Below are positions 1-64,000 of a stretch of DNA of 64,000 nucleotides, in pieces; within the stretch, counting starts at the first letter, position 1; each line of letters opens with the position of its first letter. The translations under genes and the position numbers were made by a program. Below the pieces are notes generated by a model that was not told the origin of the DNA, did not search any database, and saw nothing but the letters and a program-made list of their open reading frames with translations. Source of the stretch: Podarcis filfolensis (Eukaryota); assembly GCA_964270895.1 (NCBI GenBank), contig OZ185441.1. One strand, given 5' to 3'.

Positions 1-1781
1 TTTTAAAAATCTATTTTAAGACACTGTTTGGGCTGAAGGGATAGACCACTATGAAGCAGAAAAATAAAATTGCTCCTCCAGCCCTTCTTCATCTTGTCTT
101 CTTCTTTTCTTTTTTTTTAAGTGAGCCTGCTGTGTTTATTTTATTATTAGAAATTATGCAGCAAGTTTCTGCTTTTGGAAAATTAGCAGCTTCCACGCTT
201 TAGATCTGAAACATTTGCCAAATTTTGTTAAATTCCTAAAATAGGACCTGCTTAATTATTATGTTTTAGTTTAGGAGTATGCACTTAATTGAAAACCAAA
301 TAATTTAGGTGGGGTAAGATTAACCTTAACAATGAGCTTCTGTTAGTTGGATTTGATTTCATAAGCTTTCCAGTCTATATCTGCCTTTTCCTTCTTCTTA
401 GAGCTAATGTTGTGTCACTGATGAATTCTATGGGCATGAGTAGGAATGGCAATTTTGGATTAATTATCCTTGAGACTGCAGGCAATTTTTGACAAACACT
501 TCAAAATCAGGCTTATCCTTGGCAGATGGTCTTCTTTAAAACGTGTTTGGTATGGTGGGGGAGAGTTCTGTGTTCTGGAGAACATGGCAGGCTGCCAAAA
601 TAATTCTCTGCTGGAAAAGGAAGGGCAAAGTGGCTGGGCAATTATTGATAAGAATATGAGGGTGAGGGTGAAGGTCAGAGCTAGGTTTCACCCAAAGTAG
701 TATCATGCAGCAAACCACTCTACAGTAGAATCCAGCCTGTTACCATTTCAAATGCTCATATGAAAGTTTCAAGCGACAGGTCAATGCTTTTTGGTGTTCT
801 TTAGCCACTACAATTGCAACTTCACAGATTAGCTGTGCGCTTTGACAATGAATTTTTTCGGTTTCTACATTTGTTCCATCAGCATCAATTTAGACACATT
901 AATACTGATATGTATTTATTAGCTTATCAGAAGAAATGGAATAGAAATTCTGTGCTCAGAAATCACCAACTTTTCCCAGAGTGCAGTACCAGTGTCTCTA
1001 TCACAAGTTGTAATGTAATGTAAGAATGAGAATGGCTTCAGATCAAGAATCTGTATTTTCTGAACATTAGTATGATCCATGAGAAATGGAAAGGCATTAG
1101 TTTTACTAGGAATTGCTCTTGTATTTTTTAAAAATGAAGACATTCCATTGTATCCCATAGCCTGGGAAGGTGAGACTGTGAATGTAGAAGACTAAGTAAA
1201 AATATAGGAAAACATCTACAGATTAATATTTCAATCAGTACCATAGGTGCCGACTCCTAGGGACCAAGGCAGTTTTGACCCCCAAATTATTGGTGTTTCA
1301 ATTCCAAATTATTGGTGATAAATTTTGAAAGGAGAGACCAGCCTACATCTACAGACTTTCTGTTGAGTCTGTTGATACCTGATGAGATCTGTGTGGCATG
1401 ATGTTGGAAATCCCCTGAAAAATCCTTAAGGAATAATAACCCAGGAAAATGGTGCCTGTGAAATAGTGATTACACTCATACTGAGTCAGTAGATAAGGAA
1501 GGCAGAAGTTAAACCTAGGAAGAAGTAGGTTTTTTTAGTGTGTCACAATTTTCTTGCATACATAGACAAGCCAACAGACTATAGATTTCCCCCAAATACT
1601 GTGGTATGTTCCTTTATTACTGATTACTTTCAAATTGTAACGTTTTGCTGTTGATACAGTTATATAATGTTATGATTTGGTTTGTTGATTTTTATATCAC
1701 AACGAAAAATAGTTAGCACACACCAGGGTGTACACAACCCACATCAAACCATTGCTGGCCTGTTTCCATATTGTACTATGC

Positions 1782-1902
1782 CAGGTGTGCAGTACCTGTA
1801 GTCTTCCAACTCCCATCAGCCCTAGCTAGCATAGCCAGTGATCCAGGGTGATGCGAAATGGAAGCCTAGGACATCCAGAGGGCCACAGCTTGGCCACTTC
1901 TG
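1782..1902. mobile_element. Decayed short palindromic MITE (hAT-like, squamate-type)
   Basis: cagg...caactcccatcagccct...agggtgatg...acatccagagggccacagcttggccacttctg has internal dyad symmetry and resembles a common lizard MITE (recalled). No TSD recovered. Confidence 0.5.
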
Positions 1903-2510
1903 CACTAAATCATAGTTGAACTTCCTTTACATTGTTTGCTGTGATGTCTGAATTGAACTAATGTTTTTGATATAAAAACAGGCTGGGTAAAGCGGAGATT
2001 CTTTAGAAGTTTGTATTTGTGCTTGGATGAATAATAGACTTTCCCTGTTATTTAACGCCCTGATGGTAGAGCGGTAAAGACAGTTATTCCTGTTGTTGCT
2101 AATTTACTGTTGCAGCTGCTTCCTCTTTATACGATTTAATTTTCAGCCCACCAGGGGGCTAATGATCCCCACCTATGCAGATTTCAGAGAAAGCTGTTCT
2201 TTTCCATGTGAATATTGTTTTCATTCCTATTCATGGTGACTATTTCTTTACACTCATCTGGCACCAGCAAGGCAGCATTCCAGAAACCCTCTTCACAGGT
2301 CAAAAATGTGGAACCATTTGACTGGGAAATTTATAATGAAGATTACTCTTCATTTTTAAAGCCTGCACATTGTTTTGATGAACACTTGCAACTGGAAAAT
2401 AGTAGTTAATGTCCTGTTTATGTGATTTGCTTTATGAAATATTTTCGTATTGTTTGTTTAACTGGTTTTGATGTATGTGCTTCCTCTCATATAGTTTATG
2501 TGACAACATT

Positions 2511-2557
2511 ATTGATTAAAATGGAAAGTGAGATTTTCCATTGATTAAAATGGAAAG
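2511..2557 (+). repeat. Local tandem duplication (18-bp repeat, 29-bp period)
   Basis: attgattaaaatggaaag at 2511-2528 and 2540-2557. Confidence 0.8.
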
Positions 2558-3846
2558 AGGGAAAGCATATGGACTGACATCATGCCAGAGTTTGGACAGT
2601 CTTTCCTATCTTTCCTATAGTTTATGAAGCCAGGAACAAGTGCCAGCATTTTCCCAGCTCAGCTGGGCTATGCTGGTATAAGCCCCCAGCTCTAGCTCAG
2701 CCAGAGAGACACTGGTGTAACTCAGTCATCCCGCTCAGTTGAGACTGGCAGAACTGACACTGGCATAAGCCCTGAAAAATTAGCATAGTGGGGCAGGACT
2801 TAACGCTGGATCCTAACTCCAATCAGCTCCGTCATGTAACCTAGCAACATGGCAGAATGCATTGTGGCAAAAAGGGTGAAGTCAAATTCTATTTTAAAGG
2901 CTTGTCTTCCATCTGCCAGGCTTAGGATGGCTCAGCCAACAGTAGACTTGCTCCTGGACAGAGTTCGGATATGGCATACTTTATGCCGGTTTAATTTAAG
3001 ATGGTGTAAATTATTCTGGCTTCCCATATTTAGGATTTCTTCTTAAATAACATGGTGACCTCAATGGGGGCCTTTTTTCCACCGCTCATTCTACGTGGTG
3101 GTTTACAGAGTTTTATAACTAAAATAAGCTTGCAGTCTAACAGTCATTTCTTGTAAGGGAAGATGTAATTAACTTATGTTCAAGAATCATATTCTTTTAA
3201 GCTACAAGTAAAATAATATGATTTCCTGCAACCTCAGTCATACATGAGCTGCTTGAAGAAGCATTTTCTTGAGGTGAATATTTCTCCATATCACACTGAC
3301 TGGTTGTTGTTGTTTTTAAATAGTCAAGTTTAATATAGCCTTGTAAATACCTTGTAACAGTTGCTTCCCTATAAGGGATGATCAGTATAGTCAGCAGTTT
3401 GGCCTGTTTGAGACTTAGCTACTTTGCCTTTTACAGGCTGTTAACTAGGCAGTAAGTCAGCTAACTGTTAGCAGTTTGACCAGCACTATATAGTACTTGC
3501 TCATGGATTAATAAGCCAGAAAGTCTTAGTGATGGAAGTGCAATCTTACTCCTGTCTGAGTTGCATTAAAAAGGCGTCTCACATTAGTCACTGGCTGTGA
3601 ATGTTAATCACTCCAAAGCAATAATTTACAGCATTGTTGTAGCACTCTGATGCTCATAAAATGAACTCAGTAATCCACTACTACCCAAGGGATATACCTC
3701 TCTTTCTTTGCAATTGAATAACCAGACTGGCGGCATAATAGTTTAGTTTATGAAATAGTGCATTAAAAAGAGTGAGCAGCTGTATGTTAAAATAACAAGC
3801 TCAAAAGCAGATTTGTTAATTATCTTGCTCTTTCTCTTATTGACAG

Positions 3847-4013
3847 AAGGGGTATGCGAGATATGGCTGACCAGTGAAGACACAGGGGCTTATGGAAGAG
3901 ACATTGGCACAGACCTCCCTACTCTCCTATGGAAGCTGGTTGAAGTAATCCCTGAAGGAGCAATGCTAAGACTTGGCATGACGAACCCTCCCTATATTTT
4001 AGAGCATCTGGAG
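3847..4013 (+). CDS. CDKAL1: CDKAL1 internal coding exon (167 nt), radical SAM domain
   Basis: Acceptor ttattgacAG ends at 3846 and donor GTAACT starts at 4014. Encodes (E)[55 protein letters not shown]. Phase 1 in, phase 0 out. Confidence 0.97.
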
Positions 4014-5087
4014 GTAACTTTCAAAAGGGGAATCACTGTGGTGACTGAACAAGCTGATTTTGCACCCTGTGTGAAATAAAGTCTTACAGCGACAAGTATT
4101 ATCTGTAGCCAAAACTGGGATTATGTCATGACCAAATTTACTTCATTAAACCCAAGGCAGGATAACATCAGGAGTCAATTTGTCTAGTGTAAATGCACAG
4201 AAATTAAACTGCAAATGTGCAACTTTTAAATATGGACCCCTATGGAAGTAGCCGTTCACCAGCAAATTATCAAGCAATATATACTACAAGAAAGATAAAA
4301 TACATTTCGTAATCAAACTTTGACTCACACACTCCTTGCTTTGCAGAGGTAGCATTCTTGCTGTGTACAAGCAGATCAAAGCTATCTCTCCCATATGTTT
4401 TTAAAAAGAATTAGACCTAAGCACCCAGGATTAGATTCCTTGGTTAAGATCTATACTCTGCAGTTCTGAATAGTCTACAGTTATTGTGAACTATTTATTG
4501 GGATTTAAAAGACATGTAGTAACCAGCGCTAATGTTGACTTTGAATGAGTTATCATAAGCAAGAACATACCTTAGAATATTTTGCTTTTTCTTTATCTAT
4601 GCTATGTTAACTCCCCCCCCCAAAAAAAATAATAATTACTAAGGGTTTTTCTGTGGGTGTGAGATGCTTGGAGGTGCTTATCAGAATTAGTTAGCATAAT
4701 TTAATTCTGTGTCATACAGTAGCAGCACCATATGTGGACTTTAGCCCTTTGTTCTTGAACCTTTAGATCTCAAGCAATATTTTTTAAAGGTTTAAGAGGC
4801 TTTCTTAGCACTTTTATAAATATAGTGAAATATTTGGTTTGGTGTTCGTACAAATAATGCTGTATTTATTTTATTTTTACTATTTTGGAATCTCTCTACT
4901 GGCTTTAACCAAGCAGTCACAGGACAGCTTGCAAATTTAAAATGCCTTAAATACATATTATAAAACATAATTAAAACAGCAAACTACAAAAACAATAAAA
5001 TAATGAAAACAGAGAGAGAAATAAAAGTGGGGTGGCGTACAAAATGTCTCCTTGATTTTTTAACATATTGCCAATAGTCCAAACAGC

Positions 5088-5123
<36 letters not shown>
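5088..5123. repeat. (ATTG)9 microsatellite
   Basis: Counted directly. Confidence 0.95.
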
Positions 5124-5125
<2 letters not shown>

Positions 5126-5558
5126 ACATAGCTCATAGCCAAAGAGACTGGCCATTTCTAAAGCCATTATCAAGACAGGTCAGTGGGGTGCTGGCCTGAA
5201 CTTTAGTCACCTGCATCACTGCTGCATATCAGTACATAGGGCGGGATCAGCAAAGCAGAAGAGCTAATCCAGCACTCCCATAATGCATTTGCTTCACACT
5301 GCCATCTTGCTCCCTTCCATCCCAGTATGCCACAGAAACCTGGGCAACTGGAGGTCAGGTGAGAGCTCCCACCCCACCATCCCATACTGTTTAAGTTTAA
5401 CTGCAGATTATCTCTCTTTCTGGTAAGAGCTGAAGGATTTTTTTGATTTTTTTTAGCTTGAGAAATCTGGCTGCAGCACTCTGATCTTTTGACTTCTGCT
5501 TCTGGCAGTAGGATCATCTTAAACCTACCATCAATAATAATAAGTTTATGGTTTGATT

Positions 5559-5624
5559 CAGTGGTCAGGGGGATTGGAGTTGTCATCTAACAGCATCTAG
5601 ATGGTCACAGGTTCACCATGGCTG
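5559..5624. mobile_element. Half copy of the same palindromic MITE family as 1782-1902
   Basis: cagtggtcagggggattggagttgtcatctaacagcatctagatggtcacaggttcaccatggctg resembles the right arm of that family. Confidence 0.4.
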
Positions 5625-6400
5625 CCAAACAGCACATTATTATGTTTATTTCAAGCACCATGCAGGTTTGATCAGAGAATTTGTGTAAAATCTTCCAAAT
5701 ATTTATGATAATTCTACCACATCATTTCGGGGTTGTTGTTTCTAACTGCCATGTGATTTAGTCTGTCTATTTCCTTCCAGTCTGGGGAGTAGTGCTTGCA
5801 AGTTGAGCTAGTGATCACAGATGCCTTCCCCATCTGGCCTTTAGGACCAGTTGAAATTATAAATTCTTCAGCAGTGTGCGTTGTGTACAGGATTAGAGGG
5901 AGGGAGAGTTGGAGCGGTGGTGACTACTTCTGAAATCGTCTTTCTTAACCAGAGCAACCTTTGCTTTTGTTTCAAGTAGTGGTGATAAGAAAGAGGTGCC
6001 TGGGTGATGATAAATATATAAAGCAATGGAGTGAATTCTTGACATTAATTGCATGCCGTGATGATAGGGTCCAAAATAACTAATAGCAGACTTCTGGCTT
6101 GGATGGGAAGTTATAACAGTTTGCCTTCATAGATGATTATCTCAAAATTATTTTAGAATTCTTTTGTCTATCAGATTATGAACAGAATTTGTACACTAGT
6201 ATGTTTTTATGAAATAACATTGTCAAAGGAGCTCATACTTTCACAGAATTTTGTGTCGCAAGTGGGTTAAGGGCAACTTCAATAACGGTTTTCTTCAGAG
6301 AAAACCTGTGTCACAAGCATGTGCCCACCCCTTTTCATGAGGAAAATGTAAACTAGAAGTGGGCTGTATGGGTTTTGTGTCAATGCAGTACATCTTGATA

Positions 6401-6632
6401 CAGTCAAAGCTTTGTTGTCGAACGGCTCCGTTGTCAAACGTTTCGGCTCCAAAACACCGAAGTAAATGCTCTGGTTTTTGAACGTTTTTCGGAAGCCGAA
6501 CATCCAACGTGGCTTACACTTGAGTGCAAGAAGCTCTTGCAACCAATCAGAAGCCACGCCTCGGTTGCTGAATGTTTCGGAAGCTGAGGGGGCTTCTGGA
6601 ACAGATTACGTTTGACAGCTGAGGTTTGACTG
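6401..6632. mobile_element. Tc1/mariner (Tigger-like) MITE, 232 bp, TA target-site duplication
   Basis: TA at 6399-6400 and 6633-6634. TIR cagtcaaagctttgttgtcgaacg versus the reverse complement of the right end cagtcaaacctcagctgtcaaacg (19/24). Relatively CpG-rich, non-coding. Confidence 0.85.
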
Positions 6633-9600
6633 TAAAAGCCTCCCCTATACAGCCTGGTTTAGTTGTTGTTTTGTCCCCATAGTGGAAAAAACTAAATATT
6701 GTATGTATCATGTGTCAAGTTTCCTTTCCGGAAAGCAACACGTGAACAGGATCTTACTTCTTTGTCATGCATATTTTGAATTCATCTACTTCTTTAAAGT
6801 CATCTACTTCTAGATGACACTGTACTTCTGGGGGTAAATATTGCATTTCACAGTTTGCTTCCGACAGCACACAGAGAGATAATGTCAGTTCATTCTTCAG
6901 TTCTTGCCAATGAGGAATTTGAATAGGAAACTCCCTGTATTTTTAAAGTTTAGTTCCTTCTGTTTTGCTTTGAACTCCAATATGGAGACAAACTTGCTCA
7001 GAACAAGTAATCTGCCTGGAATTGCCCCAAACAGTTTTCTTCGGAATTAAAGCTACCAGGAACTGAGTTTGTTGTATCAAAGAGAACCTGTAGACTACAT
7101 AGCTTGAGCTTTTACTGAGTTAGTGTTCAGTTTGCATAGCATTTTGCTAATTCATTTACAGAAGGCTGAGCATGTTTACAAAGTTCAGAAAACGTGATTT
7201 AGAGCACTTTGATTTTACCAGAGAAGCCCCTTTAGGACAAAGTAAGCCCTGCAGAACCTGAGGTGTTACATCAAAGCAAAATGCTTTTCAAGACTTCGAA
7301 TTCTTTGCGAAGTATTCAAGATGAGCTTTCCTATATCTGAGCTGTTAAATAGCTCAGTCTAAGGTCTTGCAAGAAATCCTCAAGGCAAAGCTTAGCTCAG
7401 ATTGCAGGATACAGTAGGCAGCTTATTCCTATTGTATAGCCACAATATGGAGTATTTTAAATTTGTTCTTTTTAGCATGATTTAGTTTTATGAACTGAAG
7501 AAAAGTCAGCACGGTTTTCATGGCTTTACATTTCATCCAGGTCAGTTAATGGACATATGGTACTTGAAGACAGGGCTAGAACCTAAATTTCTTGGGCCTA
7601 CTAAATAAAAGCTTTGTTCTCTAAAAGTTGCCTGCAGCTTCCTTGGTAAGAATGCTTCCACAGCTCTTGTTAACATGCATCTCCATCGTTTCCTGTTGCT
7701 TCACACCAATACTTGCCACTCACAATCATTCAAGAACAGCTGGTGCACTTCATTTGTTCTTAGAAATGATCTTGAGAGATCTCATTGATGGCCAACATTG
7801 GTGAAAGCCAAGGCTGTTAGAACCAGCAATGGAGAATGGACAGGGAGCAACATTTAGAAAAACTAAAGTGGCAATTTAAAAATAAATAAATTGGTATCCA
7901 CTGTGTTGCTTTTGCCTTCCTTCCACCTTGATTGTCTGCAGCTTTCTGACTTGATGAGCAGTATAATAAGTTCTTCTGGAGCACTGCAGTGACATCATCT
8001 CCATCAGGAGCTGGAGCAGGGTTTTTCCAGCTGAGAGATGAGAGTAGTTACAGAGAAATCATCTCCACTAATCTGCAGATCAGAGGGCTCTTTCCACTGA
8101 GCTGTGGGAGAGACCATGTGGAGATTGTCTCCCTTCATTATATAGAGGCTACATTGTCAGGATCAGAATTAGTGAGCCAAAGAGTGCCAGAATTTGAACA
8201 CTGGGCTTGTATATGAGTTTCTTCTATGGTTGTTTTTTTTCCTGAGTTGAAATTTTGGATATTCTGCGGTATGTATGCTTGTGTGGTAAACACTTTTAAG
8301 GCCCATGTTTGTCAGTGTAAGTAGCAAGTAAACTGAAGCAGTGAAATTATGCCGTTGAGAAATCTGGCTCTAAATGCTGCTTGCTTTGCTGTTGCTTCAG
8401 AAATCAGTTGACATGAGCCTTTTTAAACATTTTCACAATTTCCCTGTCTGTACTGCACCTTGTGTTTGAGTGTGAAGGTATATAGGTAAATTTAAAGGCC
8501 GCTCACATCTGCTAGTGCCATTTAAATGCTTAATTTCACAAGATGAGATGAGATGCATAGCCTTCCATGTTACCTGTCAAACTGAGTCTAGTTCGAACCC
8601 CACCATATGCCATCTGTGGATTTTATCATCATTATTAATTCAGGATGTTTCAGTGATACACCAGCCGTAGAGTCGAGTGCTGTATGGTGCTTTCCACCTC
8701 CCCTTCCTTTGAATGCCCACAAAATGCCAATGGTACAGCAAGTTACAATAGCATTTCTTTGCTCTTTCACTTCTCCAGACATGCTCTGACACAACACTTA
8801 AAAATGTATTGTTGTACAACCACTAATTTTCTCCTCTCTCTCTCTCTCCCCCCTTATAACACAATAAATACCTCAATATTCTACACTGTGAAGTTGTTTA
8901 GAAGATGTGAAATGTATTTAGCGAGTGATAGAAATATATTTCCCAGTGTTAACAGAATTTGCCACCTTTGAGAAATGTGTTGAGTTGATTTCATCACAAT
9001 TGTATTATTTCTGTGCTATCAGTTAACCATTCCTTAGTGTTGTTTAGCAAGCCCTATAGTCTTTCCTGATTTTCATCTTAGCCATGTTCATGAAGCTACC
9101 ATGTTTGGAAATACCCCAAAACACAGCCCTTTCTAGACAGTACCATTTAAGGTAACAAGTGGGGGAACTCCATGCTTGAATTCGCCCTCATAAAAAACAA
9201 AACCTTGCTTCCCTTGGATAATTCACATGACAGTAGAGCTGAAATCTTACCTGAGACATGCTACTTTCCTACATGCAGAGAGGCAGGCCTTGATGGAGTC
9301 TCACATCTTAACAAACACAATATTAAAGGAAAAGGGAGTGGGGTGGGAAAAGGGAAGCCAACAACAGAGCAGGTTCTCTTTTACTGACTGATGGATGGGA
9401 CCATAGTCCTATCATTCCACCTATTTCTTGGCCATTGTACCCAGTCCCTGTATTCTGTCATTTCACCCACTACCCCCATTCACTGTGGTGCCTTCCCCTT
9501 TCCATGCCATCTTGCACCCCTGCCAGTCCCAAAGATGCTGCTCCTCTGTATTCTCCCAGAGTCGCTTCATTTGATCTGTGACCAGCAATAGGATTTCTTT

Positions 9601-10087
9601 CCAAATGGAGGTTGCTGTTGCATCCGTTCTTTCCAATGGGAATTTCAGTATGTAAGAAAATTCTTATTAAATTTTTATGCAGTGCCAGCTTTACTGTTGC
9701 TGAAAGATCAAGGCATAGCGTGTATGCATGGCGGCTTAGTTGTAAGCGAACACATATCTAAGACTGTCAGCCTATTTACTGCTTTCATGGTGGGCAAGTT
9801 AAGGGTGGTGCTGTAATTTACAATTCCCATGCCTTTTGGAGCAGAAGTGAATTTGTAGGTTCTTTGAACTCTCTTCTTAGATTTCAAGGTGGTTGTTTTT
9901 ATCATACAATAGTTTAGCATGGTACAGATTCAGGTTTTGCATGAGCAGAATTCTGCTTGTACAGCGGACAGGGGGTGGGGTCCTCTCCCCTCTTCCCTGT
10001 TACAGCTCCCAGCAACCCCTGAGAGTTAGGGAACCCTCCAGCACAATGTGAGGTGTGGTACTGATGGTGGTGGGGAATGAACAGCAG

Positions 10088-10235
10088 TAGAACCATAGAA
10101 CTGTAGAGTTGGAAGGGACCACGAGTGTCATCTAGTCCAACCTTGTGCAATGCAGGAGTCTTTTGCCCAGCGTAGGTCTTGAACCCACGATCCTGAGTTT
10201 ATGAGTCTCATGCTCTACCAGCTAAACTGTCCCAG
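10088..10235 (-). mobile_element. tRNA-Lys-derived SINE with CR1-type 3' tail (POM/Squam2-like)
   Basis: Minus strand reads ...agctggtagagcatgagactcataaactcaggatcgtgggttcaagacctacgctgggc (close to tRNA-Lys(CUU) as recalled; B box GGTTCAAGACC), then ggttggactagatgac..ggtcccttccaactctacagttctatggttcta, a CR1-like tail. Confidence 0.8.
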
Positions 10236-10761
10236 TAGGGCTTAGGCAGTTTGCACAAGCAGAGTACCACATCCCATGCTATTCAAGAGAGTTCCTCAGT
10301 GCTCTGGTATAGCTTTGTGAGTGTGTAGTTGATTGTGAGAGAAGTGGGGCCAGAAAAGCCCTGCTGCATGAGTAGAGTCCCACTTATGCAACCCTGATTC
10401 AGCCCTAGCATTTCTTTCTGTCTTTTCAACTAAAATTGGATCCCAAAGCAGCCTACAGCAATTAAAATCCATCACAAATGTTCTCTTTAATTCCTATTAT
10501 TCCATGAGAGATAGTGGGGGGGATATTTGAATGCAGACTTTTCCACTCGTAAATCTTGTGCTCAGTGTCAAGTCCTCTGTCAGTCACTTATAAATGCCAT
10601 CTGCCTGTGGCAAATCTTTGGAGCTAAGGCTAATTTTGTTCATGGATTAGCAGCAGGAGGATGATCAACATTAATTGAGTCTGTAGATTTTTGGTAGCAA
10701 ATGTAAGTATCACTGAAAAATACAGTTTTACAAAGAATAAAATTATCTGCTTTTGCAAAGA

Positions 10762-10839
10762 GAAGAAGAAGAAGAAGAAGAAGAAGAAGAAGAAGAAGAA
10801 GAAGAAGAAGAGGAGGAGGAGGAGGAGGAGGAGGAGGAG
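10762..10839 (+). repeat. Compound (GAA)16(GAG)10 microsatellite
   Basis: Counted directly. Explains the spurious poly-E and poly-L/F ORFs. Confidence 0.95.
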
Positions 10840-12578
10840 CATATCTTTATAATTGCTATTAGCTCAGGACACCAGGGCCAAAAGATAATGCTATTAACAC
10901 AGAGCAAATGTATACCTTGCATAATTAACTGTCGACAGTTTTTCTTTTAATATTTGTATATTCATTAATAACCAAATGAGATATCAGTATATGAGGTATT
11001 TATATTCTGATGGCTAATTAAAGTCCTATCAGCCACCACCTCTGCTATTACAAATCTGTCATTTGACTTGAATGCATAAAATCTTTTGTGTTCTTTGACA
11101 GATGACCTGACACATTTTTCTGCTTTACGACATCATCTGAATAATCTGCAGTAATGCAATTTGATTCATTAGTATCAGGGTTTTGTTTTTGTTTTTTGAA
11201 TGCATATTTTGTATATAATTTTTAAATGAGAGAATGAGGGGGAAAAGAAGCTTAATAAGAACATATCCCAGAAAACATCACAAAATTATGCGGAAACGTG
11301 TTTCTATCTGTAGCTTTTTTGGCTTTTTACATTAAATTAAATTACTTGTGTAAGAACAAGATAGTAAATGTATCAGTTACTTTTGTTCGACTTAAGGATG
11401 CATCTACCGTGGTGATGTAAATACAAATGAGATTACATGGAAGGAGGAAGATTAATTTTTTTAGAGCAGTTAAACTTTCGGCAGCAAGGTTTTTTATGAT
11501 GTATCAATCCTAGCAAGTCGTATAGTAAAATAATACTACAATATTTGTGTATGGCGGTTCACTTGACACCTCCAGTCTCTGAAAAGACCAATAAAAATAA
11601 AATTGGGAACCCCCAGCTTTAGATGTTCATTCTGTGCCAGGTTTTATAACCTGCTTATTGTAATAAAGCTAGGACTAATTTTATGACGTAGGATATAGGT
11701 GAGAGGGAGAGGACTTTCACCACACTCATGGAAGCTGTTCTGCTCGCACAGTTGTGAGGATCCTGGTCATGATATATGTCATTCAAAACAAGTTATGTTA
11801 TGAGGTGGTGAAGAAATGCAAATAAGCAAATAATGCATGCTTGGACCTTGCCTCAGTTGGCTTACGGACTAACAGAAGCACTGAAATTTTGAGGTGTTAT
11901 CTGCTGTCTCACAGTATAATTTATAGAAGTACAAGAAAGACTAAGGAGGTAGAAAGGAGATTATTTCCAGGCATCAGGAAAAATAACTGAGTAGTAAAAA
12001 AATTTAAATTAAACCACCCAATTTAGTACAAGTTTGAAACTGGGATTTTTATTTTGCATTTTACAAAATACCCAGGACAAATCTAACCTCATATCAGCAG
12101 ACAGCAAGTCAAATTATGGCTCCAGTAAAATGAAGAGATATTCATGTTCTTTACCTAGGCCTCAATTTTGGTAAGGGAATATTGACAGCAGGAAATTGTG
12201 AAAACAGAAGAAGTAACAAAATTAGAGGAGGGCTAGTTCACACATGTGTATACTTAATGACTGTGTTATCAAGTGTTGACTTGTAGGGCGGGGGAATGGG
12301 CCTTTATAATGCAGCACCTCGAAACTTCCATATTCCTTTACTCCACCTCAGACATGATGCTTTTCAGTAAATTTGTTTCACGTATTCATTGGTGATCTAT
12401 TGCAGGTGCATGTGATTTCATCATAAATAAAATGTTGAGTACTCCAGTGCATCCTCACATGAATATGTGTTGTAATGCTGGTTAATAGTACGTTCTGTAA
12501 GCTGGTAATGAATGGAGGCAATGCTGTGCCTACCAGGATGTGGTAAAAATGTTATTGTTTTCATTTTTAATCTTCTAG

Positions 12579-12724
12579 GAAATGGCAAAAATTCTCAACC
12601 ATCCAAGAGTCTATGCATTTCTTCATGTACCAGTTCAAAGTGCCTCTGATAGCGTACTCATGGACATGAAGAGGGAATACTGTGTGGCGGACTTCAAAAG
12701 GGTAGTGGATTTCCTTAAAGAAAA
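12579..12724 (+). CDS. CDKAL1: CDKAL1 internal coding exon (146 nt)
   Basis: Acceptor tttttaatcttctAG ends at 12578 and donor GTAAGT starts at 12725. Encodes [48 protein letters not shown](K). Not in the ORF track because it is short; translated by hand. Confidence 0.97.
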
Positions 12725-14267
12725 GTAAGTCTAATGCATAATAAAAAAATCAAAAGCTCCCGCCACCCTGGTTTTCAGCAGTTAACCTGCAACATCACAA
12801 TTAAGGTAGAAAAGAAAATAATCCTTCTGTATCTTCAGAATTTGTCTGTGCCAACAGTTGCTTTGATGTGGTTTATCCAGTGGGCTTCTAATCTATTTCA
12901 AGTTACGCCTGAATAACTATATATAGATTTTTTGGAATGTATTTCATAGAAATCTTCTTCAATGTATCTTTTCAGGATAGTTGACACTGAGTGCAAAAAA
13001 AACCTGCAAGCTGCAATAACATAGCAGGATAATACTCTCTAAAGTTGCTTTTATATTTACTGTATATGGGATAGGATGGCTTTTGTGCGTTAATCCAAGG
13101 AATTAACTTTAGCAAATTATTACAATTTATGGCTCTAGTTCAGAATCCTTTTCCATAATGGCATGAATTATTTTGACAACAGTAGAAGTCTATTTGAAAG
13201 TGTTTTCCATTGGTTCTAACAAACAGAATCCTGTTCTTATCTAAGAAAAATTTACAGCAGGCAATGTGAAATGAGCAATTCAATTATTGAGAACTGTGAA
13301 CAGACTATTTACCGAAAATTGTACTGATTGTCCTTTTATGGAATGTCTGACTTATAATTATTTTAGGCTACTTTCCTATCTGGAAGTATGCACTATTAAC
13401 AATGAGAATTCTGAGCAGATCTGTATAGAATAGTGCTGTTGACTATATGTATGTACCTCTCTTTTTCTGAAGAAGTCACTGAACGAGTTAGCATTGTTGT
13501 ATGAAAAGAGTTGAAAATGTTTGTAGGGGTCTAAATTATTTCTCAGCTTTTCAAGATTTTAAAGATGCAGCAGATTTTAGAAAAGGAAGTAGCCATCTTC
13601 ACCAAAAAACATACTACTGTTAAAAAAGACAGAGCTCATGCTCTAGGAACTTTAATAGTTGCATTTTCCCAATGACTACTCATAATTTGGCCTTTAGTGA
13701 TAAAAGTAGGATTGTTGTAAATTGTTTCTCTAGGAGCAGGAACAATATGGTCTGGGCAAGAATGGTCTGTTGTAATTAATATGTAATCGCCCAAGCCTTG
13801 AAAAAAGGGTGGGATGGTAGACCAGCTGGGAAAACCTACCTGTTGTCCTAAGTTCTTCAGAGTTAACAATGGAATAGAAATAAAGTAAATATGCATTTTT
13901 TATTTTAAATATTTTAAACCATTTTCCATCAAAGCATATACTTGTGTTAATGCAATGTAATTCACACATGACATAAAAATACATTCTAAAACCTATAATT
14001 GGCTAGGGCGATGCTTGGACCTTTGAACAAAAAGGAAGTCAAAGATGTGCTAAAGGAGGAAAATAGAGATTACAGAAAAGCTGAATGAATAGAATTTAAT
14101 ATTCCCCAAATCATATGTAAAAATGGCTTTGAACACTTCCAGTTGCAGTGATATTTGTAAAACGCTTCATTTCTGCACCAATAATTAACCAGAACCACGT
14201 TTTCTCTAATGACACTTAAAACTGAGCATATTGATCCCAGGTACTTCAGATTCAGGACTCCACTTAA

Positions 14268-14425
14268 CAGTGGTGTAGCGTGGGTTGTCAGCACCCGGGG
14301 CAAGGCAAGTAATTTGCGCCCCCTAACCCGTGGATTTGCGCCCCCTAACCCATGGATTTGCCCTAACCCCAGATGTTGCGCCCGGTGCGGCCCGCCCCCC
14401 CTGCACCCCCCACGCTACGCCACTG
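14268..14425. mobile_element. Intact hAT-superfamily MITE, 158 bp, perfect 8-bp TSD
   Basis: TSD ccacttaa at 14260-14267 and 14426-14433. TIR cagtggtgtagcgtggg / cccacgctacgccactg (16/17). Internal 22-bp tandem units. GC- and CpG-rich. Confidence 0.92.
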
Positions 14426-14787
14426 CCACTTAAGGCTTCATGCAAGCAACTGAATTTAGCCAATTTTTCTTTACCTATAGATTCTGAAGCAGAAAAAAAA
14501 ACTTTTCTAAGGTAACTACTCCAATAAACTCGCACAGCCCACATGGGCTGTGGAACTCTACCATGTGATTACACGTAGCAAATGACCAGGAGTGATACAA
14601 AAGTTTGTTTTATTACATCACTTCTAAAAAAATATTTTATTCATTGTTAGATTGATTGGGACAATTATTTTATTTATTGCCACTATAATTTTACAGTATG
14701 ATTGGCAATATTGTATTTTCTTCAAACAAAGCATCAAAGTATCCATTATTTTTAATTTATACTGCTTTGTATGGAACTGCATATATT

Positions 14788-14852
14788 CAAAGATTAAAGC
14801 TGACTCATTAATCTTTGGAGTGTTGAAAGTTGGCAGCTATTGTTACAATAGC
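14788..14852. promoter_or_regulatory. Candidate intronic enhancer: two adjacent palindromes with an AP-1/MARE core and SOX-type half sites
   Basis: caaagattaa-agctgactca-ttaatctttg (10-bp IR around GCTGACTCA) and gctattgt-t-acaatagc (8-bp IR). Motif evidence only. Confidence 0.35.
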
Positions 14853-15894
14853 ATCTTGCTGTCAATTAACCCAGCAAAGCTGCTGAGCACACGCAGACAT
14901 TGACTTATGTAGAAATGTATTCAATTGAGCAGTCATAGCACAAAATATGCATATAATTATTTAATATCGAAATTTGACAGCTGGTTATTGAGTATATATC
15001 AGTCCAACTTAAGGAATTATCCATTAGCTTTTATTTATTTTTAAATGATAAAAGTTTGAAATCCAAGCTTTTTTAACATAATCATTTTTATTAAAATTGT
15101 ATTAAAATTCTAGCTCTTCGTGTAGTGGACCCAGTAACTAAGAGTTATCAGACAGCATGAGAAAATATTTCCAACATATAGTCTAGGTCTGCTGGGAGCA
15201 GGGGCACATTTTGGATATTTGAAGCTGGTCACATCTGTAAAACTCATTTCTCTTTGCTACTGTATATAGGGAGGTCTTTATTTGTAGTGTCTCATCTCCT
15301 AGAGGCAGCCAACTATGACCTTCCTGTATAGCTATTCCCATATAGACATCTCATCACAGACATTGCAAAAGCAAAACATTACATCAGGCGCCTGCAGTTT
15401 CTAGCACTAATATGTTGTATTAATAGAATATCTATGGGTCCGTTCAGTAGTCCCACCATTTTTTCTTCTTCCTCTACCTGGCTGTAATGATGAAATTCAA
15501 AAACCTAGCTGCAAACATACACATGAGTCATGATCAAGAGCTGAGGTTGGGCATTGTAGCACTGAACATAACACCAGAGAAACAGGAGAAGCTTCCACAG
15601 TACATCTAAATTCCATGTTCCCATTTCTCTAAAAACAATTTCTATGAAATATTTGTGAATGCGGTGAAGTGAAAATGCTTTGGGGGACTGATCATTTTAA
15701 TTACTTTGTTAGCTGTCAGAGTTTCAGCATTATAGTTGACTGCTCTTGTGTTGCCCAACTAGGCCTTTTAATAATGATGATACAGCTTTGAATGAAGTAT
15801 TCATTTCGGAGCTGGATAGTGCTGCTGGCCATACTTCTGCTTCTGTACATGGTTCTGTACAAAAGCCCAATCACTTTTTAATTTACTGTATAAG

Positions 15895-16105
15895 TATTTT
15901 GCCCATTTAGCAGGGGGCCCAACCCCATCCAGAACAGATTGAGTTTCATCAGACTGACAGGTGAACAACTGACCAGCAGCACTTCTTTCTTACCTGAACT
16001 GAGTTTCAGTATATTGCTTCTCATCTGACTCATTAGGAATCTCAAACCCTGGTCTACCACCTCATCAAAATCAAATAAAAATAAGATGTAGGCCACATAT
16101 TGGAT
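15895..16105 (-). mobile_element. Decayed L2 LINE reverse transcriptase fragment
   Basis: Minus-strand translation QYVAYILFLF...SQMRSNILKLSSGKKEVLLVS resembles L2 RT QYADDTQLY...WMRANKLKLNPDKTEVLLV. The catalytic YADD is destroyed. Confidence 0.55.
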
Positions 16106-16969
16106 AACCACACTCTAAATTTCTGGATGACCTCACTGATCAGTTTATGTAGATAGCGAACAAATGCCATGTGGGCCCCTCAAAATAAGTGGCATCTTAT
16201 GGAATATGCCATTGAGATAAATACAGAAACACAACAGCACAGTGTCCCCAGCTTCCAGCCCAGGCAGCCTATACAGGAAGATACCGTAATTGCTTATATT
16301 GAAGCACCCACCTCATCTTTGAATTCCACAACATAGCTAAAAACATCAACAGGAACCCCAGACATGGCAGTGTGAAAACTACCCAAGGACACTCAGACAT
16401 CCTTCTGGGATGGGCCATTCTAATGGGTCTCCAGTGCCTGCACTCTTTGCTCAACTGCCCCCTTGTTCCTAGACCACCATCTCCTTCAACCTACTTGGAC
16501 AGAGCAACCTGCAGCCAAGGGTCCAAGATGGAAACAACACTACATCTTCCCATCTCAAACTCTTTGTTCCCCAACAAGAGAAGGAGATGGCAGCAACAGA
16601 GTAGCCTGCCAGTGACTGCAGTACATATCAGTATTTGAGTTATTGATTATGCTACTGCCACATACGTATTTTAAAAAGAGCTTAAAACCTCTTTACCTAG
16701 GTCTGTTCTCCCATAATGGATTTATTTGTGGACATCCCATAAATAAACTCATGTCTTCGTTTCCCCAGAATGGTTCTCTTATGCTAAGCTGCCTCTAGCA
16801 AAACAGACGTTAGGCTTCCCATTGAATGGAATTGAAGCATTTGTTGTATTTTGACCATTTTGGCATGGAGCATTTTTGTAATTTATTACATTTTAAATAT
16901 TTTCACAACATGTAGAAGTTGGAAGCTGCCCCACTTTCTGCAAAGGATGAAATGCATTCTTAATGAATT

Positions 16970-17222
16970 GAGAGCCAGTGTGGTGTAGTGGTTAAGAGCG
17001 GTAGTCTCGTAATCTGGGGAACCGGGTTCGCATCTCCGCTCCTCCACATGCAGCTGCTGGGTGACCTTGGGCCAGTCACACTTCTTTGAAGTCTCTCAGC
17101 CCCACTCACCTCACAGAGTGTTTGTTGTGGGGGAGGAAGGGAAAGGAGAATGTTAGCCGCTTTGAGACTCCTGAAGGGGAGTGAAAGGCGGGATATCAAA
17201 TCCAAACTCTTCTTCTTCTTCT
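16970..17222 (+). mobile_element. tRNA-derived MIR/Ther1-like SINE (Squam3-like), full length
   Basis: A box tggtgtagtgg at 16981, B box-like ggttcgcatc at 17025, CORE-like ctgggtgaccttgggccagtcac, L2-like 3' end and (TCT)n tail. About 95% identical to the copy at 40663 over the body. Confidence 0.85.
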
Positions 17223-17689
17223 AATATATAACTCATCATCAATTGAAATTTAGGTAGTAACAAATAATCATGCAAGGCTTTTGGGTACACAATATCCCTT
17301 GTGTTTTGTATATCTAAATTTTGGCAAGTGCAGTTTTTCAGGCAGTGCATTTCCTCAGCAGTGCTGCACAGCTCGCTTTCTACTAATGCTCATCATCAGC
17401 ATGTAATATTAACAAGCAATTTTTGACAAGCACCTTCAGATTAATTACAGTCCTTTTGCTGATCCTTCTTCATTTACAGATCACTGATCCAATAGATCGT
17501 AATGCTTTTCAAATGAAGGGTTCTTAATGGATTTTTAAAATACGGCTTTTCTGGTAGCTCATACACTTGCAGCAGTAGAATTATCATTTTAAATGCTTGA
17601 TGAAATTTTCAGGCCCTCATATGCATACAATATGAGAAGAAGAAGATAATATATATAAGGTTTGTAATATTAATGTTAGGCTTAATGCT

Positions 17690-17955
17690 CGTTTGTTTAT
17701 TTCACAGCAGTTATATCGCCTTTGATTCTAATAAAAGTGCTTTACAAAAAGAATAAATCAGTAAAATGATCAGTAAAAAACAGTTAAAAACAAATATTTA
17801 AAATATTCATACATTCAAAAAAAGAAACCTGAAATCAATAATAAGCTGTAACACATGGTTAAACACATGACAACTTCTGCATGTCTGGATAGGCTTGCTT
17901 AAACAAAAATATATTTAGCAGATGCTGAAAAGACTACAGTGAAGATGCCCACCTC
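17690..17955 (-). mobile_element. L2 LINE 3' end fragment
   Basis: gtttgtttattt..ttatatcgcc..aaagtgctttaca, an A-rich stretch, then catgtctggataggcttgcttaaacaaaaat..tagcagatgctgaaaagactacagtgaagatgcc: the reverse-strand appearance of a lizard L2 3' end (recalled). Confidence 0.5.
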
Positions 17956-20900
17956 GTGCCATGCATCCTTCTCTATGATTTTAACTTGAGTGTATCTGAT
18001 TGATGATCTTCAGCCTGCATAAAAAAGTACTTTCTTTTATTTAGAAAAGTTAGCTTTTATATCTAAAAACAACAACACATTTTCCTAATAAAGTTAACTT
18101 GTTGCTGGACTTGTCTGTCCTTTAAAAAAAAGAAAAAGCTTTGGGTTTCCCCCCCAGAGATGTGGCAGTTAACTTTGGTCAGGAACTTTATGAAGTGACA
18201 GGATAGTTTCACCCACACTGTATGTTTCAGTCCTCAAGCAGACTCGATTCATACACCTACTGCTGGCAACTGCTTGAGCAGTGACTGAAAAAGTGTTATC
18301 TCAGTTAGCCATTAGTCTTGCAATATACCCTCTTCCTTGAATCCTGCATTCAGAAACATTGCCCTGTGACTTAGTGTTACATTTAAAACTTCCAGACATT
18401 CACTTCTTCATTCCATTCATTCCGATCATTTATCGTCTAGCCTCTTGCCTACAGGGGACCTGTTTATAACACTGTGGAAAATACAGTGTGTACTCTGCTT
18501 AGTTTCTGTATGCAGTTCACTCTTAGTCAAGGAATGTATTTGCTTAAGATATTTAGGTTTCCTCCTTCCATGTGGGTAATAGTTTTCACTGAAAACACCC
18601 TCAGATCGTTAAAGCCTAAGAGGAGTAATACAAATTACCTATTTTGTGATGGGAAATAGAGTTGGACTGGCCAAGCAAAGATAACGCTTCCAATTTGAAA
18701 TCATGGAAGATTGGAAAATATATTGGATAATTATTTTAAACCATCTCAAGTAAAGATGACAAAATAGCAAGCGAGCTTTTGAGTTACTGAGAGTTTTTCT
18801 TTGGATTGAACATTCAATGAAAAGCACTGGGGGGCATGTATCTATGACAATATATAGTGACCTTTAGATGGTGATGCTGATTCTGGATGCTTGCTGCAGA
18901 ATCACTAGGATAGTTTGGGCACAGAGCAAAAGATCGTATGTTACACCATATCAGCTTGCAACAACAAAGCAAAAGCCACTTTCCTTAGATGATATAAAAG
19001 CTAGCAATTATTCAGATCTGTCTCTAGCATTTTTGGGAACCTTGGAACAAAGTGAGCAGACAAAAAGAAAGAAAGAAAACATAGCAATGTTTATATTCAT
19101 CAAACTGGAAATTAGTTATAAATAACACACAAGGTATGAAATGACTGGAAGATATATACATCATATTTGAAGGGCATGTTCACCTACTCTGTAGGCAAAA
19201 GTTTCATATAGGTATTTGTAAGTCTTAAATGTTTCTAATAAAGCTTTTAAATAGTGGAATAGCATGGGATAAGTTTGTGGACTTTGTCTAAGAGAAGAGA
19301 ACATGCTTTCCAAGCACACAGTAATAAAATATACTAATAATGCAATCATTCTCAGAGTGCCTGTCCTAGTGTAGCCAAAATACACCATTCATATCAGCAA
19401 GCTTGGGAAATTCCGAGGTGTTTAAAATGACAAAAACACGCTATTTAGAATACTGTATAAAGGGGGAGGACATCAAAACACCCCACTGAGGGCTAACTGT
19501 GTTCCATGGGCACATATTTCTGATTGACTTGAGAGTGGCAGAAAATCGAGTGGGGAAATGCTGAAAGAGGGCATGTTTGGTTGGCCAGAAACCTTTCAGG
19601 AGCACTCCTCCCCATTGCACTGTTTTGTTGTAATTCCCACTTGTGGCTTCTGTTTTCATTCCTAGGCTATTTTATGAAATGTATTTCCAGGTTTTCATAG
19701 CCATGAGATCCACTGTTTCTGAAAGTGTACATAGTATTTGCTTCCATTTCCCCAAGAATAGTTAGATGTGCTGCTGTCGTAGTAACATGTTTCAAAACAT
19801 TGACTGATTTGTGAAGTAACCATTTAAAGAGACGCATTCCACTGACATGAACAATAAAAAAGTTAAATTCATGCTTTAGGGCAATGGCTTTTTATTGCGT
19901 TTATATTGCTTCAAGTCGAACAGCTTCTGGCACATGTAATTATTTATAAGCTAGCTCACTTGTTTTCTAGTCTCATCATTTCCCCCCACCTCAACTCTGC
20001 TGAAGAGCATTTCTCAAGAGGCCATCTCTGGACTTTAAAAAGGTCTTGGCTTATTTATGGTTATAACCATTTGCAAAAGCAAATGCCGTGAGTTGTTTGA
20101 TTACAACTTAGGTAACTGCGCCTAAATCCCATTTTGCAAGTATTTAAGAACTTAAGCTCCACTGACTTCAGCAGATCTAAAAGACAAAATAGACATGGGA
20201 GAACTGTCATCACAAACACACCAAAGAAGAATCCTGGTGAGTGGAGGGAGAGACAGATACAACTGTGTACCTGTCTTCTTCCCACCCTCTGCAGCTAATA
20301 GCAGCCTGGAGTGAGCGTGATTTTTATATAAGGAGGAGAGTGCCATGAAAAGGAATTTCCAAAATTTCCTCCACTTTGGTCCCAATCCAGATTGGAGAGA
20401 GAGGGTTGTAGATGTAGAAATGAGAGGTGGAGAGGTTGCTTGTTTGGCACTGTGCTGTCAAGATGATCTGCACAACTGCCAGGCAACCCCCAGTCTTCCT
20501 CCCATTCTTGGAGTTCAGAATATGCAGCAACTTGATTGTTCTTTACCCACTTTATGCAGTTCCAAGGTAAACAAATCCATAACAATTTGAAATCACTATG
20601 AATGCATTGCAACATTCTTAGCAAAATAATGTTAATTCAAACAACATTGTGTGTTGAGGACAGTTGCAAGGATAGTTACCAGTGACTATTGATTGAAACT
20701 TCCAGAGTATCTAGGCAACAGAATCACACTAAATACCAAACTTACAGAGTGGTCTTCTTGAAAAGACAAACAGCGCCTTGCTTTAACCTATAAAACAGTT
20801 AACATATTTGAGTGCTCACATAGCATGCCAGCACTTCATGTAAGAAAAATTACAGCCAAATTTCCTTAAGTAGTTTGTAAGCAGATTCTTGGGGTGCCAG

Positions 20901-22539
20901 TAGGTAATGATGGTTTTCACATCTGTGCTGAATGTGGACCACAGGTCAAGGTTTCTTTCCATAGTACACCTCTGCATGTTCTATGTCCTAAACACCTGAA
21001 GATGAGTAAACCCTACTGAACTTAGCTGTGTAAACCAGCAGAAGTTTGGGCTATAGGCTGGTCACACGAAAGAGACAGGACTTGTAGAAATGCAGTTGAC
21101 TTGTGCTTCTGATGTAAAGTGTGAAGCACGTACTCTTAAATCTTGCATATTCACACACCCCTTTTCTCAAGGAGTGTCAGGGTGGTATATATTGAACTAT
21201 TTATTTTTAATTTCTCCTAATGCATATTTTCCTAAGGATGTCATCATGCTGCAGTTTGCATGGCTGCCAACAGGTGGCACTGTGAACTACAGAGCTGCTA
21301 AGCCATGAGAGCAGGAATGTGAGGAGTAGGGAACTGGAGTTTCAGACAGGCTGGCATGTGGCCCAAGCTAAAAAACGAACAACCATGCAGCACAGACAGG
21401 CATGTGGCCCAGGCCAGCAAGCAGAGGTTTGATTATGTCTAAGGAAAAGAGTGATTTTGGTAAGGAGTGTAGAGAGGGAGGGAGGGGCTTCAGTAAGGTG
21501 TGAAGGGGTAAGTGGCTTTGGCAAAGGGGCAAGGCTAGATGAGGTTGGTCACACACAAATCCAGTGAGGAGTTTTAAGCTATGAAATCTTGAATTGCCCA
21601 ACACCACCCCAAAAGCTGCATGGCTGAGTGAAGAATTAAACAAGTCTTCCCATTCCAAGTCCATATCTCTACACGTCAGCACTGCTCTGTGCATGAATTA
21701 TTGAACCATCCGGACAAGTTTTCCTTACTGAACATGCCATTTTATAATGGTAGCTTGAAACTGGTTTTGAGAGAATGACATTCATGTTGTTGGGGCTCCG
21801 TCTTCTGAAATCACCATGCTAAGTGCAAGGAATTTCTGCTTTTATGCTGGCATAAGCAGCTGTTTAAAGCCAGATTGAGCAGCTTACAGCTAAATAATTT
21901 TGTCTCCTGTTTTAGTAGAGCAAATAATATTTAGCGATGGTGCTGAAAACTAAATGTGGAGATGTAACAGAAAATTAGCTGACAGTTCTCAGTGACTGCT
22001 ATCATGCAGCAAATGTTAAGCCAGTTCTCATGATCATTTCCCCGATGCAACTCTTAATAAATGCAAACCTTCGTTTTAGTAATGACCTTTAGTAATGTGA
22101 GCCTTGATCCATTGAGATGCCATTCACTTGTGATGCATCTCCAAATCCCATTTTTATGCATTTTAAATCAACACACGCTTGCTCTGAATTTATGCATGTG
22201 CATAGAAGGAGATGTAATTTAAACACATCTGTTCAAATATGCATTTCAGATAAACTTGGTGCTGGTTCTCATAATGTGGCTGAGTTTTTGACGTGTATTA
22301 TATCCCCAAAGTACACACCAGATGGTATTTATTAGAGATTTAATGGAAATGAAGTTTAAGGATGTTGAGCTTTTGTCTTAAGTCTCTCATTTTAAAGTCA
22401 TAAAACAGTAATGATCTGAAGTTATAAATCTTTAATGAAGTTTTGTACAGGGTTTCATTTGTATGGCAAGTGTAGACTGTTTAAGGATAAGTAACACTCA
22501 GAATGCAATTAAAGCAGAGGATTCTGTTGGTTGGTAGAT

Positions 22540-22562
22540 GATAGATAGATAGATAGATAGAT

Positions 22563-22610
<48 letters not shown>
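22540..22610. repeat. (GATA)5 GAT (GATA)12 Bkm-type microsatellite
   Basis: Counted directly. Confidence 0.95.
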
Positions 22611-22612
<2 letters not shown>

Positions 22613-25600
22613 CGCCACCATGTCAATAAGCCTAGAAAGAAAAAGCCAAAGGAACTTAAGATATCTCAGTTTATAATCAAATGTATCAATTGCTGCCTAA
22701 ATCTGAATTGTCCACTTATTTCCTCTATTCAAAAATACTCTGCAGAAGAGTCCTTTCTGCCTGTTTTATAGTATTTATAACGTGTTGATATTTAACATTT
22801 ATTCATAGGATGGGAAATAAATTCTTCCTACCACTTGGCATGATATAGATAGGAAATTTACCAAGCATATATGTCAAACACGCTGTGGAAAGTTATCGGA
22901 TGATGAATTACTTGATAGATACACCTTTTAGTGGCTCATTCAAATAACATACAGTACGACATGTTTCTGGAAGGGGGCAGCTCAGTACTTCAGGCGGATA
23001 GGTTAATGAAAATGTTCATAGTCAGGATGCTGAAAATCTGAGGGCAATGGTGATTAAAACAAAGATTTCCTATTGAAGGTTGTGCTTGAATGGTTGTATA
23101 TTTGCAGTAGCCCACTTCTCTTTAAATCTTGGATTGCTGCAAATTTTGCTTCCTCTGTTTCCGAGTTCAGCCAGTGTGTGTCAAAGGTTACGTCTGATGG
23201 GAGCGAGTAGCCAAGAGCTTAGATGAGGAAGTCTTCTTTCTGGGAATTAGCTGGTAGTAGTGTGCCACAAGAGTTAAAAGGAGAAGAGATGAAAAGCCTT
23301 GACAAAATGCTGATTTGTGGAGTGGGTGGGCACCTCTCAGAACCCAAGCTCTAGTTACTGTGACCTAATGTGTCTAGGAAAGCATTGCCATTGTTTGTTC
23401 TTCCCTCTGGTATATGAAGCAATGGAAACAAATTGCATTTTTTAAAAGCCTGAAAGACGTATTTGCATTTTAAAATATTCACTGTTTGTAGAGTGTTGCA
23501 GTGTGTTGTCATTACAGACTTTTAAAAGGAAATGCAACAGTGAAAAGTCATTTTGTACTTCGGCGCAACTAGAGCACAAAGGAAAGTGCCTGACAGAGTA
23601 GGCTGCAGTAATATATCAGCTGCTTATAGAATACATTTTACAATATATGAAACAATGTAATTGTTCTGCACCGGGAGCATGTACATGAATAAAAGATGTT
23701 AGCAGGTGTCCTGCCTGTGAGGAGTCTCCTGCTGATGTATTTATTGGAAGTATGAACATCATCAACAGATTTGAGTTTGTTAAAAGTAATCCAAACAGAA
23801 GGCTTAAATAATGAATTTATAATAGAACACACAGTAACTGGCATTTTAAAAAAGAACTTCCTTAAACTGGGTGGTATTCAACTATGTTTTACTCAGTGTA
23901 GACACATTTCAATTGCAGAGCAAGGATAAGGATGTTGGAGTAATTTCCATTTATTTGAGTAGTTTTATTCTAGTAAAACTTCCTTGAATACCACATACTG
24001 AATTTACATTTTCTGTTTTTCAGTATGGATCCCAATGATTTTATTTTCTGCTGCTACAAAGTGTTTTATGACACTGTTATACTTTTCTTAAAGATGTGTC
24101 AGGCCCTAGTTTCTAAACATCTGTTTGTGCTTTTTTCATTTACTTGTATACTACATGGCACAATTGGAATATATAGATAGTTTTTGGTGTAGATGTTTGA
24201 TTTATACACTCAGATAGTTAGCAAATGAAAGGGTGACACTCAATGCATATTTGTATCCTTTCACCAAGAATCATTTTCTGAATGCTTCCTCCATCCCAGA
24301 TGGTAAAGCTTAGGACCATTCATATGAATGGAAGCAATACTAAAGATACCCTGTTCCCATGCAGGTTAGGGCTTTAGAGGTGAGAACCAGCCACTTCCAT
24401 TTCTTATAGAGCGTGCAAGATTTCATGCAATTTTGGGTGGGTTCTCACCCAAAAGTGAGGGAGGAAGCTAGGCTGCAGCATTTCCTTGACAGACTGATTT
24501 CTATTTGAATAGGTTGTTTTTATAAGGATGAGCATTTGGTCATTCGATATTATTACTGCAATCTGAAGTAATGCAGCTCAGACATGGGTCTACTGGCAGA
24601 TTCTTTTTTGCACAGTCCTTTTTTGCATTTGGTTTAGGAATAGGTGCTCAATATGTACATACTGGAAATATTTTCAGACCCCTGGGATTGTTTTAAGCTT
24701 CCAAATTAGAATGCAATACCCCAACAGCTCCTTATTTTTTCTGAGAAAAAATAATAATAAATCCTAATTTAAAAAATTGGTCAAGAAAAAGAGGATGTTG
24801 GAGTAATTTCATTTTTTCTTTTATGAATTACTGATTTTGTACATCCTTTTTACTTTTAAAATGTGTTTGTGTTATTGTCTATAAGAATGTTAGGAGAACC
24901 ATAGGGATCTTATGATTTAGGTCAGGCCTGCTGCTCTTCTTTATCCAAGTTTTCATTTTGTTTGGAAAGAAACATTTAGGGAGGGAAATGCATTAGTTTT
25001 TAATTTCCATATTAGCACCAAAATTATTCCATGTCAATCAGAGAGGGTTTTTGGTTTTTTTTCTTGGATGGAACACATGTCATGGACATTTCACTGAATC
25101 TAGCATGACTGAAACTTACCATTCACGTTCCCATAGAAACTGGGAAATACACATGCAGTGGATGTCATTACCAATGCTGTAGGTATCACATGCTTTAGCT
25201 AATGCCAGCTGTGTCATTAAAATGACTGGTATAACTAAACTGTAACTGCTTTTTGTCAAATATAATGTGCATCTTATTAATCTTCGAGATGTCAGACAGT
25301 GCTACTTGCCATTCATTTGTAGAGTCGTATAGCTTGCCTCATTTAAGCCTGTCAGAGCTGCATATCTTTCCCATGTGAAGCAAGGACAGAATTCAGAATG
25401 TTTCTGTATTATAATTTTGGAGTACATATTTATGCAAATCCTGGAAGAGCTAAAAAATATGCTCAGTATATGTCAGTGTGCATTCTTGGATGTGCTGACA
25501 TTGCACAATTGCCACATCCCCTTGGTAGTCCACACCCCATACCCTAGAAGGGGAATATTCCAGTATTCAGCATACCATCTACAAAAATGGCTTACCATCA

Positions 25601-26117
25601 ACAGCATGGGTTAGAAAGGTCCCATTCTCTTCCAGTGTGCTTCCGATGAGGCTAGCTAGCCTGGAAGCCCTGGAAATCGCTGTGGAGATATGCCCTGAAG
25701 TATTGTAGTCTAGCTGGTCATTCGCTTTCAAAAATTATACCTTCCTAACCTCTTCCTTGCTCTCTGGGCTGACATCTACGTTGCAAATATAAAATGGTTT
25801 AACTGTTACGGCTTCCCTGAAACAACCCTGAGAATTTTAGTTTTTTGTATCATGCCGAGAATGATCTCTTAGAAATTCTAAGCTTCCTTGCAGAACTAAA
25901 ATTTATGGGTGTATTGGAGAGAAACCATGACAGTTAAGCTAGTTGAATTTTGTAGTTTGGGCTTTTCCTTATATAAAGCTATATTTAATGGTTGTCAGTT
26001 TCCATAGGTAAATGCTTTGTATGTTATGCAACACTCTAAATGCCTAATATTTTGCTAGGGGAAGAAGCTAATATGTCCAGTCTTCAGCTTAACACTTCTT
26101 GTTTTCATTCGTTTCAG

Positions 26118-26298
26118 AGTGCCTGGAATAACAATTGCCACAGACATCATTTGTGGGTTTCCAGGGGAAACAGATGAAGATTTTCAAGAAACCATGAAGC
26201 TTGTAGAAGAGTATAAGTTTCCAAGTCTTTTTATTAACCAGTTTTACCCACGCCCTGGGACTCCTGCTGCAAAAATGCATCAAGTTCCAGCCCAAGTA
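26118..26298 (+). CDS. CDKAL1: CDKAL1 internal coding exon (181 nt)
   Basis: Acceptor ttcattcgtttcAG ends at 26117 and donor GTAAGT starts at 26299. Encodes (K)[60 protein letters not shown], with the MTTase GFPGET and RPGTPA motifs. Confidence 0.97.
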
Positions 26299-28815
26299 GT
26301 AAGTGATCTGTCTCCCTCCTCCCCATCTCTAAAGGACAGTTCATCTTATGTGAGATGTTAAGATGCGTATACATGGGTCAGTAGATACCAGGAATTTTTT
26401 AAAAATATTATTATTATTTTACTTAGGAGTTTCATTTTTGCAGGAGATTGAGGAAGTGATTAGAGTTTAGTTTCATTAGTTTCATTGGCCTCATTCAATT
26501 CAAACTTTTGTTATTGCCAGCCATCATCCTGTTTCAGTGAGTGTGTTTTCTAATCATTTAATTTCATATTAAGTATTAAAACAAGTTAACAAAATCATAC
26601 ACACGAAAAGAGATTTACATAGAGAAATAAGGAAATTGAAAGTTATGTTGTGTGAATAGAGTTCCACTTGCACACTTTTGGATCCAATTTTGCCTCTTTC
26701 TAAACTGTGTTCCTGGTAAGAATCTAATAAAGAGACTGGAGGTATACTTCCCACACCCACACACCTTTTCTACATTTTTGAAGATTTGTTATGCAGACCA
26801 ATACTTTCATACATGTCCACTATAATCCTTTGCTAGATATAATAAGTCAAATTATATTAATCTTAGTATATATCAAAGGTCAGATTTGCATGTTACATTC
26901 TTCTGATCTGTGGAGGCCTGCTTTATAAATATCCACCATGATCACATAGAAATAAATAGGACATCACCTTTCAAACTCTACATTAAAATCTATTAGGAAT
27001 TTTGCAAATATTGTTTATAACTTTGGCGTTTTCAGGAACGTGCTTATATCTGGTCAGAAAATTATGCAACCACTTTGTGTTTATCAACCTTGTTGCTCAT
27101 TCCTCTGGGTTCCTTTTAATGTGGGAAGTAATTTCATTGAACAAGATGGCATCAACTCTATTTTAATTCATACAGAGAGGAGTTTGTGGGTTGCTGTTTT
27201 TTTAAATTGCTTTTGGTCCCAAAGCTTTCAAAGCTAAAAACGATAGTGTCAGTTAATATTAATGTGCATTATTTTAGTGAGTTTAATTTGTGTTTCATCC
27301 ATCCAGGGATGGTCTTTCACAAAAATGAGAAAAAGTTGGCTTATTAACCCGTAGTATTTGGTATATAGCATGAAAGTTGTCTTAGACCACCCCTGTGAAC
27401 TTGAGGCACTATCACATAATCTCAGTGGCATAATAGACTGGCAGTAAATGTTCTGTGATGATGGGAACTCTGCTCTCTAACAATCCCTTAACTGAAATTA
27501 ATCCATTTTCTGGCTCCAGTCCATCACAGAATAGCTGGGGCTGTGTGTACATAAGCCTTTTTAAAAGCTGAATTTCTGCAAATCAGCTGTTTGGTAAGAG
27601 GAACAGGCTGGTTGAAGGACAGTTCAAATGTGTTATTAGTGAGATTTCAGCTTTTAAAAGTTTTCTATGTACCTGCAGCCCCAGTTACTGGATTTATTTC
27701 AGAAATCATGTATATTGCACCCATTTGAACCTGTTGGCCTCCATCCAGCTAAGGATATACTCATGGAAGCCCGCTTCCACGCATGTCAGTGAAATCAGGA
27801 CATGAGGACATCTGTTTTTATACAGTTGGCACAGAATCTATTCCTGCAGGTTCCAGATTCCCACCTTGATGCCAGTTTGTGCCCCACGGGGTTTGAAAGA
27901 GGGTATCTGGCATCAGGTTAGCACAGGGTTCTGCGGAGGCCTCACTTCTAAAAGCCAATCAGCTGCTATAAATACAGGACCACCTTGCAGCTGCAGCATT
28001 GCTGTCACCAACACACCTGCTCGCCCACCTTCATTTTATTCTTAATTTGAATGTATGTTGGTGTACACAGCTGTGTACTGAGGCTTGCTGCAAGGAGGAA
28101 ATTTATCTAAAGGTATAATTGGGCCTGGCTCTGAGCAGATTTTGCCTTCCTCACAGCAGTTGTCAAGAACCTGTCACAACCTTGTTGCAAGTGGGAGAGG
28201 AACTTGGCAGCATCCATGGTGGAGTTAAGTGGGAGATGGGCATCCTGAGGGAATTCCTGTAAGGTTTTGGGGTGCTGCTTGCTGCCCACACCCTCATTTT
28301 GGCTGCCGTACTCTGAGGTTGCCTGGGTACCATGGTGGGCCCATAGGCTGGAACTGGGACATTGGCAAGTATAGTTAAGCTGCCCAGTGATAGTATCCTC
28401 AGCCTACCCTACACTAAACTGTGTGCACTGTAACCAATGAAGCTGTGGACATCTTAAACACACATAATCCTCTGCGTTGTTTCTTGCTGTCACATGCTTG
28501 CACATGTTTCAAAAAGTTGTTTAACAGTAATCAGTGTAAATGTACAGTAGGATTGCCACAGTCAATTCATTCATTGCATTAATCACAACATAGATACAGC
28601 AGCAATAAAAAACTTGGTGGAAAAGTTCTGATTTCCACAACATGAAACTATTAAAAAGGAGCTTTCCAACCTGAGCACTAATATGTGAATGAAGCATATT
28701 TTTGATTTGCAGTCAAATAGTGCTAGGATAAAAATAGGTTTCCTACGGCTTCATCCAACATGTAATAATTTTGTTTTTCAGTTCTATAATGCTACGTTTC
28801 CTTGTTTTTCTACAG

Positions 28816-28878
28816 AAAAAACAGAGAACGAAAGAACTGTCAAGATTGTTTCACTCGTACAACCCATATGATCACAAG
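28816..28878 (+). CDS. CDKAL1: CDKAL1 internal coding exon (63 nt)
   Basis: Acceptor cttgtttttctacAG ends at 28815 and donor GTAAAA starts at 28879. Encodes [21 protein letters not shown] in frame with the previous exon, just upstream of the TRAM domain. Confidence 0.95.
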
Positions 28879-30065
28879 GTAAAAATAAATTGCTTTTTTT
28901 TTTGTCAGTAATACTACTCTGCTAATGATGATGATGATGATATACACACCCTTTAAGCTACTAAAGGATGTACAACCAGCTCAACCCCTGTGGTGACCTT
29001 GGGAGGTGGTTCTTGTTGCTTGGGGACATGGTACTGCTAAGAACAATCTTTGAGGATAGAGCAACATACCTACTGTGTGAAAAACCCCACCCTTTCCCTT
29101 TGCTTGGAGTTTAGGGCTGTCCCGTCTACCTGGACCAGCCAGTCACTGACTGATGAATCATTTTGCCTCCTTGTATGAATAAAACACCACTGACACTCTG
29201 TTAGGACCACCTATGGGTTTTCCCTTTCCTCTCATTCCTTGGTGTAGTTTAATTTGAATTAGGTCATTAGAGATCAATGGGGTCTTGATACGTTTTGCTC
29301 TGCTCATTTTAAGACCAACAGCAGTGGATCTTATGTCAATCAGCACCATTCTGAGAAGGTTATTTTCTTTTATACTCCTCTAGCTAGGATTTGTACCCTT
29401 TGGTGAAGTTTCCACGGGGAGGCCTTTTGCGTTCCTCCTCTGCACCAGCCATAATTGAACAGCTGTGTGTTGGAATAATTCAAGCACTTGGCTTTCTTTA
29501 TGTGTCTAAAACTGATTCTCAAACTGTAAAATGTGGATGTTAACCCACTGTAATGAATGCATCTACTGCTTTATGGGGAATCCATTTCCAGCACAGATCC
29601 TTCCCATCTCTCTAACAGTGTATGTGGGCAGTCACATCATCCTGAGTGGAGGGAATAATGACACACCCTACACTACTGTTCACAACTGCAGAAGAATCTC
29701 AGAAATCACGGGTACCTGTCCATCAACATTGTCTTGAATAGGCAAAGGCAAGAGCATGGTTCAAGGTAGCTAGTGGTAGCCATCTGGAAAACAGATAACA
29801 ATACGGCCCTGTCAGGTAGCAATGACATGTTTATCACAGTTTTGGTAATTGAGGTTTTTAAATGAATTTGATAAGTAGGACAGTCATCAGTCTAAGAGGG
29901 TTCCTCCCACTGGCTGGTCATGTACTGTGGTTTCTCACTGGGCTCCCTATGAACCCAGTGTGCTAGGGCCCTACCTTGTTTCCCACTTTCTTTTCTCTTT
30001 TCTCACCTCTGTTGCTCTTCTGTGCTTTCTTTCCCTCCCCTCCCTTCTCTACCCACCCTCTACAG

Positions 30066-30271
30066 CAGAGCTTTCCATACTTTACATGCTGGTGACACAC
30101 TTTTTAGACATGCATCATTTTGCGACACAATAATTCAGTTTTACTAGCAAATCGAAGGTTAAACTAACCCCTTTCCAGTCCCAGGAGGAGCATTGGGAGC
30201 ATTTGTGCGACACACCTACACACTGCAGCCAACACACCAATATGTTGCGACACACAGTTTGGAAAGCTCTG
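30066..30271. mobile_element. hAT (Charlie-like) MITE, 206 bp
   Basis: TIR cagagctttccatact / agtttggaaagctctg (15/16). 8-bp TSD ctctacag (30058-30065) versus ctgtacag (30272-30279), 7/8. Internal repeated gcgacaca subterminal motifs. Confidence 0.88.
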
Positions 30272-32054
30272 CTGTACAGTTTTAGTGGCTGGTTTGTGGT
30301 GTGCAGGAAGGCCTTATACTATAGCCACACCTCGACCATGGTGGGCCATACAGCAGGGAGTGAGACCTCCCCCCATCTGTTCCTTTTAATTGTTGGCTTG
30401 TAGATTTTTACATTTTGAGCTAATAATTAAATGTGTTATGACTGCTGGCTTATTAATTTTGTAGGAGGAGGTTTTAGAAGTTTTAATTTGTTTTATTGTT
30501 AATACTGTCTTCTGGAATTTTGGGTACATAAATCTCCTTGAAAGAGCAGGACACACAGAAAGAGAGGCATATGTAAAATGATATATAAGCAGTAATTGCG
30601 CTTATATAGGTGTAATAGTGTAATATATAGGTGTAAAGGTGTAATTGTGAAATGTTTTTAGCTAAATAATTCATCCAAGTGCTCTTTTTTTGCTGTGCAA
30701 TCATAGGCATCGTGCTTCAAATGGTAAAGCTTGTGTAAATTGATTAATGTTTTTTTTTTAAAGATTGACAACTATGAGTTCTGAAGGGAGTTTTGTGATA
30801 TGGAACTGTTGAAGTTAAATGTAATAGTAGATCAATTAAGATATAATAAAGAGAATCAACTGAAGAGGCAAAGCTTTGATATTTCCCCCCCTTGTCTAAA
30901 TTCCCTGGTGGCACAGGGTTTTTTTCTCCATTCACAGTACAAGAAAATTCCATTATTCTTTTATTAGCACTCTTATTGGAACTGGGCCATTTGTAACCTC
31001 TGTTGCCTCCTTGCACATATCCTTTGTGGCGCTATATCAAAGTATCCTCAACTGTTTTTGACTTCAGTTGTGAGTTTATGCACTTATTTTATTAATGACT
31101 CATCAGGAGGTGTGGAAAAAGAATATGAATTCTTAAGACTTGTTCTTTTGATCTCTGTTTTAGGGCCTTTTATAAATAACAAAAGTTGCAGAATCAAGTG
31201 GCAAATAGTTTTTTCAAGATCACAGGCTTGTGTAAGGGTTTGTTGGGAGGAATGGAGGTAGAAAAATAAGAGAAGTGCAGCAAGATGAAAAGGCTGCGTT
31301 CTTATGTCCCAAATCATCTCAACTCAATGCAGTACACTGTACGTTTATATCTTGCTGTGTGTCCATCTGAAACACTCCATTTCCCTTTTGTCATTCTGCA
31401 TACCAACTCCCACTCCCCTACAAAGCAGCTTCAATATACCCTCTGCTATTGTTTTTTAGTTTAAACATTTGCTGTAACCTAATCATGTTCACATCACATT
31501 AAATTTTTTAGGTTACAGTTTCTGTAATTCAATACATTGATGCAGCTGCCTTGTGGCAGCCCAGCAAGTTAATTTACTTCACATATTTTTAGCTCCTAAT
31601 ATTTTCCACAGATTCCATTTTTAAAGTGTAATTTCTTACATTTCTTGGAAGTAAGCTAGTTACAGTGACTTTAGCGGAGCTTATTTCCACATCATGGCTA
31701 TAATCCAACAAAATCCTAATCTTTGAAGGGAGGATGTGCCTTTCTCTCCTTGCTTTCCCTAGCACAATTTCAAACTGCTTTTAGTATAGTTTATTTGTGG
31801 TTTTGGTGAGGCTACTGAGATAGAAAGGACATCAAAACCCAGGGTGTGCTTGCAAGACTCTGAATTAGAGCCAAAGTGTTTTGGACGGTGCTAGAAATAT
31901 TTCCGCATGCAATACCAACCGTAAGATGTAATAATTGCATAGTATATGTATATCCTCATAGCTGCAGGGTATTTCCCTGTTTGCATTTAGAAATTTGTCT
32001 CTTGGGAGTTTCTATAGTCCGGTACGTAGGACTTCCATTCCCACTATGTTCAGG

Positions 32055-32078
32055 GAGAGAGAGAGAGAGAGAGAGAGA
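32055..32078. repeat. (GA)12 microsatellite
   Basis: Counted directly. Confidence 0.9.
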
Positions 32079-32289
32079 GGAGTAGAAAACCATTGAGAAA
32101 GCTGGAGGAATGGAGTGGCTATAGAAAGGCAGAGGCTGTGTTTCAAATTCTGTCTAGTCTGTTATCCTTACCAAAGACACCCCAGGGAAATATTATTGTT
32201 ATCCATGTGGATAACAGTGCATACCAAAAGTGGGGAAGAGAAATGTCCAAGGAATTTCTGCACCTGTTTGTCATAGATCATATATCCTT

Positions 32290-32562
32290 AGGAGCAAACG
32301 CCTTCTTGATAGCGGCCCCCAGACTTTGGAACTACTTGCTATCGCTGACAGTCTTCTGCTAGCAGACAAAAACATTTTTAGGCAGACATTTGGCTGCTAA
32401 GTGTTGGCTTTTACTGGTGGTTGTGTTACTGTTTTACCTATCTTCTTTCCATGTTTTTACTTTGTACTAAATTGTGTTTGTTATATTTCATTTTATTTGC
32501 ATAGTTAGCTGCTTTGAGCATTGGGTGGAAAGGAGCAGTGTAAATTTAACAAATAATAATAA
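32290..32562 (+). mobile_element. L2 LINE 3' fragment (ORF2 C-terminus plus 3' UTR)
   Basis: Translates to ANAFLIAAPRLWNYL (L2 C-terminal RAFSVAAPRLWNSLP motif), then a T-rich UTR, gctgctttgagc..gaaagg..taaat and an (AAT)n tail. Confidence 0.65.
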
Positions 32563-33261
32563 GCATAAGCCCTTATTTTTAGTAATGGCTCAAGATTAGG
32601 ACGGTGGGAAGCTGTCTCTTCACTGACCGTGGAGCTTCTTTGTTATTTTTGTGACATCTGAAAGAACTTGATGGGTGATAGACATTTTCCTCTTCTTTTT
32701 TTTTGTTCCCTGGCTTTGTGAATAGTTTTGTGATTTTGCTTTTGTGATTCTTGTGGTATATCTTTATTGTTAAGAGTTCAGAGGACGTTCTTCAGGGGCA
32801 CAGTGGTTGTCTTAAAACAAACAAAAAAAAGGCAGAGGTTAACTCAAGCTCCAGGAGCCTGTTGAAAACCCTGTAGAGAAACAGATGTCATAGCTGACAA
32901 TTGACTAAAACTGATGAGACTTCTTTCAGCATTTTTGAAGTATTTCTGCATGATGTGGAATAGTTCTAAATTGAGAATTTTCTTCAGCTGATTGATTGCA
33001 GAAGTAGGGAGGCTGAGGATCTAAAACGAGATATATTTCATTTAAGCTACAAAGGCACTGATCAGATTTTCCCTGCTTATAAAACCAGTATTGGGTTTAA
33101 GATAGTATTTCATTGTTTCATTAGCTTGAGAGCATTATATTCATTTTTTTCCTTGGTCTTTCTAGCATGTAATATGAATAAGGATCCTTCACCAGGGAAC
33201 TGATGTCAGTTTCCATGAAACTGACCAAGGTAAAGGCACTCCTTAAGATGGACATGACCCA

Positions 33262-33750
33262 TGTTATTGTTGGCATCTGTCTTCTCTCGAGAGACAGTGG
33301 AGTGCCTCCAAAGGTGAAGTCAAACCACTGCATTAGCAGCACTAAAGTGACCTCTCCGGGGTGCAGGGCTGGGCAGTGTGTATGGAGGTCCCAGGCTGCC
33401 CAGTCAACAAGACCTTCCTCTTGGCCTTACTGATGTGGACCAAAGAAAAGCAGAGCAATATGTTTGGCACCAGCTTGGTTGCAGGAAGGAGGTGTACAAG
33501 GTGCCATCCAACCGTCTTAGAGACTCCAGATTTGTGTAGGGTTGACTCCTTGGCCTTTTCTTCTCCCAAAGATATCCTACAAGGCAGTGGGGGTTTAAGT
33601 TAAGAGTTTTCCTTCTTCTACATGGGCTACCTTCCCAGATTGATAAGTCCCATCTGCCCCTCACTTTCCTCTACAGCACATGCAAGAACCTCCTTCCTGA
33701 TCACAGGGCACACTATTGGTCTTATCTGCTCAGACCCACTGGCACCTGAC
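33262..33750 (-). mobile_element. Non-coding retroelement fragment (RTE- or Ingi/Vingi-like), family uncertain
   Basis: Minus strand has ctgggaaggtagcccatgtagaagaaggaaaactc...gctggtgccaaac...gatgccaacaataaca, resembling a widespread reptile non-LTR repeat (recalled) that ends in a CAA/TAA-type tail. No TSD or ORF seen. Confidence 0.55.
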
Positions 33751-36700
33751 ACCCCATACACCCCTGAACATTACCCAGACTATACAGAATTGTGTACCCA
33801 AGCACATCGCTTTCCACCTCACCTTCGGCATTATGATTCCTTTCAGATGCAGTCCAGCATTATCCCTTACTGTTGTTAGAAGTCCATGTCAAGTTGATCT
33901 AGAGCTATTTTGTTTTCTCAGTTTCTTCTGTTCCAGTTCAACAGACCTCTTCATGTATTGCATGTGAGAAGAGCTTTTTTGTTTTATATCAAGAGAATGA
34001 GAGATGTTATAGGAGCCAGTTCTTTTTATCAGGCAGTGAACAGTAGTCTGTTCACAAAGGCATTCTTACTGAAATAAGAAATTTATTACAGCCTCCTAAT
34101 ATGTTGCAAGGAAACATTTTCTTAAAGGCATTAAGACATAATATACTAGGGTTGAGATAACCTCTGTGGCTTTCATCTTTAGGACCGTGCTTTGGCAGGA
34201 AAACAGAAAAACTGCCCAGATGGGAGATTGCATCTTTATAAAATACAATCCAGGTGAACATGCACCATTATATTGTTTTGGCTAGTGCTTCTTCGGCCTT
34301 TTTTGCAGGGCTAGTCCATGTTTGCTTGTTTTTGATGTCCTAAGAGAAATAAAATTCCCAAATGTCTTATTGTATCCTGAGCAACGTAACAATAACACAT
34401 TAAAAGATCAAGAGTTGATCGGAGTATATTTTCTCATTTTCATTTTTAATGCGTGGCACTTCTTTACTTCTGTCTCTTTACAGATGTGTCTATCCAAAGG
34501 GCAACCCCTGGAACTTAGAAGGCTCTCAGTCTTGTCCCTTGAACTCCTGGAATATAAAATAGCTGATGAGGTGTTATCTTGCTTCTGAGTGTCTGTTTCA
34601 GAAAAGCAGATTGGGCAGAATGTGTTGATAACGATAATAGATTAGCTTAATAGAAGAATTTAGGGTGTGTGGTTTTGGTCCTTCACCTATATATGCATCA
34701 TGCTGTTGTTCAGGGCTAGTTTATCAAATCAGAGAGTCATCTTAGGTACTTGCAAGATTGCAGCATTGCCAGATATATTGAATACACAAACTACTTTGAA
34801 CTAAATAGCTTAGAAATAACCATAATTGTGTGGGCTTGAGTTTTTTCACCTAAATGTGTATTTTGGCTAATTGTTTAGTAATCTAACAAAAGTTATATGA
34901 ACAAACAAAGAAACTTGGAACAAACTGTAGAAACTTTTGTATTTGATACTTTATTTTTAAAGAGGGCAGAGGTTTTCTTAACAGAGGGATGTTTACTAAT
35001 TCTTGGGTGAAATATAGCGTTGGGCCTCTCTTCCTCCCTGCCCCCTCATTTCGGGCAGTAACAGAGATGCACATCTATGAGCAATCTAGTACATTTTTCC
35101 TCAGTTGTGCTTAACATTTGCAAAATGCTTTTCCTATGTTTTTGTGATGTCCCACAAAGGGATTTGGTGTCTGCACAAAACTGAGAAAGAAGAGCTTTTT
35201 GAAGGGAAATGGTGCTCCTGTCCCTCCTCTTGAGAACAGCAAGCTCTCCATCACAGATCCTTCCACATGGCTGGTGTCTGTAATTGCAGAGTAGTATAAA
35301 TTTGGTAGGCCACTCCCTGCTGATGTTAGGAATCGTTCCTACTTTTGCCCTTTTACAGAATTCTGCATGTATTTATAATATTTATTTCCTGATTTTCAGT
35401 ATAAGCAATTAAAACCACAGCATTATAATATAATTCAGGAGAAAATAAGCAGATGAAGCAAAGCTGTCACTTGATCCAGTCCTGTCTTTGTGACAGTAGG
35501 CTCTGGACGATGTGCTACAGCCTTTCTGTTCTTCAAAAGCTTTTCTCCTGAAGAAATCTTCACACCACCAAGTATGTAGCTTACGAGTCACCTATGTGTG
35601 GGACTACCCAGAGACCACAATAGCTTATATAATTTTATATAAGCTATGAATCCTCAAAGCAATGTAAGCCTAAGTGAAATTAATTTTACCAACAATATAA
35701 CCTAAATATGTTCTATTTACTTTAGTAGAATTATTCCACAGTAGGCAGCTTGTTGAATTCACTGCTACTTGTTCAGCATCACCAGGTAAAAAAAAAATTA
35801 CAACAGGACATTAATACCTTGCGAAATAGTTGGGTTGAAAAGTATGGAATATATAGAATGTAGAGATGATGTCGTGAATAGCAATACAGATATTTATAAA
35901 AGTGTTGTCATGTGTGAGTATGAGATCACAGAGAGGCATTGGATTTATTTTGCATCTTCACACACGAACACTGTGTGGAGAGAGAGAAAATACTGTTTGT
36001 GAGATTCAGTGGTAGCTCTCATGTATGTTAAATTATGTGTGTGCAAAATTTACTAAGAGAAATGAATCAAGAACCAGGCTTCATAGTTGACTTTATAAGG
36101 AATGAGCATTTGTTTTTCCTTTGGAACTTTAGAGAGGGGGGGGAATGCATTGTAAAACGAAGACATTTGAGATTACTGTATTTAAAAAGCTTGTGCGGGA
36201 CAAGTCATTAAATGCCAATTCATGTGTCAGGCAGACAGTGGCAGCTGCTTCTTAATGTGTGGCATTATCCAATATTAAATCAGTGGCAAATGGACAGTTT
36301 GATAGATACTGTCATCAATGCAAAGATTATTAAAATAATTTTGAAACTCACTTTTAACTTTGTTTTAAGCTAAGTAACATTTAGGCTTATGCAAGCTTAC
36401 CCCCTCACAGCAACGACCATTGCCTTTCCAGCTTTTAGCTAACAAAGCACAGGCCATCTCTGCTAGTTCTTTGGTGACACTGTAAGCCTGTTTATGGTTT
36501 TCTATGCATATCATAGCCAAGGGTCTATGAACAAAATTTCCATTTGCAAGCACATCATTGTGGAATAGTACTCAGTGGTCTTTTCACTTTGATTGATGGT
36601 TTTGGTTTTGCACCATCTGGCTTCTGATAGGCTGCATTAATCATAACCCAGAGAAAGAAAACCAAGAAAATATATGCATTACTGTTTAATGTCTGTGCGT

Positions 36701-36865
36701 GTCAATGTCTAGGAGTGTTAATTTCAGTATATAACATTAAAAACATTTATATTGATAGATAAAAATTGGTTACATATGAAATTACTTATGCAGCCTACAT
36801 AGAGAGTGATCCATTCATGTGTGTATATTTCACAGTAGTTCAGCAACTCAATTATGTTTCATTCA

Positions 36866-36949
36866 GGCTGAAATCCTCTACACACTTATATGGGGGAAAG
36901 TCCCAGATGTGGACTTTGCATCTGAGTAGATATGTATAGGATTGTGCTG
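36866..36949. repeat. Short dyad-symmetric interspersed repeat (same family as 51321-51397 and about 61910-61980)
   Basis: ggctgaaatcct..cacactta..aagtccca..tctgagtagatatgtataggattgtgctg. Its reverse complement shares a ctactccca.gtaagt..gttaggattgc-type motif with the other copies. Confidence 0.5.
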
Positions 36950-37653
36950 TCAGTTTTCTTCCATTTCTAACACAAGAGATTATAAATGAATCTGAGCACA
37001 TCAAAATGACTGGGTGTATAATTAATATTAGGTTTCAGGTTACATTTTAGGCCACTTAAAAATGGCCTTTGGAGTTCAAAATTATTTGCTTTGCGTTTTT
37101 TGTAAAACCACAAAATTGTGGCTTTTTTATAAAACCACTTCAAAATTGTGAATATGATTTTAAATCTCTTTAGAAAGATTCATCAGCTCTGTTTCAAATA
37201 TGTACTATTTGTTCTTAGATATTAGTATCATCAAATATATGAATTTAATTTTCACATTCAGTTTATGAATATGATGGGTACTGTTACTTTATCATTAAAG
37301 CCTCCTATTTAAAACCAAATATTTTAGTAGATTTTAGTTCATTCCTTAAAATTACTGTGTCAGCATACGATCAAGTTTGATTGAAGGAGCAAGTTACACC
37401 AGCAGAGTGTCAGATTTTTTTTAATGCTGCCATTGTGCTGATGAAACATCTAGATATGACAGCACAGGCTATTAAAAAAGAGAGACTCAGGGTGTAATTC
37501 AGTGTCATGCTATGGAAGATTCTGTCTGTGCAAGCATTTTAGCTTGCCAGCTGGAACAATCCCTCCTCTCCTCCCCCTGTATGCTGCTTTGTGGGTTCTT
37601 CTGACACCACCCCTGAGTCAGTTTTGGGGGCCCTGGGGAATGGTAGGTGGAGA

Positions 37654-37705
37654 AGCCCCATCGCAGAAGCAGAAGTCCTTCTGCAGGGCTTCTGCTGATG
37701 GGGCT
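37654..37705. repeat. Inverted repeat core, probably of a decayed palindromic MITE
   Basis: agccccatcgcagaagc ... gcttctgctgatggggct gives a 17-bp stem with one bulge. Confidence 0.6.
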
Positions 37706-40176
37706 CGTTGGGTGAAGCCTTAAAAGACTAGCAACCTAACCCTCCCCCAATATCAGTTAACCCCAAAGAAGTCACAGTAAGCTTTAAAAAACTGCAGAAC
37801 GGTGTCTCTGGAGCAAATAGCTTCTGATATTTAGAAATACAGTATTGCATAGACGTTCCTTGGTGTCTTTAATACTTCATTCTTGTTTTTAAGTAACATA
37901 TTGTGCTATGCACTGTACTTTATTAGTCATGATTTGATTGGTTCTTACACCAGACTTGTGTCTAAGATAGTGCTTTTCCAGTTTTCCAGCTAGCGATCAG
38001 AGTCAGAGTGATAGAGAATGGATTCTTCTGAAAGGTGGTAGTTGGCACATGAGGACAATATATTGGTTGCTGTCCTTCCATTTCACACTCCCCTGCTCAG
38101 TGGCAGTCCTGCTTGTGTATTGGGATTAGCAGTGATCACCATGGTTGACATCTGGCTTGTGGTTGTCTGACTTCGTCAATGTGCAGGCCACCCACAGAAT
38201 ACTATGGATTTGATACAGAATTTCATTCCACTCACAGAAGGAGTTTCTGTTCACAAAAAGGATCATTCCATGACTTGGAGCAGAACATTTGGCTCCAACC
38301 CCTCGTTTGCTGTGGACAGCATAAATCTGGAAGTATATGAAATGCTTTCAACCCTCTACAGTGCAATATAGCTTGATGCTGCTAGTGATCTAATACATAA
38401 CACGAAGTTAAGCTTTTATGTAAACCTGCGTGCTTTATTACCTCAGGCATAGATTCCATTAAGTGAAAGCCACAGTACTGTATTCCACAACATTTATGAG
38501 ATGTCTCAATTAAAAAATTATATAAACTGGTGTGTAAAGATAAGAATTATCAAAATAATTATGTTCTTTAAGTTTCAGGTGTCTGGCTTTACTAGTACTT
38601 TAGCTAGGGTGGGGAAAACCCCAAATTATAAGCACTCTGACAAAGCTAGGAATAAACATTAAATTCCTGTGCATCAGAGCATTGCACTTTTTGGATCCTG
38701 GGCAACAAGTCACCTGGGAGTTTTACCTGTATGTTCATGAAGGGATCTTTCTTTTCCAGTTCCAAAGACATTTGTAGAAGTTTAAATGCTAAATTTCAAA
38801 GGCAGAAAAATAGAATTTGTACGTACCTTCCAAAAAAAAATTACCTTAACACAACTAGGTGTAAATAGCAGTCAGTAGTACCTTGGCTCTGACACAACTC
38901 CGTTGGTGGGGTGAAGCACAGTCAAACTGTAAATAAAATAAATAAATGTGGAAGACGGAGTTTTGGGGGATGGAAGCTGCATCATTTCAACTGAGCTACT
39001 TGGGGAGGTAATGCAAATGATGTAGTGCTTTGGCGAGATTTTCTCCCCAAACATCCAAAAAAACCATCTGAAACTGTTTTTAAGCTGAGCAACCAGTAAG
39101 ATCCAATACAGATTTCTCTGCCATTCCTGCCTGTCTTCTTTCTTGCTTCAAAATCTTTGGAACATAACATATAACAAAAGAGAGTAGAAGGTGCAATCTA
39201 CACATCTTCCTGCCAGCTAAAACAAAAATCACCAGGTCTAATCTTAGTCAAACTAGTCCTGACAGGGTTTATTTTAGGGTAAATATTTATCAGGTTTACT
39301 TGAAGACATTTGGCATAGTCTTCATTATAATTAAGTCGTGTAGTTTGGGACAAAATAAATGCTGCCCTAGGAAGCTATCGAGAAATTGGAAAAAACCAGT
39401 TGCTGACAGAGCGAAAACAAACAAACCCAGGTTGGCTATTCTGCACGCTCTCTCCCATGATGACTTAATGGCCTTAATTTTAACATATCTAGAGCCTTGA
39501 TTTATTGGTTCTAAGATGTGCTGGATTCCTTAATGATTCTGTGCAAAAAGGGGGGGTATGATCCTGCAAGATACTGTAATAGATCACAGGCATGTTGAGA
39601 CATTTTTTACATGCAAGACTCCCTACCAAATGGCACCCAGCAGTTGCAATTTGATACTGCTTCAATCTGATCAAGATGGAATGAGTTAATGGGTTGGTAA
39701 TGAATTTCATTCAGTTTACTTTTCTAAGCAAACAGACCTAATTCATATTCTTTGGACTAATACATAGATTAAAATACAGGGTTTTTATTTGGATTATGGT
39801 ATAAAAATAGAACAAAATGTGTATTTGGGGGGAAATATGTGTAAATGTTAGCTGAAAATATATCAAATTGTACATTTTAGTGAAAAATACTGCATTTGTG
39901 TGCATTTTTTAAAAATGAGGAAATGGAAGGAACCTATGTTTGAACACATGCAAAACTGACATAGACCAAAAATAGACTGATCCATCCACCCCTACCATTA
40001 AATAATTACAAGCTGCTATGGTTCTGAAGGCCTTTTTCTTCCTTACCAAGTAGTTCAGGAAAGCTGGTGCCTCCTAAGAATTATGAATAAGAAAGAAGAT
40101 TGTGGTCTTGGCTTTTAAATACAAGATAATATGCTAAATGTGACACTCAGTACCACACTCTTTATATCACTGTGCT

Positions 40177-40480
40177 CAGGGCCTGGCCCTACCGTGAGGC
40201 AGAGTGAGGCAGCTGCCTCAGGTCGCAAATTCTAACTTAACTGACTTTGGAAAGGTGGTGCAAGGACTCTGGCAGCATCCTCACCACATCATGGCAGGGT
40301 CCTAGAGTCTTTGTACCTCCTTCTCAAAGCCAGGCAAGTATTTATCAGGCATTGGGGAGGAGAAGGGAGGACTCTAGGACCCTTCCCTAGCCCTTGTTCC
40401 GCCTTCCCAAAGCTGGGCATGCAGCCCTCCACCTTGCAGGGGATGGTTCTGGGGATATATACATGTCTACCCCCAGAACC
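40177..40480. mobile_element. Probable non-autonomous hAT-like DNA element remnant with internal hairpins
   Basis: Starts cagggcctggccctaccgtgaggcagagtgaggcagctgcctcagg (hAT-MITE-like left end). Contains 14-bp and 10-bp perfect inverted repeats. Right terminus not found. Confidence 0.4.
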
Positions 40481-40662
40481 TAACCCTCACATAAGATGCA
40501 AGGCACCTGTACTGGTATTTTATTTTAAATAAGAAATATGCAGAAAATAATTAGAATGAAAGTTCAGTTATTTAAAAACAATATGTTAATAATGCAGAGG
40601 TACACATTATATAAAGTTTGCATACAAACAGGTATAAAAGAAAACCATCTAGAAGATACAGT

Positions 40663-40915
40663 GAAGCAGCTGTGGTATAGTGGTTAAGAGCGGTCGTCTC
40701 GTAATCTGGGGAATCGGGTTCACGTCTCCACTCCTCCACATGCAGCTGCTGGGTGACCTTGGGCTAGTCACACTTCTCTGAAGTCTCTCAGCCCCACTCA
40801 CCTCACAGAGTGTTTGTTGTGGGGGAGGAAGGGAAAGGAGAATGTTAGCTGCTTTGAGACTCGTTCGGGTAGTGATAAAGTGGGATATCAAATCCAAACT
40901 CCTCTTCTTCTCTTC
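40663..40915 (+). mobile_element. tRNA-derived MIR/Ther1-like SINE (Squam3-like), second copy
   Basis: Aligns with 16970-17222, including a 71-nt identical block (tgaagtctctcagcccc...gaatgttagc). Confidence 0.85.
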
Positions 40916-41369
40916 CTTTTTATAATGTTGCCATTCTTTATTACTGTACAGCAACATAAGTCAGATTTCAGTGTTGAACATTGTTACTGCTAAAGATGCT
41001 GTGTTGTCTATAATAATAGTTAATATATCCTTATGAATTAACAATGATTTCTCTATTGGGAACTGATTCTGGTCTTATTAACTGCCTCAAGGTGAATTAA
41101 GTATAGAAAATATGACCCTCGTTATTAACTTGTTTTTCTTTCTCATAACCTGTGAGTTTCTCCAGTAGGAGTTTTTTGGATGGAAAAAAAGGAGAGAGGA
41201 TAAACAATGAAAGAAATAAAATTCATATTTTATGGTGTCGATCATTTTGGGGCTTGCAGAGATGTTATCAGATCTGTTGGCTTTGCTTGCAAAGCATCCC
41301 ATTCATAAATTATATTTGATGAAGGCAGAGAAAAATTTATGTAAGTTGTTGACTGAGCCAGTGACATAG

Positions 41370-41690
41370 AGGACAGAGTGCAAGGCATGAATCTAAGGAA
41401 GTGATCTGACCATGACAAGGAACTGGTGTCAATATCCCCCACTTTCAGATCACCCTCTCATGCCCAGTTGAGAAAGCAAGGTCCAGAGTGTGGACTGCCA
41501 CATGCGTTGGGCCGGTGACATGTTGGGACAACCTTGTGGTCATCATGGTAGCCATGAAGTCCTAAGCCATCCCAAAGCCAATCGTCTTGCCGTGGATGTT
41601 GAAGTCCCCCAGAACAGGAGTCTGGGAGTCCACCACACCTCTGACAGCAGCTTTGTCAGCTCAGGCCAGGAGACTGCTGGGCAGTAGCCA
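41370..41690 (-). mobile_element. Decayed L2 LINE ORF2 APE-endonuclease fragment
   Basis: Minus strand translates VLGDFNIH...A*DFMATM...LSQHVTGPTHVAVHTLDLAFS and, after a frameshift, LSWSDHFL. These are the APE motifs GDFN, PT(H)..(G)HTLDL and SDH, with a stop and frameshifts. Confidence 0.8.
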
Positions 41691-44456
41691 GTTTCTGTTC
41701 AAAAGTGGGTTATAAATATTACAATTCAGATGTATAAGCCTCAACTGAAAGATATTACTAGGCGTCATCGAGATTACAATTAAGGCATCTTACAAAATGG
41801 TGGAATAGGCTATCTTCCTTTCCCCCTTGACCCCCTCTCTTTTACCTCTCTCACCTACCCATTCCTAATTCTTATGTTGTCTGTACATTTAGCACCTAGT
41901 GGGAAAGTGGGGGAGCTACAGTATTCTCCACATTTCTTTTTTCTACATGGAGGGAATATGTTTATCTCACTTCTGATCCTCTTTAGACTGTGAAAGAGCT
42001 TCAGCGGCAAGTGCTCAAAAGCTGGCTCACATAATTCCTTAGACTTTGTGTTCAGAATCCATATTTCAGTGCAGAAAAAAACACCGGGATGCATCTTAAT
42101 CCTGTAAGCACCTCATGAGGTGTAAGAGAGGAGACCTCTTAGAGTCTGCCTGAGGCTTCAGGAATGGTTTTGCGGCATCTCTGCACACACTGCATGGTAC
42201 CTGGGTCTGCAGAACTTTGTGAATAGTCGGTTTATTTTTCAGAGCTCCTCTAGAGCCATAACTGTCCCGAGTCTTCTGATGCAGTGCTGTTATGTTCTGT
42301 GACTGTGTGACAGTGCAGTCACATTTCTCTTTTGAAATGAAAGATCACAACCTCAGCTCGGTAGAAGTCAAGTCAGTTCTTTACGGATGAAAGCACAGGA
42401 ATTGTTTGTTCTTCATGGCAAAGATCAAAGGAATAATTTAATGGTAAAACACAAACCTTCAACCTCAGCTCATTAAAATGAATTTGCCTTTTCACTCTCA
42501 AACCCTGCTGCTGCACAGTGTTTGTTTTACAGCATAATACGTGACACAGAGAACACTTGGGGTTTACATAATTTGACCTTGAGTATACATTACTTGAACT
42601 AACGTCTACTAAGCATGCTCCTTCATAGCCCCCATGTATTTCAATGGGAGGTGCAAGATGGTTGGATTTACCCTCTGCAATAATCTGAATAATTTCCAAA
42701 TTCCAATCAGGGGACTTGAGTGGAGTACTTATAACCCAGCAGCAGATTTCTGTGTGCAAGTATGGTATTGCAGTAGATTTTTTTTAATAATAGGTTTTAT
42801 CTTTATCGTAATTCTATTGCTATGTAGTTAATGTGCTTCTTAATATTAATATTGCGCACTAATAGATGTTATTAGGTTGTGAAATGAATAAAACTTAACT
42901 GGTCTTGAAAAATAGAAGAAAGTTCAAATGCACATATAATATTGAGATTAATGTTATATAACAACTGGGACACCTGATCACTTTCTTTCCCACTACTGTG
43001 AAATGTATAGTTTTTTACAGCTATGCATATACAAATTTATTAAAAACATTCTTCTCTTTTTCCCCTTTCTTTTTGTGGATGTGCAAATGGCCAGTCTGGA
43101 CTCCTCCTGCTCCTGCCTTACATGTTTCTGACAGCTCTTTTTCATCTTACTCTATAGTATCTTATACTACAGTGGTTTCTGAATCAGGCCTAATTCCTCA
43201 TATCAATTTCCTTTTTATATTTAGGTCTCATTTTTTGGCCTTCTAGGAGTTTAAGTTTTTTAAAAGATGAGAATTTTTACTGTTGATCTCGTTGTACTTA
43301 TACTAGGAGAACTACAGCTGAAATAAAGACAAACTGAACGTTTCTTCTCCTTTGTCTTCAAAAGTAGTGCTTTCTTGTTGGCTGAAACGATTCCCCAATT
43401 GAATGCTACTAGTTTTCCTTTTTACACAGCCTAGCACATCTCTGGTGATAAGTGGACACAACAAATATTAGTAGTAGGTTCGGTGCTTTAGTGTTAAACC
43501 AGAAATGCAAGAAACAATACTTTGCAAACACGTGTCATGCATAGAAAAATTGAGTTTGCACAGTGTTCTTCTGTGTGGACACTGCCTGCTACACTGTTCC
43601 ATAGCGGTTCCCCCTGTTCCTATTTGGACTTGGTTTGTAGAGATTCACTGTTGTCCTAGGTACTGTGGTTCCAATATATCAGGAGGGCACCATCCTGCTG
43701 TAATGTGTTTGTGTCTGCTATCTTCTGTTGCTCTATTGTCACTGCGTTTCTCATTCTTATGTTCTCAGTCAGATGGGTAGGCCTGCCAATCCCATTGTAA
43801 TTTCCTTCAGCTTGTTCTCATCATGTGCCGCCTTTGTGAAACCCCATTCTAAGTAATTTTTGGAAGTATAGACACCTTTCATACATTGAAAAATCTAAGT
43901 GCAATCAGAAAGGCAACTGTGATCTTTAGGCAAAAGAACATGTTGACAGGAATGGTAATGTTTAACTAATTCCTGCTTCTCGTGGGGTTATTCAGGAAGG
44001 TCTGTTAAAGCTAAGTATTCTTTCAGAATTACAGCAGAGAACAGGAGTCTTTATTTTAATTGAGGGCTGGATAAAATACAAACTAATTAACCCCAAATAA
44101 GCTTCCTTGTTTGCCCCCCTTTTTAAATGAACTTGGGGTGCTCAGTTTTGCAATTTCAATCATATTTTTAGATTGCATTTTAACACCATCTGCACCTTGA
44201 AAAAGATGGTAATATATTGCACAGTTGGAAATACTTGTTAATGAATACTTGGGGGGAAGAGTATGAAGGGATAGATATAGTCCAGCTAATTAAGTTAAAT
44301 TATAAACAACATACAGTGGAGAAGATTATATATTTGTCATTCTACTTTACCCGCTCTACTTATTAGGATTACAATGTCAAACTGCTGTCTGGCTTTCCTT
44401 TTCTACTTTAAAGAGCTGCTTTATAACAGAACCAAATCAAGTCTACATCTTGGTGG

Positions 44457-44510
44457 TCAGCCTGCAACCCTGAGACTAGCTCTCTGGGATATGAAGGAAG
44501 GGGCTTTATC

Positions 44511-44542
<32 letters not shown>

Positions 44543-44572
44543 CTTCTTCTTCTTCTTCCCCTCCTCCTCCTC
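44457..44572 (+). repeat. Retroposon-like 3' tail ending in (CTT)15 CCC (CTC)4
   Basis: caaccctgagac..gggatatgaaggaagggg..tatcta resembles the L2/Squam3-type 3' end. The CTT run at 44513-44557 was counted directly. Confidence 0.7.
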
Positions 44573-44964
44573 TTTATCTCAGGTTTAATGGTATTGCAAA
44601 GTCACTTCTATAAATATATTTTTAACAGATGATACTTGGATCAGAAGTATTCTTCACCACTAGTTCCTGGTGGCTGGTGCACTTTAGGACTGGTAAGGTA
44701 GAAGGCAAGGAGAAGTAGATGGAGACAGAACCAGTGACAGGCGCATGTTCCAGAGCTCATCTGTTACATTGAAAGTTGTGAGAATGAGCTCTGATTCAGA
44801 TTAAGTTCTGTGTGTACGTGTGCAGCTGATCCACCATATCTGCTTTTAAAAAAATCATTTATTTGCTACTCGCCCCCTCAAGCACAGTAGAATATATTGT
44901 CACCTTTCCTTTCCTTGTTGTTCTATAAACATTTTATTTATTGTCAAATACTGAGTCAGCTATA

Positions 44965-45320
44965 GGGACGCGGGTGGCGCTGTGGGTAAAACCTCAGCGC
45001 CTAGGACTTGCCGATCGCATGGTCGGCGGTTCGAATCCCCGCGGCGGGGTGCGCTCCCGTCATTCAGTCCCAGCGCCTGCCAACCTAGCAGTTCGAAAGC
45101 ACCCCTAAGTGCAAGTAGATAAATAGGGACCGCTTACCAGCGGGAAGGTAAACGGCGTTCTGTGTGCTGTGCTGGCTCGCCAGATGCAGGTTGTCACGCT
45201 GGCCACATGACCCGGAAGTGTCTGCGGACAGCTGGCTCCCGGCCTATAGAGCAAGATGAGCGCACAACCCTAGAGTCTGGCAAGACTGGCCCGTACGGGC
45301 AGGGGTACCTTTACCTTTAC
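44965..45320 (+). mobile_element. Sauria SINE (Squam1), full length, young
   Basis: 5' gggacgcgggtggcgctgtggg (A box), B box ggttcgaatcc, body cctgccaacctagcagttcgaaagc, (TACCTT)n tail. 13-bp TSD tactgagtcagct at 44949-44961 and 45318-45330. CpGs retained. Confidence 0.93.
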
Positions 45321-47592
45321 TGAGTCAGCTGCTGCCTCCTAGAGAGCATTATAGAAAAGAATTGGCCTATTTTACTGCTAAAGCTGTCAAAACAATATGA
45401 AATTTAGTTTTGGGGTTTGTCTTTGTTTGGGGGCATGTATCGGGCCAAAATTACTGTCATAAGGATAGCCTTTTGACTGATTGACAATACAGTATCTGAG
45501 AAGTGATGTGGGCTCTCATAATAATGTGACATTTTATGAGAAGTTTGACTGCTTTCATTACCTGAATTTATACCTGGATTTCCATATTAGAGCTGCTCAA
45601 GATAGGAATGCTGTCAGGACAGAGTTGTGGGACTGTTTTGAAATCATTGTTGCTGTCTCTAATAAGATGAAGACACAGCACTGATAAATATTTTAATTGC
45701 AAAGAAAAAACAGTTGATATTAATTTGTAGGTCATTGAAGAAGAAAAGTTTGCAGGTTCATTTCAAAAGATATGCAAGCAAATGTTGAAGTTGTTTCTCT
45801 TGTTATTGTTGTATAAGTAACTTTAATTAGAACATTTCTAAATACAACGTCACTGGGAGCTAATATTCTTTTTTATTTTTTACTAAGAACAGTTTTTCAA
45901 CAAAATATCACAGAATCATTTGTTTGGAGGAGATGTGGAGGAAGACTGTTGTTTACTTTTTCAAACCATGTGTTTTCTCATTTATAATTGAATATTAATA
46001 TTTATCATTTTTATTGTACCACTGCAGCATATTACAATTAAAATATTGGTATGTCCTTTCATTTAGACTGTTCCCATTTTTACATAAGCTTGTTCCATTG
46101 CAATTGATTAGGCTCTCTTACAAATATATGTATGGCACTTTGAGTGTTATTCTGTTACCTGTGCTACATCACTGTTAATGTAGTTCAGTAGTCCATGTGT
46201 GATGAAAAATGTAGCATCAGTTTTCTCAAGTTTAAATGTTAAAGATTATTCCTAGTCCCATGGGGACAATTCACAATATCAGAAAATTGGCATTTCTTCC
46301 TGTGAGCTAAGTGTTCATTACTTGGTTGTCAGCTATCTCTTCATAGCTTAAAGAAAAGGGCGGGGGAGAATGTGTAACCCAAAAACTCACTGTGGCTCAT
46401 GCATGGTCTGTGAAACCATGGTTTCCCATGGTGTCTGTACCCAGTGCTTTTAAGATTAAACATTATAATCAAAAAATTTAGTGGATGTTAGTAGAAAGAA
46501 ATTCAAAACCAACAATAGCACAATAGCTTTATGAGGATCTACTGAAATAGTAGCATAATAGTTGTATGAAGACCTGCTTCACAATATGCAAGTTTTTATG
46601 TTTATCAGAATTCTTCTTGAGATCTGAAGTTGTGCAAAACAAAACAAAAAATACACTAAAGCCAAAAAGGATGTGGAAAAAATATATATTTGGTGGGCTT
46701 AATGGAAAAGCCTCAGTCTACAGATTATATTTATGATAAGAAAGCTGCCATTTTTCCTTGCTTGTAACATGTGGCCACCCCCAGCTCCCATTGCCCAACC
46801 AAGGACCTCAACTATCATTTTCACCATAGAAATGGACAAGAGAAAATAGCTTTTTTCTACCCTTGTAAGTCAAATATGTCTGGAAAAGGCTTGTGTTAGC
46901 ACCAGGAGCTGTTAAAATAATGGTACCATAACAATTCAGGCCCATTTTGTAAGCTCCAAGTAGTTTGTATTAAGCTACCTTAATCTTTCATACAGGCTTT
47001 TGTTAATGTGTTACCCAGCGTTCTCAAATGGCCTTTGCTGCTTATCAGTTTTCTCCATTCTTCTATAATACCACTGAGCATGATAGGTAAATGACCAAGA
47101 TTTATCAGGCTGCAGCAATGGTGGTCTTTCTGTCTGATCAAGGCAGACTAAAATGGTTCGTGTTACAATAACCCACTGCAGATCTTTCAGGAAGATACAG
47201 AAAGAATTCATTCTCTCTCTTTTTAAATAGCTTGTTCCATTTCCTCAGTTAGATGTCCTCATTGAATAGTGTGGAATGGAATGAGCCCCTACAGAGACCA
47301 GTGTATACATTTTTAATTACTTGCAGTCATTGTTTGTAACCGCTACCCTTGCAGGCTTTTTGCCTGAAGAAATAATACTTGTGTAAATTTAGACCTCCTT
47401 TTGGACATGCTACAATTGCCTTGAGTAGGAGAAGGGTATGTAATACCACAGGCCATGTTTCTCAAACTGGTCTTTTTCTGTGGCTGTAGATGACACTGCA
47501 GAATGCTTGTAGAAGAAATATGTAGAATGAAAAGGAAGAGATTCAGGTGGATGAAACTGCATAATTAAATGTTATGAATGATATTTGCATCA

Positions 47593-47595
<3 letters not shown>

Positions 47596-47637
<42 letters not shown>
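47596..47637. repeat. (AT)21 microsatellite
   Basis: Counted directly. Confidence 0.95.
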
Positions 47638-47639
<2 letters not shown>

Positions 47640-47995
47640 AATTTTCTGTCTCTGAGAACAATTTATATTTTACCAATATTTGAGACCACTTCCCTGATTT
47701 CCCATGCATTTATCTGTGTAATAGAAGGGTGGTATAAAAAAATTGACAATAATAGTAAGCAAGTGGAACAGAGCTATATCAGCAGTGGGTGCATCTATGC
47801 TCCTGCTGCAGCCAAAGCTGACTCTTGGGATAAGGCCATAAGCCTTGAAAAAAAATCATTTCACCGTATTAGTAACTTCTCTGTATGACAAAATCTCCCT
47901 CTTGGACTGTTGTTGCATAGCACAACAACATGATCAATACAGCTGACCTGGAAAAATATTGAGGGGGTTATTATTAGTTGGTTTGGGAGACAGAG

Positions 47996-48131
47996 TAAGG
48001 TTACCAGATTTTTTTTTTCATTGAATCCGGGGACACTTTTCAACTTCAATAGGAGTGATAGGATTTTGTCAGGGGACTGATTTATAAATCCAGGGACTGT
48101 CCCCGGGAAACGGGGATGTCTGGTAACCTTA
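47996..48131. mobile_element. hAT MITE, 136 bp
   Basis: Perfect 13-bp TIR taaggttaccaga / tctggtaacctta. 8-bp TSD agacagag (47988-47995) versus agatagag (48132-48139), 7/8. Internal gggac/gtccc subterminal motifs. Confidence 0.88.
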
Positions 48132-51100
48132 AGATAGAGGGAAGACATCACTGTGATGCTTTGTAAAGGATCTTGAATTGGCAAATGCAGGGTGTGGGAG
48201 TTTTCCAAGTCTGTTATATCATCCCTGTGGCTGCCTCTTATGTAGTTTGAATTAATACAGCATGCACCAGAATTTTCTTGTAGTGAGTAATTTTTCCAAC
48301 CATGGAATCTTAAATTGAGGTGATGAAAGAAATCTGTCATGAATATCAATCCACCAAGCATTGATAAAAAGTTTAAGGTTTCCTTGACTAATGAGGTGTG
48401 AAATTTATTGTCATGCACCACAGTGTTCAGAGTAAATGTTCTATTTCACTGGCAATGTTCTGCAATGGGATCCAGTCATGCACTGGAATTAAATAAAATA
48501 AAATATGCCTATGTAAGCCTAGTCCCTTAAAAAAAATTACAATGTGTTATCTACATCTTCTTCATCCAAAATACCATGATTGTGAAAGCAGGAATTCAAC
48601 TTCTTTGGGTTTGCGGGGCTGATTAGTTTCCCAAATGACAACACAAAATCATTTATAGTGTTAAGACCTACCCTACTGTGGTGGGTCTTAGTTTCCATTT
48701 GGAAGTTGCATTGCAGTTAGTTTATTTCAACATGAGAGAAGTGAGGATTTCAGTCTATTGAAGAGAATCTTGATTTACAATCAAGACTGGGGTTGGAATT
48801 TGATGTTATGGCAACCACGAGTCTGATGCAGACAACATCAGCCCTCTGTTGTCTCCTCCGTTCTCCCTTGTAATGTCTAGTCATATTCAAGTATGATGTC
48901 ATCAGGCTGCACGTTTCCCCCAGCCACTATGCGTCATTTGCTGCCCCTTGCCAGGGCAGGGAAAATTATCGTGTGGTGACATGTTATGCGTTCAGCATCC
49001 CTAGATGTTACAAGCCAAAGGGGAGGAAAGAAAAATGGATGGCTGTTTTGGATGGCAGCTTTGTGTTTGCTGTAATGTCTAGTTCAAACCTGAGGAAGTA
49101 TGAGGCAGGTTTGCACCCTACCGTTCTGAATGCTTTAGCGATTTCTGTGTGCAAGTTTTCTCCATTCTTGCTCAGCAACTACTTTGAGGAGGGGCACTTT
49201 GAGGGAGGTGTGGCGTGCTACCTATCTCCCAGTGTGAACTGCCAGCGAATTTTGCTCCAATAGCTACTACCCTTGCTTTCAGTCACAAACACCTCTTTTG
49301 TCTCTGGGTTAGCAATTGCATGAAAGCAAGCAGTTGCTATTCAGAGGGCCAAGTTTGGCCTTAGAGCCGATCCTTGTCCTACATCGTCAGTGGGAAACCT
49401 CTGGCCTTTGGGCTAAATTTAATGCTTAGAGCAAGCCCCGCTAGGATTGGCTGCACTAGGGCGTTGAAGCTGAGCTGCAAAGGAAAAATAGGAAGTTCAC
49501 CTAGAATGTGTTCCCAGCTCTTTCCTTGACATTGATGGTAATGTCATGATTCTGTCAGGTGACTGACAGGTCTGCAGTCCTAACAGCCACCCTGTCCTAT
49601 ATGATTGCTTATAAAGCTGTGTCTCCCACTGGAAATCTCAAGAAATAAGATGATTTCTCCGCAATACACAAATATGTATGTATGTTCAACATTTCACGTG
49701 CCTCACATATACCACACTAAACTTCGTAACTCATGAAATGGCCCTTGGATAAGAAGAGAGAAGTGTTAGCATACTCAGAATGTTGTCTCTCCTCCCCCCC
49801 CCCCCATCTCTCTCTCACACACAATGCACATGTAGATTTCAGCTATAAATCTCAGAATAGGATGGAAAGGAAACCTCATAATATTGAAAAGAAATGCTGT
49901 GTTTTTGAGAGTGAAAGGGTGGTGATTATGGTATTGTTAGTGGTAAATTAAGGTTACAGACCATTTATGTTTCTATAAAATCGGGGAAAATGTGAAAATA
50001 GGTTTTGATATAAGGTTACAGAATTTGTTTATAAAAGTTAATAAACATTAAATAACTTGCAACACATGGAAACTGTATTCAGTTTATCTACATTTACACC
50101 CCTCATTGCAACTCTCCATGTCTCCAGGGCGGCTTAACAGTTAAAAAGGAAATTTTAAAATGCAGTGCAATGAATGAAATACTAAAATAAAACTGGCAAA
50201 ACCAGTAGATTTAAAAAAATCTCAGAGAAGCACAACAGAGTAACAACATTACTCCCATCTGCTTAACAGATAAATGAAGTATCTATCTTTCTTTTTTTTT
50301 GATATTGCTTGATAAGAAGAGGCTAGGGAAAGCATATTTTCAGATTCCCCAGGTTTCCCTACAGAGTTTTAATTCCTTCTTCTTTAGTTCTGCATAACAC
50401 CAGGCTATCCAGCAAAGTAAACGTTCCACCCTTATCTTGCATGCCAAGCTGACTTCAGCATCTGAGAAGCTTAAGAACTCGATACATCAAATTACCCTGC
50501 TCGAACTGTTGTTTAGTGCAGGCCATTTTGTCCTGTCATCCTTGTGACAGGATGTCAAAGCTTTGCTTTCCGTTGCCAGCATCTGCAGGAATCTGATATG
50601 CTACCTCCTCATTACACAGGGGACAAACATCAAGCAATGGTGATGGAAACCAGCAAGTCAGACAGCTGCAGGCACTGGAAACTTCTGCTGCTGGACTGCA
50701 TCAGCCTTGTGCTAGAAATAATTTTTCCCTCTCTCAACTTCTTTATTCAATTATGTTGGCTTTTTTTTAACATTCTGCTTTTCTTACAACAGCTTCGTTT
50801 CTTATTGCATGTTTTTTATTGTACTAAAAGCAAACAGAAAAGCATGCAAAACTTCGAAGATTTTTCTGAGAAATCATAATATATTCTGTGGCAGCAAATA
50901 CCTATCTCTTTGTTCAGCCACTTTATCGAGCCAATGCAATCTTTTCTCATAATATATAAGAGCTTTCTAGAAGAAGAAAAACCAGATGATCCTGTTAAGG
51001 CCTCCCACTTACAAGCATGAATCTGGGAGAGAGAAAACAAGAATCTTGTTACTCTTCTTTATGATTTAACAAACTTACCAAAACACCCATTTCATCAAGC

Positions 51101-51320
51101 AGTATTTAACATAATAAACACTAGTACAAAAATCTTCCATTCTTCTATTTTACTAATTTGTTCAAGGTCTCTTTAGCTTTAACATCCACATTTAACTTAT
51201 CCCTTACATACTTAATCACCGAACATTGTTTTCCTTAAAATACTTCTAATAGATTTTTAAGTTATCTGTAAATACTTTACTTAGTCAGCCTCCTTAGCTG
51301 CCCAGAGAACTATTTTCATT

Positions 51321-51397
51321 GCAATCCTAACCATATCTACTTTGAAGTCCTATTTAATGAAGTGGGCCTACTCCCAAGTAAGTGGAGTTAGGATTGC
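51321..51397. repeat. 77-bp element with 11-bp perfect terminal inverted repeats
   Basis: gcaatcctaac (51321-51331) ... gttaggattgc (51387-51397). Related to 36866-36949 and about 61910-61980. Confidence 0.65.
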
Positions 51398-51694
51398 CAC
51401 CTTTATTCTTTTCCCTTTTTAAATCCTCAAACAGCTTGTCTGTGTTTAAAGCTACACTTAAGTGCTTACCCATAACCAAATAGGAGGAAGTTTCACAATT
51501 ACTCAACATTGTGGGCAGGGGTCTTTCCCATGGATTCAGCCCAGCCCTCCCATGTGACTAGCTCTTACTCACGTTGCTGGGTCATTTAAACAACCTTCCA
51601 GCCATCCCAGAGCAACTTGCATAAGCAGCTCCCCTGAGCTGTGAAAAGCAATTTTAAAAGGTACATCATAAAGAGGCCAAATCAGCTGCTAGAG

Positions 51695-51773
51695 GATAAG
51701 GGGAGGGGCATGCGCCTTGAAAGCAAAGGCAAGTGACAAACCCATTGCCCAATCAGCCGCATTGATGCACGTG
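51695..51773. promoter_or_regulatory. Candidate promoter/enhancer motif cluster
   Basis: GATAAG, GGGGAGGGGC, GCATGCGC, GCCCAATCAG and CACGTG within 80 bp. Motif evidence only. Confidence 0.3.
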
Positions 51774-52315
51774 CCTGTCCTGCCTTCTCTGAAGCTCTCA
51801 ATAATACAAACGAAAGCGAAGCATCCATTGACTTCTTGTCATGATTTTAGTCTGCATTGTTATTTTGTTTTAGTTTTTTTTTAGTTTGCAGGCTATATAG
51901 TTCTAATTAGATAGGCTGCTTAGGATGCCTAGAATTGTGCTCGTGCTTTTTGACGTCTGCAGTTGCAATGGATATTGGGTTTTCGAAAAGAATAGTTTGA
52001 GGAGGAGTCATCTGGTGATGTTAAGCTGGCTGGTTTGAGGAAAGTCATAGTACTGAATGGCCATTTCTTGTGGCAGGTATTATGGCGCTTTTCCTACAGA
52101 TAATGTTCATATTCCATGCCTTTTTTTCTATAGAGAAAGAGAAAGTTTAAGAGGCAGTAGTCATATGAACCAAGCATCCCCAGGTGCAGTGTACAGCAGT
52201 ACAATAGATCAAGTATTTTATTGTGTTGCCCATTCTAGTGTTCATAAAACCATTTATTTGTTTTGTTCTTTGCCAGTTTTGAAATAACGAATTAGTATAG
52301 CAATCTTTCCCAGTT

Positions 52316-52420
52316 GGCATCTGTATTGGAATTGTTTTTGGATGTTTTAATTCTTTTATTGCTTGTGTGTTTGCTGCCCTTGGCTCCTTTGGGAGGAAGG
52401 GCGGGTTATAAATTAATTAA
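52316..52420 (+). mobile_element. L2 LINE extreme 3' tail
   Basis: A T-rich stretch followed by tttgctgcccttggctcctttgggaggaagggcgggttataaattaatta, the typical squamate L2 terminus (recalled). Confidence 0.55.
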
Positions 52421-52880
52421 TTGTTAGTTCCCAGAATATACCAAAGATTGTGATTAAACAGTAAAGCCACGAGGCAAAGTACAGAAGTGATTTGCAGGGA
52501 GAGACTAAAAATCCAGGCAGCAAGAGTTGTTTCCTGCATGGAACAAAAGTATACATCGTATCAGCAGTAAAAAAGACAAACTCCAAACCAAAAGGCTTCA
52601 AAATGCTTCTGACATATCCAGCTTGTTTTCTCTTGCGCTCATTTCCTAATTTGCTCTTCCACATGTTTCAGTGTTAGAGACAATTTATGGAAATGACGCC
52701 TCAGGACCATGACCCGTTTTGTGTGGATGTCAGACTTCTATCTGATTCCTGCCGTCTGCTTTTGCAGCCTTCCTTAGATCAAGCTTATATTTATGGAGAG
52801 TTTGGTGTCTGAGTTTCATTCAGGGGCAGTCTTGAACTCGACCCTCTGCTCTGGGTCCTGCTTTAATTTTGTGATTAAAC

Positions 52881-53090
52881 CAGGGGTGCCAACCCTTTTG
52901 GGCCCTTGGGCACTCTTGCAAACCAGAGAAACTGTTGTGGGCGCCATGCACGCACCACAAGTGTGTTCACATGCATGCACCACAGCCAAACACAGGCACA
53001 CGTGGAGCACAACCACATGCTCACTCTCTCCCCTCCCACCAAAGTGAAATCTCCAGCCACTTGATGCGCTGGAGCCAATAGAACATCTGG
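52881..53090. mobile_element. Truncated hAT/Charlie-like element, left end
   Basis: Begins caggggtgccaacccttttgggcc..gggcgcca. No matching right TIR found. Confidence 0.4.
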
Positions 53091-53789
53091 TGTTGTTTGC
53101 AAAAGACTTTTACCGTACATTCACTCTGTGGTTTCATTTCCAAAAAACTGTTATCTCCCGAAATAATATTGTTCTGAGAAGTTAATGCTGCAATTACACT
53201 TTTTTTTCAGATAAGCTATGCCATAATGGTATATTTATATGAAACCATTTTGAGTTCTGTTTGGCTGTTCATTGTTGTTTGATCGCTCCCTGAGTCAAAT
53301 GAACATTTCAGTGGTTCTGCCAAGTGATTTTACAATATTACAGTGTTGCCTCCCAGCAGCAGGCTATTTTATTAAGAGTGTAGTTATGTCATACTGAGCA
53401 GCTCACTTTAAGCTTACCCAAATCTACTAATTACCAAGGAAGATGCTGCCTTGTAGAAAAAGGATCATATCTATTTCCTATAGCAGCAGTTGTCATCATC
53501 AGCTCCCATAGATTATAGATTAGTTCTCCAATTTCTGGGCCTGGTGAACTAAATTCAGACAAAGAAAGTGTCATCTTGCCTTGACTGCCTCTTGGATAAC
53601 TGAAATTGATCACAATTCCGAATCTGCAATTTTAAATTAATACCTGTAAATGTTAAAGTTTACCCAATCTAAGTACCACACTCGTGGAAGTGAGGTTTTA
53701 AATCTCCAGTGACCCGTTCTCCATTTCAGTCTTACTTACAGCCCCAAGTAATACTTTATCTTTGTATTGCAGTACTGAACCAAGCTCTC

Positions 53790-53915
53790 TTGTCCAAGAA
53801 GGTTGTCCTCTCTGGACAGCTGAGAACCTTGTACAAGGTGCTTAAATGATTGGTGGATTATCTAGATCCATTTCAATCTGTCTTCAGGCCTGGTTTTTGA
53901 CACCAGAACTATCTC
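53790..53915 (+). mobile_element. Short decayed L2 RT fragment
   Basis: 53856 onward translates DYLDPFQSVFRPGF*, matching the L2 RT motif LDPFQSGFRPG.GTET. Confidence 0.55.
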
Positions 53916-55014
53916 AGGAAAGAGACCAAAGGAGTGATTCTTCTTGATTCTTCAAGATAGCTGGGAATATCTTTCTCAAGGAGACATTAATAAACTTATT
54001 GATCCACCCCATCAGTCATCAATAGCAAGATGACAAAGTATGCAGGTAGTTACTTATATCTGTCCAAGTACTTAATCAGGCTGCACCCACTGAAACTGAT
54101 CCTATTCAGCTGGATAGCATGGTGTTCTGGCTACATCCATGCTGCTCCAAGAGTGGTGTCAAGGTCAGCATGGAGAATTATAAATATTTGGAAAGGCCAC
54201 CATGATCAGTATAATCCAAAGGTGTGCAGAACATAATGTGGAACTCCCACAGTTTAGCCATAGCCCTAGTTGTGTAAATCTATCATTGGTGAAATGTTTG
54301 GACTCATTAGTTGGGTCTACTGTAGGTATGTTGCTCTGACAGGACATAAATATTTTTATTTTCAGTCCATATCATGAAAACCATACAACGTATGACATCT
54401 TTCTCAGTATCTGCTCAGAACCTCAAAAGCAACATTTTTAAAGCTGTAAGTGATCAGTATAATTTCCAATAAAAATAGAAAATATGTGGCCTTTTTTGAA
54501 TGAGCTCATTTAACTACTTCAGTCTTTCATATTTACTGCATTACATCAGTGTGTATATAGCGTTAGATCAGGTTTCATAATAGCTGAACAAATAATTTAA
54601 AATCAGTCCCCTGTCTAGGAATATATTTTTGTAAGTTACTATTCTTACATAACTATTCAGATTAATAGGCTTTTTTTTTCTAAGGAAGGGAAAAATAAAA
54701 TGATAGCTGTGTAATGATTTCTACTTTGCAATATTATTTTTTGCAAAATACATTGGCTGTGATCCATAGGACAGATCTAGACATATCTCAAGGTTCTTCT
54801 AGTTATTTTTGAACAAATCCCGTAAACTGCTTTTGAAGTCTATTGACTTCAAGCAGCTTGGCAATAAAGAACCACGAAAGTTAATTGCTGTTCAGTAGTA
54901 TTTTAGCTAGTGTACATAATTTTGTTGACATTTAGATGACCTACTTTGTGGCTGAGTGGAAGCCAACTAGTTTATTCAACAAGGTGGCAACTTTCATATA
55001 TGTACCCCACATCT

Positions 55015-55038
55015 GATTGATTGATTGATTGATTGATT
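55015..55038. repeat. (GATT)6 microsatellite
   Basis: Counted directly. Confidence 0.85.
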
Positions 55039-56035
55039 AAATTTATATGCTCACTCATTAATTAATATACCATACCATTTACATGGCACTAATATTAAAA
55101 TTAGATTTTAAAAGCCTGTCAAAATACATTGTTCTGTAGACTATATCTTTGAAAGGCAATTATTTTTTAATTGTTCAGCATCTACAGAGTTTATGCCTAG
55201 CCATGTTGGTAGAGCACTCTCCTTATTTTGGTGATGACGTAAAATGCTATTTAAGGTATAATGAACCATTTGAATTTGATAATTGTAATACAGAAGTGTG
55301 ATTAAACACATTAAACTGCTGGTCAGCCATTGGTTCATGTCATTACCTGTTTCCTCCTGGCACTTTATAACTTCTCAAATTTAACAGTGAGAATTTCTTT
55401 ATTTTTATATTTCAATTCAGAAAGAGCAAATACTATATTCACAAATGCAACATCTGTTCTGATTTCTGCTCTGCAAGGGAGAAACTATACTAGACAGATC
55501 AACTGCAATGAAGTTTTTAGAACAGCTGAAAAAGAATCTAATTTATTGGCAAACTTGACAGTTATGATGCATCCTGGACGAAGCCACTGGCTTAGGCCTA
55601 TTTCAGCACACAGCAGTTGTTGAAAAGTAAGTTTTCAGCCTCTGGAAAACTGAAACAATTGAGCCAAACAGATTGAATCAATTTAATTGCGATCTACAAA
55701 TCATAAGAAAACAGTATTGCACTTATATAAAAAAGACGCTATAGTTTTTCTAAGAATTGGCTTACAAAGGTATAATTGTTCATAGGAAAAAGAGACAGTA
55801 TACAGTTTAATTTCCTCTTAAAATCCTAATCCTAATACTGTTTCATAGTACAATGGTCTTTCATATTTCATATTCTACAGCAGGTGGATATGTTAGCATG
55901 CGAGTGCTTTCAGAACATGGCTGAAGAAATAGTGAGATTGCGTTCCATCACATAATTTCAGCTTATTTTCTATGAAAGAGCCATGATGCAACCCTATTTA
56001 GTTAATTTAAAGAACATTTGTTGTAGTGAAATAAG

Positions 56036-57157
56036 TTTTTTTTTTTTTTTTTTAAAATAATATTTATTAAAATTTTTCAAAAATACAAAAAATATCACTT
56101 TACGGGACTCCCCCCTTCCCCCACCCCTACCATATTCCCCTTTCATATTGTTGGCCAAACAAGTTCCCCATTCAAATTGAAACTTAATTTGTTTTACAGT
56201 AAAAAAAAGAAAAAAAAAAAAAAAAACCCAGTGTTCTTTCCCCAAGACCCACCCCATGTCATTCCACAATTTCCATTTTTTAATAAAAGAAGCACCCCAG
56301 ATAATAGAAACAGAAAAGGTAGAGAATAAAAAAATATAATGAATAATAGACCAATTCAGCAAAAAATAACCAAGTTGGCAAGCCTTTGGAGTTTTAGTTC
56401 TCCCCCCCCTGTCCCCGGTTTAATTTCCCCCTGACCATCAACCCCTGGTGTCTGCCTGGAATTCTTAAGACCATAAATCACAACTTTTCCCCAGCTCCTT
56501 GCTGGCTTTTTCTTTTTTAAAATTAAAAATAAATTTTTTTGAAAATCAAAATTATTATTATTATCATTATTTTTCAAAACTTTAACTTCAGTCTTTAATA
56601 AAACTGTAATAGAACTCCCTCCATTGTTCTTTCCAGGTTGTAGTCTGATTTCCCTTTGTTCCGCTGCTAAAACGTTGTAGTTCGAAAGTTTGGTAAGTCT
56701 GCAGGGATGGTTGTTATTCAGGGGCAAAACCTTACGTTCAGTCCCTTCCTTTCTTCAATAGAAAAATCTATTGTCTCCTTTAAAAAAACAAAAAAGAAAA
56801 CACCCTGAAGACGAGATGTTATTTCCGTTTTGCAGCTTTCCCAGAAGATAACCAGTCCTGTAAAGTTCCATTGGTGTTTTTCCACTTTCCCAATCCTTGT
56901 AATGTCCCGAAACTCCTCAAGGGGGATTGTTGTATCTTTGTTTCCTCTAATCCAAAAGTCAATTTGTTATCCATATTCGCCATTTTGTATCCAAATTTTA
57001 ACAAGTTGTAGCAAATTGTATCAAATTTAACCAGCCAAGTTCTCATAATAAAATCCACTCCGCTTTTCGACTTTGACAGCTATTTTGACAGCTGTCAAGA
57101 TCTCCGACTCCTTTCACCAGGCTCTCTCTTCAGTCACCCCGGTTCCCAGGGGGGGGG
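56036..57157 (-). mobile_element. ~1.1 kb polyadenylated retroposon (L1-type insertion hallmarks, no RT/EN ORF detected)
   Basis: Direct repeat gttgtagtgaaataagttttt at 56020-56040 and 57158-57178. T18 at 56036-56053 is a poly(A) on the minus strand, with AATAAA (tttatt, 56063-56068) 9 nt upstream of it. G-rich tract near the 3' end. The minus-strand ORFs show no RT or EN motifs. Confidence 0.85.
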
Positions 57158-58084
57158 GTTGTAGTGAAATAAGTTTTTGCCTGGAAGAGAAACACACAGT
57201 CATCAGCTGGTATTGATTAGTACAAACTACCAATGCATAACATTTACCCTCCCCCCAAAAAATAGAATTTTGACAGACAGAGCAAATACAATTATGTATA
57301 TCTTGTGTCACACATTCTTTCTAAAGAAAACAGTTCTAAGGCCTACCGTATCTGATCATCACTCCAGTAATGCAGATTCCTGCTCTGGCAGTCTCTTCCC
57401 ATCCCTTCAGCAATTTGTTTCTGGAAATAAATCCCTCTTCCCCTTTGGGTCTTAATCATGGTTTATTTGTATATCTCCTATTTATATGAAAGATTTCAAT
57501 CAACCAGAAGGACACAATGCTTTGATGCAATAGAACAAGGGAGAACATAAAGCCCATGGATTGGATGTGGAAGGTGGAGTCTCTTACCTGCCCTGCTGCC
57601 TCCCCTCCTTACCCCATGCCCATGCAGGAATTTGGCTTTTTAAAAGCTTCCATTCATGCCAAATGGAACCTTATTTTTAGCCTAATTGTTGCTTGGGCAT
57701 GCTCTGGTGGCGATGATCACAGTTGGGAGGATAATTCTAATTCTCTAGTCCCTACACACTGTAAAGCCCTCTTCCCAAAAGCTTTCAGTGGTGTTAATGG
57801 GAACTTTTTTTAAAAAAAAAGCCAAGCCTAATTGCAAAGGAAGAGAGAGAAAAGCGGGGAAGGAATGGGGAGGATAAAGGAAGAGAGAAAGAGAAAGAGA
57901 GAGAATGGAATTGATGGAAGGTGAGAGGGGCAGCTTTCACCTTGCCCAGTTTTAGCTCTAACTCTGCCCACCACTGTCATGCAACCCTTGTGGTGTAGTA
58001 AATGTTCAGGAGCTCATCCTGGCAGCCCCCATAGCCATGACCCCAGGGATGGGCTGTTAGGATCAGCTGACAGTCATAGAATAG

Positions 58085-58192
58085 TGTGTTAGCAAAGGTA
58101 TTGGTTAACATATTAGATGTTGGCTGGATTTACATCCCTGATTAGCCATGAAGTTCATTGGTTGACCTTGGGCCAGTCAGTGAGTCTAGCCA
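58085..58192 (+). mobile_element. Old, decayed MIR/Squam3-like SINE fragment
   Basis: agccatgaagttcattggttgaccttgggccagtca matches the CORE-like block of the SINEs at 16970 and 40663. Confidence 0.45.
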
Positions 58193-61132
58193 GATTTCCT
58201 ATACTCAATATATCTATTCAGCATGTCAGAGGTTATTTCGTCAGCTTCCTTCACTTTAACTAACTCTTTACTCAGAGGGAAAGGTGACACATGGCTAATA
58301 CATTCCTTTTGGGCCTTTCTCTCTCTCTCTCGATTAAACAAACCAAAAGCAAACCCTTTTTAATCAGAATTTCAAGGAAAAATCAATTGCTTTTTTCAAA
58401 TCTGTTTCACTTGTCTGCTTCTTTCCACATCCCCACTATATGCCACATTTTCCTGTGTCAAGTGTTCAAGCTATTACTTCTGAAAATAAGTGGGGACTTA
58501 AGAAAGTTGTGCCAGTTGTGAGCATGGCAATATAATGACTCTTCTTCTAATCATTTATAAGTTGCTTAGTTTGCCTTAAGTAGGATTATATTGGCAGTCC
58601 TAAAACGCATATCTAAAGTCATTAATTTAATCTTACAGTACAGCATAATATTGAAAAAAATAATGATTGAAATTCTGCTCCCTGCTGACATGTAATAAAA
58701 GCTTCAGCAAGTTGGATTCAACCCCAAAGCATCTGGAATTCCAGGTTTATCTTTCAAGCAGGTTAGAGACTTAATAGGGGCCCTGATTTCAAAAAGTCTG
58801 TGTGTCGTCGTCCCCCCCTTATCTCTTACACCAAGGCTGCTATATGGGCAGTTGGCCCAATTCTAGCCACACCATCCACTGCTTGGTTTGACCATTAGCT
58901 GGTCTGGTTTCCAATTTTTCCTTAAAGAAAAAGAAAAACTATCCAGTTCTTATCGAAGCAGAAAGATGAGGGGAAATGTGCAGGTGGTATTCTGCTCTAT
59001 CATTTTGTGAGAAACAACCCCACTGCAACTTTCCACTGTCCAGTGAAAGAAGCCTTAACTACGATTGACCTCTAGGGAAGCAGTGATATCCTTAGAAGCA
59101 AAAAGAAGTCTAGAGTCACACACTTGCTGTCTTAATAAAGGATTTCCTGGTTCATTTTAAAGACATGTTTCTTGAATATTGTCATGATTGGACATGACTA
59201 TATCTATCTACAAACAAAACGTAGCAGCTAAGACTGGACTTTGCTCTTTCTAACTTGGGTTTTATTTCATCTAAATGATTTTTAAATTGCCCTATCAAGG
59301 CTAATGGGAATGAAGGCCATTGGTGTTATTCCAAATTTGCCAGTTGGGTGGGAGAGGCAAGAGAGTGGCCTGTTAGCCCTGCAAAATAGTCTAGTGTTGT
59401 TATAAGCTATGTTACAAAGACAGAGGATTCAAAGAGAGTAGTGTGCAAGAACCAAGTGGGGGAGTCCCATATTGTTATCTATTCTCCTGGTGTTTTGTTT
59501 GCGTTTTTTTAGGAATATGAAGTTGGGGAGGAGATAGTGAAGTTGATCATATCCACTGGTGTTGGGGGAATGAAGTGCTAGGCAAGGGACACTGTTGCTT
59601 CTTTGAAAGCACTAAAAGAATGAGAGAGAGGAATCTGTACAACAAGTATTAAAAATACAATTCTTGCTTTATTTTCTGGTACCCAAAGGTAATTTTTTTG
59701 TATAATGCCATACTGGTTTCCTTCTTCCCACCACCACAGGAGCTTGTGTGATTTTGACAAGCCACAAATTGATGCTGAAATCCCATTTTGAGAACATAAA
59801 TGTTGTTGAAAAGTAACAGTAGGTGAAAACTGTTGTGTGTTTTTATGCAAGATTCCTGTCCGCAGCTACAGTGATGCACAGATTGCTTTTTGCCAGCATC
59901 TGTGTGTCAAAAATGCAGTAGGTTTATGTTTGAATTCCAGTATCATTGTAATAATGCACTGCAACATAAGAAGTGGGTATATTTATGCCAGAGCGCTTCG
60001 CTTTCTAGCTACCAAAAGATACTTAAGATAATACATTGTGAACTTGCCTCATGTCCATTATTGCTGCATTCTGCTTTTTCCCCTTCTGTATGCCCATATC
60101 TATAAATTGAGGGCAATAAAACAAGAAGGGAAGGTGACTTGAACAGAAATGGAAGGAAACCTGTGCCGAACTGGATTGCACATGGGTTAGAGCTTTCTGT
60201 CGAACCTAATCTATAGTTGTGGTGGTGAAGAAAGAGTTCTCCTTCACTAGCATTGCCTCTTTTTAGTGTTGTGCAGCAGAGCTTTTTTTGTAGGTTAGAG
60301 GCTTTCCATAATCCATGTGCTTGAACCCTTGGTGGCACATTTTGGCATATTTGTAAGGTTAAAATTGCTTGCATCCATTATGACTTGGACTCCACATTTC
60401 ATACAGTTTCATTAGAAGTAGCTATTTTCCTCTTTGTTTTCCTCATCCATGAATTACCTCATTTGTTTTTCCCCTTAATATTTTCCTTAATGTTCTTTCT
60501 TTCTTTTTTCATAACTATGTTTGATTTACACACACACACATTTATATAGCAAAATATATATTTATGCATTTCTCTCTCTCTTGTATACCCACCATGCCCA
60601 TGATGTGTATTTTTTTTATTTTTATTAATTAAGAAGAAAAATAAAAACAAAATTATATATATGTCATGGCAAAAGCAAGCCAGGTAAAGGTACAGGAACA
60701 TGAGGGAAGATTGACAGAAAGACAGGCAGACACAATTAGGAAAGAATTCAGGGCAGGAAGCAAGCCTCAAAAAGGAAAGGAAGAGGTTCTAAAAGCATAA
60801 ATTGTTCAGGCATCTTTAAGTTGGAAAAGAGGAAATTCCATTTTAAAAAACATACCATTATGAGCTTTCTTTAAAATAATAGTCCAGAATTACCATATCT
60901 CTATCAACATTAATCATCTCCAACTATATTAATGTTTTTGGAATTCAGATATTCTTATGTGATAATTTCCTTATTGGGATCATAAAAACCCTCCTGTACA
61001 GGAAAAAAATGTTAATTTTGGTGACATAACTTCTGCCCTTTTCTTTCAAAGATCAAGATATGCTTTATTTTAAAAACAGAATCATCACCCTTTTGAAGGG
61101 GATGAGTATATTGTACATCTGGGAGCAGAGAA

Positions 61133-61569
61133 TAGGGATGAGTGAATATGTCAATTTTGATTTCTCTTAGTTTTTCATTTTTTACAAATGTTAAATTCAG
61201 TTTTCACATTTCCACATCAGTTCACTTTTTTTTAAGTTCTCACGAAGATTCAACAGCATTTTTGTGTAAATTTCTCTTAATCCATACATTTTGTATGTAT
61301 TTTTGCCAGATATACACATTATTTAGACATACTTTTCCCCAGTACAATGTATTTTTGCATTTTATTTTCCCTCATATATGCATTTACATGCACATTTCCC
61401 CAAACATACACATTTCATACACATTAATGGGCCGCAGAACTGCATTGTAAAATTCAGGGAAGTGCAAATGTCAATGGAAGGCTGTGTTTTATTTCACGTA
61501 TTGTTTCAGAAAGTGTTAAGTAAATTTGCCTTTAAATGCAGACTGAATTTCATTTCTCCTTCATCTCTC
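61133..61569. mobile_element. AT-rich non-autonomous DNA element (hAT-like), about 440 bp
   Basis: Imperfect termini tagggatgagtgaa / ttctccttcatctct, with internal T-rich, loosely periodic subrepeats (tacacatt, tttgca). Resembles a common squamate MITE (recalled). No TSD recovered. Confidence 0.55.
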
Positions 61570-64000
61570 ATGGTAAATGGAATCAACTTTGGTTCACACA
61601 ACCACTGTATTCAGTATAATTCTCCATTAGAGAAACGCCTTGAAATTTGTTCATAGATGGTTCCTCACACTGGTGCAAATGGCACATATTCACAACTCAG
61701 GGAGTACGTCACACTGGAGACACTGTGGAGCCGTAGGGACTTATTGGTACCTATAGTGGACCCGCCAATTTGTGGACTACCAACTTGTGACGGGCTTTCC
61801 CCAGTTCTTAATTAAGGAGGCATTAGCATGTTTCATCATATGACACGATCTTGTATACATGGCCTATCTGTTCTTTCCTACTTTTGATTACAACATAAAC
61901 TTATTGACAGTGCTATTGTAATCACAGCTACTTGAATTCAGTGGGGTTTACTCCCAGGTAAGTAGGGTTAAAATTGCTCCCTTAATTAAGAAAACTAAAT
62001 TGGAGCATCCAAAACTTAAAATTTGAATCAGTGCTATCAATTGCATTTGATTTCCCCCACAATCACTGTAGTTCTCTTTTGAAAACCACTGTTTGATATT
62101 CAGGAGGCATTCCATGAGCACCTTGCTCTATCTAATTGTATAAAAGGAGTCTGAGTCTTTTTGTTTTTACTCCTGTGCAATCACTTTCATTGTCTTTAGC
62201 TTGCTAGTGAATTGGGTCATTTTGTTTTGGTATATGAATGGCATTTTCATTATATTGAAGTGTTGTGTTCTGCAGAGCTCACTAGCAAAATGGAAGTCTT
62301 TAAATTCAGTTGTCCAATAATTGCATAATCTGTGTACTGTCTTGCAGAAATTCATCCTGCATATTATAATGACAGTGATGGTGTTCTATTAATCTGCCCA
62401 GCAGTACTTTAATGTGATCCCCTAATTTAGACGTTTAGCAGACGTGCCAGGAAACAAATGTTTCCTATATCTTGATCAATATTGATAGATAAAGACTGAG
62501 TAGTGTTCTAGGCATCATTTTACCTTTTTCTTCTTCTAAGCTTGACAGTGAAAATGCCAGACAGATGCGTCCTGAAAGATAACAACATCTTTCTCCAAAA
62601 GGGGAAAGTTGGTCTCACTGTAAAATAATGCAAACCGAAAAGAAAATGCTATTTAGTCTCAAACTGGGCCTTTCTGAGAATGATGACTATGAGCTATTGA
62701 GATTTTATCCAACTGAAGTGAATAAGAGACACACAACATTGAATTGGAGCTGCATGGCCCTGAAATGATTATATTTATGCAGGAGAAGTCCATAATGGAT
62801 ATTGTTCTTTTGTGTACTCCATAGCTGGATTGCAAAAGCAGCATCAGCATCTCTAAGTGCCTGTGAGTGGGAAAATATAGTAAACCCACAATGGAAAGTC
62901 CTGGGTCCAGTAGGTGTTAGAATTTAATCAGCACTTGGGGAGCTAAACTGGATGCCAGATTCCTAATCCCTGGACCCAGCTTTCTGTGTTCAGGAGATCA
63001 CCTGGGAAGTGGGCCATTAAAAGAACAAAAGAAAGATAATGGACCCTTAAGAAAGCCAAAGACAGGGGGCTTTGTGCCAGATGACAATTGGTTGGGGCTG
63101 CTCCTCCCGCTCAGAGATAGCCAGAGTTTAGAGTTGATGGTAGGCTGTGATGTGACCTAGAGGGAAACAGGTTGCAAGCTGGTAAAGGCAGCAAGCTGAA
63201 AAGTCAGAGAGGTGGAGCACAATGTTGGATGTCTCTTTGAATCCAAGGTTGCAGCTGACTCTTTGGGGATATTGATGCAGTGAACCTGTCCATCTTAGGC
63301 TCAGGTTGTGTATGTGTGTAAATAGGCCATATATCCTAAAGACAGCCCAGTCTCTGCTGTGCCTCATTTTCAGAATGAAACATGAACCCTGGCTGAGTGC
63401 CTGGAACCCCTGGAATCTCACACCGCTATGAGATTGGGGTGGCGTGTAACAATATAGTGACTTATGTACATATGTATGATGTATCTGGAAATTAAATACA
63501 CTTAGGTTTGAAGATTATTTTAGTTGTGAATTATTATGTTGAGGTTTGTATTAATTATGCATATATTTCTAGAAGTGGTAATGGAATATGCATTTGGTAT
63601 ATTTTCCTTTATTATACTAAAGTAATTTTCAAAACGTGTACTGTGATGCTTAGTGGTAATTATGGACATTGAAGTTGGCAAATTATAAGTAATTAGAGCA
63701 GGTTTCCATAGTAATTCCTGTGTTCTGAGTCTTTTGATTATTTGGCCATATTTTTGGAAAAGACAATCAAAAGAGGCAATCTTTGGGATGCATAAAAAAT
63801 GAAATTATATATATTTACACTTGTTTAATCTTAAATCAAAATACGGTTTTCTAGAACTTCCAGCATTATTATAGCATTATGCTATTGTAGAAAACAGAAG
63901 CGACAGAAAGGGAGTGGAAATCAGTAAAACATTACAGAATTTAAAATAAAGCAGATAGTCTGAGGCCTTGGTTGTCATTTTTAGGTCACTGCTGACATCT

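Follow-up and report, generated by a model that had tools for sequence, protein, structure and literature searches.

A gene-less L1-derived retroposon family in Podarcis filfolensis and its likely descent from ORF1-bearing half-L1s

Introduction

The proteins of mammalian L1 elements mostly copy the RNA that encodes them, and the successful passengers of L1 in mammals are either short polymerase III SINEs or half-L1s that keep ORF1. The primary paper on HAL1 elements is reportedly that of Bao and Jurka in 2010. HAL1 is defined, in the accessible text of PMC5753468, by encoding ORF1p. The bipartite LINEs without ORFs form another group, which in the accessible sections of PMC5786205 comprises RIME (Ingi), NARTc, RTESINE1/2, WALLSI3, Bov-A, and the derivatives of Vingi and R2; those sections of this 2018 paper name RTE, Ingi, Vingi and R2 as the only sources, and L1 is not listed there. 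In lizards, the clade-1 L1 has a long 5' UTR that starts GACTTCCGG and continues with ATGGCG, and it ends in poly(A) (PMC5381506, excerpt). Our searches of the openly available literature brought up no description of the family reported here or of any ORF-less family derived from L1, and the accessible portions of PMC5872511 and PMC5203782 said nothing about non-autonomous L1 derivatives.

We analysed a stretch of 64,000 nucleotides from Podarcis filfolensis (contig OZ185441.1, assembly GCA_964270895.1), called the window below. It carries a retroposed element that is very probably a 5'-truncated member of a young gene-less family of L1 type; the family likely arose by way of a half-L1 with ORF1 only, and its copies were likely made in trans by L1 ORF2p.

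Results

The insertion in the window

The element lies on the minus strand and is bounded by a perfect 21-bp direct repeat (56020-56040, identical to 57158-57178). An AATAAA at 56068-56063 is followed after 9 nt by A18 at 56053-56036, of which five As are common to the tail and the target-site duplication. An earlier reading of this DNA from its letters alone (the sequence-only reading) had reported the same repeat, signal, spacer and tail, and all of them were found where it had placed them. Relative to the family sequence established below, the copy is 5'-truncated and lacks the first 566 bp. There is a 4-bp microhomology at this 5' break, where the final four bases of the duplication equal the family sequence, so that, on that side, up to 4 bp may not belong to the real duplication. 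A single substitution separates the window copy from another locus, L002. The parts, from the 5' side of the element, are the following.

57158 to 57178, no strand: target-site duplication on the 5' side of the element; the sole copy remaining in the empty site
56895 to 57157, minus strand: distal 5' UTR of L1 origin (family positions 567-829); this copy has lost the 566-bp CpG-rich head
56451 to 56894, minus strand: decayed remnant of a shortened ORF1; lower boundary approximate
56280 to 56450, minus strand: segment aligned with the last L1 ORF2 codons; boundaries approximate
56054 to 56279, minus strand: 3' UTR aligned with the L1 3' UTR; contains a purine-rich block and the AATAAA
56036 to 56053, minus strand: poly(A) tail, A18
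56020 to 56040, no strand: target-site duplication on the 3' side of the element; direct repeat
56819 to 57058, minus strand: short ORF singled out by the sequence-only reading; located for the most part in the 5' UTR, in a frame other than that of the ORF1 remnant, and judged incidental

Pfam searches in five frames across the element gave a best E of 0.051 and nothing meaningful, Rfam searches gave nothing near a gathering score, and a tRNA search of two full-length copies (L003 and L104) gave no hit. An ORF2 DNA profile matched neither of the two subfamilies (A and B, below) nor the window copy. The earlier statement that the element has no tRNA-type head and no reverse transcriptase or endonuclease is thereby borne out. 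Elsewhere in the window, neither a second copy of the family nor any L1 protein match was found, and the 51 flanking frames of at least 62 aa from 44000 onward had no Pfam match.

The window also holds a pair of 242-bp repeats with 93% identity (16979-17219 and 40671-40911). Its sole stop-to-stop frame above 150 aa, at 47861-48445 on the minus strand, has no Pfam match.

The empty site

The empty site that had been predicted from the sequence was seen in all four public runs examined. In each run, one contig joins 56019 directly to 57158; aligned to 55200-58000, these contigs have a single copy of the repeat, no element, and the flanking record positions adjacent to each other. By its label, run X3 comes from the same organism, though from a different sample, and the others (X4, X9 and X10) come from three other organisms. 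About 1% of bases in the X3 flank differ from the window, so X3 possibly represents another population. The contigs reveal that an empty allele exists and not its frequency. Since the site was found empty, the insertion is recent, and since it was empty in four of four runs, the repeat-flanked structure did not arise by chance. In X3, X4 and X10 pieces of the family were deep; in X9 they were thin. Among the runs listed as carrying the sequence there was no RNA run, which speaks neither for nor against expression. A further presence/absence difference lies 400 bp from the element, where one X10 contig skips 185 bases (57575-57759).

A family of two subfamilies

A search of the genome (1.5 Gb) with the element returned 950 candidates, and all 40 that were scored span the whole query at 99-100%; the copies that the sequence-only reading had expected therefore form a multicopy family. 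Among the best 30 loci, 25 continue upstream for about another 566 bp and begin at a single sharp, GC-rich 5' start, and the remaining five, the window copy among them, are 5'-truncated. The full-length element is about 1.67 kb in subfamily A and 1.69 kb in subfamily B. Exact patterns counted 451 heads and 240 subfamily-A tails genome-wide (reversed controls, 0). On two contigs, 38 of 44 tails had an exact head in range, and inspection of the other six added four full-length and two truncated copies, so that 42 of 44 are full length. We also examined 40 heads, 37 of which had no tail at the expected distance and three an odd spacing; these proved to be 36 full-length copies of subfamily B, one 424-bp fragment, and three A copies carrying an indel, and no ORF2 was found downstream of any of the 40. 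The elements thus amplify as a family of their own, a feature of the ORF-absent bipartite LINEs.

Substitutions between subfamilies A and B amount to 18.7%, with many indels in addition, and the divergence is uneven: 4.8% in the head, 25% in the ORF remnant and 28% in the 3' part. Divergence is 0.63% within B (35 copies) and 1.0% within A (17 full-length copies chosen by genome position); an earlier value of 0.22% within A was discarded, having been biased by the choice of best matches. Subfamily A splits into two clusters, at about 99.4% and 97.7-98% to L003.

Uniformity of this order (0.6-1.0% in each subfamily) could be obtained from a few source loci, as in a burst of dead-end retrocopies of host non-coding RNA, from just one or two transcripts with their start in an old L1-derived copy. 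We consider such a burst very improbable, because the full-length copies bring their own head, the two A clusters are what successive sources should leave behind, and every part of the element, from its 5' start through to its poly(A) signal, aligns with L1 or half-L1 sequence (see below). The retrocopy of a non-coding RNA that the sequence-only reading had kept as an alternative is not supported, and the alignments, together with the hundreds of copies, speak against its other caveat, a single-copy retrocopy of a spliced mRNA.

The duplications measured at 75 separate insertion sites of the two subfamilies span 13-23 bp (15-21 bp in 70 of them) and have an A-rich start. In about 61% of them the first base is not A and immediately precedes the A-rich run, which suggests that the nick in A and B is one base off the mammalian position; the mammalian nick consensus is TT/AAAA. 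The duplications of autonomous L1s in the genome look similar by eye. Among the L1s examined there is no close partner, as would be expected if an element of L1 origin were now mobilised by another LINE (CR1, L2 or RTE). We give this reading almost no chance: in their pure poly(A) tails, and in duplications of 15-21 bp that begin A-rich, the copies resemble the autonomous L1s examined in this genome, whereas CR1, L2 and RTE generally leave repeat tails and different duplications.

Some individual loci deserve mention. At L112, the head of an A copy is interrupted by a full-length B copy in reverse orientation. At three of the best 30 loci (L007, L010 and L028) the insertion lies within a 176-186-bp satellite. 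L109 is a 424-bp B head without poly(A), and L133 is an A copy with an internal deletion of about 330 bp; both are flanked by duplications.

A head shared with L1

A profile built from nine L1 5' UTRs of the same genome matched subfamily A over positions 1-482 (E 1e-76) and also subfamily B (5e-77), in both cases across roughly the first 490 bp; one reversed control of this profile reached E 0.0012. Full-length copies and autonomous L1s share their first base and are 72-75% identical over 334 bp. The head has a GC content of 64-66% and a CpG ratio of 0.94. The view of a non-autonomous, internally deleted and 5'-truncated L1 derivative, one of two offered from the letters, is supported.

A relaxed head motif had 2,337 matches genome-wide and none in the control. 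We traced 38 hand-picked variant heads downstream. Twelve opened into L1s at least about 6 kb long, three of them with an entire 1245-aa ORF2; another 21 led to elements of about 2 kb with one short ORF, and the last five to short or ambiguous types of other kinds. In L142, one of the L1s, ORF2 has endonuclease and reverse transcriptase domains, and its match to human L1 ORF2p reaches E 1e-173; with an APE endonuclease and a reverse transcriptase closest to L1, L142 falls in the L1 clade, as judged against a reference set without Tx1. Many intact ORF2 frames from several L1 families are present in the genome.

The nearest L1 lineage by head is that of L142, L143 and L163, to which the 72-75% identity applies, and no autonomous L1 head more than about 75% identical to A or B was found among the 12 motif-reached and 22 other hand-picked L1s. 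Twenty loci with the top RVT_1 scores and two L1s of 1290 aa were tried as parent and rejected, as they match only in the last 40-60 bases or so and in simple repeats. The possibility that the window copy is an ordinary L1 3' end, named by the sequence-only reading as what would overturn it, fell away as well: the L1s examined gave no such match, and the sequence upstream ends at the 5' head after 566 bp.

The body and the half-L1s

The elements of about 2 kb form a radiation of half-L1s (L147-L154, L158-L161, L165-L167, L169-L171 and L176-L178). Their ORF of 200-237 aa, with thousands of candidates in the genome, corresponds to an ORF1 without its middle and has a shared terminal motif. A profile of this ORF matches the ORF1 of the autonomous L172 at E 1e-22, and pairwise matches cover the N-terminal and C-terminal parts of ORF1, with about 95 residues absent between them. 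The missing middle is likely the RRM, as judged from the known layout of ORF1p. The domain names used here for the lizard ORF1 (coiled coil, RRM, CTD) are likewise inferred, as searches against Pfam and PDB gave weak coiled-coil-type matches only and no match to L1 ORF1p or Transposase_22; a genome search with Transposase_22 was also without match, and its controls were equally silent. For one half-L1, L161, none of 334 database candidates was a homologue of the protein at E 0.001, and its ORF had 2,587 candidates in the genome and was stop-free in 121 of the best 150. The dN/dS of half-L1 ORFs was 0.18-0.70 in 12 non-independent single-copy pairs, the upper bound staying under 1 for 10 of the 12; that of the full ORF1 was 0.12-0.21 in four pairs, a fifth being saturated.

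A junction profile was made from the ends of 15 half-L1 ORFs that have the terminal motif in common. On L172 it splits into two matches, one at 1853-1969 in the ORF1 tail and the other at 5726-5925, covering the last ~43 ORF2 codons and the 3' UTR, and the two overlap at a short near-identical stretch. The profile matched neither reversed targets nor six L1s of another lineage. Its split on L172 points to a deletion of about 3.76 kb at the origin of the half-L1s. The profile also matched subfamily B (E 4e-7), and A at E 0.3.

Subfamilies A and B are colinear with the half-L1s L161, L148 and L160 through to the tail. In BLAST searches, A aligned with L161 over positions 1-918 at 70%, and with autonomous L1s over 334-558 bp only. 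A 3' profile of autonomous L1s matched B alone, at E 4.5e-9 with a high composition bias, and a joint 3' profile of half-L1s, A and B gave E 6.5e-26. The LINE 3' end is thus direct in B and, in A, comes through alignment with B and the half-L1s. Of the test suggested by the sequence-only reading, that both ends should resemble an autonomous L1, the 5' half held for A and B and the 3' half directly for B only. The ORF1 and ORF2 DNA profiles of autonomous L1s matched neither A nor B, and the ORF1 trace at the protein level was weak (E 0.003 in B, 0.097 in A). The window copy itself had no direct significant match to the autonomous-L1 profiles, so that its body is linked to L1 by way of B and the half-L1s. 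Its segment aligned with the ORF2 tail adjoins the ORF1/ORF2 deletion junction (at about 56450), is strongly decayed and contains an AT-rich insertion; the ORF2-tail homology is significant for B and the half-L1s, and not directly for the window copy.

In a midpoint-rooted tree of 40 heads, from which two short elements of the 38 were omitted, A and B belong to a group (100/99) with the half-L1s L161, L147/148 and L160/165/176 and the L1s L142/143/146/162/163. Half-L1 and autonomous heads interleave, and well-supported branches force at least three changes between them. A protein tree of the ORF1 N-terminus places the half-L1s apart from the autonomous L1s (97/91, with a long-branch warning). 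The single junction combined with several head types suggests an exchange of promoters (5' UTRs), possibly between half-L1s and contemporary L1s, as far as such trees can tell. The heads of A and B are closer to each other (0.05) than their bodies are (0.20-0.35), set against distances to L161 of 0.20 for heads and 0.44-0.74 for bodies, which also points to a possible exchange of 5' UTRs.

Deletion derivatives of other shapes also occur. L144 (401-2150) combines a 5' UTR with the last 213 ORF2 codons and a tail, and no duplication was found around it, and L157 and L175 are shorter, duplication-flanked derivatives (494 bp and 790 bp).

Direct deletion products such as L144 are what one would look for if the gene-less family had come straight from a full-length L1 by deletions of its own, its likeness to the half-L1s reflecting common L1 ancestry. 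The distance of A and B from L161 (43-47% substitutions in the ORF remnant) and the place of their head, in an unresolved fork with half-L1s and autonomous L1s, also suit such a history. We nevertheless regard it as quite improbable: A and B share with the half-L1s the order of parts and the position of the junction between ORF1 tail and ORF2 tail, and the 918-bp alignment of A with L161 exceeds those with autonomous L1s. Derivation appears to have passed through ORF1-bearing half-L1 families, a step missed by the sequence-only reading; that reading had also passed over the decayed ORF1 along much of the element and the ORF2 tail.

Loss of the reading frames

Neither A nor B has an ATG frame above 75 aa, and they have none in common in the body. 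The ORF1 start is lost in A, where it reads ATT; in B the ATG is kept and a stop follows after about 25 codons. The ORF1 remnant of both subfamilies has frameshifts and deletions. In the window copy, the homologue of the start codon is the ATT at 56894-56892, and against L161 the remnant shows frameshifts, stops and a net loss of about 200 bp. The ORF at 56819-57058, put forward by the sequence-only reading as a possible ORF1 remnant, does not correspond to it: this ORF begins in the 5' UTR, the real start homologue is in another frame, the MANMD ATG of the short ORF falls within sequence missing from the half-L1 relatives, and subfamily B has no such ORF. Weak ORF2 C-terminal matches in the body (E 0.2-0.5) were rejected, since the DNA alignment places them within the ORF1 remnant. 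As in the ORF-absent bipartite LINEs, no protein-coding capacity is predicted from frames, Pfam and profiles.

A splice-donor-like GTGAGT at family position ~328-330 (L003:1261-1268) ends the conserved head and is found in 34 of 38 related elements. With a 68-codon frame in the head that is open in both A and B, it could favour the idea that a useful peptide is still made, either by splicing from this site or from the head frame. We see hardly any likelihood in this idea. The ORF remnant diverges like the 3' UTR (25% vs 28%) and has many indels, no examined copy was seen deleted from the donor-like site, and, since the head is just 4.8% diverged and GC-rich, an open frame there says little.

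Taken together, the window copy is a real, young, polymorphic member of a gene-less L1-derived family.

Discussion

We propose the following origin for the family. A deletion of about 3.76 kb would have fused the ORF1 tail to the last ~43 ORF2 codons at a short microhomology, giving half-L1s of about 2 kb with an ORF1 of 200-237 aa that lacks the middle. One half-L1 branch would then have lost its ORF yet gone on amplifying, splitting into A and B. RNA polymerase II would initiate at the internal CpG-rich L1 promoter, and the RNA would end at the element's own AATAAA. L1 ORF2p, probably together with borrowed ORF1p, would bind the poly(A) tail, nick an A-rich target and copy the RNA by target-primed reverse transcription. 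We infer these steps (transcription, polyadenylation, capture by ORF2p and target-primed reverse transcription) from the established biology of L1. As the element is short, most copies would have been finished; in the window copy reverse transcription would have halted 566 bp early, and lacking the head and hence the promoter, this copy is likely a dead end.

More tentatively, and with slightly less than even confidence, we suggest that the genome may preserve a full and as yet undescribed series of reduction, from L1 to a long-lived radiation of half-L1s of single origin, which encode an RRM-less shortened ORF1 and repeatedly exchange promoters with contemporary L1s, and from these to a gene-less 1.7-kb descendant, transcribed by polymerase II, that now ranks with the most prolific young members of the group. 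If so, the L1 clade would have yielded its first self-renewing family without ORFs, and such families could arise via a protein-coding intermediate, overcoming the preference of L1 for its own RNA. A non-coding derivative of L1, 1.7 kb long and present in hundreds of young and mostly full-length copies, would widen the range of LINE clades that yield gene-less parasites. Three stages in one genome would allow direct tests of what trans-copying needs and of the role of the shortened ORF1p. Full-length copies spread CpG-rich L1 promoter regions, and sites of presence or absence are usable as population markers. Half-L1s and ORF-less bipartite LINEs are already known, the present family may already be catalogued, and the half-L1 radiation is arguably as interesting as the gene-less family.

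Among known elements, SINEs resemble the family in being non-coding, mostly full-length and, as we suppose, mobilised in trans. The family differs from them in that no tRNA or other small-RNA head was found and the head is an L1 promoter region, and it is five times longer than a typical SINE. The lizard clade-1 L1, in the accessible text of PMC5381506, has the same two motifs as the family head, with a spacing that is longer in the family than in the published consensus; unlike this L1, the family has neither ORF1 nor ORF2.

HAL1, as presented in the accessible parts of PMC5753468 and PMC5786205, is likewise L1-derived, lacks ORF2, forms a family of its own and has L1-type ends, but it encodes ORF1p, which the gene-less family has lost. 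The half-L1 relatives of about 2 kb, in which ORF1 is present, fit the HAL1 kind as characterised in the accessible text of PMC5753468, with the difference that their ORF1 of 200-237 aa lacks its middle and is under weaker constraint (0.18-0.70) than the full ORF1 (0.12-0.21). The gene-less family is closest in organisation to the ORF-absent bipartite LINEs, with which it shares LINE 5' and 3' ends, the lack of a protein, presumed transcription by polymerase II and dependence on a partner (PMC5786205, accessible sections). It departs from them in its length of 1.67 kb, in the decayed ORF1 that it has kept, in its apparent passage through a protein-coding intermediate, and in a distance of about 25% or more from any L1 found.
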